Positions 1 through 48,369 of a stretch of 48,369 nucleotides of DNA are shown piece after piece (within the stretch, counting starts at the first letter, position 1; the number at the start of each line of letters is the position of its first letter). The DNA lies in NCBI GenBank assembly GCA_937896695.1, contig CALBOT010000096.1:1-48369 (forward strand). The letters are read 5' to 3'. The DNA comes from an uncultured Candidatus Nitrosopelagicus sp. Its GTDB lineage: Archaea > Thermoproteota > Nitrososphaeria > Nitrososphaerales > Nitrosopumilaceae. A program made the position numbers and the translations under genes. The notes beneath the pieces are model-generated. The model saw only the letters and a program-made list of their open reading frames with translations. It ran no database searches and was not told the DNA's origin.

Positions 1-644
1 TGAGCACGTAATTTCTCATATGCTCTTGGGGCATCCTCTTCTTTGAGGACTATAACCAACCCATCTTGGGTGAATAGGGCATCGGCCATATCAATTCCAT
101 TGTAGTGTAGGATTTCAGTTACAAATGCCATCACATCTGAGCGGCTATGATCTTCTGGAACTGAGACCTTGATTTTTGCCAATCCCGAATTGTACTGATT
201 TTCTCTTGGCAGGGACTGGAAGTGTCTTCTTACTCTATCACTGTCTTCAGTTAGAATTCTGAAAGAATCTCCAAATCTGAAAAATTCAGAATCAGTAAAC
301 TCTTTGTGGAATTCATTTAACATTCTTGCCATCTCATCACCTGCATCAGTCATGTTCCAAGAAAGGCCCATAATTCCATCTGTCAGGGTTAATCTTGCAT
401 CTTTCAGGACTGGTTCTTCTGTAACTTCTTCTTTGATATCAAAAGAGTCAGCATATCGCTTTATGGCAACTACAATGGTATTGAGATTGACTGAATTTCC
501 TAGTGTTTTTTCAACATCTGGTTGGATTTTCACTGCTAAAGCGGTGTAATTAATGAGATCCATCTTCATACAGTCGTAAATTGAGCGATTTCTAGTAATG
601 ATTTCACGCACAACTTCAGGTACAGAAACACCACTAGTTCTCAT
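1..644 (-). CDS. Conserved archaeal protein, probable ACT-like regulatory domain (3' end truncated by window edge)
   Basis: Not in ORF track. Manual translation from ATG at 644: MRTSGVSVPEVVREIITRNRSIYDCMKMDLINYTALAVKIQPDVEK..., appears open to the window start. The 'LINYTALA' motif resembles archaeal ACT-domain proteins. Confidence 0.65.
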   Translation of the reverse strand, partial: MRTSGVSVPEVVREIITRNRSIYDCMKMDLINYTALAVKIQPDVEKTLGNSVNLNTIVVAIKRYADSFDIKEEVTEEPVLKDARLTLTDGIMGLSWNMTDAGDEMARMLNEFHKEFTDSEFFRFGDSFRILTEDSDRVRRHFQSLPRENQYNSGLAKIKVSVPEDHSRSDVMAFVTEILHYNGIDMADALFTQDGLVIVLKEEDAPRAYEKLRA

Positions 645-731
645 AAAGTGTAATATATTCACAGATATAATAATATTATGTAATTATAGGCACAAACTGT
701 AACTATACTAATGAATATTAAATAAAACTTA

Positions 732-757
732 TATAATGTCATACCTATTACATTATA
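732..757. promoter_or_regulatory. Inverted repeat TATAATGT-N10-ACATTATA overlapping the hsp20 TATA box/start region
   Basis: tataatgt at 732-739 and acattata at 750-757, directly upstream of a GAGGT RBS and ATG 767. Confidence 0.5.
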
Positions 758-766
758 GAGGTAAAT

Positions 767-1300
767 ATGACAACGTTTCACAACGAAATCAATAGAATCT
801 TCAAAGAAATGTCACGCTCCTTTGGAAGTGTAGATGACATCTTTGAGGCTCTACAAAACACTAACGGGGTTTCTGGTCCAATCTATTACGGTTATACCAT
901 GACCGTTGGACCTGATGGAAAACCCGTTATCCAAGAGTACGGAAATGTCAAGCCAGACAGTTTACCTGCTACAGACGCTTGTGGATGTGCCAACCAACCA
1001 CAAGCAGCTACTGCTGAGAAGAGAGAACCTCTGATAGACACTTTGGTTGACGACAAGGAACAAACTCTCAAGATTGTTGCCGAGATGCCAGGTGTTGAAA
1101 AGACTGATGTGAAAGTCTTTGTGGATGAAGATATTGTCCACATTGATGCCAAGCATGGCGAAAAGAACTACCATGTTAATGTCCCAATTCATCACAAGGT
1201 CGATTCAGACTCTCCAAAAGCTACCTACACAAATGGTATCCTTGAACTAACATTCGATTTGGATACCAAGCCAAGCGGTAGATCTGTAGACGTACTCTAA
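767..1300 (+). CDS. hsp20: Small heat shock protein Hsp20 (archaeal type)
   Basis: YGYTMTVGPDGKP..EYGNV N-terminal motif, REPLID, AEMPGVEK and ATYTNGILE alpha-crystallin motifs. Confidence 0.95.
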   Translation: MTTFHNEINRIFKEMSRSFGSVDDIFEALQNTNGVSGPIYYGYTMTVGPDGKPVIQEYGNVKPDSLPATDACGCANQPQAATAEKREPLIDTLVDDKEQTLKIVAEMPGVEKTDVKVFVDEDIVHIDAKHGEKNYHVNVPIHHKVDSDSPKATYTNGILELTFDLDTKPSGRSVDVL

Positions 1301-1313
1301 TCCCCTTTTTTCT
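1301..1313 (+). terminator. Pyrimidine/oligo-U terminator
   Basis: TCCCCTTTTTTCT immediately after the hsp20 stop. A near-identical tract follows the stop at 18170. Confidence 0.5.
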
Positions 1314-1386
1314 AAAATAATTCCAAAATTCATGCCTAATCATGTCTAATTCTAAAATTTTAATTGGCAACTAAATTACCAATGAT

Positions 1387-1764
1387 GTGATGTTAAAAGA
1401 TCTACTTTCTGATATTGTCAAAGTTGATGATATTCTGATGGTAGTCAAAAGTAATGGTGCCACAAGTGAAATGAGAAGTAATTCCCTTTCAATTAGACAA
1501 AAAGAGCAATGGATTACTATAGGAGAAAATGACGGGCCATGTCACATGCATGTTAATAATGATATGATTAAAAATGCAGAATTTGTTGTGGAAGAAAAGC
1601 CTGAGAGAACCAGTTACAGTATACGATTTTTTGACGAAAATGGAACACGTGTTCTGGGGTGTTTTTTTACAAAAATGTATGATGAATCTAAAAAAATCAA
1701 ATTAGACAGAAAAAAGCTATATGATAATCTACAAGAAAAATATGGCAAAAAAATACAATATTAA
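1387..1764 (+). CDS. ChuX/HutX-like heme-utilisation family protein
   Basis: SNGATSE, CHMHVN and SYSIRFFDENG..VLGCF pattern typical of the ChuX/HutX/HemS fold. Confidence 0.65.
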   Translation: MMLKDLLSDIVKVDDILMVVKSNGATSEMRSNSLSIRQKEQWITIGENDGPCHMHVNNDMIKNAEFVVEEKPERTSYSIRFFDENGTRVLGCFFTKMYDESKKIKLDRKKLYDNLQEKYGKKIQY

Positions 1765-1781
1765 GAAAATTTTCTATTAAA

Positions 1782-1973
1782 CTAGCCAGAATTTATGAAC
1801 ACTTTCGAGTTTGATACTGATATCATCTCAATCATCTTAATTGGAATATTTTCTCTTTCTGATGCCTCTACCATTTCATCATGATGGGTATCATTGAGAT
1901 GCTTTAGAAATTCTTCTTCTTCAATATCGTTTTTCTTAAAATCACAAGATGGGTAAACACAGTTAAAATTCAA
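1782..1973 (-). CDS. Small Cys/His metal-binding protein (DUF1059-like)
   Basis: CVYPSCDF...EEEFLKHLNDTH gives a C-x4-C...H-x4-H arrangement. Confidence 0.7.
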   Translation of the reverse strand: MNFNCVYPSCDFKKNDIEEEEFLKHLNDTHHDEMVEASERENIPIKMIEMISVSNSKVFINSG

Positions 1974-2006
1974 TAATTTTTGAATGAATAATTTGTATAA
2001 AAATGA

Positions 2007-2423
2007 CTAATATCTTCCGCGTCCACGGTCGTCTCTTGCTGGTTTACGTTCTTGGAAACAGTCGTTACAATAAACTGGTTTTTCTCCATTTGGTTTGAAT
2101 GGAACTTGACATTCTGTTCCACATTCTGCACATGTAGTTGTGTGCATTTCTCGTGGTGGTCTGTCTCTTCCAAATCTTCCACCACTGCGTCCGTTTCTGC
2201 CATATCCTCCGGCTCCACGTCCGCCTCCTCCAAATCTTCCACCGCCACGGTTTCCGCCAAATCGGCCTCTTCCACGGTCATTTCTTGCTGGTTTGTGATC
2301 TTGGAAACAGTCGTTACAATAAACTGGTTTATCTTGTCTTGGTTCAAATGGAACTTGACATTCTTTTCCACAATCTCCACAAGTTGCGTCATGCATTTCT
2401 CGTGGTGGTCTATCATAACCCAT
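2007..2423 (-). CDS. Tandem CxxC-x17-CxxC zinc-ribbon protein with RGG-rich linker
   Basis: Two copies of REMH..C..CG.ECQVPF.P...KPVYCNDCFQ separated by a G/R/F-rich linker. Confidence 0.9.
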   Translation of the reverse strand: MGYDRPPREMHDATCGDCGKECQVPFEPRQDKPVYCNDCFQDHKPARNDRGRGRFGGNRGGGRFGGGGRGAGGYGRNGRSGGRFGRDRPPREMHTTTCAECGTECQVPFKPNGEKPVYCNDCFQERKPARDDRGRGRY

Positions 2424-2513
2424 AATCTTTCTGAACTTTGAATAGTCAGCCCCTAATTATACTAAGGGATCTAATTTGATCAAACTTAAACACCCAAAAC
2501 ACCCTTTTCTGAT

Positions 2514-2807
2514 ATGCGATTTTTTGGCAAGTCTAAAGAGGAAAAGATGGCTGAAACACAAGCAAAACAGGCACTAAAAAACGGCAAGGATTTGAAGCAA
2601 GTTCTCACAGCATTAAAAGAAAATCGTGATCAAATTGAGCAAAGTACAGGCAAGAGACCTGACATAGATGATACGACAAAACTCTTCATGCAGAAAGTTC
2701 TCAATGTCTGGATTTCAGAAGGTCGAGATATTGATGATGAAAAGTTTTGGGAGGCAGTAGATTACAACAAGCAGTTTGATTATCCAGTTGAATACTATGA
2801 AAGATAA
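2514..2807 (+). CDS. Hypothetical protein
   Basis: Clean 97-aa ORF with a TATA-like CTTAAA ~25 nt upstream of the ATG. Confidence 0.8.
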   Translation: MRFFGKSKEEKMAETQAKQALKNGKDLKQVLTALKENRDQIEQSTGKRPDIDDTTKLFMQKVLNVWISEGRDIDDEKFWEAVDYNKQFDYPVEYYER

Positions 2808-2816
2808 TTTTAGAAA

Positions 2817-2978
2817 TTAACAGTTTGGGCAACTAGGACCGTAATCCCTCTTGATCTTTCCATGAGCCTTTACCATATGTCTCATCAGTCTATCAGTGGC
2901 AGTAAAATTCATTCCACAAATTCTGCATAACGTTCCGGTGATGACTATCTCTTTTGGTTTTTTTCCAAATAAGCCCAT
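2817..2978 (-). CDS. 53-aa C2H2 zinc-finger microprotein
   Basis: Not in ORF track. MGLFGKKPKEIVITGTLCRICGMNFTATDRLMRHMVKAHGKIKRDYGPSCPNC has a canonical C-x2-C-x3-F-x5-L-x2-H-x4-H motif. Confidence 0.85.
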   Translation of the reverse strand: MGLFGKKPKEIVITGTLCRICGMNFTATDRLMRHMVKAHGKIKRDYGPSCPNC

Positions 2979-3039
2979 GAAAAATTTCTAGGATATTGGT
3001 TAAAAAACGTTATTTTGGAAACAAAAAGAGAGAGTGGGT

Positions 3040-3360
3040 CTATGGTTCCACTACTGCAAGCTTCTCATAGATTCTGTCATAGTAGCCGTTCTTGTCGCTA
3101 GCTGGTGCGTAAAATTCTGCAGAAATTACATCACCGACGCTTGCTGAACAGTCACTTACTACAACGGAGTTACCCACTTGGGATTCACCAACACATCCAT
3201 AGTCGGTTACTGCAATCACAGTAATCTCTTCTGCGTATTCTGTTGGCATCCAGTTCCACGGAGCTAGGAGTAGTGTTAGGATTACGGCTGTGCCGGCTCC
3301 TACAAGTCCTAGCATTGCTATCCGTGAAATGCCTTCGTGTTTGAGTGATGTCTGTTGCAT
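3040..3360 (-). CDS. Membrane-anchored hypothetical protein
   Basis: Likely start MQQTS at 3360. One N-terminal TM helix, then an acidic small domain with 2 Cys. Confidence 0.75.
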   Translation of the reverse strand: MQQTSLKHEGISRIAMLGLVGAGTAVILTLLLAPWNWMPTEYAEEITVIAVTDYGCVGESQVGNSVVVSDCSASVGDVISAEFYAPASDKNGYYDRIYEKLAVVEP

Positions 3361-3427
3361 TTTCCTCACTATGTCTACGCACTCAGAACATATAACCAAG
3401 TGATAAAAATACAAACTAGTGGTAACT

Positions 3428-4075
3428 TTAGTTCACTAATGCCATTGCCCTGATTGGTGAACCTGTAGCATTTTTGAGTTTTAGTGGTGCTATTATCAAA
3501 TGAAATGTTTCTGAATTAATTTTATCAAGGTTTGCCAAATTTTCAGCAATCAAAACGCCCTCTTTTGCCAAAATATGATGAACAGAAAATTTTCCATTTT
3601 TTCCTAAATCAATACTTGGAGAATCAATTCCAACAAGATTAATTTTTTTTGAAGCCAAGTATTTTGCAGCAGATACTGCTAGTCCTGGATTTTTTAAAAA
3701 GTACGATTTCTTGTTTAAGTTCTTTTGCCAATCTGTATGGAAAATAACAGTTGAACCGTCATCTATCTTTTCAAATTTTTTCTCAAATTTTTGTATGTCA
3801 CTTTTTGTGATTGCCTGATCCGGACCTTTTCTAATTTTTATCAAAATGGCTTCTGTAACCAGTCTTTTAGTCATGATTTGGTCGATTTTTTGCCCTTTTT
3901 TGACAAAATGATACGGTGCGTCAAGATGAGTTCCAGTATGGGTGCTCAGAAACAATAACTCAAGATTGTATCCGTCTTTTTCTATGCTCTCCCAATTTAT
4001 GAAGTTAGGTTGGGGAGAGCCAGGAAACGTAGGAATTTTCTCAGAAATTGTTAATGTTAAATCAATTACTTTCAT
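3428..4075 (-). CDS. Cyclase family / kynurenine formamidase-like metal hydrolase
   Basis: HTGTHLDAPYH motif, VGIDSPS and GSPIRA. Confidence 0.92.
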   Translation of the reverse strand: MKVIDLTLTISEKIPTFPGSPQPNFINWESIEKDGYNLELLFLSTHTGTHLDAPYHFVKKGQKIDQIMTKRLVTEAILIKIRKGPDQAITKSDIQKFEKKFEKIDDGSTVIFHTDWQKNLNKKSYFLKNPGLAVSAAKYLASKKINLVGIDSPSIDLGKNGKFSVHHILAKEGVLIAENLANLDKINSETFHLIIAPLKLKNATGSPIRAMALVN

Positions 4076-4122
4076 ATCGATTGGTACATCTATGAAAAGT
4101 TAAATATTGTATTTGAGGCTTT

Positions 4123-4389
4123 TTGATATTGCCAACCTCCTATGTATTGATTAACTCAAATCTTGGAACCGATGTTCAAATTATCAAAAATGTCAAAGAA
4201 TTACTAGCAAACCAGAATGATGTAAAACTTGAGATTCAAGGTGTATATGGCGTTTATGACATAATTGTAAAACTATCATCTGATAACAGTGAAAAGTTAA
4301 GATCAATTGTAACTGATGAAATTAGAAAAATTGAAAATGTTCAATCTACCTTGACGATGTTAGTAATTGAACAACAAGAAAAATCATAA
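4123..4389 (+). CDS. Stand-alone Lrp/AsnC ligand-binding (RAM) domain protein
   Basis: YVLIN...GVYGVYDIIVK...IRKIENVQSTLT; no HTH domain. Confidence 0.88.
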   Translation: MILPTSYVLINSNLGTDVQIIKNVKELLANQNDVKLEIQGVYGVYDIIVKLSSDNSEKLRSIVTDEIRKIENVQSTLTMLVIEQQEKS

Positions 4390-5529
4390 TTTCTTTAATT
4401 CTTCTACCAGGTTCAAAATCTCTTCTTTTGTATTGTATATGTGAGGAGAAATTCTCAAAATTGGTTTTTCATAAATTTCTCTTTTTGCAATGATTATTCC
4501 TTTCTCGGCCAATTTTGAAACAATTTTTTCAGGATCGTTTTTTTTAATCTCAAATGAAACTATGCTTGTTCTGTCAGATTCATTTTCTGGACCAAAAACT
4601 TTCGACTCAGGAATCTTTCCTATCTCATCTATGAACAAATTTGACAAATTTATGATATGATTTCTAATATTATTCCATCCTAGATTTTGCAAAAAGGTAA
4701 CTGATGATTCCATTCCTGCCAATCCTACATAATTTCTAAATCCTGTCTGAAACCTGTCCGGTAATTCTTTGTACGATAAATTACCATCTTTATTGGTCTC
4801 TGCAGACTCACCTCCAATGTTTAGTGGTTCTAGTAAATCACTTGATTCTCGTTTGCAATAAAATATTCCAGTACCCATTGGTCCGCACAGCCATTTAGAG
4901 CCATTAAATGACATAAAATCACATCCCGTATCTGCAAAATCAAATTCACCAATGCATCCTACTGTTTGGGCTGTGTCCAGAAAATATGGAATGTTTTCTT
5001 TTTGCAATTCTTTTCCAATTTCTTTTACTGGTAGAATTAAACCTGAATTGTATAGGCCGTGACTTAATGCTACCAATTTGGTTTTTTTATCTAATAATTT
5101 TCTCAAATCTGAATTTAGAAATTCTCCATTTTCATTAATCGGCAAACTTCGTACGTCAATTTTCTTTTCAAGTTTTAACCAAGGAAAATAATTTGCATGG
5201 TGTTCATGTTCTCCTCCTCTTATAACAATATTGGAGTTATCTTCAAATTTCATTCCGTTTGCAACATTGTTTATTCCATCAGTAACGCTTTGTGTAATTA
5301 TAATTTCATCAGGATTGCACTTTACTACTTTTGCAATAGATGTCCGAGTCTTTTCCCATAATTTTTTTATGAAGATCTCTGACTCTGGAGAATCCGGTCC
5401 CATTTCTGAGTAATCTATGAGAAATTGTTTCATTTTCTCTATACTTGTTTTTGGCATCACTGAAACTGATGCATTATTCAAGTAGGTTTTGCCAGTTTGA
5501 AATTCTTCAGAAATTGAATCAAAATTCAT
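4384..5529 (-). CDS. Class V PLP-dependent aminotransferase/lyase
   Basis: YLNNAS, EHHAN, DTAQTVG, SKWLCGPMGTG (PLP lysine) and RISPHIYN. Confidence 0.92.
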   Translation of the reverse strand: MNFDSISEEFQTGKTYLNNASVSVMPKTSIEKMKQFLIDYSEMGPDSPESEIFIKKLWEKTRTSIAKVVKCNPDEIIITQSVTDGINNVANGMKFEDNSNIVIRGGEHEHHANYFPWLKLEKKIDVRSLPINENGEFLNSDLRKLLDKKTKLVALSHGLYNSGLILPVKEIGKELQKENIPYFLDTAQTVGCIGEFDFADTGCDFMSFNGSKWLCGPMGTGIFYCKRESSDLLEPLNIGGESAETNKDGNLSYKELPDRFQTGFRNYVGLAGMESSVTFLQNLGWNNIRNHIINLSNLFIDEIGKIPESKVFGPENESDRTSIVSFEIKKNDPEKIVSKLAEKGIIIAKREIYEKPILRISPHIYNTKEEILNLVEELKKL

Positions 5530-5557
5530 TATATATCCGATTCAAAAATCATTACTG

Positions 5558-6106
5558 TTGGATAAAAACCATACAACATTTGAAAATTTTCAATTATTAG
5601 AAGAAAATTTAGTTTCTTCTAGCTCAAACCTTCTTTTTTATGAAAACGCCTTTTCTAAAATACAATTAATCAAAGAAATTATATCAAAACAAACTCTTCC
5701 TGTCCTATACGTTGATCTTGATCTTCTTTTTTTTGGATATGTCAAATCAGAACTACTCGCAATTCCTAATCTAACATTATTTACCACACTGGAATCAAAA
5801 GTAAATGAAATTCTTCCCAAAATATTTACAAAAATTTCAGAAAAACCTCATCTTGTAATCTTTGATTCAATTAATGGATTATACAATACCCTTTCAAATG
5901 ACGCAGATTCTGGGAGAACTGTAAATTCAATGTTGATGCTTTTGGCAAGAAATGTTGCTTTCTCAAATTCCATTTTGATCATTTCTGCTTTGGCTACAAA
6001 AAAAGAGAATGACTGGATTCTTTCAAATGGTCGTCAAATTCTCGAAAATGAAAATGTGAAAAAATTTGTAATTGCTGATCGATCAAAAATTTTAATTGAA
6101 AATTAA
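5558..6106 (+). CDS. Hypothetical protein, possibly degenerate RecA/KaiC-like fold
   Basis: VLYVDLD and LVIFDSINGLY (Walker-B-like) are present, but there is no Walker A. Confidence 0.6.
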   Translation: MDKNHTTFENFQLLEENLVSSSSNLLFYENAFSKIQLIKEIISKQTLPVLYVDLDLLFFGYVKSELLAIPNLTLFTTLESKVNEILPKIFTKISEKPHLVIFDSINGLYNTLSNDADSGRTVNSMLMLLARNVAFSNSILIISALATKKENDWILSNGRQILENENVKKFVIADRSKILIEN

Positions 6107-6113
6107 TTTTCCT

Positions 6114-6149
6114 CAAACGCTGTTATAAAAAATCCAAACGGCGTTATAA
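6114..6149. promoter_or_regulatory. Tandem direct repeat CAAACGnnGTTATAA upstream of ferredoxin
   Basis: caaacgctgttataa at 6114-6128 and caaacggcgttataa at 6135-6149, a 21-bp period. Confidence 0.55.
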
Positions 6150-6199
6150 TTCGCAATTTTTAGGCAAATTATATTAAGCTCAAATTACCATAATTTTTC

Positions 6200-6505
6200 A
6201 TGCCAGTAGCAATACTACCAGACATCGGTGAACAAATGTGCATTGGATGCGCACTATGTGTTGAAATTTGTACATCTTTAGGTCCTGATGTCCTAAGAGT
6301 AAAACCAGTCGAAGGCTGGAAACGAGGAAAAGCATTTGTCTTTTATCCTGAAAGATGCATCACCGACGGTGCATGTATCGGAGTTTGCCCAACAAAAGCA
6401 ATCTTTTGGATGAGACCAATGGACTTTACTGTAGGACAACCTGTCCCATTATACAGAAACTCTGTTTTCGTCAAAGGTTGGGACGACTATATCATGGAAG
6501 ATTAG
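6200..6505 (+). CDS. Dicluster ferredoxin
   Basis: CIGCALCVEIC and CITDGACIGVCP motifs. Confidence 0.93.
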   Translation: MPVAILPDIGEQMCIGCALCVEICTSLGPDVLRVKPVEGWKRGKAFVFYPERCITDGACIGVCPTKAIFWMRPMDFTVGQPVPLYRNSVFVKGWDDYIMED

Positions 6506-6571
6506 TCGACCAAATTTCTTTTTATTATATTTTATTTTATTCTTATATTATGATGCCATATTGCATATCTT

Positions 6572-7066
6572 ATGACCAAAATTGGAGATGCAAAACGTAA
6601 ACTTCACGGAAAACTAACAGGAAGGCCAGATAATTTTTCCTGGTTGATTGAAGGCAAGCTTGCAGGAAGTGCAATTCCTACATCCAAAAAAGAAGTTGAA
6701 TGGTTGCAAGAAGAAGGTGTTAAAACAATTGTAACAATTAGGGAAGTACCATTGGATGAAGATTGGATAGATAACATGAACTATCTACATGTGTTGTCTG
6801 ATGATATGGGTGTTCCAAGCTTTGAAGACTTGAAAAACTCAGTCGATTACGTTCACAAAAAAATTCAAAACAAGGAACCTGTAATGGTTCATTGTTTAGC
6901 TGGTCTAGGACGTACTGGAACAATTCTCGCTTGTTATTTGATAAAGTATGAAAAAATGTCAGCCGAAGATGCAATTCAACATGTTAGAGAAAAACGACAC
7001 GGTTCAATTCAGTCATATGTACAAGAAGAAATAATTTTTCAATATGCAAAAACTCTAAACAATTAG
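6572..7066 (+). CDS. Dual-specificity protein phosphatase
   Basis: HCLAGLGRTG (CX5R) active site and NFSWLIEGKLAGS N-terminal motif. Confidence 0.93.
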   Translation: MTKIGDAKRKLHGKLTGRPDNFSWLIEGKLAGSAIPTSKKEVEWLQEEGVKTIVTIREVPLDEDWIDNMNYLHVLSDDMGVPSFEDLKNSVDYVHKKIQNKEPVMVHCLAGLGRTGTILACYLIKYEKMSAEDAIQHVREKRHGSIQSYVQEEIIFQYAKTLNN

Positions 7067-7067
7067 T

Positions 7068-7220
7068 TTATTCTGGAATTGATTCAGAAACTAATTTGCC
7101 ATCAACAACTTTGATTTTTAATCGTATGTCGTCTTTGAAAACTAAGGTCAATCCGCCTTCTTCATCAGGATCTTGAACCTCAATCAAATCCTGCATTCTT
7201 ATTCCATCAAATTTTACCAT
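7068..7220 (-). CDS. 50-aa acidic microprotein (paralog B)
   Basis: Not in ORF track. MVKFDGIRMQDLIEVQDPDEEGGLTLVFKDDIRLKIKVVDGKLVSESIPE aligns gap-free with its neighbour. Confidence 0.85.
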   Translation of the reverse strand: MVKFDGIRMQDLIEVQDPDEEGGLTLVFKDDIRLKIKVVDGKLVSESIPE

Positions 7221-7226
7221 CTTGAA

Positions 7227-7379
7227 TTACTCCGGAATTGAGACGGTTTCAATCTTTCCGTCTACTGCTTTAATGAACATGAATCTATTGTCTTTCAAAA
7301 TTATTGTAATACCGCCTTCTTTATCTGGCTCTTCAACTTCTAAAACTGGTTGTCCAAGTAATCCATCGTATTTTGCCAT
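7227..7379 (-). CDS. 50-aa acidic microprotein (paralog A)
   Basis: Not in ORF track. MAKYDGLLGQPVLEVEEPDKEGGITIILKDNRFMFIKAVDGKIETVSIPE, with a GAGGT RBS upstream. Confidence 0.85.
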   Translation of the reverse strand: MAKYDGLLGQPVLEVEEPDKEGGITIILKDNRFMFIKAVDGKIETVSIPE

Positions 7380-7398
7380 ATTATTACCTCAAATTCAA

Positions 7399-7944
7399 CT
7401 AATTAATACTTATTTCAATCTCGTCAGATTGGTTTTTGGCATCTCCTTTTTTTATGTAAGGATGTGTTTCCCATGAAGCAAATGCTTCTGCAGAAATTTT
7501 ATGATTACCTGTTCCTAATTCTGATGCATTAAATGTGAACTTTTCTTCAAAGTCAAAAAACTCCTTTTTTACATCTTCTTCAGTTAACGCAATGTATGGC
7601 TCAAAATTCTTAGCTACCTGAACCCATATTCTTCTATCTTTCATAGGATTTACTAATTTTGGGTTTCTAGTCCAGAAAATTGATGCTTTTCTGTATGTAT
7701 CAATTGGTTTACCCAATTCATGTTTTCGAAGACCACCTTTGGCTAATTTTATGCCATACTTCAATTTGATAGTATTATCATTTTCATCATATGCCTGCGT
7801 CCAATTTTTCTCATTAAATGCATCTCTTAATCCTCCTGTAAGTGAAAATCTAGCAGTAATAGTAATTTTTTCATCACTTGTATACTCATCTTTTTCTTTA
7901 CCAAGAGTCATTGCTGAAATCTGAGTTTCGGACATTATTGACAT
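7399..7944 (-). CDS. Hypothetical protein (beta-rich)
   Basis: Clean 181-aa ORF, divergent from rpoL. Confidence 0.8.
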   Translation of the reverse strand: MSIMSETQISAMTLGKEKDEYTSDEKITITARFSLTGGLRDAFNEKNWTQAYDENDNTIKLKYGIKLAKGGLRKHELGKPIDTYRKASIFWTRNPKLVNPMKDRRIWVQVAKNFEPYIALTEEDVKKEFFDFEEKFTFNASELGTGNHKISAEAFASWETHPYIKKGDAKNQSDEIEISIN

Positions 7945-7979
7945 TGATTTATATCCACAATAAGTTCTTTTTTGATCAA

Positions 7980-8252
7980 TTGAACATACAAGTAATTAAT
8001 TCAGATGCAAAAGAAGCCAGCCTAGCAATCAAAGACGCTGATATTGGTGCTCTTTACATTATTCAACACGAGTTACTAAAAGACAAGAATACAGATTTTG
8101 CAGGTGTAATTATCAAACATCCATTAACCAATGAAATCTGGATGAGAGTTAACTCAAAATCAAAACCAATTAATCAAATTTCAGCAGCAGCAGACACTGC
8201 CATTTCAGAAGTAGCAAATTTACAAAAACTCATCAATTCAAAAATAAAGTGA
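7980..8252 (+). CDS. rpoL: DNA-directed RNA polymerase subunit L (Rpo11)
   Basis: Likely TTG start at 7980. LLKDKNTDFAGVIIKHPL motif; conserved position before tfs and pcn. Confidence 0.85.
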   Translation: MNIQVINSDAKEASLAIKDADIGALYIIQHELLKDKNTDFAGVIIKHPLTNEIWMRVNSKSKPINQISAAADTAISEVANLQKLINSKIK

Positions 8253-8261
8253 TTTTAACAG

Positions 8262-8585
8262 ATGAAGTTCTGTCCTACCTGTGATGTCAGGCTCAAAAAA
8301 GATTCCACTACTTCAATCCTAACTTGTCCAAAATGTGATTACACAGAAGGCGGACCAAAAATAGAAAAACAATCTGTTTCACAGGAAACAGAATCTGATT
8401 TTCTTGTATTGGATGAAAATGAGGGAAAAGATGTGTTGCCAACAATGGAAATTGAATGTGAAAATAAAGACTGTGATCATAATGAAGCCGTATGGTGGAT
8501 GCTTCAGACAAGAAGTGCTGATGAACCAACAACTCAATTCTTTAGATGTACAAAATGCCAACACACTTGGCGAAACTACGCATAA
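8262..8585 (+). CDS. tfs: Transcription factor S (TFS)
   Basis: MKFCPTC...CPKC N-terminal Zn ribbon; QTRSADEPTTQFFRCTKCQHTWR with the catalytic DE pair. Confidence 0.95.
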   Translation: MKFCPTCDVRLKKDSTTSILTCPKCDYTEGGPKIEKQSVSQETESDFLVLDENEGKDVLPTMEIECENKDCDHNEAVWWMLQTRSADEPTTQFFRCTKCQHTWRNYA

Positions 8586-8619
8586 GGTTTAACTTTAGCA
8601 TTCACATCAAAAAAATGAT

Positions 8620-9366
8620 TTGGTTTTTTCAGCTAAAACAAATGGAGCAGAAGAATGGAAAGCAATAATTTCTGCAATTTCTACACTTGTGGAAGAAGCA
8701 ACTTTTGAGGCAACCGTTGAAGGAATTTCCTTTAGAGGCATGGATCCATCTCATGTAGCACTAATTGATATTAACTGGCCAAATTCTGCATTTGAAAAAT
8801 ACAATTGTGATAGTGATATAAAATTTGGAGTTCGTATTGATGAATTTTCAAAATTAATTAAAAGATCTGACAAAAGTAATTCAATTGAAATTAACATATC
8901 TGATGATAACATGCTTCTAGTCACGATAGGCAAGAACAAAAAATACAAAATGAGATTAATTGAAAGCTCTGCATCTGATACTCCACTTCCAAAAATTGAT
9001 TATGATGCAAAAATATCTCTAACCTCTTCTGCATTGGATAAAATTCTAGGTGATGTACAAGTAGTTTCTGACTATCTCACTATCACATCAAGCGAATCCT
9101 CTGCAACATTTTCAGGCAAGGGTGACTCTGGAGAAGTTGATATTGCATTAGAAACAGATCAGGAAGAAATTCAAGAATTAACAGTAAAACAAGAAAGTAC
9201 TGGAACATACAGCCTCGAATATCTAAATCCAATTATCAAAGCAGTGGGTGGAAGTGTTGAAGCAGTTACATGTGAGTATTCTTCGGCAAAACCTCTAAGA
9301 GTTGAATTCAAAGTTTCAAATTTAGGCCAAATTCATTTCTATTTAGCTCCTCGTGTTGAGAGTTAA
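8620..9366 (+). CDS. pcn: PCNA sliding clamp
   Basis: RGMDPSHVALID, YSLEYL and C-terminal FYLAPRVE. Confidence 0.97.
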   Translation: MVFSAKTNGAEEWKAIISAISTLVEEATFEATVEGISFRGMDPSHVALIDINWPNSAFEKYNCDSDIKFGVRIDEFSKLIKRSDKSNSIEINISDDNMLLVTIGKNKKYKMRLIESSASDTPLPKIDYDAKISLTSSALDKILGDVQVVSDYLTITSSESSATFSGKGDSGEVDIALETDQEEIQELTVKQESTGTYSLEYLNPIIKAVGGSVEAVTCEYSSAKPLRVEFKVSNLGQIHFYLAPRVES

Positions 9367-9401
9367 AGAATTTTAAGACCATTTGTTCAGGTGAAACAGA
9401 T

Positions 9402-10802
9402 TTGAAATTAGTAGTAAAGTTTGGTGGAACATCACTAGCAACCGTGAAGGAGATCAAAAATGTAGTGAAAACTGTAGATAAAATTGCAAAAAAGAACAAA
9501 ACCGTAGTTGTATGTTCAGCTGTTGATGGAATAACTGACGAATTAATCCAAATATCATCATTTGTGGAAAAAGGAAATAAAAAAGACGCAAATAGAATGC
9601 TTGCAAAAATATCTCAAAAACATAAACAATTTGCTGATCATCTAATTACAAATCCAAAAATTTCACAATCACTTTCTAACAAACTAAATTCTGATTTATC
9701 AGAGTTAGAAGAACTAGTTAATGGATTAATTCTACTAGGAGAAGTAACACCCCGTTCATATGATTACCTAATTTCTTTTGGTGAAAGATTGTCAATTGAT
9801 TTGGTATCGTTTTCGTTACAAGAACTGAAAAACAAATCTTTACCATTGAGTGGTAAGGAGGCAGGAATAGTTACTGATTCTAATTTTGGTGATTCAAGAC
9901 CTTTAATGGATACAACAAAAATCCGTCTCTCAAAAACAATTAATGAACATTTGAAAAAAAATGTCATTCCTGTTGTAGCTGGATTTGCCGGTGCTGATCA
10001 ACATGATCATACCACTACATTTGGTCGTGGTGGTTCTGATTATACTGCAACAATAATTGCGTCGTGCATTGATGCAGATGAAATATGGCTTATGAGTGAT
10101 GTTGAAGGAATGATGACTGCAGATCCAAAATTAATAAAAAATGCAAAACTTCTCAAACAAGTTTCATATTCTGAAGCAATTGAGATGGCTAGATTTGGTG
10201 CAAAACAAATCCATCCACGAACATTTGAGCCATTACTATCAAAAAAGATTCCAATGAGAATTAGAAGTAGTTTTGATGTAAATAATCAAGGAACTCTTGT
10301 TACATTACCTCATTCAAAATCTAAAGATCCTGTAAAGTGTGTGGCTGCAATTAGAAAAGTTGGATTGCTTGATCTAACTGGTGGTATATTGTTTGCAGGA
10401 CCAGGAGCTGCTGCAAAAATATTTTCAGTTCTTGCTAAAGACAATATCAACGCAATGATGGTATCATCAAATCCTTCTGAATCAAGCATAACAATTGTTG
10501 TGAAAAAAGAGGATCTTCACAGGGCAGAAAATATTTTAGAGATTAATCTACTTGGTACAACTCTTAAAAAAATTGAAACAATTCCAAATGTTGCTATAAT
10601 TGCAGTAATTGGTTCTGGAATGAGAGGTAAAGTTGGAATAGCATCTAGAGTATTTCTTGCAGCACAGAAATCAAACTCTAATGTAATGATGATTGCACAA
10701 GGCTCCTCAGAACTAAACTTGGCATTTGTTGTAAAGGATAATGATTGCAAGGCAGTTGTAACATCATTACACAATGAATTCAAATTAAATTCTATAAAGT
10801 AA
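9402..10802 (+). CDS. lysC: Aspartate kinase
   Basis: KFGGTS, GRGGSDYTA, ADP, GAKQIHP and two C-terminal ACT domains. Confidence 0.95.
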   Translation: MKLVVKFGGTSLATVKEIKNVVKTVDKIAKKNKTVVVCSAVDGITDELIQISSFVEKGNKKDANRMLAKISQKHKQFADHLITNPKISQSLSNKLNSDLSELEELVNGLILLGEVTPRSYDYLISFGERLSIDLVSFSLQELKNKSLPLSGKEAGIVTDSNFGDSRPLMDTTKIRLSKTINEHLKKNVIPVVAGFAGADQHDHTTTFGRGGSDYTATIIASCIDADEIWLMSDVEGMMTADPKLIKNAKLLKQVSYSEAIEMARFGAKQIHPRTFEPLLSKKIPMRIRSSFDVNNQGTLVTLPHSKSKDPVKCVAAIRKVGLLDLTGGILFAGPGAAAKIFSVLAKDNINAMMVSSNPSESSITIVVKKEDLHRAENILEINLLGTTLKKIETIPNVAIIAVIGSGMRGKVGIASRVFLAAQKSNSNVMMIAQGSSELNLAFVVKDNDCKAVVTSLHNEFKLNSIK

Positions 10803-10838
10803 GATAGGGATAAATTATTCAAACAACCTTCATCTTTC

Positions 10839-11624
10839 ATGGAAGGTAAACTGTACATTGTTGGAGTAGGTCCGGGCCATCACGATCATATGACATTTCG
10901 AGCAAAACAAGTTATTGAGGAAAGCGATACTATTATCGGTTATACAACCTATGTGAATTTAGTAGAAGATCTGATTCAAGGAAAAGAAATTCACAGCTAT
11001 GCAATGACTCAAGAAGTAGAACGTGCACACCAATGCATAGATTTGGCTAAAGAGGGAAAAATTGTATCACTTGTTTCAAGTGGTGATCCTGGAATTTATG
11101 GAATGGCTGGATTAATTTTTGAAGTACTTGCAGAATCTGGTTGGGATCCAAAAAGTGGTTTACATGTAGAATTAATTCCTGGAGTTTCTGCATTGAATTC
11201 TTGTGCAAGTATTATTGGTTCTCCATTAATGACAGACTTTGCTGTATGTAGCATGAGTGATCTTATGGTTCCATGGGAAATTATCGTAAAAAGGGTAGAG
11301 GCTGCAGCTCAAGGTGATTTTGTTTTAGTCATTTACAATCCTGCAAGTAAGAAAAGAGTTCACCAATTACAAGATACGCGACAGATATTATTAAAATATA
11401 GAAAACCAACTACACCTGTTGCAATAATTAAGGGAGCATATAGAGAATCTGAAGCTGTAATTATTACCGATCTAGAACACATGGAAAACTATTCTGAGCA
11501 GTTAGGAATGACTAGCACTGTCATTGTTGGCAATTCATCTACATACAACTTTAAGGATTTAATCATTAACCCTCGTGGTTACAAATCAAAGTATAATCTT
11601 GAAGAACCAGAAATTAAAAACTAG
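10839..11624 (+). CDS. cobJ: Precorrin-3B C17-methyltransferase
   Basis: VGVGPG, SSGDPGIYGMAG, DFVLVIYNP and NPRGY. Confidence 0.95.
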   Translation: MEGKLYIVGVGPGHHDHMTFRAKQVIEESDTIIGYTTYVNLVEDLIQGKEIHSYAMTQEVERAHQCIDLAKEGKIVSLVSSGDPGIYGMAGLIFEVLAESGWDPKSGLHVELIPGVSALNSCASIIGSPLMTDFAVCSMSDLMVPWEIIVKRVEAAAQGDFVLVIYNPASKKRVHQLQDTRQILLKYRKPTTPVAIIKGAYRESEAVIITDLEHMENYSEQLGMTSTVIVGNSSTYNFKDLIINPRGYKSKYNLEEPEIKN

Positions 11625-12667
11625 TGACTATTTTTAATTAATTCAAATAGTTCATCACTTAATGAAATTTTATCTCTAATGGGCGCAATTATTTTTACCA
11701 TGTATTCTCCTACTGTATTTTTCAAATCACCTGGGTGTAAATTCTTTTGAGCAAAATCCATCTCTAACTCTTCATACGAGTTGTATGTTACATTTCCTCC
11801 AAATTTTTCGGGTCTTTCTATTGAAATTGAATCATATTCATGAAATACAACTTGTCTTGCAATTTCTAAAACAGGATTATTTTCTACTAGTCCCTCTTCG
11901 CACCAACCTTTTCTAATCTTCTTTCTAATTTCATCATCAGAATTATGTATGAAAATACCAGAGTTTGGATCTGATTTGCTCATTTTTCCTGGTTCTGTTG
12001 TAGAATCACCTTTTGGTTGTGTTAATCCTGGTAACAATGAATGATGTACGGCAACAGGAACCTTCCATTTCATTTTTGGAAATATTTCTCGTACCAGCAT
12101 GTGGATTTTTCGTTGGTCCATTCCTGCGTGAACAATATCCAAATCCAAAGAATGAATATCCGCTGCCTGCATTGGTGGATAAAGTAATTTTGCTAAATCA
12201 ATTTTCTCCTCATTTTCTGATCTTCCCATAATTGTTAGAGTTCGCATTGTTCTTGCAAGAGTCATGTGTTTTGTAAATTTCACCAGTTCTGACCAGTATT
12301 CTTTTTTAGAATCATAAAGTTCTGTACCCATTACAATGTTTACGCCTGGACAAACTAATCGAAATGCATCTGCATAATACTTTGAAACTTTAGAAATTGT
12401 TTCAAGATTTCCACCAAGTTTATCGTTAATCAAAGTATGCCAGTCTGCTAAAAATACGGTACAATCAATTCCTGCTTTCATAAAATCATTTATTTTAAAA
12501 CCTGTACTGATTAAACTTCCAAGATGTAAAAATCCAGATATTTCTAATCCTATGTAGTGTTTTGGCTTTGAATTTGTGTTTAAAAGTTCAATTAACTCTG
12601 CTTCATCTTTTACTATTTCTTTTGTAGGAGGTCTTTTAATTAACTCAACTTTTTCCGTAACATCCAT
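11621..12667 (-). CDS. tyrS: Tyrosine--tRNA ligase (archaeal type)
   Basis: YIGLEISGFLHLG, LADWH, YPPMQAADI, GMDQRK and KMSKS. Confidence 0.95.
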   Translation of the reverse strand: MDVTEKVELIKRPPTKEIVKDEAELIELLNTNSKPKHYIGLEISGFLHLGSLISTGFKINDFMKAGIDCTVFLADWHTLINDKLGGNLETISKVSKYYADAFRLVCPGVNIVMGTELYDSKKEYWSELVKFTKHMTLARTMRTLTIMGRSENEEKIDLAKLLYPPMQAADIHSLDLDIVHAGMDQRKIHMLVREIFPKMKWKVPVAVHHSLLPGLTQPKGDSTTEPGKMSKSDPNSGIFIHNSDDEIRKKIRKGWCEEGLVENNPVLEIARQVVFHEYDSISIERPEKFGGNVTYNSYEELEMDFAQKNLHPGDLKNTVGEYMVKIIAPIRDKISLSDELFELIKNSH

Positions 12668-12744
12668 TTTAAGAAATTCTTCTTTTGTTTATCTATAAAG
12701 TCTTGTATTAATTTTTGAAAGTAACAGTAGTATTTTTTTACACG

Positions 12745-13239
12745 CTAAAAATTCAGCATCTCAATTGTATTTTCTGAAAGCTTGGACATTGTTTCTGGGT
12801 AATATTCCTTAACTATTCCCTCAATTTCTTGTGGGTTTTTTAGTGAATATTTGTTTGATGGAATGTCGTATTTTTTCTCCACTATTTTTTCTCTGAATAA
12901 TTCGTTTAGATTAACAGATATTACTGAAGGTGATTTGTTTACAAATTCTCTAATTTCTTGTGATGTTGCTATCTTTTTCTTCATTAAGAATAAAATCATC
13001 TTTTTGTGGCTACTCATTGTTAGATATTTGCATATTGTAGCCTCTTTTTTTGATATTCCTTTAGGATATAGACGTGTAACTCGTGGCGTTCTTTCTAATG
13101 TAATGTTTTTTTCATCTTCCAGTTTTTTTACATAATGACTTAATGTTCCATTTCTAATGTTTGATATTCTCATAATTTCGTTGAACCTTATACCTGGATT
13201 CTTTTGTACAATTTCCAAAACTGTTTCTTTTCTATCCAA
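12745..13239 (-). CDS. Double winged-helix transcriptional regulator
   Basis: NPGIRFNEIMR..NGTLSHYVKKLE and a second HTH (SQEIREFVNKSPSVISVNLNEL). Confidence 0.85.
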   Translation of the reverse strand: MDRKETVLEIVQKNPGIRFNEIMRISNIRNGTLSHYVKKLEDEKNITLERTPRVTRLYPKGISKKEATICKYLTMSSHKKMILFLMKKKIATSQEIREFVNKSPSVISVNLNELFREKIVEKKYDIPSNKYSLKNPQEIEGIVKEYYPETMSKLSENTIEMLNF

Positions 13240-13356
13240 TTTCTTTGCTAATTGAAAATATTTTTTTCATTATTTATTTTTTAGCAAATAGTGATGTTAC
13301 AAAACGCTAGTACATACTTTGAAAACAAGAAATGTATTTATAATTTTTTTAGATAA

Positions 13357-13740
13357 TTATTTCTTATAAAAAACTCCAATTGCAAAAAGTACTGTCATTA
13401 CTAAAATAGACATATCTAAAATTTCTGAACCGCTGTACATATTTTCAGGTTGATGCATTTCTATCATTGAATACATGTAAGCTACTTGTCCAAATGCCAA
13501 TACACCAAACGCAAATGATGAAAATAGCATTCTTCTAATCTTTGATTTTAAGTAAGAAATTAACGCCATTACAGTTAGAAATGTTGCCAACACAAATCCT
13601 GCTTGATGAACTATTGTATGGAATAAATGATCCATATGAAAAATATGACTTGAAATCAGTGGTACTGATAAAAATCCCGCACTAATAACAACTGTAATTA
13701 AAAACAGCGAATATTTTTTCTCCCCAAAAACATATGTCAT
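13357..13740 (-). CDS. His-rich 4-TM membrane protein
   Basis: Four hydrophobic segments; SHIFHMDHLFHTIVH loop. Confidence 0.75.
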   Translation of the reverse strand: MTYVFGEKKYSLFLITVVISAGFLSVPLISSHIFHMDHLFHTIVHQAGFVLATFLTVMALISYLKSKIRRMLFSSFAFGVLAFGQVAYMYSMIEMHQPENMYSGSEILDMSILVMTVLFAIGVFYKK

Positions 13741-13792
13741 AAATTTATGAACATAATTGAATATTTAACGGAGATTGAAATTTTGTTTCTAA

Positions 13793-14368
13793 TTATTCAT
13801 CAGGTATGGTTTCTTCTTTCGATTTTCGAGGTCTTGTACTTAGATAAAACGCATGTGCACTAATCAAAAATCCTACAAGCCAAATTTTTGTTGCAAATAT
13901 TAGATTCCATGGTCTGTCTGGATCTGGATAATCGACTACCAATCTATCGATATCTGGGGTTGTTCCATCAACTATCATTTGTGCTGTAATTTCTGAATTC
14001 AATACAGTAAAACTCCACAAAACTTCGTACAAACAAATTACTGCAAATCCTAATAACATTAGTTGTAGCAAAGCCATTCTGTAAGATTGTAATCCTACAG
14101 TTCTCTTCCAACCAATTCTTGAAACACAATACCATGAAATTACACATGCAAAAGATAACCATGTTGTAAGACTTGCAAAGTTATCAAATGGTATGTGTGT
14201 ATTTACCAAAACTTCTCCCATTACATAATATCCAGTTTCTTGCCATTCTTGCATCATCATGACCACGCCGTAAATCATGATTGATGTCATCATTGCAGCT
14301 GCAGCATAAAATATGTACAGAAAAACTCTGTACTGCTTGTCATGTTCGTGTAGATGTCTTATCTTCAA
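13793..14368 (-). CDS. Membrane protein, hypothetical
   Basis: About 4 TM helices; YPDPDRPWNLIFATK motif. Confidence 0.8.
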   Translation of the reverse strand: MKIRHLHEHDKQYRVFLYIFYAAAAMMTSIMIYGVVMMMQEWQETGYYVMGEVLVNTHIPFDNFASLTTWLSFACVISWYCVSRIGWKRTVGLQSYRMALLQLMLLGFAVICLYEVLWSFTVLNSEITAQMIVDGTTPDIDRLVVDYPDPDRPWNLIFATKIWLVGFLISAHAFYLSTRPRKSKEETIPDE

Positions 14369-14426
14369 TTCATCGATTTTTAATGGACCTATTATAAAAT
14401 TATTTCAATCATATTGTATGATAAAT

Positions 14427-14759
14427 CTAATACCCATCTTTCTGTCGCTGTCTATTAATCTCATTTTTTCTTTCATATTCTTTCAAGATGTCGTCTGGTG
14501 ATAGATTTAGCTCCAACGATGCCTGAACAACAAAGTGCCAAATATCTATTAGCTCTTCTCGTGCCTCGGCTTCGTCAAATTCAGTTGGTGTTTTCCACCA
14601 CTTCCAGTTTGTGGTACGTTGTAGTTCGACTGCTTCATGCATTATTGCAGTGCATAATGCAGAAACTTTGCCTTCAGTATCTTTTGGATATCTATCAAGC
14701 TTCATCATGTTTGCTAAACCTTTTTGCATAGAAAAAATTGAATCCAGTCTATCTTCCAT
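14427..14759 (-). CDS. Dimeric (all-alpha) dUTPase / MazG-like NTP pyrophosphatase
   Basis: EAVEL, WKWWK, EELIDIWHF and KNEINRQRQ..GY. Confidence 0.88.
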   Translation of the reverse strand: MEDRLDSIFSMQKGLANMMKLDRYPKDTEGKVSALCTAIMHEAVELQRTTNWKWWKTPTEFDEAEAREELIDIWHFVVQASLELNLSPDDILKEYERKNEINRQRQKDGY

Positions 14760-14791
14760 AATTTATTAAAAAAAATCTTATCTATAACTCT

Positions 14792-15685
14792 TCAAAAACT
14801 AACCATCTTTTCATACTGTTTTATTCTCTTTGAGATGTCGGATTTTCTTAAAGATGTTAATCCTGCCAATCCGTACTTTTCAACAGCAAATGATCCCATA
14901 ACATTTCCATAAATGATTGATTTTTTTATTTCAGAAAAACTAGTTTTGTTTTTTGCAGCCAAATGACCAATCATTGCACCTGCAAAAGAATCTCCTGCTC
15001 CAGTAGGGTCTACGACAGATTCTAATGAAAACCCAACTGATGGAAAAATTACATCTTCATGAAATAGTAATGCACCATGTTCTCCTTTTTTGATAACTAC
15101 ATAGTTGGCGCCCCAACTCATCATTTTTTTTGCACATTTTATCAAATTGTCTTCTTTTGTGAGTAGTTTTGCCTCTTCATCATTTATCACTACGGCATCA
15201 ACTGATTTTATCATCTTAATCACAGCATTTCTTTTTGTAGCAATCCAAAACTCTATTGTATCACACATTGAAAATTTTACATTATCAAATTCTTTGATAA
15301 TTTTTGCATTTTGTTCTGGATCATTGTTTGCTAGATAAACAAATTCTGAATTTTTGTATGCATCAGGTACTTTTGGTTTGAAATCAGCTAGTACGTTTAG
15401 TTCAGTTTTGAGCGTTTCTCTAACACTCATTGTTGCATCATATTTTCCGTCATATCTAAACGTCTTTCCATTTAGAATGCTCAATCCTTTTAGATCGAGA
15501 TGATTTTTCAACACTGTGTGATATTTTTTAGGAAAGTCATTTCCAACGACAGCAATTAATCCTGGTTTTGTAAAAAAACTTGCTGAAATAGCTGCAAATG
15601 TTGCTGCACCCCCTAGTACATTTTTTAGAGTTTTTTTAGGAGTTCTAATTGTGTCTAATGCAGTAGAACCAAAAACTGTTAACAT
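14792..15685 (-). CDS. PfkB family carbohydrate/nucleoside kinase
   Basis: GGAATFAA, NDEEA, KKGEHG and DPTGAGDSFAG. Confidence 0.95.
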   Translation of the reverse strand: MLTVFGSTALDTIRTPKKTLKNVLGGAATFAAISASFFTKPGLIAVVGNDFPKKYHTVLKNHLDLKGLSILNGKTFRYDGKYDATMSVRETLKTELNVLADFKPKVPDAYKNSEFVYLANNDPEQNAKIIKEFDNVKFSMCDTIEFWIATKRNAVIKMIKSVDAVVINDEEAKLLTKEDNLIKCAKKMMSWGANYVVIKKGEHGALLFHEDVIFPSVGFSLESVVDPTGAGDSFAGAMIGHLAAKNKTSFSEIKKSIIYGNVMGSFAVEKYGLAGLTSLRKSDISKRIKQYEKMVSF

Positions 15686-15930
15686 GATTTTTTTATAGAA
15701 ATTCTGTATAAATCCCTTGTTAGTAATTGTGTGGAACTTTTTGATTATTTCTATAAGTCACTTTGAACTAGAAAAATTGCTAAAACAATTGCATACGTTA
15801 CATATAGAAAAAAATATGAATTAAACATGTGATGGAAATCAGTATGTTTCAAAAATAATATGCCTAAAAAATTAAAAATAAAGTTGTGGTTCTAGACAAT
15901 CTATACATACTTTGAAAAATAAATTCCATC

Positions 15931-16086
15931 ATGGATGAAAAACAAGAAATTCCAAAAGAAATTGATGATCACTTCAAACTTTTTGGAAAAGAACCATGGG
16001 AAATAGAATATGGTGACAAATGTCCTATATGCAATTCTAGATTTGATGAGTTTGAAGGCTGTGCTTGTGATTCAAAAGGTGATTAG
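15931..16086 (+). CDS. 51-aa acidic Cys-rich microprotein
   Basis: Not in ORF track. MDEKQEIPKEIDDHFKLFGKEPWEIEYGDKCPICNSRFDEFEGCACDSKGD has CxxC...CxC. Confidence 0.8.
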   Translation: MDEKQEIPKEIDDHFKLFGKEPWEIEYGDKCPICNSRFDEFEGCACDSKGD

Positions 16087-17273
16087 TTTTTCTTTAGTTT
16101 TAGAATAATTCCGCCAACTATTCCAGCAATAACTATTCCCGAAATGATTGCTATAGTTGTTGTATTGTCTTCGGAATTTGATGTTTGATTATTTAATTCA
16201 CCGGCAAAAGATAATTCGTCCATCTTTTCTTCATCAATTTGACTGGATTGTAAAGCTAATTCTGAAGCAGCTTTTGTTCCAGGTATTGGAAGCGCGACTC
16301 CTTTTTCTTTTTCTATTACCTCACTTTTTACTTCTCTTGATTTGATATTTTCAAGTTGTTCTAATTTTTGTTGATGTTCTTCTTGTGTAGATCCTACAAT
16401 TGAAACAGTTCCTTCTCCCACTGTTCTAAATGATAGATTGACATGTGTATTATCTTGAGAAAATTCTGTTTTTCTTATTTTATCAATTTGATCTAAATTC
16501 GTATCATCTTTTTCTGTAAAGTATACTTCATATGGATTTAGCATCAATTCCAATGGAATTTTTACTACATACAACTGATTTTTTTCTTTTACATCAAAAT
16601 TAAGTAGTTGTGATCCACCTCCAATAAATTCCATATCAGAAATTTTTCCATTTGTTAAGAAATCCACTGCAAATTTTTCATTATCAAATAAAATTTCTTT
16701 TGAAGAAAATTTCTCCATATCGAAGTATTCTAAATTCATGTTACATCCAATACAATTAATTCCCTTTGCATTACTAACATCTACTGGTCTGGAGTTGGCA
16801 AAAATTATTTCAATTTCCTCATCAATCATTACTACTATCTCTTCTCCAAATTTCAATTCTTTTGTCCACAATCCATCTTTTAATTCCATAAAATTATCTA
16901 AAGTATATTCTACAATCAAATCATAATTTCCTAATTTTTGGTTCAGAATAATATATTTTGATTCTTCAAACGTATCTTTTTCATATGCGAAGTTCAATTT
17001 ATCTCCGTCTTCATCTGTGACTGTCGGGTTTGAGTGTTCACCTGGAATTATTTCAATAATTCTAGGTCTATCCATACTCCATGCACCTGTTTCTATTACA
17101 TGTTTAACCTGTATGTTCGTGTATTTTCCAACTTCAAAAATTATTTTCTGTTGCTCAATCAGTACGCCATTTTTTTCTACTAGTAATGCGTCTAATTCAT
17201 CATTAGCAAAAACCTGAGGTGAAATTGAGACTAAAACAATTGAAAATTTTATGAATAAGAATTTCTTTTCCAA
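16083..17273 (-). CDS. Exported protein with C-terminal membrane anchor
   Basis: Likely TTG start at 17273 giving a signal peptide (..SPQVFA). C-terminal TM followed by KLKKN; internal CIGC. Confidence 0.8.
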   Translation of the reverse strand: MEKKFLFIKFSIVLVSISPQVFANDELDALLVEKNGVLIEQQKIIFEVGKYTNIQVKHVIETGAWSMDRPRIIEIIPGEHSNPTVTDEDGDKLNFAYEKDTFEESKYIILNQKLGNYDLIVEYTLDNFMELKDGLWTKELKFGEEIVVMIDEEIEIIFANSRPVDVSNAKGINCIGCNMNLEYFDMEKFSSKEILFDNEKFAVDFLTNGKISDMEFIGGGSQLLNFDVKEKNQLYVVKIPLELMLNPYEVYFTEKDDTNLDQIDKIRKTEFSQDNTHVNLSFRTVGEGTVSIVGSTQEEHQQKLEQLENIKSREVKSEVIEKEKGVALPIPGTKAASELALQSSQIDEEKMDELSFAGELNNQTSNSEDNTTTIAIISGIVIAGIVGGIILKLKKN

Positions 17274-17277
17274 GATT

Positions 17278-17760
17278 TTACTCTGAAATTGAAACTTTGA
17301 GCATCTTTGCATCTTCTAAAGGACAATCATTTTGGTCCCTATCAAGACTTACTATCTTGTCTGCAACGTCCATTCCTTCTGTTACTTCTCCAAATACTGT
17401 ATATTCTCTATCAAGAAAGGTACTGTCTTTTGTAACTATGAAAAATTGTGAACCTGCACTATCCGGATCCATTGCTCTTGCCATAGAAACAATTCCTCGT
17501 AAATGAGATCTTGAACTAAATTCAGCTTTAACATTGAATCCAGGTCCTCCCATTCCCCATTGACTTTTCATGTTTGGGTCTTTTGTATTTGGGTCTCCAC
17601 CTTGAATCATAAATCCAGGAATTACTCTATGAAATAATGTCCCATCGTAAAATCCGTCACTTGCTAATTTAACAAAACTTCTTACAGTTTCTGGTGCTAA
17701 CTCTGGTAACAAGTTAAATGAAATATTTCCGTGGTTGGTTTCTATTTTTACACTAGTCAA
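17278..17760 (-). CDS. Cyclophilin-type peptidyl-prolyl isomerase
   Basis: FHRVIPGFMIQGGDP, SMAR, GSQFFI and YTVFGEV. Confidence 0.97.
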   Translation of the reverse strand: MTSVKIETNHGNISFNLLPELAPETVRSFVKLASDGFYDGTLFHRVIPGFMIQGGDPNTKDPNMKSQWGMGGPGFNVKAEFSSRSHLRGIVSMARAMDPDSAGSQFFIVTKDSTFLDREYTVFGEVTEGMDVADKIVSLDRDQNDCPLEDAKMLKVSISE

Positions 17761-17827
17761 TGTCGCAATAACATACGATTATCATAATAATCTTTTGATC
17801 ACTAATTATTTTTTCATTGAAAACCTT

Positions 17828-17842
17828 TTATCATCGTGATAA
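17828..17842. promoter_or_regulatory. Inverted repeat TTATCA-N3-TGATAA in divergent intergenic region
   Basis: ttatcatcgtgataa, between the cyclophilin gene and the small HTH-like gene. Confidence 0.4.
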
Positions 17843-17933
17843 TTGTAAGACTTTTTTTTTTGAGAAACTACGAATGACGTTTTTGAAATTTTAACAATTG
17901 AAATTTTATATAGATCAGTATTGCACGATACTT

Positions 17934-18170
17934 GTGAATCGTACTAATCAAAGCACTGTAATCAAAGCAGCAATAAATTCTCTGCTTGATAAAGGTGTAA
18001 CAGACAAACAAGACATCTATACTAAAGTCGTTGATGAATTAGGAGTTCCAAGACCAACAGTAAGAAGAGTCGCTCGTGATTTGAGAAATGAACTATTAGA
18101 AAAAATTCAAATCTTACAGTCTGATACTAAAACCTCAACTGCTACTGTAGAAGCAACTGCAGAGCAATAA
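17934..18170 (+). CDS. Small putative helix-turn-helix protein
   Basis: Likely GTG start at 17934, ~25 nt after TTTTATAT. KQDIYTKVVDELGVPRPTVRRVARDLR is HTH-like. Confidence 0.75.
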   Translation: MNRTNQSTVIKAAINSLLDKGVTDKQDIYTKVVDELGVPRPTVRRVARDLRNELLEKIQILQSDTKTSTATVEATAEQ

Positions 18171-18246
18171 TTCCCCTTTTCTATATCGATCTAATTCTTA
18201 AAATCTACCATTAACGTTATATTTTGGAGATTTTTCTTGTTCAACA

Positions 18247-18660
18247 ATGGGTTATGTAAAAAACCATCTTGCAACACTAGTTGCAGGCGTCTGGGCAATT
18301 ATTTTGACTGGATTGTATTTCCCATTAGTTGATTATGCACCACAATTGGAGTTTGTTTTCATAATGGCTATTCCAATCATGTGGTTCATGGTATTTGTCA
18401 TTTGGATTGCTCAATTAGCAGCAGATCGCAATCATGGAACAGATCATTCTCATGACGAAAAAAAAAACAATGAGCTTACCGAAAAAGAAATTACTACATA
18501 CAAACTAGGCTTAGAGAAGGATCTTTCAGATGTACATGATGCAAAAGATGAAGAAATTGCACATCTAAAAAGTGAAATTGAGAATCTGAAAACAAAAGTT
18601 GAGATTGAAACAATTCGTGCAGAAATTTACAACTTGAAGATGTTAGCTCAAGAAAAATAA
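18247..18660 (+). CDS. 2-TM membrane protein with His patch and C-terminal coiled coil
   Basis: Two TM segments, HGTDHSH, and a heptad-like EIAHLKSEIENLK tail. Confidence 0.75.
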   Translation: MGYVKNHLATLVAGVWAIILTGLYFPLVDYAPQLEFVFIMAIPIMWFMVFVIWIAQLAADRNHGTDHSHDEKKNNELTEKEITTYKLGLEKDLSDVHDAKDEEIAHLKSEIENLKTKVEIETIRAEIYNLKMLAQEK

Positions 18661-18780
18661 TTATTCTTTACAGTGTTCACACTTGAACTCAAAATTATGA
18701 TTCTTCTTACAACCTGGGCAGCTCTCTGCTCCACCAAAGTGACATTCACAATCACATTTTTGGTTTGGTTCCATTTCCAT
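18661..18780 (-). CDS. 39-aa Cys/His-rich metallothionein-like peptide
   Basis: Not in ORF track. MEMEPNQKCDCECHFGGAESCPGCKKNHNFEFKCEHCKE has 7 Cys and 3 His; a TATA-like element lies ~25 nt upstream. Confidence 0.75.
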   Translation of the reverse strand: MEMEPNQKCDCECHFGGAESCPGCKKNHNFEFKCEHCKE

Positions 18781-18831
18781 GACGATGAATTGTTAGTCAT
18801 CTTAATATATTATTGAGCAATAATTTTTTTA

Positions 18832-19239
18832 ATGAAGACAAAAATTGGAATTTTTGCTGGATTATTTGTTTTAGTTGCAATGATTGGAATATCGCCATCA
18901 TTTGCTGACTCTAACACCACTGTACTTTCTACCACTGATGGTATACAGCTAACAAAAACAGTTGTACCAATGTCAATACCTTCTGATAATACAATGCCAT
19001 GGGGATTCATTGAGGGTACAGTAGAAAATCATGCAGAAGGTTATCCTGTAATACTACAAATCTATCAAAATGATGAACCAGTTCATTTTGCACAAACTGA
19101 TGTAAATGAAGATGGTACATACGAATACAAATTTCGTGCAAGAAATGTAGATGGAAATAATGTAGTTAATGTCTACGAAGGTGATTATGAAGTTAAAATC
19201 TTCAAATCAATACAAATTACAGGTAAAAATCTAATCTAA
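18832..19239 (+). CDS. Secreted beta-sandwich protein
   Basis: Signal peptide (..SPSFA); DVNEDGTYEYKF and GDYEVKI Ig-like pattern. Confidence 0.8.
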   Translation: MKTKIGIFAGLFVLVAMIGISPSFADSNTTVLSTTDGIQLTKTVVPMSIPSDNTMPWGFIEGTVENHAEGYPVILQIYQNDEPVHFAQTDVNEDGTYEYKFRARNVDGNNVVNVYEGDYEVKIFKSIQITGKNLI

Positions 19240-19763
19240 TTTTTTTTTGCTATTTCTAATGTTTTATCTACCATTTCATTTAATCTAGATTTTACTTCTT
19301 CATCTGAAATTTTTCCATTTTCAATTGCATCGCCTGTTGAATATACCGCAGTAGGATTTGTAATTACTCTGAAATATGACATTAATTGTGTAAATAATGT
19401 TTGTACATCGCCAAAGCTAATTGTACCTCCAGCAACAATTGCAAATCCTGCTGTTTTTCCTTCAGTTTCTTTGTAACTGATAAATTCAAAAATGTTTTTC
19501 AAGGCTGAACTAAACATGGAATTATAAACTGGAACTCCCACTAACCATACATCTGCTTCTGTAATGTCTTTTGCAGCTTGTAATGTTTTATCATTATAAT
19601 TTATCTCGTTTGTGGCTCCTCTAAATGACTCAAATCCATCCTCGGATAAATTGATGAATTTTACTTGTACATCTTTTTGATTCACATATTCAAGAACATG
19701 TTTCATCATGATCTGCGTATTTCCATTTTTTCTTGGACTTCCAGATAGAACTATGACTTTCAT
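19236..19763 (-). CDS. NADPH-dependent FMN reductase
   Basis: SGSPRKNGNT and PVYN..SSALKN flavodoxin-like motifs. Confidence 0.92.
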   Translation of the reverse strand: MKVIVLSGSPRKNGNTQIMMKHVLEYVNQKDVQVKFINLSEDGFESFRGATNEINYNDKTLQAAKDITEADVWLVGVPVYNSMFSSALKNIFEFISYKETEGKTAGFAIVAGGTISFGDVQTLFTQLMSYFRVITNPTAVYSTGDAIENGKISDEEVKSRLNEMVDKTLEIAKKN

Positions 19764-19803
19764 GTCTTTTATCGAATTTATACATAATTTAAGTAATAAA
19801 AAG

Positions 19804-19878
19804 CGGGCTCGAAGGGCTTCGATCCCTCGACCTATAGCTTAGGAAGCTACTGCGCTATCCATGCTGCGCCACGAGCCC
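19804..19878 (-). tRNA. tRNA-Arg(CCT)
   Basis: Minus strand GGGCTCG...GTAGC-TT-CCT-AA-GCTAT...GAGGG-ATCGAAG-CCCTT-CGAGCCC-G cloverleaf. Confidence 0.95.
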
Positions 19879-19908
19879 AGCAGAAAAATAAATTGAAATA
19901 ATTTAAGC

Positions 19909-20613
19909 TTACTTGAGATTGGATTCAATCATTTTTTTAATTATGTTCCAAGAATCATTCTCTTTTTGTTCCCATTTTTCAAAATAAATGACATCTTTCA
20001 GTTCTAATCTTGGAAGCCAACCTGAGCGTTCCAAGTCTGGTTTTGTTTCAAAATTTGTCACATGACCAAGGCAAAGATAAGCAACAGGAACAATATGTTC
20101 CGGCAAATTCAATTCTTCTTTTAACACTTCATTAGATACTATGCTAACCCAACCTAAACCAATATTTTCTGCTCTTGCTGCTAACCATAAATTCTGTATT
20201 GCACCACAAACACTGTAAATTCCAGCCTCTGGTATACTCGTTGTCCCTATAATGAATGGTCCAAATTTTGTAGGATCATATGTAACGCAAACGTTGACAT
20301 CTGATTCCATTATTCCTTCTAATTTTAAAGAAAGATATTCGGATCTTTTTGGGTCTTCAACTAATTTCGATGCACGTTCATGTTCTTTTTGAAAAGATTC
20401 TTTGACTTTTTGTTTTGTTTTCAAATCTTTTATCAAAATAAAGTTCCATGGCTGTGAAAACCCAACAGATGGTGCATGATGTGCAGCATGAAGAATCTTC
20501 ATTAGTGTTTCTTCATTAATTGATTCTTGTGTAAAATGTGACCTAACATCTCTTCTAGAGTATATTGCTTTGTAAAATCCTGCTTTTTCATCATCTGTAA
20601 ATTCATCGTTCAA
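19909..20613 (-). CDS. bluB: 5,6-dimethylbenzimidazole synthase
   Basis: RRDVRSHF, APSVGFSQPWNF, AIQNLWLAARAENIGLGWVS and PDLERSGW. Confidence 0.95.
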   Translation of the reverse strand: MNDEFTDDEKAGFYKAIYSRRDVRSHFTQESINEETLMKILHAAHHAPSVGFSQPWNFILIKDLKTKQKVKESFQKEHERASKLVEDPKRSEYLSLKLEGIMESDVNVCVTYDPTKFGPFIIGTTSIPEAGIYSVCGAIQNLWLAARAENIGLGWVSIVSNEVLKEELNLPEHIVPVAYLCLGHVTNFETKPDLERSGWLPRLELKDVIYFEKWEQKENDSWNIIKKMIESNLK

Positions 20614-20678
20614 TTTTCTAGCCTCATTTACATCACCTCTTAAACGTTAATAATGTTCTTTCAAATTTTTTAATTCAC

Positions 20679-20753
20679 GGGCCGGTGGTCTAGTTTGGTT
20701 ATGATACTGCCTCGACACGGCAGTGATCGAGAGTTCAAATCTCTCCCGGCCCA
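20679..20753 (+). tRNA. tRNA-Val(GAC)
   Basis: GGGCCGG...CTGCC-TC-GAC-AC-GGCAG...GAGAG-TTCAAAT-CTCTC-CCGGCCC-A cloverleaf. Confidence 0.97.
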
Positions 20754-20768
20754 CTCTAAATTTTAAAA

Positions 20769-21263
20769 TTAAGATCTAGTATCAAAATCTAGTTCAACAA
20801 TGCTCCATGCTGATTCTACTGTCATCATACCTGTTGCACTATATTGAATTGGTTGTCCACTAATTATTTTATCATAAACGGTTTTGTTCATATCTGACAT
20901 TACAATAGTTAATTTATTTTTTAATGGAATCTCTGCATCAGGATAAAATGCTGCACGACCTGGCATTGCCACGTCTTCTGTTGAGTAGGTTCCACTTCCA
21001 ACTTCACTTCCGTCAGCATACAACTGATATGTAATTACTGGTACAGTAACTGTAACATCTCCGTTATTTGCTACAAGAAATGTAACTTGTAGTGTTGCAC
21101 GACTCTCAACACTGTTCACATCAGTTAGTTCAACAGATTGTAATTCAATTGTAGCCATAGAAAGATCGTCATTATCCAAACTTGCATAATAAACAATTCC
21201 TCCCATTAATCCTAACAATGCAATAATTGCAACAACTAGTATTGAACGACCTGGTGGATTCAT
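20769..21263 (-). CDS. LEA type 2 / WHy domain membrane-anchored protein
   Basis: N-terminal TM; VTFLVANNG..ITYQLYADG..VGSG is an NPN-like WHy motif. Confidence 0.75.
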   Translation of the reverse strand: MNPPGRSILVVAIIALLGLMGGIVYYASLDNDDLSMATIELQSVELTDVNSVESRATLQVTFLVANNGDVTVTVPVITYQLYADGSEVGSGTYSTEDVAMPGRAAFYPDAEIPLKNKLTIVMSDMNKTVYDKIISGQPIQYSATGMMTVESAWSIVELDFDTRS

Positions 21264-21334
21264 TAATATTTTTTTTAGATTTTATACTAAAAAACCTTGT
21301 TAAGAGTCAAATAGAGTTCTAACCACCAATTGTC

Positions 21335-21835
21335 ATGGCATTAGAACAGGCATTACTAACATGGATTCACATTACTAGTGCATCCATCTGGGTAGGTGGT
21401 TCTTTATTCATAGGTGTAGTATTTGCACCAATTTTAAAAAAAATGTCAATGCCTGTTGAAGAAAGAATACAATTAATGGTGCAAGTTGGAAGACGTTTTA
21501 ACAAATTTGCCTTACCGGCATTATTCATTCTGATTGCAACAGGACTATATCAAGCACATCTTGTATTACAAAAATCTGATATTTTGTATGAAACTAGTTA
21601 TGGTCATGTTTTAATCATAAAAATAATTCTAGTTGCAGCATTGTTAATTCTATATGCTGTTCATGTTAGAATAATTAGAAAAGATGTGGAAGACAAAATT
21701 ATTGCAAAAGAAATGCCTCAAGAACAATTACAAAAATTAAGAAAAAAAATTATCATACTGGGAGAGGTGACTGTCGTTTTGTCTGTAATAATTTTGTTCT
21801 TAGCAGCTGTACTTAATGCTGGTGGACAATTATGA
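21335..21835 (+). CDS. CopD-like / DUF4149 membrane protein
   Basis: HITSASIWVGG, TGLYQ and YGHVLIIKIIL. Confidence 0.75.
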   Translation: MALEQALLTWIHITSASIWVGGSLFIGVVFAPILKKMSMPVEERIQLMVQVGRRFNKFALPALFILIATGLYQAHLVLQKSDILYETSYGHVLIIKIILVAALLILYAVHVRIIRKDVEDKIIAKEMPQEQLQKLRKKIIILGEVTVVLSVIILFLAAVLNAGGQL

Positions 21836-22326
21836 TTGGATTTCTAATAGGTAGATTCCAACCATTTCATTTAGGACATTTGGAAGCAATCAAATTTGCA
21901 TTATCAAAAGTAGAACACCTTCATGTTGGAATAGGAAGCTCAAACAAGAGTCATGAAAAAAGAAATCCCTTTACTGCTGATGAAAGAAAAAAGATGATTT
22001 TATCATCCATAGATGATGAAATAGAAAAAAATGTATCATTACACTACATTCCTGATGTTAATGATCACTCAAAATGGACGCATCTTGTAGATGAAATAAT
22101 TCCTCAATATGATGTAGTTTTCTCAAATGATGATTTTACACACGAGCTTTATGGTAAACGAGGAAAATCCATAATTTCTGTAGATCTTAAATCCCGTAGT
22201 GATCTATCTGGAACTAATATACGAAATCTCATACTGAACGATCAAAATTGGAAACAATTCCTTCCTTCAGGAACTGTGGAAGTTTTATCACAAATTGACG
22301 CAAAAAAACGACTGGAAGATCTTTAA
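21832..22326 (+). CDS. nadM: Nicotinamide-nucleotide adenylyltransferase (archaeal)
   Basis: GRFQPFHLGH, IGSS, NPFTADER and SGTNIR. Confidence 0.9.
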   Translation: MIGFLIGRFQPFHLGHLEAIKFALSKVEHLHVGIGSSNKSHEKRNPFTADERKKMILSSIDDEIEKNVSLHYIPDVNDHSKWTHLVDEIIPQYDVVFSNDDFTHELYGKRGKSIISVDLKSRSDLSGTNIRNLILNDQNWKQFLPSGTVEVLSQIDAKKRLEDL

Positions 22327-22369
22327 TTATAAATAACCTTCATACAGTTCAAGCTTAGGAGAAATTAAT

Positions 22370-23524
22370 TTGGAATATTTAGTTATGTTACCTGGTCCAA
22401 CAAATGTACCAGAACGTGTTACTCGTGCAATGATTACTCCATCAATAAATCACAGAAGTGATGATTTTGTTGAACTGTATGAGGAATGTGTAGATAACAC
22501 AAAAAAAATATTTGAAACAGAAGGAGATGCAGTTTGTCTTTCTGCTTCTGGAACTGGTGCAACAGAATGTTCTGTTGTAAATTTAATTAAAAAAGATGAT
22601 AAAGTAATAATTCCTGTTAACGGTGAATTTAGTACTCGTTTAGCACAACAAATTGAATGGGCAGGCGGTCAAGCAATTAGAATTGAGACTGAACCTGGTG
22701 TCAATGCAACATATGATCAGGTCAAAGAGGCCTTTGATAATAACAAAGATGTAAAAGCATTCTATTGTGTTTGGAATGAAACATCAACTGGAACTATGAT
22801 TAATTATTTAGATAGAATAAAAGATCTAACATCAAGAAATGATTCTTACTATGTTTTAGATGGTGTTTCAATTGTTGGTGGAGAAGAACTTCATATGGAT
22901 AAATGGGGAATTGATATTGCAATGACAGGTGCTCAAAAAGCATTTGCGTGCCCACCTGGAATTTCACCAATTTGTATTAATGGAAGAACTAGAAAATACA
23001 TGGAAGCTAATCCACCAAATACAATGTATTTCAATTTACCAAGATACTTCAAGTATTATGATGAAGCAAAGCATACACCTTTCACTCCTGCATTGCCTGT
23101 TTTGTATGCATACAGAGAGGCAATGAGAATCATTCTAGAAGAAGGAATGGAAAAAAGAATTCAAAGACACAGAACATGTTCAGATGCATTGTACTCTGGT
23201 CTTTCTGCAATTGGTTTATCCCCATTTGCCGATGAAAACTCTCGCTCTACTGTTGTTATTGCATTGAACTATCTTGATGGATTAGAAGATAAAATATTCC
23301 GTGATACACTTGCAAAGAAATTTAGAATTCTAGTAGCCGGCGGATTTGGAAATCTAAAAGGCAAAGTCTTCAGAGTTGGTTGTATGGGTGAAGTAAATCG
23401 TTATCATGTAATGAGATGCATATCAGGAATTGCATCTACATTGGCAATGATGGGTTATGATACTGATGCACAAGCAGGTCTTAAGGTCGCTGAAGAAAAA
23501 CTAAAGCCACTAGAGTCGCTCTAA
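22370..23524 (+). CDS. Serine/alanine-glyoxylate aminotransferase family (class V)
   Basis: LPGPT, SGTGA, NETSTG, QKAFACPPG, PFTP and FRVGCMG. Confidence 0.93.
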   Translation: MEYLVMLPGPTNVPERVTRAMITPSINHRSDDFVELYEECVDNTKKIFETEGDAVCLSASGTGATECSVVNLIKKDDKVIIPVNGEFSTRLAQQIEWAGGQAIRIETEPGVNATYDQVKEAFDNNKDVKAFYCVWNETSTGTMINYLDRIKDLTSRNDSYYVLDGVSIVGGEELHMDKWGIDIAMTGAQKAFACPPGISPICINGRTRKYMEANPPNTMYFNLPRYFKYYDEAKHTPFTPALPVLYAYREAMRIILEEGMEKRIQRHRTCSDALYSGLSAIGLSPFADENSRSTVVIALNYLDGLEDKIFRDTLAKKFRILVAGGFGNLKGKVFRVGCMGEVNRYHVMRCISGIASTLAMMGYDTDAQAGLKVAEEKLKPLESL

Positions 23525-23555
23525 CTTAATATAAGGAAATTCAAAATCGACTACG

Positions 23556-24305
23556 TTGACATTCAAAAAAGGACAATTAATTTTACTTGATTATACTGCC
23601 AAAATTAAAGACAGTGGTGAAGTTTTTGAAACCACAAGTGAAGATGAAGCAAAAAAACACTCCATCCATGATCCTAATGTAAAATATATGCCAAAATTAG
23701 TTTCTGTAGGAGAAGCATGGGTTCTCAAAGGATTAGATGATGCCTTACCTGAAACAAAAGCAGGTGAAAAAAAGACAATTGAAGTTTCACCTGACAAAGG
23801 ATTTGGTGCAAGAGACAAAGGTAAAGTTAGAATGATTCCTCTAAGAAAACTTGGAGAGGATGCAGAAAAAGTATCTGTAGGCGATACTGTAGAAATTGAT
23901 AACAAAAAAGGAATTATTCGTTTCATTGGTTCTGGTAGAGTTCAAATTGATTACAATCATAGATTTGCAGGAAAAACAATCGTTTACGATGTTGATGTAA
24001 AAAAATCTCTTGATTCAGACGATGACAAAGTAACTGAAATTCTAAAATCAAGATTACCTGTAGAAAATGATAAAATAAATTTCAAAAAAACAGGTACTAC
24101 AGTAGACATTACAATTCCTGAAGAAATCTACAGAGCAGATGGATTAGCAATAATCAAACATTTTACTCAAATGGATCTATTCAAGTTTGTTCCATCTCTT
24201 GGCAAAGTTAACTTTGTAGAATCATACGAGAACAAACAAGCCAAAAAAGAACCGGTTAAGAAGCTTGATCCTGAAAATAAACCAAAACTAAAATCTAAAG
24301 AATAA
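23556..24305 (+). CDS. slyD: Long-type FKBP peptidyl-prolyl isomerase
   Basis: DYTAK, VLKGLD, PDKGFG and DYNHRFAGK. Confidence 0.9.
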   Translation: MTFKKGQLILLDYTAKIKDSGEVFETTSEDEAKKHSIHDPNVKYMPKLVSVGEAWVLKGLDDALPETKAGEKKTIEVSPDKGFGARDKGKVRMIPLRKLGEDAEKVSVGDTVEIDNKKGIIRFIGSGRVQIDYNHRFAGKTIVYDVDVKKSLDSDDDKVTEILKSRLPVENDKINFKKTGTTVDITIPEEIYRADGLAIIKHFTQMDLFKFVPSLGKVNFVESYENKQAKKEPVKKLDPENKPKLKSKE

Positions 24306-25346
24306 TTATAAAACTCCAGTACTTTTTGCAAGTTTCAATGCTGCCTTTTCAGTCATTTTAACTTCTTTTAATATTGTATATCTCTCAGGTCGTAATGATT
24401 GTGCCATAACAAGTGCTTTAGCTAGTATTGTTGGTTTTAATCCAATTTCTTTTGCAGTTGTTGGTGCACCAGATTTTTTTAATGTTTTAACAATTTCTTT
24501 CCAATTTTGTCCTTGTAACTTTGCAATCATTATGGAACCTATACCACATTTTTCTCCATGTAATCCAATTCCAAACTCTAAATGATCAATTGCATGTGAA
24601 AATAGATGCTCTGCACCTGAACATGGTCTACTACTTCCCGCAATACATGATGCAACTCCTGCACTGATTAATGCTTCAACAATAACTCTAACATCAATCT
24701 TATTTTTAGAAAAATTTTCAGCACTTTCAATTAATATTTCTGCACTCATTGAAGCAAGATTTGCTGAATATCTCCCATAATACTCTCCAACTTTGTCACG
24801 ACCTAATTCCCAATCATGAACCGCAGTTACCTTTGCCATTAAATCTCCACATCCACTTGCAAGCAATTTTTTTGGTGCCTTTTTGATTATGTCTAAATCT
24901 ACAAAAACACCAAGTGGTGCAGTTGCTACCAATGAGTGAGGTTTGTCGCCTCTTACTGAAACAAATGGACTTGCAATTCCATCATGAGAGGCAGAAGTAG
25001 GTATACTGACAAACGGTTTTTTTAGATTAAACGCACATAATTTTGCAATATCTACTGAACGACCTCCTCCTAGACCTATGATTATGTCACTTTTTGTTGA
25101 TTTGACTTTTTTTTGAACTACAACTGTTTCTTTTACTTCATTAGATTTTGCTAAATGCCATACGGCTGATATCTTTGCATTTTTTAATGACTTGTCAATT
25201 TCTTTCCCAATTATCTTTTTTACATTTTTTCCTGAAATTATTGAAACTTTTTTTGGATTGGATAGTGATCGTAAAAACTCTCCAACTTGTCCAATATTTT
25301 TTTCACCAACAACGATCTGCCTTGGAAGTTCCATTGTATGTGACAT
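24306..25346 (-). CDS. egsA: sn-glycerol-1-phosphate dehydrogenase
   Basis: GGGRSVD, TSASHDGIASP, SSRPCSGAEHLFSH and HGEKCG. Start set at MSHTMELP. Confidence 0.96.
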   Translation of the reverse strand: MSHTMELPRQIVVGEKNIGQVGEFLRSLSNPKKVSIISGKNVKKIIGKEIDKSLKNAKISAVWHLAKSNEVKETVVVQKKVKSTKSDIIIGLGGGRSVDIAKLCAFNLKKPFVSIPTSASHDGIASPFVSVRGDKPHSLVATAPLGVFVDLDIIKKAPKKLLASGCGDLMAKVTAVHDWELGRDKVGEYYGRYSANLASMSAEILIESAENFSKNKIDVRVIVEALISAGVASCIAGSSRPCSGAEHLFSHAIDHLEFGIGLHGEKCGIGSIMIAKLQGQNWKEIVKTLKKSGAPTTAKEIGLKPTILAKALVMAQSLRPERYTILKEVKMTEKAALKLAKSTGVL

Positions 25347-25438
25347 TATGCCCTTCTTGCTCAACACTTCGTTCCTATGACAAAGTTATTTAAAAGGGTC
25401 TAATATCATTGATATTGTCTCAAAAACGAGGTAATCTT

Positions 25439-26071
25439 ATGTCAAATAACGTAGAAGAAAAAATATTACACGGAACAACCACTGTAGGTATCAAGGCTAC
25501 AGACGGTGTTGTCTTATGTGCTGATATGAGAGCAAGTGCAGGATATTTTATTGCAAATAACAACACAATGAAAATTCAAAAAATTGAGCAACACGTTGGT
25601 CTTACACTAGCAGGTGGTGTAGCTGATGCACAAAACATTGTTGATGTATTACGTTATCATGCAAATTTACATAGAATTCAAAATCAAGAACCAATTCCAG
25701 TTAACTCATTAGCAAGATTAACCTCTTTGATGTTCCATCAGAATAGAGGTTATCCATTCATTGCAGACATCCTAGTAGGTGGTGTTGATGCAAAAGGTCC
25801 ATCATTATTTAATATCGACATGTTTGGTTCTGTAGAAAATAAAAATTATGTCACAACTGGTAGTGGTTCTCCAGTTGCATATGGTTTGCTAGAAGAAGAA
25901 TACAACAAAGACTTGACACTAGAAGATGCAAAAGTTGTTGCATTGCGTGCAGTCAAAGCAGCCATAACACGAAATATTGGAACTGGTGACGGAATCAACG
26001 TAGCATTGGTTGATAAAAATGGATTCCGTCTTTTAACAGAAGAACAAAAGAAAGCAGTACTCCCTCTTTAG
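25439..26071 (+). CDS. psmB: Proteasome beta subunit
   Basis: Propeptide then HG-TTTVG; GGVADAQ and GSGS; GAGGT RBS before ATG 25439. Confidence 0.97.
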   Translation: MSNNVEEKILHGTTTVGIKATDGVVLCADMRASAGYFIANNNTMKIQKIEQHVGLTLAGGVADAQNIVDVLRYHANLHRIQNQEPIPVNSLARLTSLMFHQNRGYPFIADILVGGVDAKGPSLFNIDMFGSVENKNYVTTGSGSPVAYGLLEEEYNKDLTLEDAKVVALRAVKAAITRNIGTGDGINVALVDKNGFRLLTEEQKKAVLPL

Positions 26072-26076
26072 AATAA

Positions 26077-28014
26077 TTGCAAAAAAAACAACAGCAGCAA
26101 GCAGATCAATCTAGTCAGAATATAATGGCTACCATACTGACAAGTATACCCAAAGATGCAAATGTTACAAAAATTGATTATGAAGGACCTCGTATTGCAC
26201 TATACACTGACAAACCACGTTTCTTAATGGAAAATAATGAAATAATTTCCAATCTTGTTAACCAAATCAAAAAACGAATTGTAATCCGAACAGATGAAAA
26301 AATTAGAAAGTCTGAAGAAGATGCAAGAAAAATTTTAGATTCCCTAGTTCCAGATGAGGCAGGATTAGAAGCTACATTTTTTGATACTGCAACTGGTGAA
26401 GTTTCAATTGAAGTAAAAAGACCGTGGTTATGTCAAAGAAATGCTGATGAGTTTAATCATACTGATGTAACTGAACAGTCTGGTTGGAGATTAAGAATAA
26501 GGAAATCTACTACAAAACCATCAAACACAATAAAATCTATCAATTATCAACTAAAAGTTTCATCATCAGACAGGGCAAAACAGCTAAAATCTGTCGGAGA
26601 AGAAATTTTTAGACCTAGACTTGTACAAAAATCAGAAGTATCCTTGCTAACATTAGGGGGATTCGGACAAGTAGGTCGTTCTTGCATGTTACTGACTACG
26701 CCTGATAGCAAAGTTTTGATTGATTGTGGTGTTAATCCTGGCGCTCGAACTCCATCTGAGGCATATCCACGTTTGGATTGGGCCAATATTTCATTAGACG
26801 AGTTAGATGCTATTGTTATAGGACATGCACACCTAGATCATACGGGATTTTTGCCTGTTTTAACTAAATATGGATACAAAGGACCAATCTATTGTACAGA
26901 ACCTACACTTCCTATGATGAATCTAATTCAGTTAGATGCAATCAAGGTTGCAGGTGCACAGGGTCGTACCCCAATGTATGCAGAAAGAGATGTTCATCAA
27001 ATTATGAGACAAACAATTGGTTTGTCATATGGAACTGTCACTGATATTTCTCCTGACATTAAGCTTGTACTGGCAAACGCTGGTCATATCTTAGGTTCTG
27101 CATCATGTCATTTCCATATCGGTAATGGTGATCATAATTTTGTTTATTCTGGTGATATCAAATATGGAAAAAGTATGCTTTTAGAAAGTGCTGATACAAG
27201 ATTCCCACGTGTAGAAACATTGTTGGTAGAAAGTACATACGGTGCAAAAGAAGACATTCAGCCTACAAGAGAAGAGGTTGAAGGTGCATTCATCAAATCT
27301 GTAAATGAAATTCTCAAGGGTGGAGGCAAAGTTCTCATTCCAATTCCAGCAGTAGGTCGTGCACAAGAATTGATGATGGTCATTGACAAGTACATGAAGT
27401 CTGGTCAGTTAGTTGAATCCCCTGTTTTCATGGAAGGAATGATTCAAGAAGCAACTGCTATACATGAAGCACATCCTGAATACCTTGAAAGATCATTAAA
27501 ACAAAAAATTCTAGAAACTGATGATAACCCATTTGATTCAGAATATTTCACAAACATCGAACATGCAGATGGAAGAGATGAACCATTAAGAGAAGATACT
27601 CCATGTATTGTAATTGCTACATCTGGTATGTTAGAAGGTGGTCCCGTCTTAGAATATTTCAGAAACTTTGCTCCAAGTCCAAAAAATAAAATTCTATTTG
27701 TCTCATATCAGGTTAATGGAACTCTAGGAAGAAGAGTAATGGATGGAGCAAGGCAAGTAACAATCATGGGAAGAGATGGTAAAGTGGAGGTTGTTACAAT
27801 TAACTGTGGTACAGAAAAACTTGAAGGATTCAGTGGCCATAGTGATTACAATCAATTAATGTCATATGTACAAAGATTAAGACCAAAACTTCGTAGAGTT
27901 CTTGTCAATCATGGAGAAAGAAGAAAATCACAGAATCTTTCATCATCAATTAATAGAATGTATAGAGTAACAACTCATTATCCACAAGTTCAAGAAGCTA
28001 TAAAATTATTTTAA
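26077..28014 (+). CDS. fttA: Beta-CASP ribonuclease aCPSF1 / termination factor FttA
   Basis: N-terminal KH domains, VGRSC, HAHLDH, AGHILG and GFSGHSD; conserved psmB linkage. Confidence 0.96.
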   Translation: MQKKQQQQADQSSQNIMATILTSIPKDANVTKIDYEGPRIALYTDKPRFLMENNEIISNLVNQIKKRIVIRTDEKIRKSEEDARKILDSLVPDEAGLEATFFDTATGEVSIEVKRPWLCQRNADEFNHTDVTEQSGWRLRIRKSTTKPSNTIKSINYQLKVSSSDRAKQLKSVGEEIFRPRLVQKSEVSLLTLGGFGQVGRSCMLLTTPDSKVLIDCGVNPGARTPSEAYPRLDWANISLDELDAIVIGHAHLDHTGFLPVLTKYGYKGPIYCTEPTLPMMNLIQLDAIKVAGAQGRTPMYAERDVHQIMRQTIGLSYGTVTDISPDIKLVLANAGHILGSASCHFHIGNGDHNFVYSGDIKYGKSMLLESADTRFPRVETLLVESTYGAKEDIQPTREEVEGAFIKSVNEILKGGGKVLIPIPAVGRAQELMMVIDKYMKSGQLVESPVFMEGMIQEATAIHEAHPEYLERSLKQKILETDDNPFDSEYFTNIEHADGRDEPLREDTPCIVIATSGMLEGGPVLEYFRNFAPSPKNKILFVSYQVNGTLGRRVMDGARQVTIMGRDGKVEVVTINCGTEKLEGFSGHSDYNQLMSYVQRLRPKLRRVLVNHGERRKSQNLSSSINRMYRVTTHYPQVQEAIKLF

Positions 28015-28284
28015 ATCATAATCTGGCTTCCAAATTTTTACATTTGGAGGAGTTACGATAATTCTTTCTTCTCCTAGTCTTGCAATGTCTGCTTCAGCAT
28101 TGCGTGCAATAACATAAAGCTCTTCAACAACTTTGCGTAATTTCTCAACATCTTTCTGTGCCAATGGTGTTACCCTCAAAATTAACACCATTCCCTTTTT
28201 GATGTCTTCTTTTATTGAATGCAAATCACTTGGATCACGAATGGTTATCGCTTTCAAGTACGTTGTATTTTCTTGTTTTTGCAT
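28006..28284 (-). CDS. sepF: Cell division protein SepF (archaeal, short)
   Basis: IKEDIKKGMVLIL...ADIARLGEERIIVTP. Confidence 0.85.
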   Translation of the reverse strand: MQKQENTTYLKAITIRDPSDLHSIKEDIKKGMVLILRVTPLAQKDVEKLRKVVEELYVIARNAEADIARLGEERIIVTPPNVKIWKPDYDLK

Positions 28285-28375
28285 GAGCTTATTGGCGATC
28301 TACACCTTCATAAACTCTTTTGATCTTAAAAAAATTAACAATATTTTTTGTGCGTAATTACCCTAAATCATATGT

Positions 28376-29443
28376 CTAGAGTGTTAGAAGCTCTTTTGTG
28401 AATTTGTGTAATAAGATTGGATTTTTTTGTGTTACAACTAATGAATCCTCAATTCGTACACCAAACTTTTTTGCAATGTAAATGCCTGGTTCCACAGTAA
28501 TAGCCATGTTTTTTTCTAACTTTGTAGAACTTCGTGGTCCAATTGTTGGTAGTTCATGTACGTCTAATCCTATTCCATGTCCTGTTGAATGAATGAAATA
28601 TTTTCCGTAACCTGATTCATCAATAACTTTTCTGCATGCATCATCAACTTTTTTACAGTCAATTTTTGGTTTAACAGTTTTTAATCCAGCTTTTTGTGAC
28701 TCTTTAACAATTTCATAAACATTTTTTTCTTCATTAGATACTTTTCCTATTGCAAATGTTCTTGTTGCATCTGAAACATAACCTTTGTAACGTAATGTTA
28801 GATCAACAACAATCAATTCATTTTTCTTAAACTTTCTACTGGTTACTTGTGCATGTGGCAGTGCACCATTTGGTCCACCTGCAATGATTAATGGATTTAA
28901 TGTAGAACGATAACCTGTATCAAACATTTCATTTTCAACTGCATATGACATTAAGATTGCTTGAAGCTCTGATTCTTTCTGTCCAGCTTTAATTTTCTTT
29001 TGACAAATTCCAAACATTTCATCAATTATCTTTGATGCCTTTTTTAGAATTTTAATTTCTGTTTCATCTTTTATTTCTCTTGACTTATTGAATGGCTCAA
29101 TTGAGCTTTTAATCTTCGGAAATGATTTTTTTAATGATTGCATTACCGAATAATTCTGACAATCTGTACAGACCTTTCCTTTTACAAATTTCTTTAATGT
29201 TAACAAAGAACTCATACCACGATCAGATTGAACCACTTCGCAATCAATTCCTTCTTCTTTTGCTCGTCCAACTTCTAATTCTGGTGCAATTATGGTCGTT
29301 TTTCCATTTTTTTCTAAAATTCCTATTGCCTCTCCCCAAAATCCGGTCATGTAAAATAGATTTTCAGGCTCTAGTGCTACTATCATATCGCAACCTGTAA
29401 TTTCTTTACAGTGTTTCAAAAGTCGTTTTCTTCTAACTTTCAC
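28376..29443 (-). CDS. Xaa-Pro aminopeptidase / prolidase (M24B)
   Basis: ALPH, YVSDATRT, HSTGHGIGLDVHE, EPGIY and GVRIED. Confidence 0.95.
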   Translation of the reverse strand: MKVRRKRLLKHCKEITGCDMIVALEPENLFYMTGFWGEAIGILEKNGKTTIIAPELEVGRAKEEGIDCEVVQSDRGMSSLLTLKKFVKGKVCTDCQNYSVMQSLKKSFPKIKSSIEPFNKSREIKDETEIKILKKASKIIDEMFGICQKKIKAGQKESELQAILMSYAVENEMFDTGYRSTLNPLIIAGGPNGALPHAQVTSRKFKKNELIVVDLTLRYKGYVSDATRTFAIGKVSNEEKNVYEIVKESQKAGLKTVKPKIDCKKVDDACRKVIDESGYGKYFIHSTGHGIGLDVHELPTIGPRSSTKLEKNMAITVEPGIYIAKKFGVRIEDSLVVTQKNPILLHKFTKELLTL

Positions 29444-29485
29444 ACTCTAATTGAATTATTAATCTGAATTTATGTTTGATGTCTA

Positions 29486-30328
29486 CTAATTTCTGGCAGT
29501 CAAAACTAAAACTTCCCATGGGAATACAATTTTTCCATTTTTTTTGGTGTACTCAAGCGTTCTATCTTTTATCATTTCTCTAAGATTGGTTTTTTGAAAT
29601 TTTGTCAAAGAATCAAATTTTTCCTTTAGAGGTTTTGATAGATGTCTTTTGTAATTGTTCCAGTAGTTTGAAAATGTGCCTGGACTATAACTAAAAACAA
29701 ATTTTTTTACCACGATTTTTCTAAATCCAGCTTTTTTGATTGCGCTTGCAAATGTCTCTTTTGTGCCAAACCTATCCATCTCTGGATATTTTGGTAAATA
29801 ATCTGGAATCATTTTTTTTACTGGTTCCAAAATGCTGTCAAAGTATGGAACATTGTATTTACCATGCACTGCAAGTGTAATTGTTCCATTTTTCTTTAAC
29901 ATTTTTTTCATATTTTTTAATACTTTTTGTTCATTAGGAAAAAAGAATAATGCATACTGGCAGGTAATTGCATCAAATTTTGTCCCAAATTGAACTTTTT
30001 CTGCATCTGCTCTGATGAAATGTAGATTCTTAACATCACCTGTCCATTTCTTTGCTATTTTAATTGCCGATTCTGATGAATCTATTGCATAAATCTGACC
30101 TTTACTTCCAACTTTTCTAACTAATTTCTTAGTAACAAGACCCGTTCCACATGCAAGATCTAAAACTGTGTCACTTTTTTTTATTTTTGATAATTCTAAC
30201 AGTTTTTTTGTAACATTAAATGGCCCAACTTCATTTTTAGCCCATCGTTTATGATAAAATGGTGCAACTTCATTCCAAACTGAAATGGTACGTTGTTTGT
30301 ATTTTGTACCTTTAGATTCTCTTTTCAA
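29486..30328 (-). CDS. Class I SAM-dependent methyltransferase (UbiE-like)
   Basis: VLDLACGTG, ADAE and FDAITCQY. Confidence 0.9.
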   Translation of the reverse strand: MKRESKGTKYKQRTISVWNEVAPFYHKRWAKNEVGPFNVTKKLLELSKIKKSDTVLDLACGTGLVTKKLVRKVGSKGQIYAIDSSESAIKIAKKWTGDVKNLHFIRADAEKVQFGTKFDAITCQYALFFFPNEQKVLKNMKKMLKKNGTITLAVHGKYNVPYFDSILEPVKKMIPDYLPKYPEMDRFGTKETFASAIKKAGFRKIVVKKFVFSYSPGTFSNYWNNYKRHLSKPLKEKFDSLTKFQKTNLREMIKDRTLEYTKKNGKIVFPWEVLVLTARN

Positions 30329-31544
30329 TGTTTTTACAAATTATTTTCGAAAGTCTTTCTTTTTTAGTTCTTGGTATGGTTGTTGTACCTTTAGGATCAA
30401 CAATAATTATTTCATTATAGTTTGTATCCTTGTTATATTTACGACCAATATCATTTGCAACTATCATATTTGCTTTAGATTCTTTTAGTTTCTTTTTTGC
30501 ACGAGTAACCAATTCTTTTTTAGAAATATCAGTTTCAGCCTTAAAGCCTACAAGGAAAATATCTTTTTGTTTATTCTTTACAATATCAATAATTTTTGGT
30601 GCTCTTACTAGTTTTACATTGATTTCCTTTTTGTCACTCTTTATCTTACTAGAAGTGGCATTTTTGGCTACATAATCTGATGCAGCAGCTGCCATTATTG
30701 CAATGTCAAATTTTTTCTTTAGAGATTCTTTTACAGCCTTGTTCATTTCATCTACCGAATTTACTCGAATTATCTTTGCACCTTTTGGTGGTTCACTTGT
30801 TCCTGGTCCATATATCAGAGTAACTTTGGCTCCTGCTGAAATTAACTCTGAAGCTAAAAGTGTTCCAGTTTTTCCAGAGCTTTGGTTTGTAATTACTCGA
30901 ACAGAATCAATTTTTTCTACAGTTGGACCTGCTGTCATCAAAACTTTTTTTCCTTGTAACTTTTCTGAACTGCCAAATTTTTTCAATACAAATGAAAGTA
31001 CATCTTCTGGTTCTGGTGCTTTTGCCTTTCCTTCAATCATTTGAGGTGATATGAATTCTATTTTTTTTCTTAAGAATTCTATGTTTTTCTTAACTGCAGC
31101 ATTTTCATACATAGAACGATGCATCGCTAAACCCATGATTATTGGAATTTTAGAACCAAATGCTACAGTAAGAACCGTAGAAATTGGTGTATCATCAATT
31201 CCTGTTGCTAGTTTTCCTAACGTATTTGCAGTTGATGGATATACAATTAGTAAATCAGATCTCTTGTAATCTGCCAATTCAATATGTTCCATATCTCCAG
31301 TTAATTTTGTAATTACATTATTTCCTGTTGCCCATTTCATATAATCAGGTTTGATTAACTTTGTACTTGCGTTTGACATTACACATTTGACATTTGCACC
31401 ATGTCTCATGAGTAATCTTGCAAGCTCAATTGACTTGTATGCTGCAACTGAGCCTGCAACACACAGAACTATATTTTTCCCAGCAAGTTCAGTTCCATGA
31501 CTATCAACGATATCCAGTGATGGATGTGGTAATCTTTTAGCCAA
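30312..31544 (-). CDS. coaBC: Phosphopantothenoylcysteine decarboxylase/ligase
   Basis: GSVAAYK, PSTANT, TAGPT.E.ID.VR.ITN.SSGK and GFKAE. Confidence 0.96.
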   Translation of the reverse strand: MAKRLPHPSLDIVDSHGTELAGKNIVLCVAGSVAAYKSIELARLLMRHGANVKCVMSNASTKLIKPDYMKWATGNNVITKLTGDMEHIELADYKRSDLLIVYPSTANTLGKLATGIDDTPISTVLTVAFGSKIPIIMGLAMHRSMYENAAVKKNIEFLRKKIEFISPQMIEGKAKAPEPEDVLSFVLKKFGSSEKLQGKKVLMTAGPTVEKIDSVRVITNQSSGKTGTLLASELISAGAKVTLIYGPGTSEPPKGAKIIRVNSVDEMNKAVKESLKKKFDIAIMAAAASDYVAKNATSSKIKSDKKEINVKLVRAPKIIDIVKNKQKDIFLVGFKAETDISKKELVTRAKKKLKESKANMIVANDIGRKYNKDTNYNEIIIVDPKGTTTIPRTKKERLSKIICKNIEKRI

Positions 31545-32352
31545 TCTCTTTCTCCAACTTTTCTAATTCTTCTTTTTCCATAGAAAATGTATGTTCTTGA
31601 CCAGGAAATTTTTCTTCTTTCACGTCTTTTACGTATGAATTAATTGCATTTCTAATCTCTTCTGATAAATTTAGATATCTTTTTGCAAATTTTGGTTTTA
31701 TTTTTTCAAACATTCCTAACATATCGTGAACAACCAATACTTGACCATCACAATTTACACCCGAACCTATACCTATTGTTGGAACTTTGACACTTTTTGT
31801 AATAATTCTTGCAACATCACTAGTAACCATTTCAAAAACAATACTGAATACCCCTGACTCTTCTAATTTCTTAGCATCTTGCAATAAATCAACAGCATCT
31901 TCACTTTTCTTTGCTTGAACAGAATATTTTTCTGCAGTTTGTGGGAGTAATCCTAAATGTCCCATAACAGGAATTCCTGAATTAACTATAGCTTTGATAA
32001 TTTCTCCAACTTCTTTTCCACCTTCAAGTTTAACAGCATCTGCTCCTGCTTCTACAAGTTTTTTTGAATTGATAATGGCAGAATCTTTATTTTCATATGA
32101 ATTAATTGGAAGATCAGTGACAATTAGTGAATTTGTTTTTGCATTTTTTACAGCAGTTGTAAATCGTATCATGTCATCCATTGTTACATCTCGAGTATCA
32201 TCATATCCTAGCATTACCATGCCTGCACTGTCTCCAACTAGTATGACGTCAACTTTGTCACAGAATGTGGCCATAGTTGAATCATATCCTGTTAAAACAG
32301 TAATTTTCTCTTTAGACTTCATTTGAACTATATCTGAAACTGTTTTAGCCAT
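31537..32352 (-). CDS. panB: 3-methyl-2-oxobutanoate hydroxymethyltransferase
   Basis: LVGDS, VKLEGG, GHLGLLPQ and IGIGSG..CDGQVLV. Confidence 0.97.
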   Translation of the reverse strand: MAKTVSDIVQMKSKEKITVLTGYDSTMATFCDKVDVILVGDSAGMVMLGYDDTRDVTMDDMIRFTTAVKNAKTNSLIVTDLPINSYENKDSAIINSKKLVEAGADAVKLEGGKEVGEIIKAIVNSGIPVMGHLGLLPQTAEKYSVQAKKSEDAVDLLQDAKKLEESGVFSIVFEMVTSDVARIITKSVKVPTIGIGSGVNCDGQVLVVHDMLGMFEKIKPKFAKRYLNLSEEIRNAINSYVKDVKEEKFPGQEHTFSMEKEELEKLEKEIG

Positions 32353-33085
32353 TTTTTGCTCTCCTTTCAAGATTCTTATGAATTTCTAAGATTGCTGATT
32401 TTAGATTCTTTTTATTATCGAAAGTAACTTTTTTTCTAGATTTTTTTGATTCTATAACAAGTAATTTCATAACACGAGTAACATTATCGACAATTGTCAC
32501 ATCTGCAGTCTGTGCAGTTCTAGATAACGGATTTAGATCAAAAGTTATGACCTTCTTTTTTGCCTTTTTCAAAGCAATGGTTCTATCCCCGTCTTCTAGT
32601 GGAACCAATACCACATCTGCACAAAAAATACCATTTTTATCAACAATTCTTCTTGCACTATCAATCCCTTTCAGTTTTGTAGACTCTTTTTTGTCCATTC
32701 CTAGAATTTCTTTTGCGCCTGATTTTTTCAAAATATTTGAGATTGCCTTTTTTCGTTTTTCACTTGAATAAAACAAATTTACTTCTATCTTTGAATTTGT
32801 TATTTTTGCTAATTGGATAATCTCTCTTGGACAAAGTGCGGCAAAATTTCCATTAACTGAAATTACCGAATTCTGTGCCTGATTTAGCATAAATGCTGCA
32901 GCCTTGATGGCATTTTTTGCAGATTTTGTAGTTTTTTCACCAATAAGATAATCAAATGCTTCTCCTCTTCCATGTGCTAGCAATCCTTCTTTTGCCACCA
33001 AATTATTATCAAAACCTTCAACTAATTTTTCTCTAATTTGAAGAGACAAATATCGAGGATGAGACTTTGGAATATCCATATGCAT
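32345..33085 (-). CDS. pps: 4-phosphopantoate--beta-alanine ligase (phosphopantothenate synthetase)
   Basis: HPRY.SL, AHGRGEAFDYL, PLEDGDR and DLNPLSRT. Confidence 0.95.
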   Translation of the reverse strand: MHMDIPKSHPRYLSLQIREKLVEGFDNNLVAKEGLLAHGRGEAFDYLIGEKTTKSAKNAIKAAAFMLNQAQNSVISVNGNFAALCPREIIQLAKITNSKIEVNLFYSSEKRKKAISNILKKSGAKEILGMDKKESTKLKGIDSARRIVDKNGIFCADVVLVPLEDGDRTIALKKAKKKVITFDLNPLSRTAQTADVTIVDNVTRVMKLLVIESKKSRKKVTFDNKKNLKSAILEIHKNLERRAKNG

Positions 33086-33092
33086 CAAAATT

Positions 33093-33983
33093 TTATTGTA
33101 ATCTTGCACCAGAATTGTCAATCTTTGATGTGATAATCAATCCATCTTCAAACTGTTTTAAAATTTCTTTCACTTTTTCTTTTTCATTTTTGGTTACAAG
33201 TGAAAATATAGTTTCACCAAATAATGCAACACCACATTTTATTTCATTTTTGTGTAAAAGATTGATCACTTGGTTCATTCTTGGTGTTATTACATTAACA
33301 TATTTTGCAAATTTTACAGACATGTCTTGAAATTCTTCAGTATCATTACTTTCAATTAACTTCTTCACCATCTTTCCGCCTAATCCATTAATTGAAGAAA
33401 TTTTTTCTTTAAGAAATTTTTTTGTTGATATTGGATTAAAACAAATTATGATAACATCTCGTTTCTCTTTAGAATTAATTTTCTTTACTTGTCCAATTCC
33501 GGGCGCGCCTGATTTTATTCTTACTTCAAATCCTCCATGGTATGATGCCAACACGTCACCTAATCCAGTTTTACATTCTATTTCGACGTTATGTGCAATC
33601 TGTGCTACTTCAATCTTGGATAATTTACAATTTAATGCATCATTTAATGCAATGGATAATGATAATGCAACTGCCGCACTACATCCAAATCCATATCCGA
33701 CAGGAACATCAATCTCATGTGTTACATCAACAAATTTTTCATTAATTGGAAATTTACTGAGAACTAACTCTGATACGCGCATATCTCCTGATTCAAAACC
33801 ATTCACTTTAATTGAAAAATTTGAAATATCATGTTTTGTTGCATCTCTCACTGTTACGGTAGTTTTGACACCTTTTTGTATAGAAAATCCTGCACCAAGT
33901 GAACCTAATTGTTTAGAATCTTCTTGGTCTAATTCGGCTTTGAAAAAGCCAGTAATGTGTGCAGGACAAAATGCTGTCGCCAT
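33093..33983 (-). CDS. pok: Pantoate kinase (GHMP family)
   Basis: PAHITGFF, GSLGAG, PVGYGFGCS and TGLGDV; adjacent to pps. Confidence 0.92.
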   Translation of the reverse strand: MATAFCPAHITGFFKAELDQEDSKQLGSLGAGFSIQKGVKTTVTVRDATKHDISNFSIKVNGFESGDMRVSELVLSKFPINEKFVDVTHEIDVPVGYGFGCSAAVALSLSIALNDALNCKLSKIEVAQIAHNVEIECKTGLGDVLASYHGGFEVRIKSGAPGIGQVKKINSKEKRDVIIICFNPISTKKFLKEKISSINGLGGKMVKKLIESNDTEEFQDMSVKFAKYVNVITPRMNQVINLLHKNEIKCGVALFGETIFSLVTKNEKEKVKEILKQFEDGLIITSKIDNSGARLQ

Positions 33984-34048
33984 TATGATCACATCGACAT
34001 AGGTGGAAAATATTAATACTTGGCTTAAATAGTATAAACTAGTATAAA

Positions 34049-35026
34049 TTGACTACCTTTACACGTCGCCTGCAAAAGATTGGGAGTAGCATATTGGTAT
34101 CATTACCTAAAGAATGGATTGATGCAAATAATTTGGATAAAACCAATCAAGTAGAAATTGAAACAAATCAAAACAATCTTTCTATTAGAACACAACTAAG
34201 TAAAAGACCTTCTAAAGAAATTGAAATTTCATATCCATTACCAAAAGGTGAAAGCATTGTCCCAACTATAACTGGTGCATACCTTTTGGGATTTGATATT
34301 ATTAAAATTGTTAGTAAATCTCCTATATCAATTACTGATAGAGAGAGTGTTCGTGGATCCACGAGAAGATTAGTGGGAATGGAAATCATTGATGAAGATG
34401 CAACCAATATTTCTGTTCAATTTTTACTTGATGAAACATCTGTAAACCCACAAAATATTCTAAAACGGATGAGTTCAATTGCACTTGGTATGTTTACAGA
34501 TGTGGTGTCATCACTTGAAACTGGTGACAAAACAAATCTTGAAACTATTGCAAATCGTGATGCAGAAATAAACAGACAATATTTTCTTCTTGTTAGATTA
34601 ATTCGTACAACCATAATGGATACTAGATTAGCTGGACTTTTCAATCTTGAAAATATTGATATTCTTGATTACAGAATTGCTGCAAATACACTTGAAATTG
34701 CTGGAGATACAGTTGTTGAATTAGCTGAATCTCTGATCAAATCTAACTTGTCTAAAACTGAATTAAAAAAATTATATGATTTTACAAAAGATATGGATGA
34801 AATACAAACAAAATCAATTGATTCTTTTATTTCTAATGATCGTTCACTAGCAATCAATGCCATTACGTTACAGAGAAATAACTTTGAAAAAATTTCAAAA
34901 ATTCGTTCCTCTTTAGAAAACAAAAAACAAATTTCTCTTGCATTGTTTGATCTAATTATCATGTTTGAAAAGATTCTACAATCTTGGTCAGATATCACTG
35001 ATTTAGTTAAACCTAGTTATCAATAA
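34049..35026 (+). CDS. phoU: AbrB-PhoU family phosphate uptake regulator
   Basis: RRLQKIGSSILVSLPKEW AbrB domain, GAYLLGFD and PhoU repeats. Confidence 0.88.
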   Translation: MTTFTRRLQKIGSSILVSLPKEWIDANNLDKTNQVEIETNQNNLSIRTQLSKRPSKEIEISYPLPKGESIVPTITGAYLLGFDIIKIVSKSPISITDRESVRGSTRRLVGMEIIDEDATNISVQFLLDETSVNPQNILKRMSSIALGMFTDVVSSLETGDKTNLETIANRDAEINRQYFLLVRLIRTTIMDTRLAGLFNLENIDILDYRIAANTLEIAGDTVVELAESLIKSNLSKTELKKLYDFTKDMDEIQTKSIDSFISNDRSLAINAITLQRNNFEKISKIRSSLENKKQISLALFDLIIMFEKILQSWSDITDLVKPSYQ

Positions 35027-35542
35027 TTAGAGTAATTTCTTTTTTGCAGCATAAATCATCACTGCACAAATTGTTTTTGAATCAATTATTTTTCCAGCTT
35101 TAATCATTCCGATTAATTTTTTTATATCCATTTTTACAACTGTGATAAACTCGTCATTATCTAATTTCAAATCAAATTCCTTTTTTGTTCCAGATGCAAC
35201 AAAAATGTGAATTTCCTCTTTGTTATAGCCTACTGAAGGGAAATATGAGACTAATTTAGTCATTTTTTTGGCCTTGTAACCGGTTTCTTCAATAATTTCT
35301 CTATATGCGCAATCAATCGGCTTTTCTCCCTTTTCCAAAGTTCCAGCTGGGATTTCTAAAATGTATCCGTGTGGAAACCTGTGTTGTTTCACTAAAAGCA
35401 CTTTTCCTTTTTCATCAAATGCAAGCATCGCAGCAGCTCCTGGATGTTCAATAATTTCCCGTCTAACTTTTCTATGTTCAACCTGCATATGATATGCATT
35501 TAATTCAAATAATTTCCCTTTGTACAGTTTTTCTTTTTTCAT
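35027..35542 (-). CDS. NUDIX hydrolase (ADP-ribose pyrophosphatase-like)
   Basis: [21 protein letters not shown] Nudix box and IIDSKT. Start set at MKKEK. Confidence 0.93.
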
Positions 35543-35544
35543 TT

Positions 35545-36459
35545 CTAATTTACCTGAGAAAGATGTAGTGTTTGTGACTTTGTTAACGTTTCTAATCTCT
35601 TTTCTAACCATTTTTCAGGCATATCTATTTTTTTTGGAATAAATAATTCCGTTGTTATGGTTCCTTTTATTCCAGCTATTTTTTCTGTCATTTCATCCAT
35701 CTTGAAAATACTTTCACTATACAGGAATAGAACAATTTGATTTTTAGCTAAAAATGGTGTCATTAAGTAATCTTCTCCAAATTCATCTTCAAATCTTTTT
35801 AGCATTTTTGGAATATCTTCTTGTGTAATTGCTACTACTGCATAACACAAGAAACCCTCAATTTTACTAGGATCATATACAAGTGTAAATTGAATTGATT
35901 CATTATTTTGCAGTTTTTCTAATGATCTGTTGATTGTTTTTGTTGATAGACTAGTATCCTTTGATAACTGTTCAATTCTTTTTCTAGGATCTTGTATCAA
36001 TTTACTTAAAATTTCAAAATCAGTTCTAGTAAGATTATGTGTAATCTTTGTGTTATTAGCTTCAAAAACAGACATTACACGTACATCTTGCATCAATTTT
36101 TGTAACAACTCTATCTTTTGTTGCATATCTTCTTTCACTATTACACCAATTACTGTAATTCCTCCAATGCATGGAACAATTGCAAATGGCATTCCAGCTA
36201 ACTTTACATTTTTGATAATCTCTTTTTGATTCTGACTATTTACTACAATGTAAAACATGTTTAATCCTAATAGTGGTGGTTCAACTTTAAGACAAAATTT
36301 TTCTATAATTCCTAATTTTTGCATCTTGCTAATTCTCGAACCAACAGCTCCTCCAGAAATTCCTAATTCCATTCCAATTTGCCTATCTGGTTTTCTGCAA
36401 TTATTTAATAATCTACTTAGAATTTTCATATCTAAAATGTCCAATATGTGAACTATCAA
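35545..36459 (-). CDS. Duplicated Lrp/AsnC family transcriptional regulator
   Basis: Two HTH units ([14 protein letters not shown].. and [14 protein letters not shown]..). Confidence 0.88.
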
Positions 36460-36559
36460 GTGTATTAATGTAATAAATCTAGCCTTTTTTTATGATAATG
36501 TCCTAAATATTAGCACTATGGTTGATCAGTATTATATATTCGACATTTTATAGTACGAT

Positions 36560-37756
36560 ATGGATTACAGAGTAAATCTGGCAGCTAGAATGTTAGCAAA
36601 TAAGAGAGGCAGTCTAATTGGCGCGGTTCTTGCTGTATCAATAGGAATCTTAGTAATTCATGTAAATTTTGTAATTTTCCAAGGAATCTATGATGCTATA
36701 ATTCGTGATATGACTGAATATCGATTTGGTGACATTTTTGTAAGTCATGAAGAAGAAGCAACAATAGAAAGATCACACGTAGTTTACACAAATTGGTTTG
36801 AAAGAGTACCTTTGGTTAAATCTGCGACACCCCGGCTTTCGGGAAATGCGGACATAGAATTTAGAAGCATGGGAAAATTCAATGAAGAATTTGATGTTCC
36901 TGTAGTTGGTGTAGAACCAGTTTCTGATATTCTTGCATCAAAAATTCATACAACAATTAATGAAGGTCAGTATGTTTATGCTAGAAATTCAATTGTTGTT
37001 GGTGAAACTGTTGCAAGAGATTTAGGTGGTGTTAGAGTTGGTGATAATCTCAAACTAATAATGACAAATCAGGGAGGAGAAGAAGTATCTAAAAGATTTG
37101 TGGTTACGGGAATATCAAAAACTGCTGGTGGACAAGGATTTGATACTAGTGTAATAATTCACATTGATAGTTTACGAACTATGTTGGATAGACCTGATGA
37201 ATCAAATTCAATATTTGTAAAACTGAATGAAAAAAATCCAGAAGCTGCAATTGATATTAGAACACAGTTCTTAACTGCATACGCTAATGATGATCTAAAA
37301 GCACAAACAATTGAAGAATCCGCTGAGGCAACACTCAAAGGATTTCGTTCTGGAATTGCGATGATTAATTTAATTGGTTATTTTGGAATGGGTTCTTCTG
37401 CTTTTGCAATTGTTACTATTCAAATGATGCTTGTAAATAGTAAGACTAGAGAAATTGGTGTAATGCGTGCAATTGGAGCAAAAAGAAAAGACATTCTAAT
37501 TGTATTCATCTTACAAGGTATGATTATTGGTGCAATTGGTGCTGGTGCAGGAACTGGAATTGGATTAGCGTATACAACGTATGCAAAAGAAACCAATATG
37601 CAATTCCAAGGTAGTTTGGCACTAGAAGTAAATTATAACTGGAAAAAAATTGCTGAAACTGCACTTTTAGCATTTTTCCTAGCAATTCTTGCTGCAATAT
37701 ATCCCTCTTATAGAGCGACAAAATTACAACCAGTGGAGGCTATGAGAAATGTCTGA
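36560..37756 (+). CDS. ABC transporter permease, MacB/LolE/FtsX family
   Basis: TREIGVMRAIGA and PSYRATKLQPVEAMR. Confidence 0.93.
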   Translation: MDYRVNLAARMLANKRGSLIGAVLAVSIGILVIHVNFVIFQGIYDAIIRDMTEYRFGDIFVSHEEEATIERSHVVYTNWFERVPLVKSATPRLSGNADIEFRSMGKFNEEFDVPVVGVEPVSDILASKIHTTINEGQYVYARNSIVVGETVARDLGGVRVGDNLKLIMTNQGGEEVSKRFVVTGISKTAGGQGFDTSVIIHIDSLRTMLDRPDESNSIFVKLNEKNPEAAIDIRTQFLTAYANDDLKAQTIEESAEATLKGFRSGIAMINLIGYFGMGSSAFAIVTIQMMLVNSKTREIGVMRAIGAKRKDILIVFILQGMIIGAIGAGAGTGIGLAYTTYAKETNMQFQGSLALEVNYNWKKIAETALLAFFLAILAAIYPSYRATKLQPVEAMRNV

Positions 37757-38453
37757 TGTTGTGTTAGAATTGCAAAATGTTTCAAGAATTTTTGGTGAAG
37801 GTGATACTCAAGTCAAGGCATTGGATGATGTTTCGTTAAGTATACGACGTGGGGAATTTGTTCTAATAGTTGGAAGTTCGGGCTCTGGAAAATCAACCTT
37901 ACTAAACATGATTGGGCTTTTAGATAAACCAACAAGTGGAAAGGTAATTCTAGATGGAAAAGAAACCACCGGTCTGAATGACGGACAGGTTTCACAGTAC
38001 AGAAATGAAAAATTAGGATTTGTTTTCCAATTTGCCAATTTACTTCCAGATTTAACTGTCTTGGAAAATGTGATGCTTCCGCAGCAAATACAGGGAAGTT
38101 CTGAAGACATACGCCAAAATGCAATTGATTTGTTGGTTAAAGTTGGATTGGAAGATCAAATTAACAAACGTTCAAACAAAATTTCTGGAGGACAAGCACA
38201 AAGAGCTGCAATTGCCAGAGGATTAGTTAATCACCCAACCATAGTTTTGGCTGATGAACCAACAGGAAATCTAGACTCAATAACTGCTGGAAAAATTGTA
38301 AAATTGGCAAAAACAATGGCCAAGGAGTTAAACCAAACTTTCATAATTGTCACACATGATAGACACCAATTTCCAGACGTTGATAGAGTGATTACAATTA
38401 AAGACGGTAAAGCGTTCAGTGGAGAAGAAACCACAATGGAGATTGCAGCATGA
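37749..38453 (+). CDS. ABC transporter ATP-binding protein, LolD-like
   Basis: GSSGSGKS, ISGGQ and LADEPTGNLD. Confidence 0.96.
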   Translation: MSDVVLELQNVSRIFGEGDTQVKALDDVSLSIRRGEFVLIVGSSGSGKSTLLNMIGLLDKPTSGKVILDGKETTGLNDGQVSQYRNEKLGFVFQFANLLPDLTVLENVMLPQQIQGSSEDIRQNAIDLLVKVGLEDQINKRSNKISGGQAQRAAIARGLVNHPTIVLADEPTGNLDSITAGKIVKLAKTMAKELNQTFIIVTHDRHQFPDVDRVITIKDGKAFSGEETTMEIAA

Positions 38454-39748
38454 ACAAATTTGTCATAGTATTTTTGGCATTTTTGATGGTCAGTTCACTC
38501 ACCCCATTATCATTTAGTGAAAGACTTGGACCAGCAAATGCACCACAAGGTGTTTTAAGAGATAATGTTATCAGTGTAAAATTCCTTGATGCATATTTTG
38601 GAACTGAAGACAATAAAATTGAAGTTGCACCAGGAGACAAAAACGTTCCATTTACTGTAGTAATGAGTAATGTTGGTACACAAGATATTACTGGAATTAA
38701 AGGAAAACTTACTCTTCCTACTCCGTATCAATCTCCTAGTGGAATAGGCGTTGCAATGATGGCTGACAATGATCAAAAAGCATCCGCAGGTAATACATTT
38801 GCTTTAACATTTTTTGTTAACGTATCAGAACTTGCACCTATCAAAGATTATTCTGGAGCTGTTGAAGTAAGCTTTTCAAGATTACGAGAATCTGGTGAAC
38901 GTACTGAAAATTTTCCTTTTACATTCAAACTTACTGGTGATAGTGTAGTTAATCTCAGACCTATTTCTGGGGCTCTAACATCAATTGTAAACAATGATGT
39001 AATAATTGAAATTTCAAATGCAGGTAGTGCACCATTAAACAATGTAGATATTATTTTACAAAATGATCAAACATCTGTTGCAACACAATCACAATCAATT
39101 ACTAATTTGGAAAATGTAATTTTTGATCAAACTCATTGGGATGTTGGAACAATTAATCCTCAATCTTCTGTAACATTTTCACTAAAGGTATTTGTTCCAG
39201 AAACAGTCAAAAATGAACCATTACATCTTCCTATGACAATTACATACTATGATGCGCATGGTGAATTAGAAACTGTTACTAGAGTTACTGACTTTTACAT
39301 TAATGGATTGGTTGATCCATCAATTTATGGCGTTAAGGTAATTGATTTATCTGGAAAACAAACAGTAATTGGTGAAATTCTTAATGAAGGAAATAGTGAT
39401 GGATTATTTGGATTTGTTACCCTAAAACCAAGAGGTGACTCTAACATCCAAGAATCTACACAATACATTGATGAAATAGAACCTGACAGCCCTGTTCCAT
39501 TTAATATTCCAATTGATTTTGAAGGTGAATCTAGAACAGGTGAGCATGAGATAACAATTGAAATTAGATACAAAGATTCTATGAGAGAAGAATACACTTT
39601 ATCATATGATACGACAATTGATGTTTCCACATTGTCTATACTGGATACTGAAGAAAGAGAATTTCCAATGGAAGTAATTCCAATAGTAATTATCATTGGC
39701 GTGGTTATTGGAATATTGTACAAAAAAAGAAAAACTATCAAAAAATAG
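38450..39748 (+). CDS. COG1361 S-layer-like exported protein with C-terminal TM anchor
   Basis: Signal peptide, repeated beta-sandwich (N.G motifs), and C-terminal TM plus basic tail; typical partner of archaeal LolDE-like ABC systems. Confidence 0.8.
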   Translation: MNKFVIVFLAFLMVSSLTPLSFSERLGPANAPQGVLRDNVISVKFLDAYFGTEDNKIEVAPGDKNVPFTVVMSNVGTQDITGIKGKLTLPTPYQSPSGIGVAMMADNDQKASAGNTFALTFFVNVSELAPIKDYSGAVEVSFSRLRESGERTENFPFTFKLTGDSVVNLRPISGALTSIVNNDVIIEISNAGSAPLNNVDIILQNDQTSVATQSQSITNLENVIFDQTHWDVGTINPQSSVTFSLKVFVPETVKNEPLHLPMTITYYDAHGELETVTRVTDFYINGLVDPSIYGVKVIDLSGKQTVIGEILNEGNSDGLFGFVTLKPRGDSNIQESTQYIDEIEPDSPVPFNIPIDFEGESRTGEHEITIEIRYKDSMREEYTLSYDTTIDVSTLSILDTEEREFPMEVIPIVIIIGVVIGILYKKRKTIKK

Positions 39749-39813
39749 TAAAAAATCTGTATAAATCAAAATTTAATGCATAAATTAACATACTCTAAAT
39801 TTGTAATTTTCAT

Positions 39814-41076
39814 ATGCATTGGAAAGATTCGCTACCTGATTCGTATGTAAAAAAATATGGTAATCAACCATGTGTCAATATTGGTACTGCGGGTCACGTA
39901 GATCATGGGAAAACTAGTTTGATTCAGGCATTAACTGGAAAGTGGACTAGTGTACATAGTCAAGAATTGAAGAGAGGAATTACAATTCGAGTTGGCTATT
40001 CTGATGCAGCATTTTACAAATGCCCTGATTGTGAACCGCCAACAAATTATTCCACATCTCCTAAATGTCCAAATTGTAAACAAGAAGGAGAACTAAGCAG
40101 AGTTGTTAGTTTTGTTGATAGTCCTGGACATGAAAGTTTGATGGCAAACATGTTGTCAGGTTCTGCATTAATGGATGGGGCTATTTTACTAGTTGCTGCA
40201 AATGAAAAAGTTCCACAAATGCAAAGTAAGGAACATCTTTTAGCACTTCAAACATTAGGAATAAAACAAATTGTTGTGGTTCAAAACAAGGTTGATTTAA
40301 TCACATACAAAGAAGCAATGAGTAATTATTCTGATATCTCAAAATTCATCAAGGGCACAAATGCCGCAAAATCTCCTATAATCCCTGTTTCTGCGCAAGC
40401 AAATCTAAATCTGGATGCGCTCATTTATTCAATTGAAACTGAAATCAAAACACCAGAACATGATGTTAAGAAATCTCCTGTAATGCATGTCTTACGTTCA
40501 TTTGATATTAACAAACCTGGTTCAAAAATTGCAAATATCAAAGGTGGAGTAATTGGAGGAAGTTTAACTGAAGGTCAGTTTAACATTGGTGATGAAATTG
40601 AAATTAAACCTGGATTGTTAAATGAAAAGAAAAAAAATTATGAACCATTAATCACTGAAATTGTTTCTTTAGGAACCGGTGCAGGAACTGTTGATAATGT
40701 AAAACCCGGTGGTCTAGTTGCAATTGGAACAAAGCTTGATCCAAACTTAACACGAGGAGATTCATTCATTGGTTCTGTAATTGGTAAACCAGATTCATTG
40801 CCAGAAAATTCTGATGTTGCAAAATTAGAAGTTAATCTGTTTGATTCAGCAGTTGGTTCTACAGGTAATGAAAAAATTGCTCCAATCAACATGGGTGAGA
40901 TGTTACGATTAAACATTGGTACCGCTCCAATTCCTGGAAAGGTTACCAAAGTTAAAGGAAATGATATCGAAGTAACATTGAGACGTCCTGTTTGTTTATT
41001 TGAAAAAAGTAATGTCGCAATTAGTAGAAGAATCGCTGATAGATGGAGATTAATCGGTGCTGGAATAATTGGTTAA
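39814..41076 (+). CDS. eif2g: Translation initiation factor 2 gamma subunit
   Basis: GHVDHGKT, RGITI, Zn knuckle, DSPGH, NKVD and WRLIG.G. Confidence 0.98.
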   Translation: MHWKDSLPDSYVKKYGNQPCVNIGTAGHVDHGKTSLIQALTGKWTSVHSQELKRGITIRVGYSDAAFYKCPDCEPPTNYSTSPKCPNCKQEGELSRVVSFVDSPGHESLMANMLSGSALMDGAILLVAANEKVPQMQSKEHLLALQTLGIKQIVVVQNKVDLITYKEAMSNYSDISKFIKGTNAAKSPIIPVSAQANLNLDALIYSIETEIKTPEHDVKKSPVMHVLRSFDINKPGSKIANIKGGVIGGSLTEGQFNIGDEIEIKPGLLNEKKKNYEPLITEIVSLGTGAGTVDNVKPGGLVAIGTKLDPNLTRGDSFIGSVIGKPDSLPENSDVAKLEVNLFDSAVGSTGNEKIAPINMGEMLRLNIGTAPIPGKVTKVKGNDIEVTLRRPVCLFEKSNVAISRRIADRWRLIGAGIIG

Positions 41077-41437
41077 GGTAATCTCTGATACTAGTTTTCT
41101 AATTCATTTAGCCACTCATAGAATAAAAAATATTGATTCTATAGAGACTGAAATTGGTACATTATCTTTCATTATTCCTAAAATTGTAAAAAAAGAATTG
41201 GAACATCTTGTAAAGGATCCTGATAAAAAAATTATTTCAGAACAAACCTTAGATTTTATTAGAAATTTTAAAACAAATGATATTGATGGAAATACTGCCG
41301 ATGAAGCAATTCTTGATTTTATAAAAGAAAATAGAAGTATTGTAGCTACTATGGATAGAGAATTGAAAAATAAGATAAAAGAATCAGGAAGTTCTATTCT
41401 ATCAATTCATAATGATAAGATAGTACTTGAAAACTAG
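41069..41437 (+). CDS. PIN domain protein (Fcf1/Utp24-like)
   Basis: DTSFL, EL, ADEAIL and ATMDREL; conserved downstream of eif2g. Confidence 0.88.
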   Translation: MVKVISDTSFLIHLATHRIKNIDSIETEIGTLSFIIPKIVKKELEHLVKDPDKKIISEQTLDFIRNFKTNDIDGNTADEAILDFIKENRSIVATMDRELKNKIKESGSSILSIHNDKIVLEN

Positions 41438-41472
41438 AAAACTTTATTTTAAAAATAACTCTTCGAAGATAT

Positions 41473-41889
41473 ATGGAACTGATTAGTAGTGATTTTCAAG
41501 AAGGAAGTGAAATTCCAAAAAAATTTGGTTACAAGCATGAAAATGACGAACCACATGTTCAATTCGAATCCATTCCTACTGGTGCAAAAACATTAGCAAT
41601 AATTATGGATGATCCAGATGCAATGAAAGCAGTAGGAAAGGTTTGGGTTCATTGGTTAACATATCATGATGTTAATGACACAACAAAAATTGAAGGAAAA
41701 ACAGATTTTGGTGAAATTGGTTATGGCGGACCTGCACCTCCAGATGGACGTCATACCTATATTTTCAAAGGCTATGCATTAGACACCATATTAGATCTCA
41801 AAGAAGGTTATTCCAAACAGGATTTAGAAGATGCAATGAAAGGTCACATTATTGCTGAAGCCAAACTAACTGGTACTTTTGCACCATAG
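41473..41889 (+). CDS. YbhB/YbcL (PEBP) family protein
   Basis: DDPDA, WVHW, YGGPAPP and HTYIF..YALD. Confidence 0.95.
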   Translation: MELISSDFQEGSEIPKKFGYKHENDEPHVQFESIPTGAKTLAIIMDDPDAMKAVGKVWVHWLTYHDVNDTTKIEGKTDFGEIGYGGPAPPDGRHTYIFKGYALDTILDLKEGYSKQDLEDAMKGHIIAEAKLTGTFAP

Positions 41890-41928
41890 TCAATAACCTG
41901 TAAATAAGTATCAAAATTGAATTGAATT

Positions 41929-44214
41929 ATGATTTCTAATCAAAAATTATTTTCAGTAGGTAATTTTGATTTTAGATTACAACATTTGCTCGTAATTGGT
42001 GTATTGGTGTTATCTGTATCTATTTCTATGATGATTCGATCCACGCCTGTCACACATGGTTTTGAGTTATTTGAATTCGATCCATTTTTCAACTATAGGG
42101 CAACTGAGTATATCTTAGAAAATGGAACTGATGCTTATTTTAACTGGATTGATGAAAAAAGTTGGCATCCATTTGGAAGAAATGTATCTGAAACTTCACA
42201 AGTGACACTTCATCTGACCGCAGCATCACTTTATTCGATTTTTAATTTTGGTTTATCTCTTTATGATTTTACTATACTCTTGCCTTTAATTTTTGGTTCT
42301 TTAACTGCAGTTGTAGTCTTTGCATTTGTTCGTGTTTTAGGTGGAACTACTGCTGGATTATTTGCAGCATTAATCTTTTCAATTTCTGTTCCAATATTTA
42401 CTAGAGGATTAATTGGTTGGTTCAAATCTGAACCTTTAGGATTATTTTTTGCATTTTTAGCAATGTATCTTTTTGTTTCAGGATTAAAATTTAACAAAGG
42501 AAGAATTTCTTTAATAAAATTAATTTTTGCAGGATTCTTTTTATCATTAGGATTATCCGCATGGGGTGGAATCTTGTTTTTCATAATACCGATTGTTTTG
42601 TTTTATTTTTCATTACCATTCATTAAAAATAAAGATAATTTCATAATGTGGGCAGGACCATCTTTTTCAGCTTCTCTCATTGCATTCTCTCTTGTATTTG
42701 AAAGAAACTCGACATTTATTATTGGATATGCAGGATTGGCAATTCTTCTTCCAACAATTTTCATATTAGTATCTGGAATAATAATGAAATTCAGTAACAA
42801 ACGTACAAAAATTCGTAATTCTATTGTTGTATTGATTGTATTCATTGCATCTGGAATAGGAATTATGAATTCAGGTCTGCTTGGGGTGCCTTCATTTAGA
42901 TATCTTAATGCAATCAATCCTTTCTTGACTAGTCAAGATAGTTTAACTGATTCTGTTGCTGAACACACAACTACTAGTTTATCAATGTCTTTCACATTTT
43001 TATCAGTTTTTCTAATATTTGCAGTAATTGGAATGTGGTTCCTTTTCTCCAAAAAAACAATCAGTTTAAAAACTGATATGAGAATTTTTGGAATTTTAAT
43101 TAGCATTATTGCTATTTATGTTAGTTCTGCATTTGTTAGACTTGAATTGTTTGCATCTGTTGGAATAATAATTTTAGGTTCAATTGGATTGGCAATTTTG
43201 TCACAGAAGATATTTGAACAAAATGGTCAGAATTTTACTAAACTAATTTTTCCTGCAATAATAATAATTTTATTTATCATTCCTGTAACTATACCTGAAA
43301 ATAATACCTGGTTAACATGGGCTGATTTTCCACCCTCTATACTGAATGGTGGTTCATCATTTCTTCAATTCAGCTCTAATGATTGGAAAGATGCAATGAA
43401 TTGGATAAAAGAAAATACTCCTGAAGATGCTGTTATTGCATCTTGGTGGGATTATGGTTACTGGATTACCGCATTAAGTGAACGTACAACTATAACTGAT
43501 AACGCGACATTGATTGATTGGCAGATAAAAAAAATGGGTTATACCCTAATCACAAATCCTGAAAACTCTTGGCATATTCTTCATTCTGACTATACTACTG
43601 ATATTTCCACATATCTTGGTGATGATAATGTAGTTAATTTTGGCGGCACATTGGCTAAAGATTTTGATAATGAATACTTAAAAGAAAATGGAGAATCATG
43701 TAAACAAATTTTCAAAGCAGAGGCACAAAATCTTGGAATATCAGAACAAAGTTGTAATCCAATTGCTAAAGGCATGGATGCAGATTATATTTTGATATAC
43801 TTGACAGGTGAAAGATTTTACATACAAGATTCCAATATTCCATTATACACTCTCGAAGGTGGAGGAGATGAGAGTAAAAAAACATGGTTTGTTGCAATTT
43901 CTAACCATCAAATTTCCAAATATGTTCAAGATGATAATATAACACCTACTGACTACTACATGGAAAAAAGTACACTTGGATTGCTAACTCCATTTTCAAT
44001 TTTCAAATACGTTGAACCTAACACGGGTCGAACGTTTGATCAATATCGTAATGGATTTATTCCTGTGTATGTTAATGATTTGAAATTTAAAGATCCTGAA
44101 AACGATCCATTTTATTTGGTATATGCATCCCCAAGTTTCTACAGTCAAGAACAAGGAATTATGTCGGCAGTTTTGATTTACAAAATAAATCATGATTATA
44201 TTCCTCAAAACTAA
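41929..44214 (+). CDS. aglB: Oligosaccharyltransferase AglB (STT3)
   Basis: EFDPFFNYR, multi-TM, SVAEH, WWDYG and DNAT. Confidence 0.95.
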   Translation: MISNQKLFSVGNFDFRLQHLLVIGVLVLSVSISMMIRSTPVTHGFELFEFDPFFNYRATEYILENGTDAYFNWIDEKSWHPFGRNVSETSQVTLHLTAASLYSIFNFGLSLYDFTILLPLIFGSLTAVVVFAFVRVLGGTTAGLFAALIFSISVPIFTRGLIGWFKSEPLGLFFAFLAMYLFVSGLKFNKGRISLIKLIFAGFFLSLGLSAWGGILFFIIPIVLFYFSLPFIKNKDNFIMWAGPSFSASLIAFSLVFERNSTFIIGYAGLAILLPTIFILVSGIIMKFSNKRTKIRNSIVVLIVFIASGIGIMNSGLLGVPSFRYLNAINPFLTSQDSLTDSVAEHTTTSLSMSFTFLSVFLIFAVIGMWFLFSKKTISLKTDMRIFGILISIIAIYVSSAFVRLELFASVGIIILGSIGLAILSQKIFEQNGQNFTKLIFPAIIIILFIIPVTIPENNTWLTWADFPPSILNGGSSFLQFSSNDWKDAMNWIKENTPEDAVIASWWDYGYWITALSERTTITDNATLIDWQIKKMGYTLITNPENSWHILHSDYTTDISTYLGDDNVVNFGGTLAKDFDNEYLKENGESCKQIFKAEAQNLGISEQSCNPIAKGMDADYILIYLTGERFYIQDSNIPLYTLEGGGDESKKTWFVAISNHQISKYVQDDNITPTDYYMEKSTLGLLTPFSIFKYVEPNTGRTFDQYRNGFIPVYVNDLKFKDPENDPFYLVYASPSFYSQEQGIMSAVLIYKINHDYIPQN

Positions 44215-44468
44215 TGAAATTTTGTTCTAAATGCAATGACAGAATGAGTGGTGACTATTGTACCACTTGTGACAAAGACAAACTTCCTGAAAGAATAAAA
44301 TTTTCAGATTATTCAAATCAAAAATTAAACAGTTGCGATAAGGGATGTGGTGGAAAAATTTACTTTGATGAAGATTTTAAAACAGAAAAAGGAAAATTCA
44401 TACCAATTGACAGAAATACAGGCAGACCTCATAACTGTCAAAAAATAAAATATAAAAAGAAATTTTAG
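44214..44468 (+). CDS. Small two-module zinc-binding protein
   Basis: CSKC..CTTC plus CDKGC...PHNC; TAATG overlap with the aglB stop. Confidence 0.75.
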   Translation: MKFCSKCNDRMSGDYCTTCDKDKLPERIKFSDYSNQKLNSCDKGCGGKIYFDEDFKTEKGKFIPIDRNTGRPHNCQKIKYKKKF

Positions 44469-44499
44469 AAATATTTATCTAAAATTATGATAATTATCC

Positions 44500-44928
44500 T
44501 TGATGGGATTAACTGAGGCCGATGCCAAAGCTCTAGTAAATGAAGGGATTTTGTCTGCAGATTATGATGAACATGAAGAAGCAATAGAATTTTACGACAA
44601 GGCTCTAAAAATTGTAGAAACCTCAGAAACCTATCTGAACAAAGGAATTTCTCTTGTAGAACTAGAAAAATATGAAGATGCTGTAACATGTTATGATAAG
44701 GCAGCAACAATTGATACTAATGATTCTCTAATCTGGTATAACCGCGGTGTTGCACTAACGCAATTAGAAAAATATGATGATGCATTGTCAAGTTATGAAA
44801 AGGCAATTGACGTATCACCTGGTTATGCAGATGCATGGTATAACAAAGCAGAACTTTTGAAACATAAGGGTCAAGATGCAGAAGCAGAAACCTGTTTTGC
44901 TAAAGTTAAGGAATTAGAAGGAGAATAA
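44500..44928 (+). CDS. Tetratricopeptide repeat protein
   Basis: Repeats of WYNRG...YDDAL..YEKAI..P. Confidence 0.92.
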   Translation: MMGLTEADAKALVNEGILSADYDEHEEAIEFYDKALKIVETSETYLNKGISLVELEKYEDAVTCYDKAATIDTNDSLIWYNRGVALTQLEKYDDALSSYEKAIDVSPGYADAWYNKAELLKHKGQDAEAETCFAKVKELEGE

Positions 44929-46098
44929 TTGTCTTCGTCGTTTTATTATAATAGCAGCAATCATACTTACAACAACTCCAATTATTACATATACTATAGT
45001 TAAATTATTTCCAGACTCGTTAGACGTAAACTTTGTAACCTCTTCTAGTGGTGCTTCAGAGATACGAATTATCTTGTCATTGTCTCCATTTGCTGTTAGT
45101 AGATACAATACTCCATCAGGACCAATCTGTGCTGTGCGAATTCTACCAAAGTCACCTTCAAACATTTTTTCTGCACTGATTAAAGAACCATCTTTTGCAA
45201 TATCTAAAACCATCAAATGCTGTCCTCTTAAGGCTCCAACCAAAAACTTGTCTTCAAAACTAGAAATTTTATCTGAATTGTAAAACACCATTCCACTTGG
45301 TGCCCATGTTGTTTGTCCACTATGTGTGATTGGATTTACAAAACTGTCATCAGATGAATCACCTACAACTTTTGGCCAACCATAATTTTTTCCCTTTACA
45401 ATTACATTGATTTCGTCATGACCATAACCCATTTCTCCAGATGGTCCATGCTCTGATGACACAAGCAAACCATCTTCATTCCATGCAATTCCTTGTGGAT
45501 TGCGATGACCATAAGAAAAAATTGCACTTGAATCAAATGGATTGTCATCAGGTATTGTTCCATCTGGATTAATTCTTAAAATTTTTCCTGCCAGTGATGA
45601 CAAATCTTGTGACCATCCAGGATTAACTGCATCTCCTGTTGTTATGTACAGTTTTTCATCAGGACCAAATGCAATTCTCCCACCGTCATGCCATGGCGCA
45701 CCTGGTATGTCATCAATTACTGTCTGCATATCTACCAGTTTGTCTCCGTCAACTGTAAAGCTAAAAACTTTGTTTTGGAAAAATTCCAGTTCTAGATTTG
45801 TCTGATAAATGTAAATTTTCTTGTTCTCTTCAAAATTTGGATGCAAGGCAAGGCCTAACGTTCCTCCCTCATATGATCCGCTCTTTGGGAATGTTTGAAT
45901 TACTTTGGCTTCTCCAAAATTTTCAATTTTCCACACACGTCCGTCTCTTTCTGTAAAGTAAACGTCTCCGTTTGGTGCAAAAACCATTTCCCATGGGTTA
46001 TTCAACCCGTCAACTATTACATCAACATTCATTTCTCCAAATGCTGGAGCAATCAATGAAACAAATGCAATGCAAATCAACAGAACAAAACGTTTCAT
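44914..46098 (-). CDS. PQQ-dependent glucose/sorbosone dehydrogenase family, exported and C-terminally anchored
   Basis: GLNNPW, HDGGRIAFGPD, YGHRNPQG, NYGWP and GRIR. Signal peptide from MKRF at 46098. Confidence 0.92.
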   Translation of the reverse strand: MKRFVLLICIAFVSLIAPAFGEMNVDVIVDGLNNPWEMVFAPNGDVYFTERDGRVWKIENFGEAKVIQTFPKSGSYEGGTLGLALHPNFEENKKIYIYQTNLELEFFQNKVFSFTVDGDKLVDMQTVIDDIPGAPWHDGGRIAFGPDEKLYITTGDAVNPGWSQDLSSLAGKILRINPDGTIPDDNPFDSSAIFSYGHRNPQGIAWNEDGLLVSSEHGPSGEMGYGHDEINVIVKGKNYGWPKVVGDSSDDSFVNPITHSGQTTWAPSGMVFYNSDKISSFEDKFLVGALRGQHLMVLDIAKDGSLISAEKMFEGDFGRIRTAQIGPDGVLYLLTANGDNDKIIRISEAPLEEVTKFTSNESGNNLTIVYVIIGVVVSMIAAIIIKRRRQLFSF

Positions 46099-46159
46099 GA
46101 TTAAAACATGCATTTTTTGCTTAAAATCCTATGCAAATTTATAAAATTTTTCTTGCTTC

Positions 46160-46362
46160 ATAATTCGGCGTTCAAATGAACTTTATCTCATCACTATTTG
46201 AGGAAGTCAGAGAGAACCTCGTCTAATCTATAATCATCAGCAAATAGTACAACATGCATTGACTATTTAGAATCACTCATTTGTAATGAAACCCCGAAAA
46301 GGCAACAAATGTTGCCTCTTCAGGCAGAGAAATTAATCTCCTGTTGGCGTGCAAACCAATAG
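46160..46362 (-). ncRNA. Candidate structured non-coding RNA, family not recognised
   Basis: No sizeable ORF. Serial hairpins pair fully only on the minus strand through G-U pairs; C/D-like boxes in the 3' half; BRE/TATA-like element at ~46396-46383. Confidence 0.6.
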
Positions 46363-46433
46363 AAATTATCAATTTTAATTCAAACTAAAACCTTTCTGAT
46401 AACAATGAAATACTCTTTTGATTAATCATAGAC

Positions 46434-46727
46434 ATGGTGTATGCTTGGATAATTCCAATTTCATTAGTAGCAATTTTAGGAATATCTGGATATCTTGTAT
46501 ATCGATATGTGATTTTTGACATCTTGGCAAACAGCTCAATCAATAACACCTTGAAACGATACAACATCAAAAAAACACAGTTTGAGATAATCAAAGAGTT
46601 TAACGAATTGAAAGGCGAAACACTATCTGATTCGGAAATTAAACGCTTAGCAAAACATTATCGCCGAAACGAACCTGATCAATTCCTATCAATGTATGAT
46701 CATTTACGAGATAGATCAAAAAATTAA
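46434..46727 (+). CDS. Membrane-anchored hypothetical protein
   Basis: N-terminal TM; YRRNEPDQFLSMYD. Confidence 0.8.
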   Translation: MVYAWIIPISLVAILGISGYLVYRYVIFDILANSSINNTLKRYNIKKTQFEIIKEFNELKGETLSDSEIKRLAKHYRRNEPDQFLSMYDHLRDRSKN

Positions 46728-47587
46728 TCTTCTGTTGGAATATTTATGAAAGGAGTTCCACCTTCGCCAACTACTAGTGGTAGTTTTCCATCCCATGCTT
46801 GTGTCTTTAACCACTCAATGTAGTATGGATTGTTTGCAAGTGCTTCGTTGATGATACGAATGGCTTCTGCCTCACCTTCTGCCTCTGCAATGTTACCCTT
46901 TGCAGTTCCTTGCGCTCTGGCTTCAAACTGTTCTGCTTCTACTTGAATACGTCTCAAGTCATTTTCTGCTTTGAGTGCTTTTTGTTCTGCTTCTACTTTG
47001 GCTTCAATTGCTTGTGCAAAGAGTGGTGAGAATTGAAAGTCTGTAATTGATACAATTTCAGTTGTAATGTTAAAATCATTAAGACGCTCGCCAATTTCTA
47101 CTTCAATGTCTGCTTTTACTTGTGGTCTCTTTGTGATTAATTCTTCAGCGTTATAGTTTGCAGTTACCTGTTTTACAACTTCTTCTACAGTTGGTTGAAT
47201 AACACGATTCTCATAGTCTAAACCAACCTCTTTGTATAGATAGTTAACAGAGTTTGGACTTGGATGATAGTTTACTGTAATTTCAGTTGAGACTGTCTGC
47301 AAGTCTTGTGATGCCGACGTTGTCGACTTTGTATACTTTAAGGTACGAACTTCAAGTGGAATTACTGAATCCTGGAACGGAACTATAAAGTGCAACCCTT
47401 CTTCAAGTGGTGGTTGTGTTACATCTACTGCATTCCAGTGTAGCAAAACGCCTCTGTATCCTGCGTCTACAATTGATACTGCAGAGCCTATTACTACGCC
47501 TATAATGATTAACACAAGAATTCCTATTACCACTCCCTTTGCCTTTCCAACGTTTACTTGGACTGGTCTATTTTGATATTTTGACAA
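46724..47587 (-). CDS. Prohibitin / SPFH (band 7) family protein
   Basis: EGLHFIVPF, SQDLQ, AEELITKR, AIEAKVEAEQ and WDGKLP. Confidence 0.95.
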   Translation of the reverse strand: MSKYQNRPVQVNVGKAKGVVIGILVLIIIGVVIGSAVSIVDAGYRGVLLHWNAVDVTQPPLEEGLHFIVPFQDSVIPLEVRTLKYTKSTTSASQDLQTVSTEITVNYHPSPNSVNYLYKEVGLDYENRVIQPTVEEVVKQVTANYNAEELITKRPQVKADIEVEIGERLNDFNITTEIVSITDFQFSPLFAQAIEAKVEAEQKALKAENDLRRIQVEAEQFEARAQGTAKGNIAEAEGEAEAIRIINEALANNPYYIEWLKTQAWDGKLPLVVGEGGTPFINIPTED

Positions 47588-47679
47588 TGTTTCAATTATG
47601 ATTTTACACTAAATATAGTATGCGCAAAAAACACGCACATACCAGAAATTCTTAATTTAAGTACGAGATATTCAATGAT

Positions 47680-47898
47680 ATGTTCTGTCAAAAATGTGGC
47701 ATAAAGATTGTCGAACACGGAGGAGAATATTGCACAGCATGCAGCACCCCTTCAAAAAAGACTCTATCATGGTGGAATAATCTCTCATTGCCAAAGAAAA
47801 TCCTAATTGGCTTTGGTGTGGGCTTTGGAGGCTTTCAGGTGGTAAATTTTATCATAGCCTATCTGATGGAACTGACTGCCAACATTAGCGGAACCTGA
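47680..47898 (+). CDS. Zinc-ribbon plus transmembrane microprotein
   Basis: MFCQKCG...YCTAC followed by a hydrophobic helix. Confidence 0.75.
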   Translation: MFCQKCGIKIVEHGGEYCTACSTPSKKTLSWWNNLSLPKKILIGFGVGFGGFQVVNFIIAYLMELTANISGT

Positions 47899-47919
47899 TT
47901 AAAACTAAAATACGATTAT

Positions 47920-48025
47920 CACTTATTGGAATTACTGTCTTCGTCAGTCAGCGGTCTATGGTAGACCGTTGTGGTTACGGAGATGGTGAGTAGCTTTGAA
48001 AAAAGTGAAAGCCGTTTCCATCTTT
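47920..48025 (+). ncRNA. Candidate structured RNA element (sRNA or 3' UTR)
   Basis: Long G-U-rich hairpin at 47932-47989 on the plus strand, plus alternative pairings with 48012-48025. Confidence 0.45.
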
Positions 48026-48052
48026 AAATTATTTGATTTTCTAGAGTAAATT

Positions 48053-48369
48053 ATGATGAAAATCTTGATCTTACTCATAATTGGATCAGTTATGGTGATT
48101 GGTGCCCAAAATGCATATTCAACTCACGTCTCCCAACCAATCCTAACAATTGATGAAAATTTTGTATATTCTGTTGGAGATGATCTTTCCATAACGGGAT
48201 GGGTTGAATATGATGATGCAGCAACATCTGATGTCTTGTTAAGTGTAAAAATTTCAAATCCAAATGGAAAAGTCGTATCTGATTTCTTTTTGACCAGCGA
48301 TTCATCTGGAAAGTTTGAGTTTCCATTTGAGTTGTCTGATGATGATGCTTCAGGTGATTATTTGGTCAA
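48053..48369 (+). CDS. Exported Ig/MG2-like domain protein (3' end truncated by window edge)
   Basis: Not in ORF track. MMKILILLIIGSVMVIGAQNAYSTHVSQPILTIDENFVYSVGDDLSITGWVEY...SNPNGKVV...DSSGKFEFPF has a signal peptide; TTTAAA lies ~25 nt upstream. Confidence 0.85.
   Translation, partial: MMKILILLIIGSVMVIGAQNAYSTHVSQPILTIDENFVYSVGDDLSITGWVEYDDAATSDVLLSVKISNPNGKVVSDFFLTSDSSGKFEFPFELSDDDASGDYLV

What the first reader, a model, noticed from the sequence alone, without database searches (positions are those of the whole stretch)
46158..46240. Box C/D-like module in the 3' half of the candidate RNA with a possibly rRNA-antisense guide
Seen in sequence (minus strand): cUGAUGA (46240-46234), 23 nt, CUGA (46210-46207), 12 nt, GUGAUGA (46194-46188), then degenerate D-box candidates UUGA, CCGA or AUGA (46175-46158). 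Established: this C-D'-C'-D order is that of archaeal L7Ae/Nop5/fibrillarin guide RNAs, which are normally only ~50-60 nt and lack a long 5' domain. The segment before CUGA is complementary to AGAGAACCUCGUCUAA, which by recollection resembles the GAGAGAAC-N7-AAGG pattern of 23S rRNA helix 61. Inference: an unusually long C/D RNA with a ~120-nt structured 5' extension, architecturally reminiscent of U3-like or chaperone snoRNAs.
Basis: partly seen in the sequence, partly recalled or inferred. Interest (0 to 1): 0.7.

Follow-up and report, generated by a model that had tools for sequence, protein, structure and literature searches.

The report
Circular box C/D rRNA methylation guide
This is a stand-alone 90-base archaeal guide RNA of a well-known kind that likely directs a methyl mark onto large-subunit ribosomal RNA; it is not the tail of a long U3-like RNA, though one ocean RNA sample shows it as an apparent closed circle, a form reported almost only from heat-loving archaea.

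Summary
All boxes lie at the stated coordinates. The true D box is AUGA (46161-46158), and the unit is conserved across the family. It is an archaeal dual-guide box C/D sRNA, 46241-46152 (minus strand), with its own TATA-like box. The genome encodes fibrillarin, Nop5 and L7Ae.

The D guide pairs with 23S rRNA around the E. coli 1672-equivalent C in 26 of 26 relatives with both RNAs (8-12 bp), with one compensatory change. Published guides from four thermophiles appear to target the same site.

The 5' extension is not supported. The upstream hairpins are a separate conserved element with its own TATA-like box, unlinked in most genomes and split off by a 2.3-kb insertion in one close relative.

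Unusual points: 23- and 26-nt spacers; a hairpin inserted in the D guide that cuts rRNA pairing to 8 bp; and a head-to-tail 90-nt contig in 1 of 8 marine RNA runs, with no Rnl3-type ligase found in 61 family genomes. A new member of a known class; no Rfam family matches it.

The parts
46263..46272 (-). TATA-like promoter box of the C/D sRNA (starts 29 nt upstream of G46241); predicted
   Evidence: Positionally fixed YTWWAW in 34 of 46 distinct upstream 60-mers vs 8, 4 and 7 in control windows; kept with the sRNA after the insertion in G211
46152..46241 (-). Box C/D sRNA, 90 nt; ends defined by the head-to-tail RNA contig
   Evidence: Run X1 record 2: 120-nt contig = 46241..46152 plus a 30-nt wrap, depth 1127; loose end equals the unit's own 3' end; conservation
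46234..46240 (-). Box C (CUGAUGA), preceded by G; GCU pairs with AGC at 46157-46155 as a 3-bp terminal stem
46211..46233 (-). D' guide/spacer, 23 nt; conserved 3' core, variable 5' part; target unresolved (best in this clade: 9 Watson-Crick bp to the 23S A1286-equivalent)
46207..46210 (-). Box D' (CUGA)
   Evidence: invariant in 22 of 22
46188..46194 (-). Box C' (GUGAUGA)
   Evidence: UGAYGA conserved
46170..46181 (-). Hairpin inserted in the D guide (lineage-specific; arms change together in relatives)
   Evidence: alignment rows L001-L007, L009, L011, L013, L014 vs L008, L010, L012
46162..46169 (-). D-guide seed, 8 nt, antisense to 23S around the E. coli 1672-equivalent C (D+5 = G46166)
46158..46161 (-). 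Box D (degenerate, AUGA)
   Evidence: AUGA invariant in 22 of 22; one further homologue has UUGA
46293..46360 (-). Separate upstream structured element (invariant 16-nt hairpin plus variable long hairpin), not part of the C/D RNA

Best explanation
This is a 90-nt archaeal dual-guide box C/D small RNA, likely made from its own promoter, that is predicted to bind L7Ae, Nop5 and fibrillarin and to guide 2'-O-methylation of 23S rRNA, most likely at the cytidine equivalent to E. coli position 1672. Steps: (1) transcription from the TATA-like box starts at about G46241 (inferred from position and the RNA contig); (2) C/D and C'/D' form a K-turn and a K-loop that bind L7Ae, then Nop5-fibrillarin (inferred from family knowledge; genes shown present); (3) the D guide pairs with the pre-23S and the nucleotide opposite D+5 is methylated (pairing shown in silico, methylation untested); (4) the D' guide likely marks a second 23S adenosine, with the A1286-equivalent the best candidate in this clade; (5) part of the pool is likely ligated into a circle across the 3-bp terminal stem (one run). 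The family likely arose by duplication of a ~60-nt sRNA that shares the D guide and both ends but whose D' guide pairs about 10-20 nt downstream on the 23S.
For: Boxes conserved with variable spacers. Fibrillarin, Nop5 and L7Ae genes in the same genome. The D guide's best site over the rRNA operon is the same C in all groups, with at least 7 pairs in 26 of 26 genomes, range 8-12; it maps to E. coli 1672. The 12-nt form of the guide beats 300 of 300 shuffles. In G116 guide and 23S changed together, A-U to U-A at D+3. Dennis et al. 2015 list RNA-seq-detected sRNAs with nearly the same guide, and predict one shared 23S site (their C1947) in four species (PMC4644070 supplement 1 rows); equating it with this site is my inference from the guide sequence. 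Rfam sR11 carries a similar guide below threshold (26.9 vs 39 bits). Paralogue with the same D guide and a D' guide pairing 8-10 bp at 23S 1814-1823. Own promoter. RNA contig limited to the unit.
Against: The window's genome has no assembled rRNA; targets come from relatives, chiefly G048, whose sRNA differs at one spacer base. In this lineage the inserted hairpin cuts D pairing to 8 bp (7 without D+1), which is no better than shuffled guides (207 of 300). In vitro an 8-bp duplex was not modified at 50-70 C (PMC7229835 section 15). The D' guide's 9-bp match is also within chance (142 of 300), and no site wins in all lineages. The compensatory change is a single event. No methylation or protein-binding data. 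Four low-depth RNA-run contigs extend upstream past the TATA box (X3, X4, X9, X10), so a read-through precursor is not excluded.
Confidence: 0.8

Rival explanations
1. It is a C/D sRNA, but in this lineage the D guide no longer methylates 23S: the insert has either disabled it or retargeted it to C49 of tRNA-Val(UAC), leaving the D' guide or an rRNA-folding role as the main job.
For: The insert's 3' arm plus the seed pairs with 12 contiguous bases of this genome's tRNA-Val(UAC) T-arm from D+5 to D+16; 3 of 300 shuffles reach that score. 23S pairing is only 8 bp. No second copy of the D guide was found in G000 or in closed G048.
Against: D+4 is mismatched next to the target. G103 has an insert but its tRNA-Val lacks the match; G199 has the identical tRNA but no insert. 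The insert's two arms change together, as a self-hairpin would. The 8-nt 23S seed stays intact in 8 of 8 insert-bearing genomes with 23S. Several targets were tested, so p~0.01 is weak.
Confidence: 0.12
2. One reading: one long (~210-nt) U3-like RNA in which the upstream hairpins form a 5' domain of the C/D RNA and act in pre-rRNA folding or processing.
For: The two elements are adjacent and co-oriented in the window's sub-clade (most of the 16 full-length hits). Low-depth contigs from three RNA runs span both (X3, X4, X9). The upstream loop is complementary to a conserved 23S segment.
Against: Separate TATA-like boxes. A U-tailed hairpin ends the upstream element. Unlinked in other genomes, 2.6 kb to 1.6 Mb apart in 8 of 8 compared, and split by ~2.3 kb in G211. 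G116 has the sRNA but no upstream element at the syntenic site. The depth-1127 contig stops at 46241. The spanning contigs may be DNA carry-over.
Confidence: 0.05
3. The element is a cis-acting 5' leader (L7Ae-bound K-turn) controlling the downstream glucose/sorbosone dehydrogenase gene rather than a trans-acting guide.
For: It lies ~40 nt upstream of that ORF on the same strand.
Against: Flanking DNA differs between lineages while the unit persists. A second TATA-like run lies between the unit and the ORF. RNA depth is 1127 on the unit vs 17 on the ORF in X1, as separate contigs (contig depth is only a rough measure). The guide covaries with 23S.
Confidence: 0.03

Closest known systems
Archaeal box C/D sRNAs (class); Pyrobaculum and other sets in PMC6009581 and PMC4644070
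   Same: C-D'-C'-D order, two guides, D+5 rule, own promoter, duplication with guide divergence, degenerate boxes, fibrillarin/Nop5/L7Ae in the genome.
   Different: 90 nt vs about 50 nt; spacers of 23 and 26 nt vs about 12 nt; hairpin inside the D guide; marine host.
N. equitans sR21, P. calidifontis sR38, T. tenax sR151/sR51, I. hospitalis sR169 (Dennis et al. 2015) and Rfam sR11 (RF01150)
   Same: Nearly the same 12-nt guide, predicted to hit one shared 23S cytidine; D+5 is the same G.
   Different: Second guides unrelated; the shared guide sits before D in two and before D' in two; no Rfam hit over threshold, so shared target or guide rather than shown orthology.
Circular C/D sRNAs of Pyrococcus, Sulfolobus, Thermococcus (PMC7994747, PMC3326292, PMC9014305)
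   Same: Head-to-tail junction just outside C and D; 3-bp terminal stem, the minimum seen for most circularised sRNAs in T. kodakarensis.
   Different: Seen here in a marine metatranscriptome; no Rnl3-type ligase (TIGR01209) in 0 of 61 family genomes, though the Sulfolobus control genome also lacks that model; no RNase R or RT-PCR check.
Eukaryotic U3/U8-type processing snoRNAs (recalled, no call)
   Same: Only the presence of C/D boxes with structured sequence upstream in the DNA.
   Different: No covalently linked 5' domain; no conserved pre-rRNA antisense in a 5' extension.

Membership tests
Archaeal box C/D sRNA | C, D', C', D boxes in order, conserved in homologues | tested here: met
   D box is degenerate (AUGA)
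Archaeal box C/D sRNA | Guide antisense to rRNA or tRNA with a Watson-Crick pair at D+5 | tested here: met
   D guide: 8-12 bp in 26 of 26 genomes, one compensatory change; only 8 bp in this lineage
Archaeal box C/D sRNA | Second (D') guide with a defined target | tested here: inconclusive
   several GAGAA-type sites score alike; 142 of 300 shuffles equal the best
Archaeal box C/D sRNA | Expressed as a discrete small RNA | tested here: inconclusive
   discrete 90-nt unit at depth 1127 in 1 of 8 runs; contigs only, unstranded
Archaeal box C/D sRNA | Fibrillarin, Nop5 and L7Ae encoded by the host | tested here: met
Archaeal box C/D sRNA | L7Ae binding and 2'-O-methylation at D+5 | not testable with these tools
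   needs EMSA/co-IP and RiboMeth-seq
Rfam sR11 (RF01150) or any Rfam family | Score at or above the gathering threshold | tested here: not met
   window: no snoRNA hit over threshold; paralogue 26.9 vs 39 bits for sR11
U3-like snoRNA with 5' domain | 5' domain in the same transcript and linked in homologues | tested here: not met
Circular C/D sRNA | Head-to-tail junction in RNA, absent from DNA | tested here: inconclusive
   junction in X1 only; 0 copies in the genome or fetched loci; not seen in the 7 other runs, including X2 of the same sample
Circular C/D sRNA | RNase R resistance or divergent RT-PCR | not testable with these tools
   bench test

The most novel reading that the evidence does not exclude
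An abundant, covalently closed C/D guide RNA in an open-ocean archaeon that lacks the only ligase shown to close such circles (Rnl3). This would mean C/D sRNA circularisation is not a heat adaptation and has a second enzymatic route. The RNA also carries eukaryote-length spacers and a hairpin that trims the guide duplex from 12 to 8 bp, possibly a low-temperature tuning of guide release.
Probability: 0.4. Interest if true: 0.6.

Novelty: new member of a known kind. Interest (0 to 1): 0.36.

Why it matters
As an annotation it adds an unlisted, family-wide C/D sRNA, plus a paralogue and a third family, and predicts a ribose methylation shared with hyperthermophiles at a conserved 23S site. If the circle is real, it tests the stated view that circular C/D sRNAs are nearly exclusive to thermophiles and serve heat stability (PMC7994747), and asks which ligase does it. 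The natural series of D guides (12 bp, 10 bp, 8 bp plus hairpin) against a nearly invariant target is a ready test of the minimum guide duplex in vivo.

Tried and rejected
Rfam at gathering and E-value thresholds: no family.

rRNA in the window's own genome: none assembled.

Helix-61 GAGAGAAC target: absent in relatives' 23S.

Other D' candidates (G048 23S numbering 124, 1641, 1742, 1804, 2172, 2415; 16S 3'-terminal hairpin): each fits some lineages, none shows clean covariation. The 16S site has the best mean but leans on G-U pairs and is broken by several variants.

No 11-nt perfect target for either guide elsewhere in the genome. D' vs tRNAs: nothing above 8 pairs.

Hammerhead, glycine-riboswitch and H/ACA readings were considered by eye from recalled consensus features and dropped, since no such Rfam family scored.

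Hits outside the family: the covariance-model hits there are weak (E above 0.006). The one inspected (G358) and the one pattern hit (G256) lack the box set.

The PF09414 hit is the ATP-dependent DNA ligase, not Rnl3. No phage copy.

Runs X2, X12 and others without cover of the unit: no conclusion drawn.

The bacterial promoter scan is not suited to archaea.

The N. maritimus genome paper, which I recall listing a few C/D sRNA candidates, is not held. A relative of this RNA may therefore already be in print. Searches listed no paper describing it.

Earlier scan findings: none returned.

Full report
Setting. The window is contig C96 of a 1.22-Mb, 92%-complete genome. Archaeal genes and marine RNA runs that hold the stretch point to a marine archaeon. 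I infer a Nitrosopumilaceae-type ammonia oxidiser, but no call names it. The feature lies between a glucose/sorbosone dehydrogenase gene (44914-46113, minus) and a 97-aa ORF without a Pfam family (46434-46727, plus).

Observation. The pattern alone is not rare (5 strict hits in the genome), but conservation is decisive. A BLAST search with the intergenic region hit 42 of 201 family genomes. Only 8 of these hits, the window's included, covered nearly the whole region; most other strong hits covered only the box unit. In 22 aligned homologues the boxes, the 5' UGCU and 3' AGC ends, the D' core and the D seed are invariant or nearly so, while spacers vary. AUGA is the D box. A full-unit pattern hits 20 of 301 order genomes, all in this family, with 0 control hits. 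The C'-to-D part is in 28 of 45 genomes of the genus, many incomplete. Fibrillarin and Nop5 are adjacent on contig C6, and L7Ae is on C28.

D guide. The genome lacks assembled rRNA, so I used 28 relatives' 23S genes, 26 of which also had the sRNA fetched. Scanning 23S and most of 16S, the best D+5 site is the same cytidine (G048 1808) in every group by pair count. By energy it leads in all but one three-genome group. It aligns to E. coli 1672. Pairing is 12 bp in 4 genomes, 9-11 in 14, and 8 in the 8 that carry an inserted hairpin, which is the window's type. In G116 both guide and 23S changed at D+3, keeping the pair. The 12-nt guide beats all 300 shuffles; the window's 8-bp match does not (207 of 300). 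For this species the assignment therefore rests on homology.

Published support and caution. Supplement 1 of Dennis et al. 2015 (PMC4644070; passages and supplement rows seen) lists four thermophile sRNAs with nearly this guide and predicts one site, C1947 in their alignment, in four species. Against activity: in a reconstituted system an 8-bp duplex was not modified at 50-70 C, 9-10 bp was optimal, longer duplexes were inhibitory at the lower temperature, and 21-23-nt spacers were tolerated (PMC7229835 sections 15 and 22).

D' guide. In the window's clade the best site gives 9 Watson-Crick pairs, D+2 to D+10, at the A1286-equivalent in 7 of 7 genomes, but it does not covary in other lineages and is within chance (142 of 300). 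Other lineages fit a site near E. coli 2309 or the 16S 3' hairpin about as well. The target is unresolved.

Origin. A covariance model found strong hits in 11 of 151 order genomes, most of them its own training set, and a second tier that is a ~60-nt paralogue. The paralogue has the same ends and D guide, and a D' guide pairing 8-10 bp at 23S 1814-1823 in the 3 copies tested. That is the usual two-nearby-sites layout. Seven genomes carry both. A duplication with D'-guide replacement is the simplest reading; this is inference, and no tree was built. Similar events are described in Pyrobaculum (PMC6009581, passages).

No 5' extension. A TATA-like motif starts 22-34 nt upstream of the C-box stem in 34 of 46 distinct contexts, mostly at -27 to -29, against 8, 4 and 7 in control windows (kin are not independent). 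The upstream hairpins are an element of their own. Their invariant 16-nt hairpin is in 54 of 151 family genomes, up to 6 copies. It has a TATA-like run about 31 nt upstream and is followed in most copies by a long hairpin whose sequence varies while pairing holds (37 distinct copies folded). It lies 2.6 kb to 1.6 Mb from the C/D unit in the 8 other-genus genomes compared. In G211, a close relative, about 2.3 kb with a 481-aa gene sits between the two, and the C/D unit keeps its TATA box.

RNA evidence. I laid 8 of 22 runs, all contigs. In X1 one 120-nt contig at depth 1127 is the 90-nt unit 46241-46152 plus a 30-nt wrap, with no cover on either side. The junction is absent from the genome and all fetched loci, and the flanks share no repeat that would explain template switching. 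Against: X2, from the same sample, has no contig there. X14 has a linear one. X3, X4, X9 and X10 have contigs at depth 3.5-25 that run upstream past the TATA box, from DNA carry-over or read-through. A library artefact is possible (PMC3326292, passages). A review says circular C/D sRNAs are found nearly exclusively in thermophiles (PMC7994747, passages), and in T. kodakarensis the Rnl ligase makes them (PMC9014305, passages). That ligase family was found in 0 of 61 family genomes, while RtcB is present. The Sulfolobus control genome also lacks the model, so this absence is not unique.

Verdict. A genuine, ordinary-class archaeal C/D guide RNA with no Rfam match, a well-supported ancestral 23S target, an unresolved second guide, and no U3-like domain. 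The long spacers, the inserted hairpin and the possible circle are what is worth following up. I could not read the N. maritimus genome paper, where I recall a few C/D sRNA candidates being listed, so a relative may be in print.

Noticed in passing
window 46293-46360 (minus): Separate conserved element: an invariant 16-nt hairpin followed by a variable long hairpin, with its own TATA-like box, in 54 of 151 family genomes, sometimes multicopy, not in Rfam. Its 8-nt loop is the exact complement of a 23S segment conserved in 28 of 28 relatives (11 pairs with flanks), but 42 of 200 shuffles score as well. Likely an undescribed small RNA; possibly the more novel object here.
   Followed up: partly
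L145-L151, L126-L141 (e.g. G013:C1:134226-134291): Paralogous ~60-nt C/D sRNA family with the same D guide and a D' guide pairing just downstream on 23S; the 12-nt D-guide pattern is in 37 of 64 family genomes.
   Followed up: yes
L152-L160 (e.g. G060:C2:51342-51396): A third conserved C/D sRNA family with similar ends and different guides; weak resemblance to Rfam sR41 (25 vs 54 bits). Targets not examined.
   Followed up: no
G000:C94:3408-3483 (L230): tRNA-Val(UAC) T-arm pairs with 12 contiguous bases of the window's D guide including the inserted hairpin arm; not supported by comparison with G103 and G199.
   Followed up: yes
window 46724-47587 (minus): SPFH/band 7 gene; its 3' end is covered by deep RNA contigs (depth 722 in X1, 150 in X2) that run on antisense over the 97-aa ORF.
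   Followed up: no
window 46434-46727 (plus): 97-aa ORF with an N-terminal hydrophobic stretch, no Pfam family, conserved in the genus.
   Followed up: no
L227 (G237:C1:1018964-1022308): 23S gene about 340 nt longer than its relatives, suggesting an intron or insertion.
   Followed up: no
window 19803-19878 and 20679-20754: tRNA-Arg(CCT) and tRNA-Val(GAC) genes.
   Followed up: no

Follow-up and report, generated by a model that had tools for sequence, protein, structure and literature searches.

The gap analyzed here lies on contig C96 of genome G000, within a 48,369-nucleotide stretch of DNA that as a whole is called the window. It is bordered downstream by a glucose/sorbosone (PQQ) dehydrogenase gene, which is not beside the element at two other loci (L016 and L021), and upstream by a divergent gene for a 97-aa protein (Table 1). 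An SPFH/Band 7 gene at 46724-47587, on the minus strand, is convergent with the latter. The gap stretch is single copy in G000 and has matches in 28 of 36 genomes of the same genus and, weakly, in 1 of 24 genomes from other families.

Table 1. Features of the gap and its neighbors, in window coordinates
Feature	Position	Strand	Basis or remark
Glucose/sorbosone (PQQ) dehydrogenase	44914..46113	-	PF07995, E 2.6e-85; downstream neighbor, outside element
RNA-B, box C/D guide sRNA, 89 nt	46154..46242	-	Conserved boxes, guide pairing
RNA-B box D (AUGA)	46161-46158	-	
RNA-B D guide	46169-46162	-	
RNA-B inserted hairpin	46181-46170	-	
RNA-B box C'	46193-46188	-	
RNA-B box D'	46210-46207	-	
RNA-B D' guide	46220-46211	-	
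RNA-B box C	46239-46234	-	
RNA-B promoter, TATA-like TTCTAAATAG	46263..46272	-	AT-rich box at same distance upstream of box C
RNA-A, predicted ~75-nt small RNA, undescribed family	46286..46361 (3' end ~46286)	-	z −5.43; model R2 matches
RNA-A 3' hairpin, 14 bp, then U-rich tail	46293..46324	-	Two-sided changes
RNA-A optional middle hairpin	46325..46343	-	Absent or much longer in other copies
RNA-A helix 1, loop UUGCAC (46354-46349)	46344..46359	-	Compensatory changes; these 16 bp form the core repeat of island ends in relatives
RNA-A promoter, BRE/TATA-like GAAAGGTTTTAGT	46384..46396	-	TATA-like box at fixed spacing in homologues
97-aa protein	46434..46727	+	No Pfam match; divergent upstream neighbor, outside element

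A first-pass annotation had described the gap as devoid of credible open reading frames and as a structured noncoding RNA of the minus strand. Both descriptions hold, given that no ORF of at least 50 aa lies inside it (a 69-aa minus-strand ORF merely touches position 46385) and that the stretch 46120-46400 folds with a z score of −3.92 on the minus strand versus −2.23 on the plus strand. The fold signal is confined to 46286-46361 (z −5.43 on the minus strand and −3.42 on the plus strand), with values of −0.15 for the linker at 46243-46285 and −0.12 for 46154-46242. The seven consecutive hairpins that the annotation proposed can all be written from the sequence. Since the signal comes entirely from 46286-46361, the first three are real; the remaining four are unsupported as parts of one RNA. 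Hairpins 4 and 5 straddle the 3' tail of one unit, RNA-A, and the promoter of a second, RNA-B, while hairpins 6 and 7 include, respectively, box C and the D' guide of RNA-B.

Comparison with homologous loci bore out the expectation of conservation and compensatory change in relatives, but for two units rather than one. Among 25 aligned loci, 14 contain the whole tandem, one (in G018) is interrupted, and 10 divergent loci of the same genus contain the 3' half, RNA-B, alone among other genes, with RNA-A sited elsewhere in such genomes. Records assigned to Ca. Nitrosopelagicus show the same tandem arrangement, and in other genera both RNAs are present tens to hundreds of kilobases apart; the two stand side by side only in one branch of the window's genus. 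The occurrence of the halves apart in other genomes, together with the 748-aa gene that parts them in G018, contradicts the single ~200-nt RNA originally proposed. That gene (L050:1575-3821) encodes a secreted-looking pentapeptide-repeat protein, and its insertion point falls precisely between RNA-A and the promoter of RNA-B. We consider it highly probable that the gap holds two conserved units that can be separated, each a predicted small RNA gene with transcription of its own. This confidence covers the explanation as a whole; the helix-35 partner of RNA-A discussed below is, taken alone, a tentative proposal.

RNA-B and its predicted rRNA targets

Between the terminal sequences UGCU and AGCA, RNA-B contains box C (UGAUGA), box D' (CUGA), box C' (UGAUGA), and box D (AUGA), in this order. 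Across 16 aligned loci, C and D' are invariant, C' is nearly so, and D is invariant as AUGA rather than CUGA. Judged by the features set out in the available part of PMC3608112, RNA-B qualifies as a C/D guide. The label of an unrecognized family therefore fails for the 3' half of the gap and is retained for the 5' ~75 nt only; the first-pass annotation, which missed both the second promoter and the C/D boxes, placed its 3' boundary at 46160, within box D. An AT-rich box is found ~25 nt upstream of RNA-B, also where RNA-B stands alone, and stays in place after the insertion in G018.

The 3' 15-mer of RNA-B was found in 45 of 120 family genomes, of which about four are chance one-mismatch matches, and its reversed control in none. 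Orthologues in other genera are canonical guides of 57 to 63 nt, and the window copy, at 89 nt, has a hairpin inserted in its D guide. Because G000 contains no assembled rRNA, targets were sought in relatives, using G036 numbering. The best site of the D guide was the same 23S cytidine (C1808 in G036) in 12 of 12 sRNA/rRNA pairs. The 12-nt orthologous D guide was equaled by 1 of 300 shuffles, and the 8-nt D guide of the window, taken alone, is at chance level (163 of 300). For the D' guide of the window, nine Watson-Crick pairs can form at 23S 1413-1421 in G036, a result equaled by 47 of 300 shuffles and at a site not kept in G027; the best candidate nucleotide is A1416, with alternatives near 1742 and 1804. 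Among lineages with a differing 23S site no compensated D guide was found, the variant matches being devoid of C/D boxes. Taken together, the boxes and the pairing predict that RNA-B directs 2'-O-methylation of 23S C1808 (Cm1808) through its D guide. It would load L7Ae, Nop5, and fibrillarin, all of which are encoded in G000.

Three genomes contain two C/D paralogues each (L140 and L027 in G027, L275 and L287 in G064, L291 and L292 in G140), with the same D guide and different D' guides. One member has a D' guide to 23S ~1824 and the other is of the window's type, a pattern that points to guide duplication and retargeting. Separately, the 23S rRNA gene of G045 (L040) has a ~600-nt insertion after the position matching G036 23S 1417, within the very loop in which the RNA-B D' guide has its best target. 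This insertion probably represents an intron that could encode a protein.

The N. maritimus genome paper reportedly lists a few candidate C/D sRNAs. No description of RNA-A or RNA-B was found in the literature searched, although RNA-B may already be predicted for N. maritimus.

Architecture and distribution of RNA-A

RNA-A is predicted to be transcribed from the promoter element at 46396-46384, with a start near 46360. Both had been proposed in the first-pass annotation, and both are supported by the TATA consensus that homologues share at fixed spacing; by eye, the promoter also resembles the regions upstream of G000 tRNA genes. The product would be an RNA of 55 to 105 nt, its fixed loop presented on helix 1 and its end shielded by a strong 3' hairpin. 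Two-sided changes were observed at 13 of the 14 pairs of the 3' hairpin, amounting to 57 two-sided cells against 21.4 in shuffled alignments (0 of 500 reach the observed value) and at most 29 in slid controls. In helix 1, five further copies, from one subclade of genus g24, read (C/U)AGG...CCUG, with both outer pairs changed in compensation (U-A to C-G and U-A to A-U). The covariation of helix 1 is probably one event, and single changes break one of its pairs in a few other copies. The compensated outer pairs reduce the fixed core to GGU-UUGCAY-GCC, the near-invariant 5' stem-loop.

Counting over 135 distinct contexts of the 16-mer, in which close relatives are not independent and positions 6 to 10 are fixed by the filter, 99 had a strong 3' hairpin. 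A TATA-like box at −32 to −23 from the motif accompanied 93 of 98 full copies versus 14 of 35 partial ones. In 85 of the 99 full copies the hairpin folds better on the strand of the predicted RNA, and G-U pairs make up 151 of the 1,416 pairs in these hairpins.

The RNA-A 16-mer TTGGTTTGCACGCCAA, with one mismatch allowed, is present in 43 of 74 family genomes versus 2 of 176 in other families, against two control matches in all. Model R2 finds RNA-A in 19 of 26 genomes of the same genus, G000 included, and in 74 of 101 genomes of g24; model R1 finds it in 43 of 121, a count that is sequence-driven. In genomes without the 16-mer, R2 produced weak matches in 1 of 5 and 8 of 40, one of them real. 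The motif with its architecture was also recognized in Nitrosopumilus, Nitrosarchaeum, Nitrosomaritimum, and Nitrosopumilaceae records, and no convincing copy was seen in at least 10 genera of the family among the genomes searched. Among the matches listed, at least 120 in all, those from outside the Nitrosopumilaceae lie mostly within ORFs and are without the RNA-A architecture in the rows inspected. The architecture is also absent from all seven matches to position-1 variants in a metagenome scan. Four single-contig g24 genomes (G166, G264, G398, and G225) have not even the 12-nt core, which indicates that RNA-A is dispensable.

Some copies deserve separate mention. The closed genome G102 has a complete RNA-A gene at each of L055 and L082, and the two differ in their 3' hairpins. 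At L501 (G270, genus g35) and L502 (G244, genus g33), in genera otherwise without RNA-A, an intergenic 12-nt core occurs without a clear 3' hairpin or promoter; these are putatively chance or decayed copies. None of 24 argS loci in other genera has RNA-A beside it.

Known RNA classes were compared with RNA-A one at a time. No C or D box is present in alignment A1 (33 copies). An ACA follows the hairpin in 10 of 66 copies and A-N-A in 18 of 66; neither an H/ACA pocket nor a K-turn or K-loop was found, most 3' hairpins being uninterrupted stems of 13 to 16 bp, with a possible UGA..GA pair in 15 of 66. A tRNA, whether split or permuted, is not indicated either, as no tRNA model matches, D- and T-arms are lacking, and the loop has 6 or 8 nt, not 7. 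RNase P and SRP RNA, already discounted in the first reading of the gap, are rejected given the full-length copies of both (RF00373 and RF01857) on other G000 contigs. A riboswitch or leader was rejected on account of the downstream neighbors, which are a convergent argS, RNA-B, or unrelated genes, and a Xer/dif site on account of a distance of 5 to 44% of the chromosome from cdc6 and up to six copies per genome. The Rfam check that the annotation had called for returned nothing at gathering score for the window region, eight homologous loci, or a variant copy, the best match in the window region reaching 24.5 bits against a cutoff of 39.9. The aligned sequences give solid comparative support to RNA-A as a family with clear bounds and covariation that is not represented in Rfam.

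Elsewhere in G000, a strong intergenic hairpin on contig C149 (minus strand, about 3005-2955; 13 bp plus a 4-bp lower stem) ends in CCC-ACA-UUU and is a candidate H/ACA-like or otherwise unannotated small RNA.

Probable integrative elements at the RNA-A gene

Extra RNA-A copies retain just the first 16 to 19 bp of the gene and continue into a different tail. In three genomes two copies of this core form direct repeats, 20.5 kb apart in G274, 7.9 kb in G252, and 0.9 kb in G413. The islands between them have a promoter-like box at both ends and the native RNA-A hairpin at only one. An integrase or its remnant lies head-to-head ~50 bp from the repeat in G274 and G252, and in these two genomes direct repeats bound an element with an integrase at one end, the arrangement taken here as the mark of an attB site. 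The G274 integrase has 30% identity (E 5e-26) to a PF00589-positive protein, and R/HxxR/H/Y motifs were seen by eye in the island integrase, for which PHROGs and PDB gave no match and a single-sequence fold had a pLDDT of 39. These repeats and motifs make it likely that the first 16 bp of the RNA-A gene serve tyrosine-integrase elements as an attachment site. An integrating element would supply a replacement promoter to the RNA-A gene, and we infer from such restoration that expression may be under selection.

A tblastn search of G000 found no relative of the island integrases, which implies that the RNA-A motif is kept there for another reason. No PF00589 match was obtained in G000 or G036; the same profile also missed the island integrases, so that the negative in G036 is weak. 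In viral contigs, 12 motif matches were found, none with the promoter-plus-hairpin arrangement.

The available part of PMC6563490 describes tRNA genes of Thaumarchaeota as targets of tyrosine integrases, with att cores of median 17 bp, a single use of a 5' end (tRNA-Ser), and 15 sites classed as intergenic. The supplementary rows examined from that study contain no site with the RNA-A motif (0 matches on either strand). As far as the sites are described in that part, those at RNA-A resemble them in their short att cores, their tyrosine integrases, and the restoration of the target gene; unlike the tRNA sites, they would lie at the 5' end of a small RNA gene that does not encode a tRNA and that has its promoter supplied anew. 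For another published intergenic att motif, no comparable element was found in G000. Some "intergenic" integration sites in these archaea may be unannotated RNA genes.

Promoter-less RNA-A cores with a common palindromic tail were observed at L086-L091, L094, L098, L100, L208, L210, and L216. They are scattered among variable genes for membrane and regulatory proteins, a genome having as many as five or six, and are possibly the ends of an integrative or nonautonomous element family.

Candidate partners of RNA-A and known systems

The 8-nt loop of RNA-A is the exact complement of 23S 866-873, a site present in 25 of 27 23S loci. This rRNA loop, which we take to be that of helix 35, at the exit tunnel, is closed by a stem with a G-C to A-U change of its own; helix 35 is heavily modified in bacteria. 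Our best guess for the function of RNA-A, put forward tentatively, is that its loop would pair with the helix-35 loop, loop to loop, during large-subunit assembly. Chance provides a perfect rRNA complement for 140 of 1,680 loop permutations (8%), and the energy of the best RNA-A/rRNA duplex is equaled by 53% of 60 shuffles. When three natural variants were compared at 69 sites, all of them improved the pairing at one, helix 35; this test was post hoc, and five copies found later, in which the flanking changes preserve helix 1 and not the rRNA pairing, weaken it. The dispensability of RNA-A also sits uneasily with a ribosome-assembly role. A pairing with 23S 1321-1328 was dropped since the compensated copies change those bases. 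In its fuller form, RNA-A would be the first of a box-less class of archaeal sRNAs pairing with the helix-35 loop, acting as a chaperone or as a guide for an unrecognized modifying enzyme, its gene valued and its promoter rebuilt by elements, a proposal that we regard as speculative and rather unlikely as a whole.

For the partner step only, a close rival, itself rather unlikely, is that helix 1 mimics the tRNA-Ala(UGC) anticodon arm, serving as a ligand or decoy for an enzyme that modifies tRNAs or for an anticodon nuclease. Eight bases, UUGCACGC, are identical to the anticodon arm of the G000 tRNA-Ala(UGC), the longest run among its tRNAs, and a 5-bp stem kept by compensation with fixed loop-adjacent sequence suits recognition of shape plus sequence. 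Such an accessory role fits the dispensability of RNA-A, and integrases centered on anticodon loops occur. The loop, however, has 6 or 8 nt instead of the 7 of a tRNA, the pairs of the helix are one base out of tRNA register, there is no D- or T-arm, and no candidate protein was identified. Proteins with an RRM, known to bind a similar loop of U1 snRNA, were rejected as partners, being found in 0 of 121 family genomes. The RNA-A loop is also complementary over 6 nt to the anticodon loops of tRNA-Cys.

It is improbable that RNA-A and RNA-B are co-transcribed in this clade from the promoter at 46396 as one ~205-nt RNA or precursor. The tandem is kept in 14 close loci, and hairpin 5, in the linker, is partly retained in some close relatives, which leaves room for read-through from RNA-A to RNA-B. 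RNA contigs from 8 of 21 listed marine runs cover parts of the region; several cross the predicted RNA-A start and some, including X12-1 and X6-7, bridge RNA-A and RNA-B, with ends and strand that are not readable. The bridging contigs, however, also reach past the RNA-A start on its upstream side and may derive from DNA, and read-through from the SPFH/Band 7 gene could explain contigs that cross the RNA-A promoter. Against a long transcript, moreover, are the flat z score of the linker, the unlinked halves elsewhere, and the AT-rich box that RNA-B keeps for itself despite the gene inserted in between.

That RNA-A acts as an antisense regulator, on an mRNA or on SRP RNA, is a reading of similarly low probability. 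RNA-A can form 12 contiguous pairs, three of them G-U, with SRP RNA in 4 of 5 genomes, but the pairing is broken in G027, where the RNA-A motif is unchanged, and it depends on bases that are altered in the compensated copies. Apart from this, G000 has just eight perfect complements of at least 10 nt, none of them near an identifiable annotated start.

That RNA-A is a DNA recombination site (dif-like or an att scar) next to a terminator, and not an RNA, is very improbable. In favor of this reading, the core forms an inverted repeat around an 8-bp spacer, is present in as many as six copies per genome, and borders integrase islands; the fixed-spacing TATA box, the strand-biased G-U hairpin, the differing identity and orientation of the downstream genes, the lack of island-integrase relatives in G000, and a distance to cdc6, taken as the origin marker, that varies across five closed genomes between 5% and 44% of the chromosome, as that of dif would not, argue against it.

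The Nitrosopumilaceae are abundant marine nitrifiers, and their small RNAs are almost uncharted in the searchable literature. RNA-A, as an undescribed family absent from Rfam, comes with a testable partner and natural loss-of-gene strains, and its role as an integration site is unexpected. The pairing proposed for RNA-A has a counterpart in the eukaryotic snoRNA chaperones U8, U14, and snR30, which pair with rRNA, carry C/D or H/ACA boxes, and are essential. Like them, RNA-A would pair transiently with pre-rRNA without modification; unlike them, it is box-less and missing from some closed genomes. In comparison with the archaeal sRNAs covered by the available part of PMC3608112, RNA-A lacks the boxes of the C/D class and resembles single-hairpin H/ACA sRNAs in its size, in its 14- to 16-bp hairpin near the 3' end, and in the ACA of some copies. 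It differs from H/ACA sRNAs, as described there, in having no conserved pocket or K-loop and in carrying its conserved sequence 5' of the hairpin.

The large-subunit region targeted by human SNORD50A/B is presumably the same as that of RNA-B, and we take human Cm2861 to lie ~8 nt 3' of the position matching C1808. The accessible portion of a preprint (bioRxiv 10.64898/2026.09.11.751006) presents SNORD50A/B as a dual C/D guide and reports on Cm2861; identity of this nucleotide with the RNA-B target was dropped, since by the primers printed there the two would not coincide. RNA-B agrees with the archaeal box C/D sRNAs of the available part of PMC3608112 in the order of its C, D', C', and D boxes, in the position of its guides on the 5' side of D and D', in its short terminal stem, and in a predicted 23S rRNA target at +5. 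It departs from them, within what that part covers, in its AUGA box D, in a D'-C' spacer of 13 nt, and in a D guide that an inserted hairpin, itself covarying among relatives, shortens to 8 nt; its 89 nt also exceed the ~50 to 60 nt that are typical, not obligatory, of such sRNAs. RNA-B is thus ordinary in kind, and adds to this class a predicted 23S methylation and a hairpin-interrupted guide.
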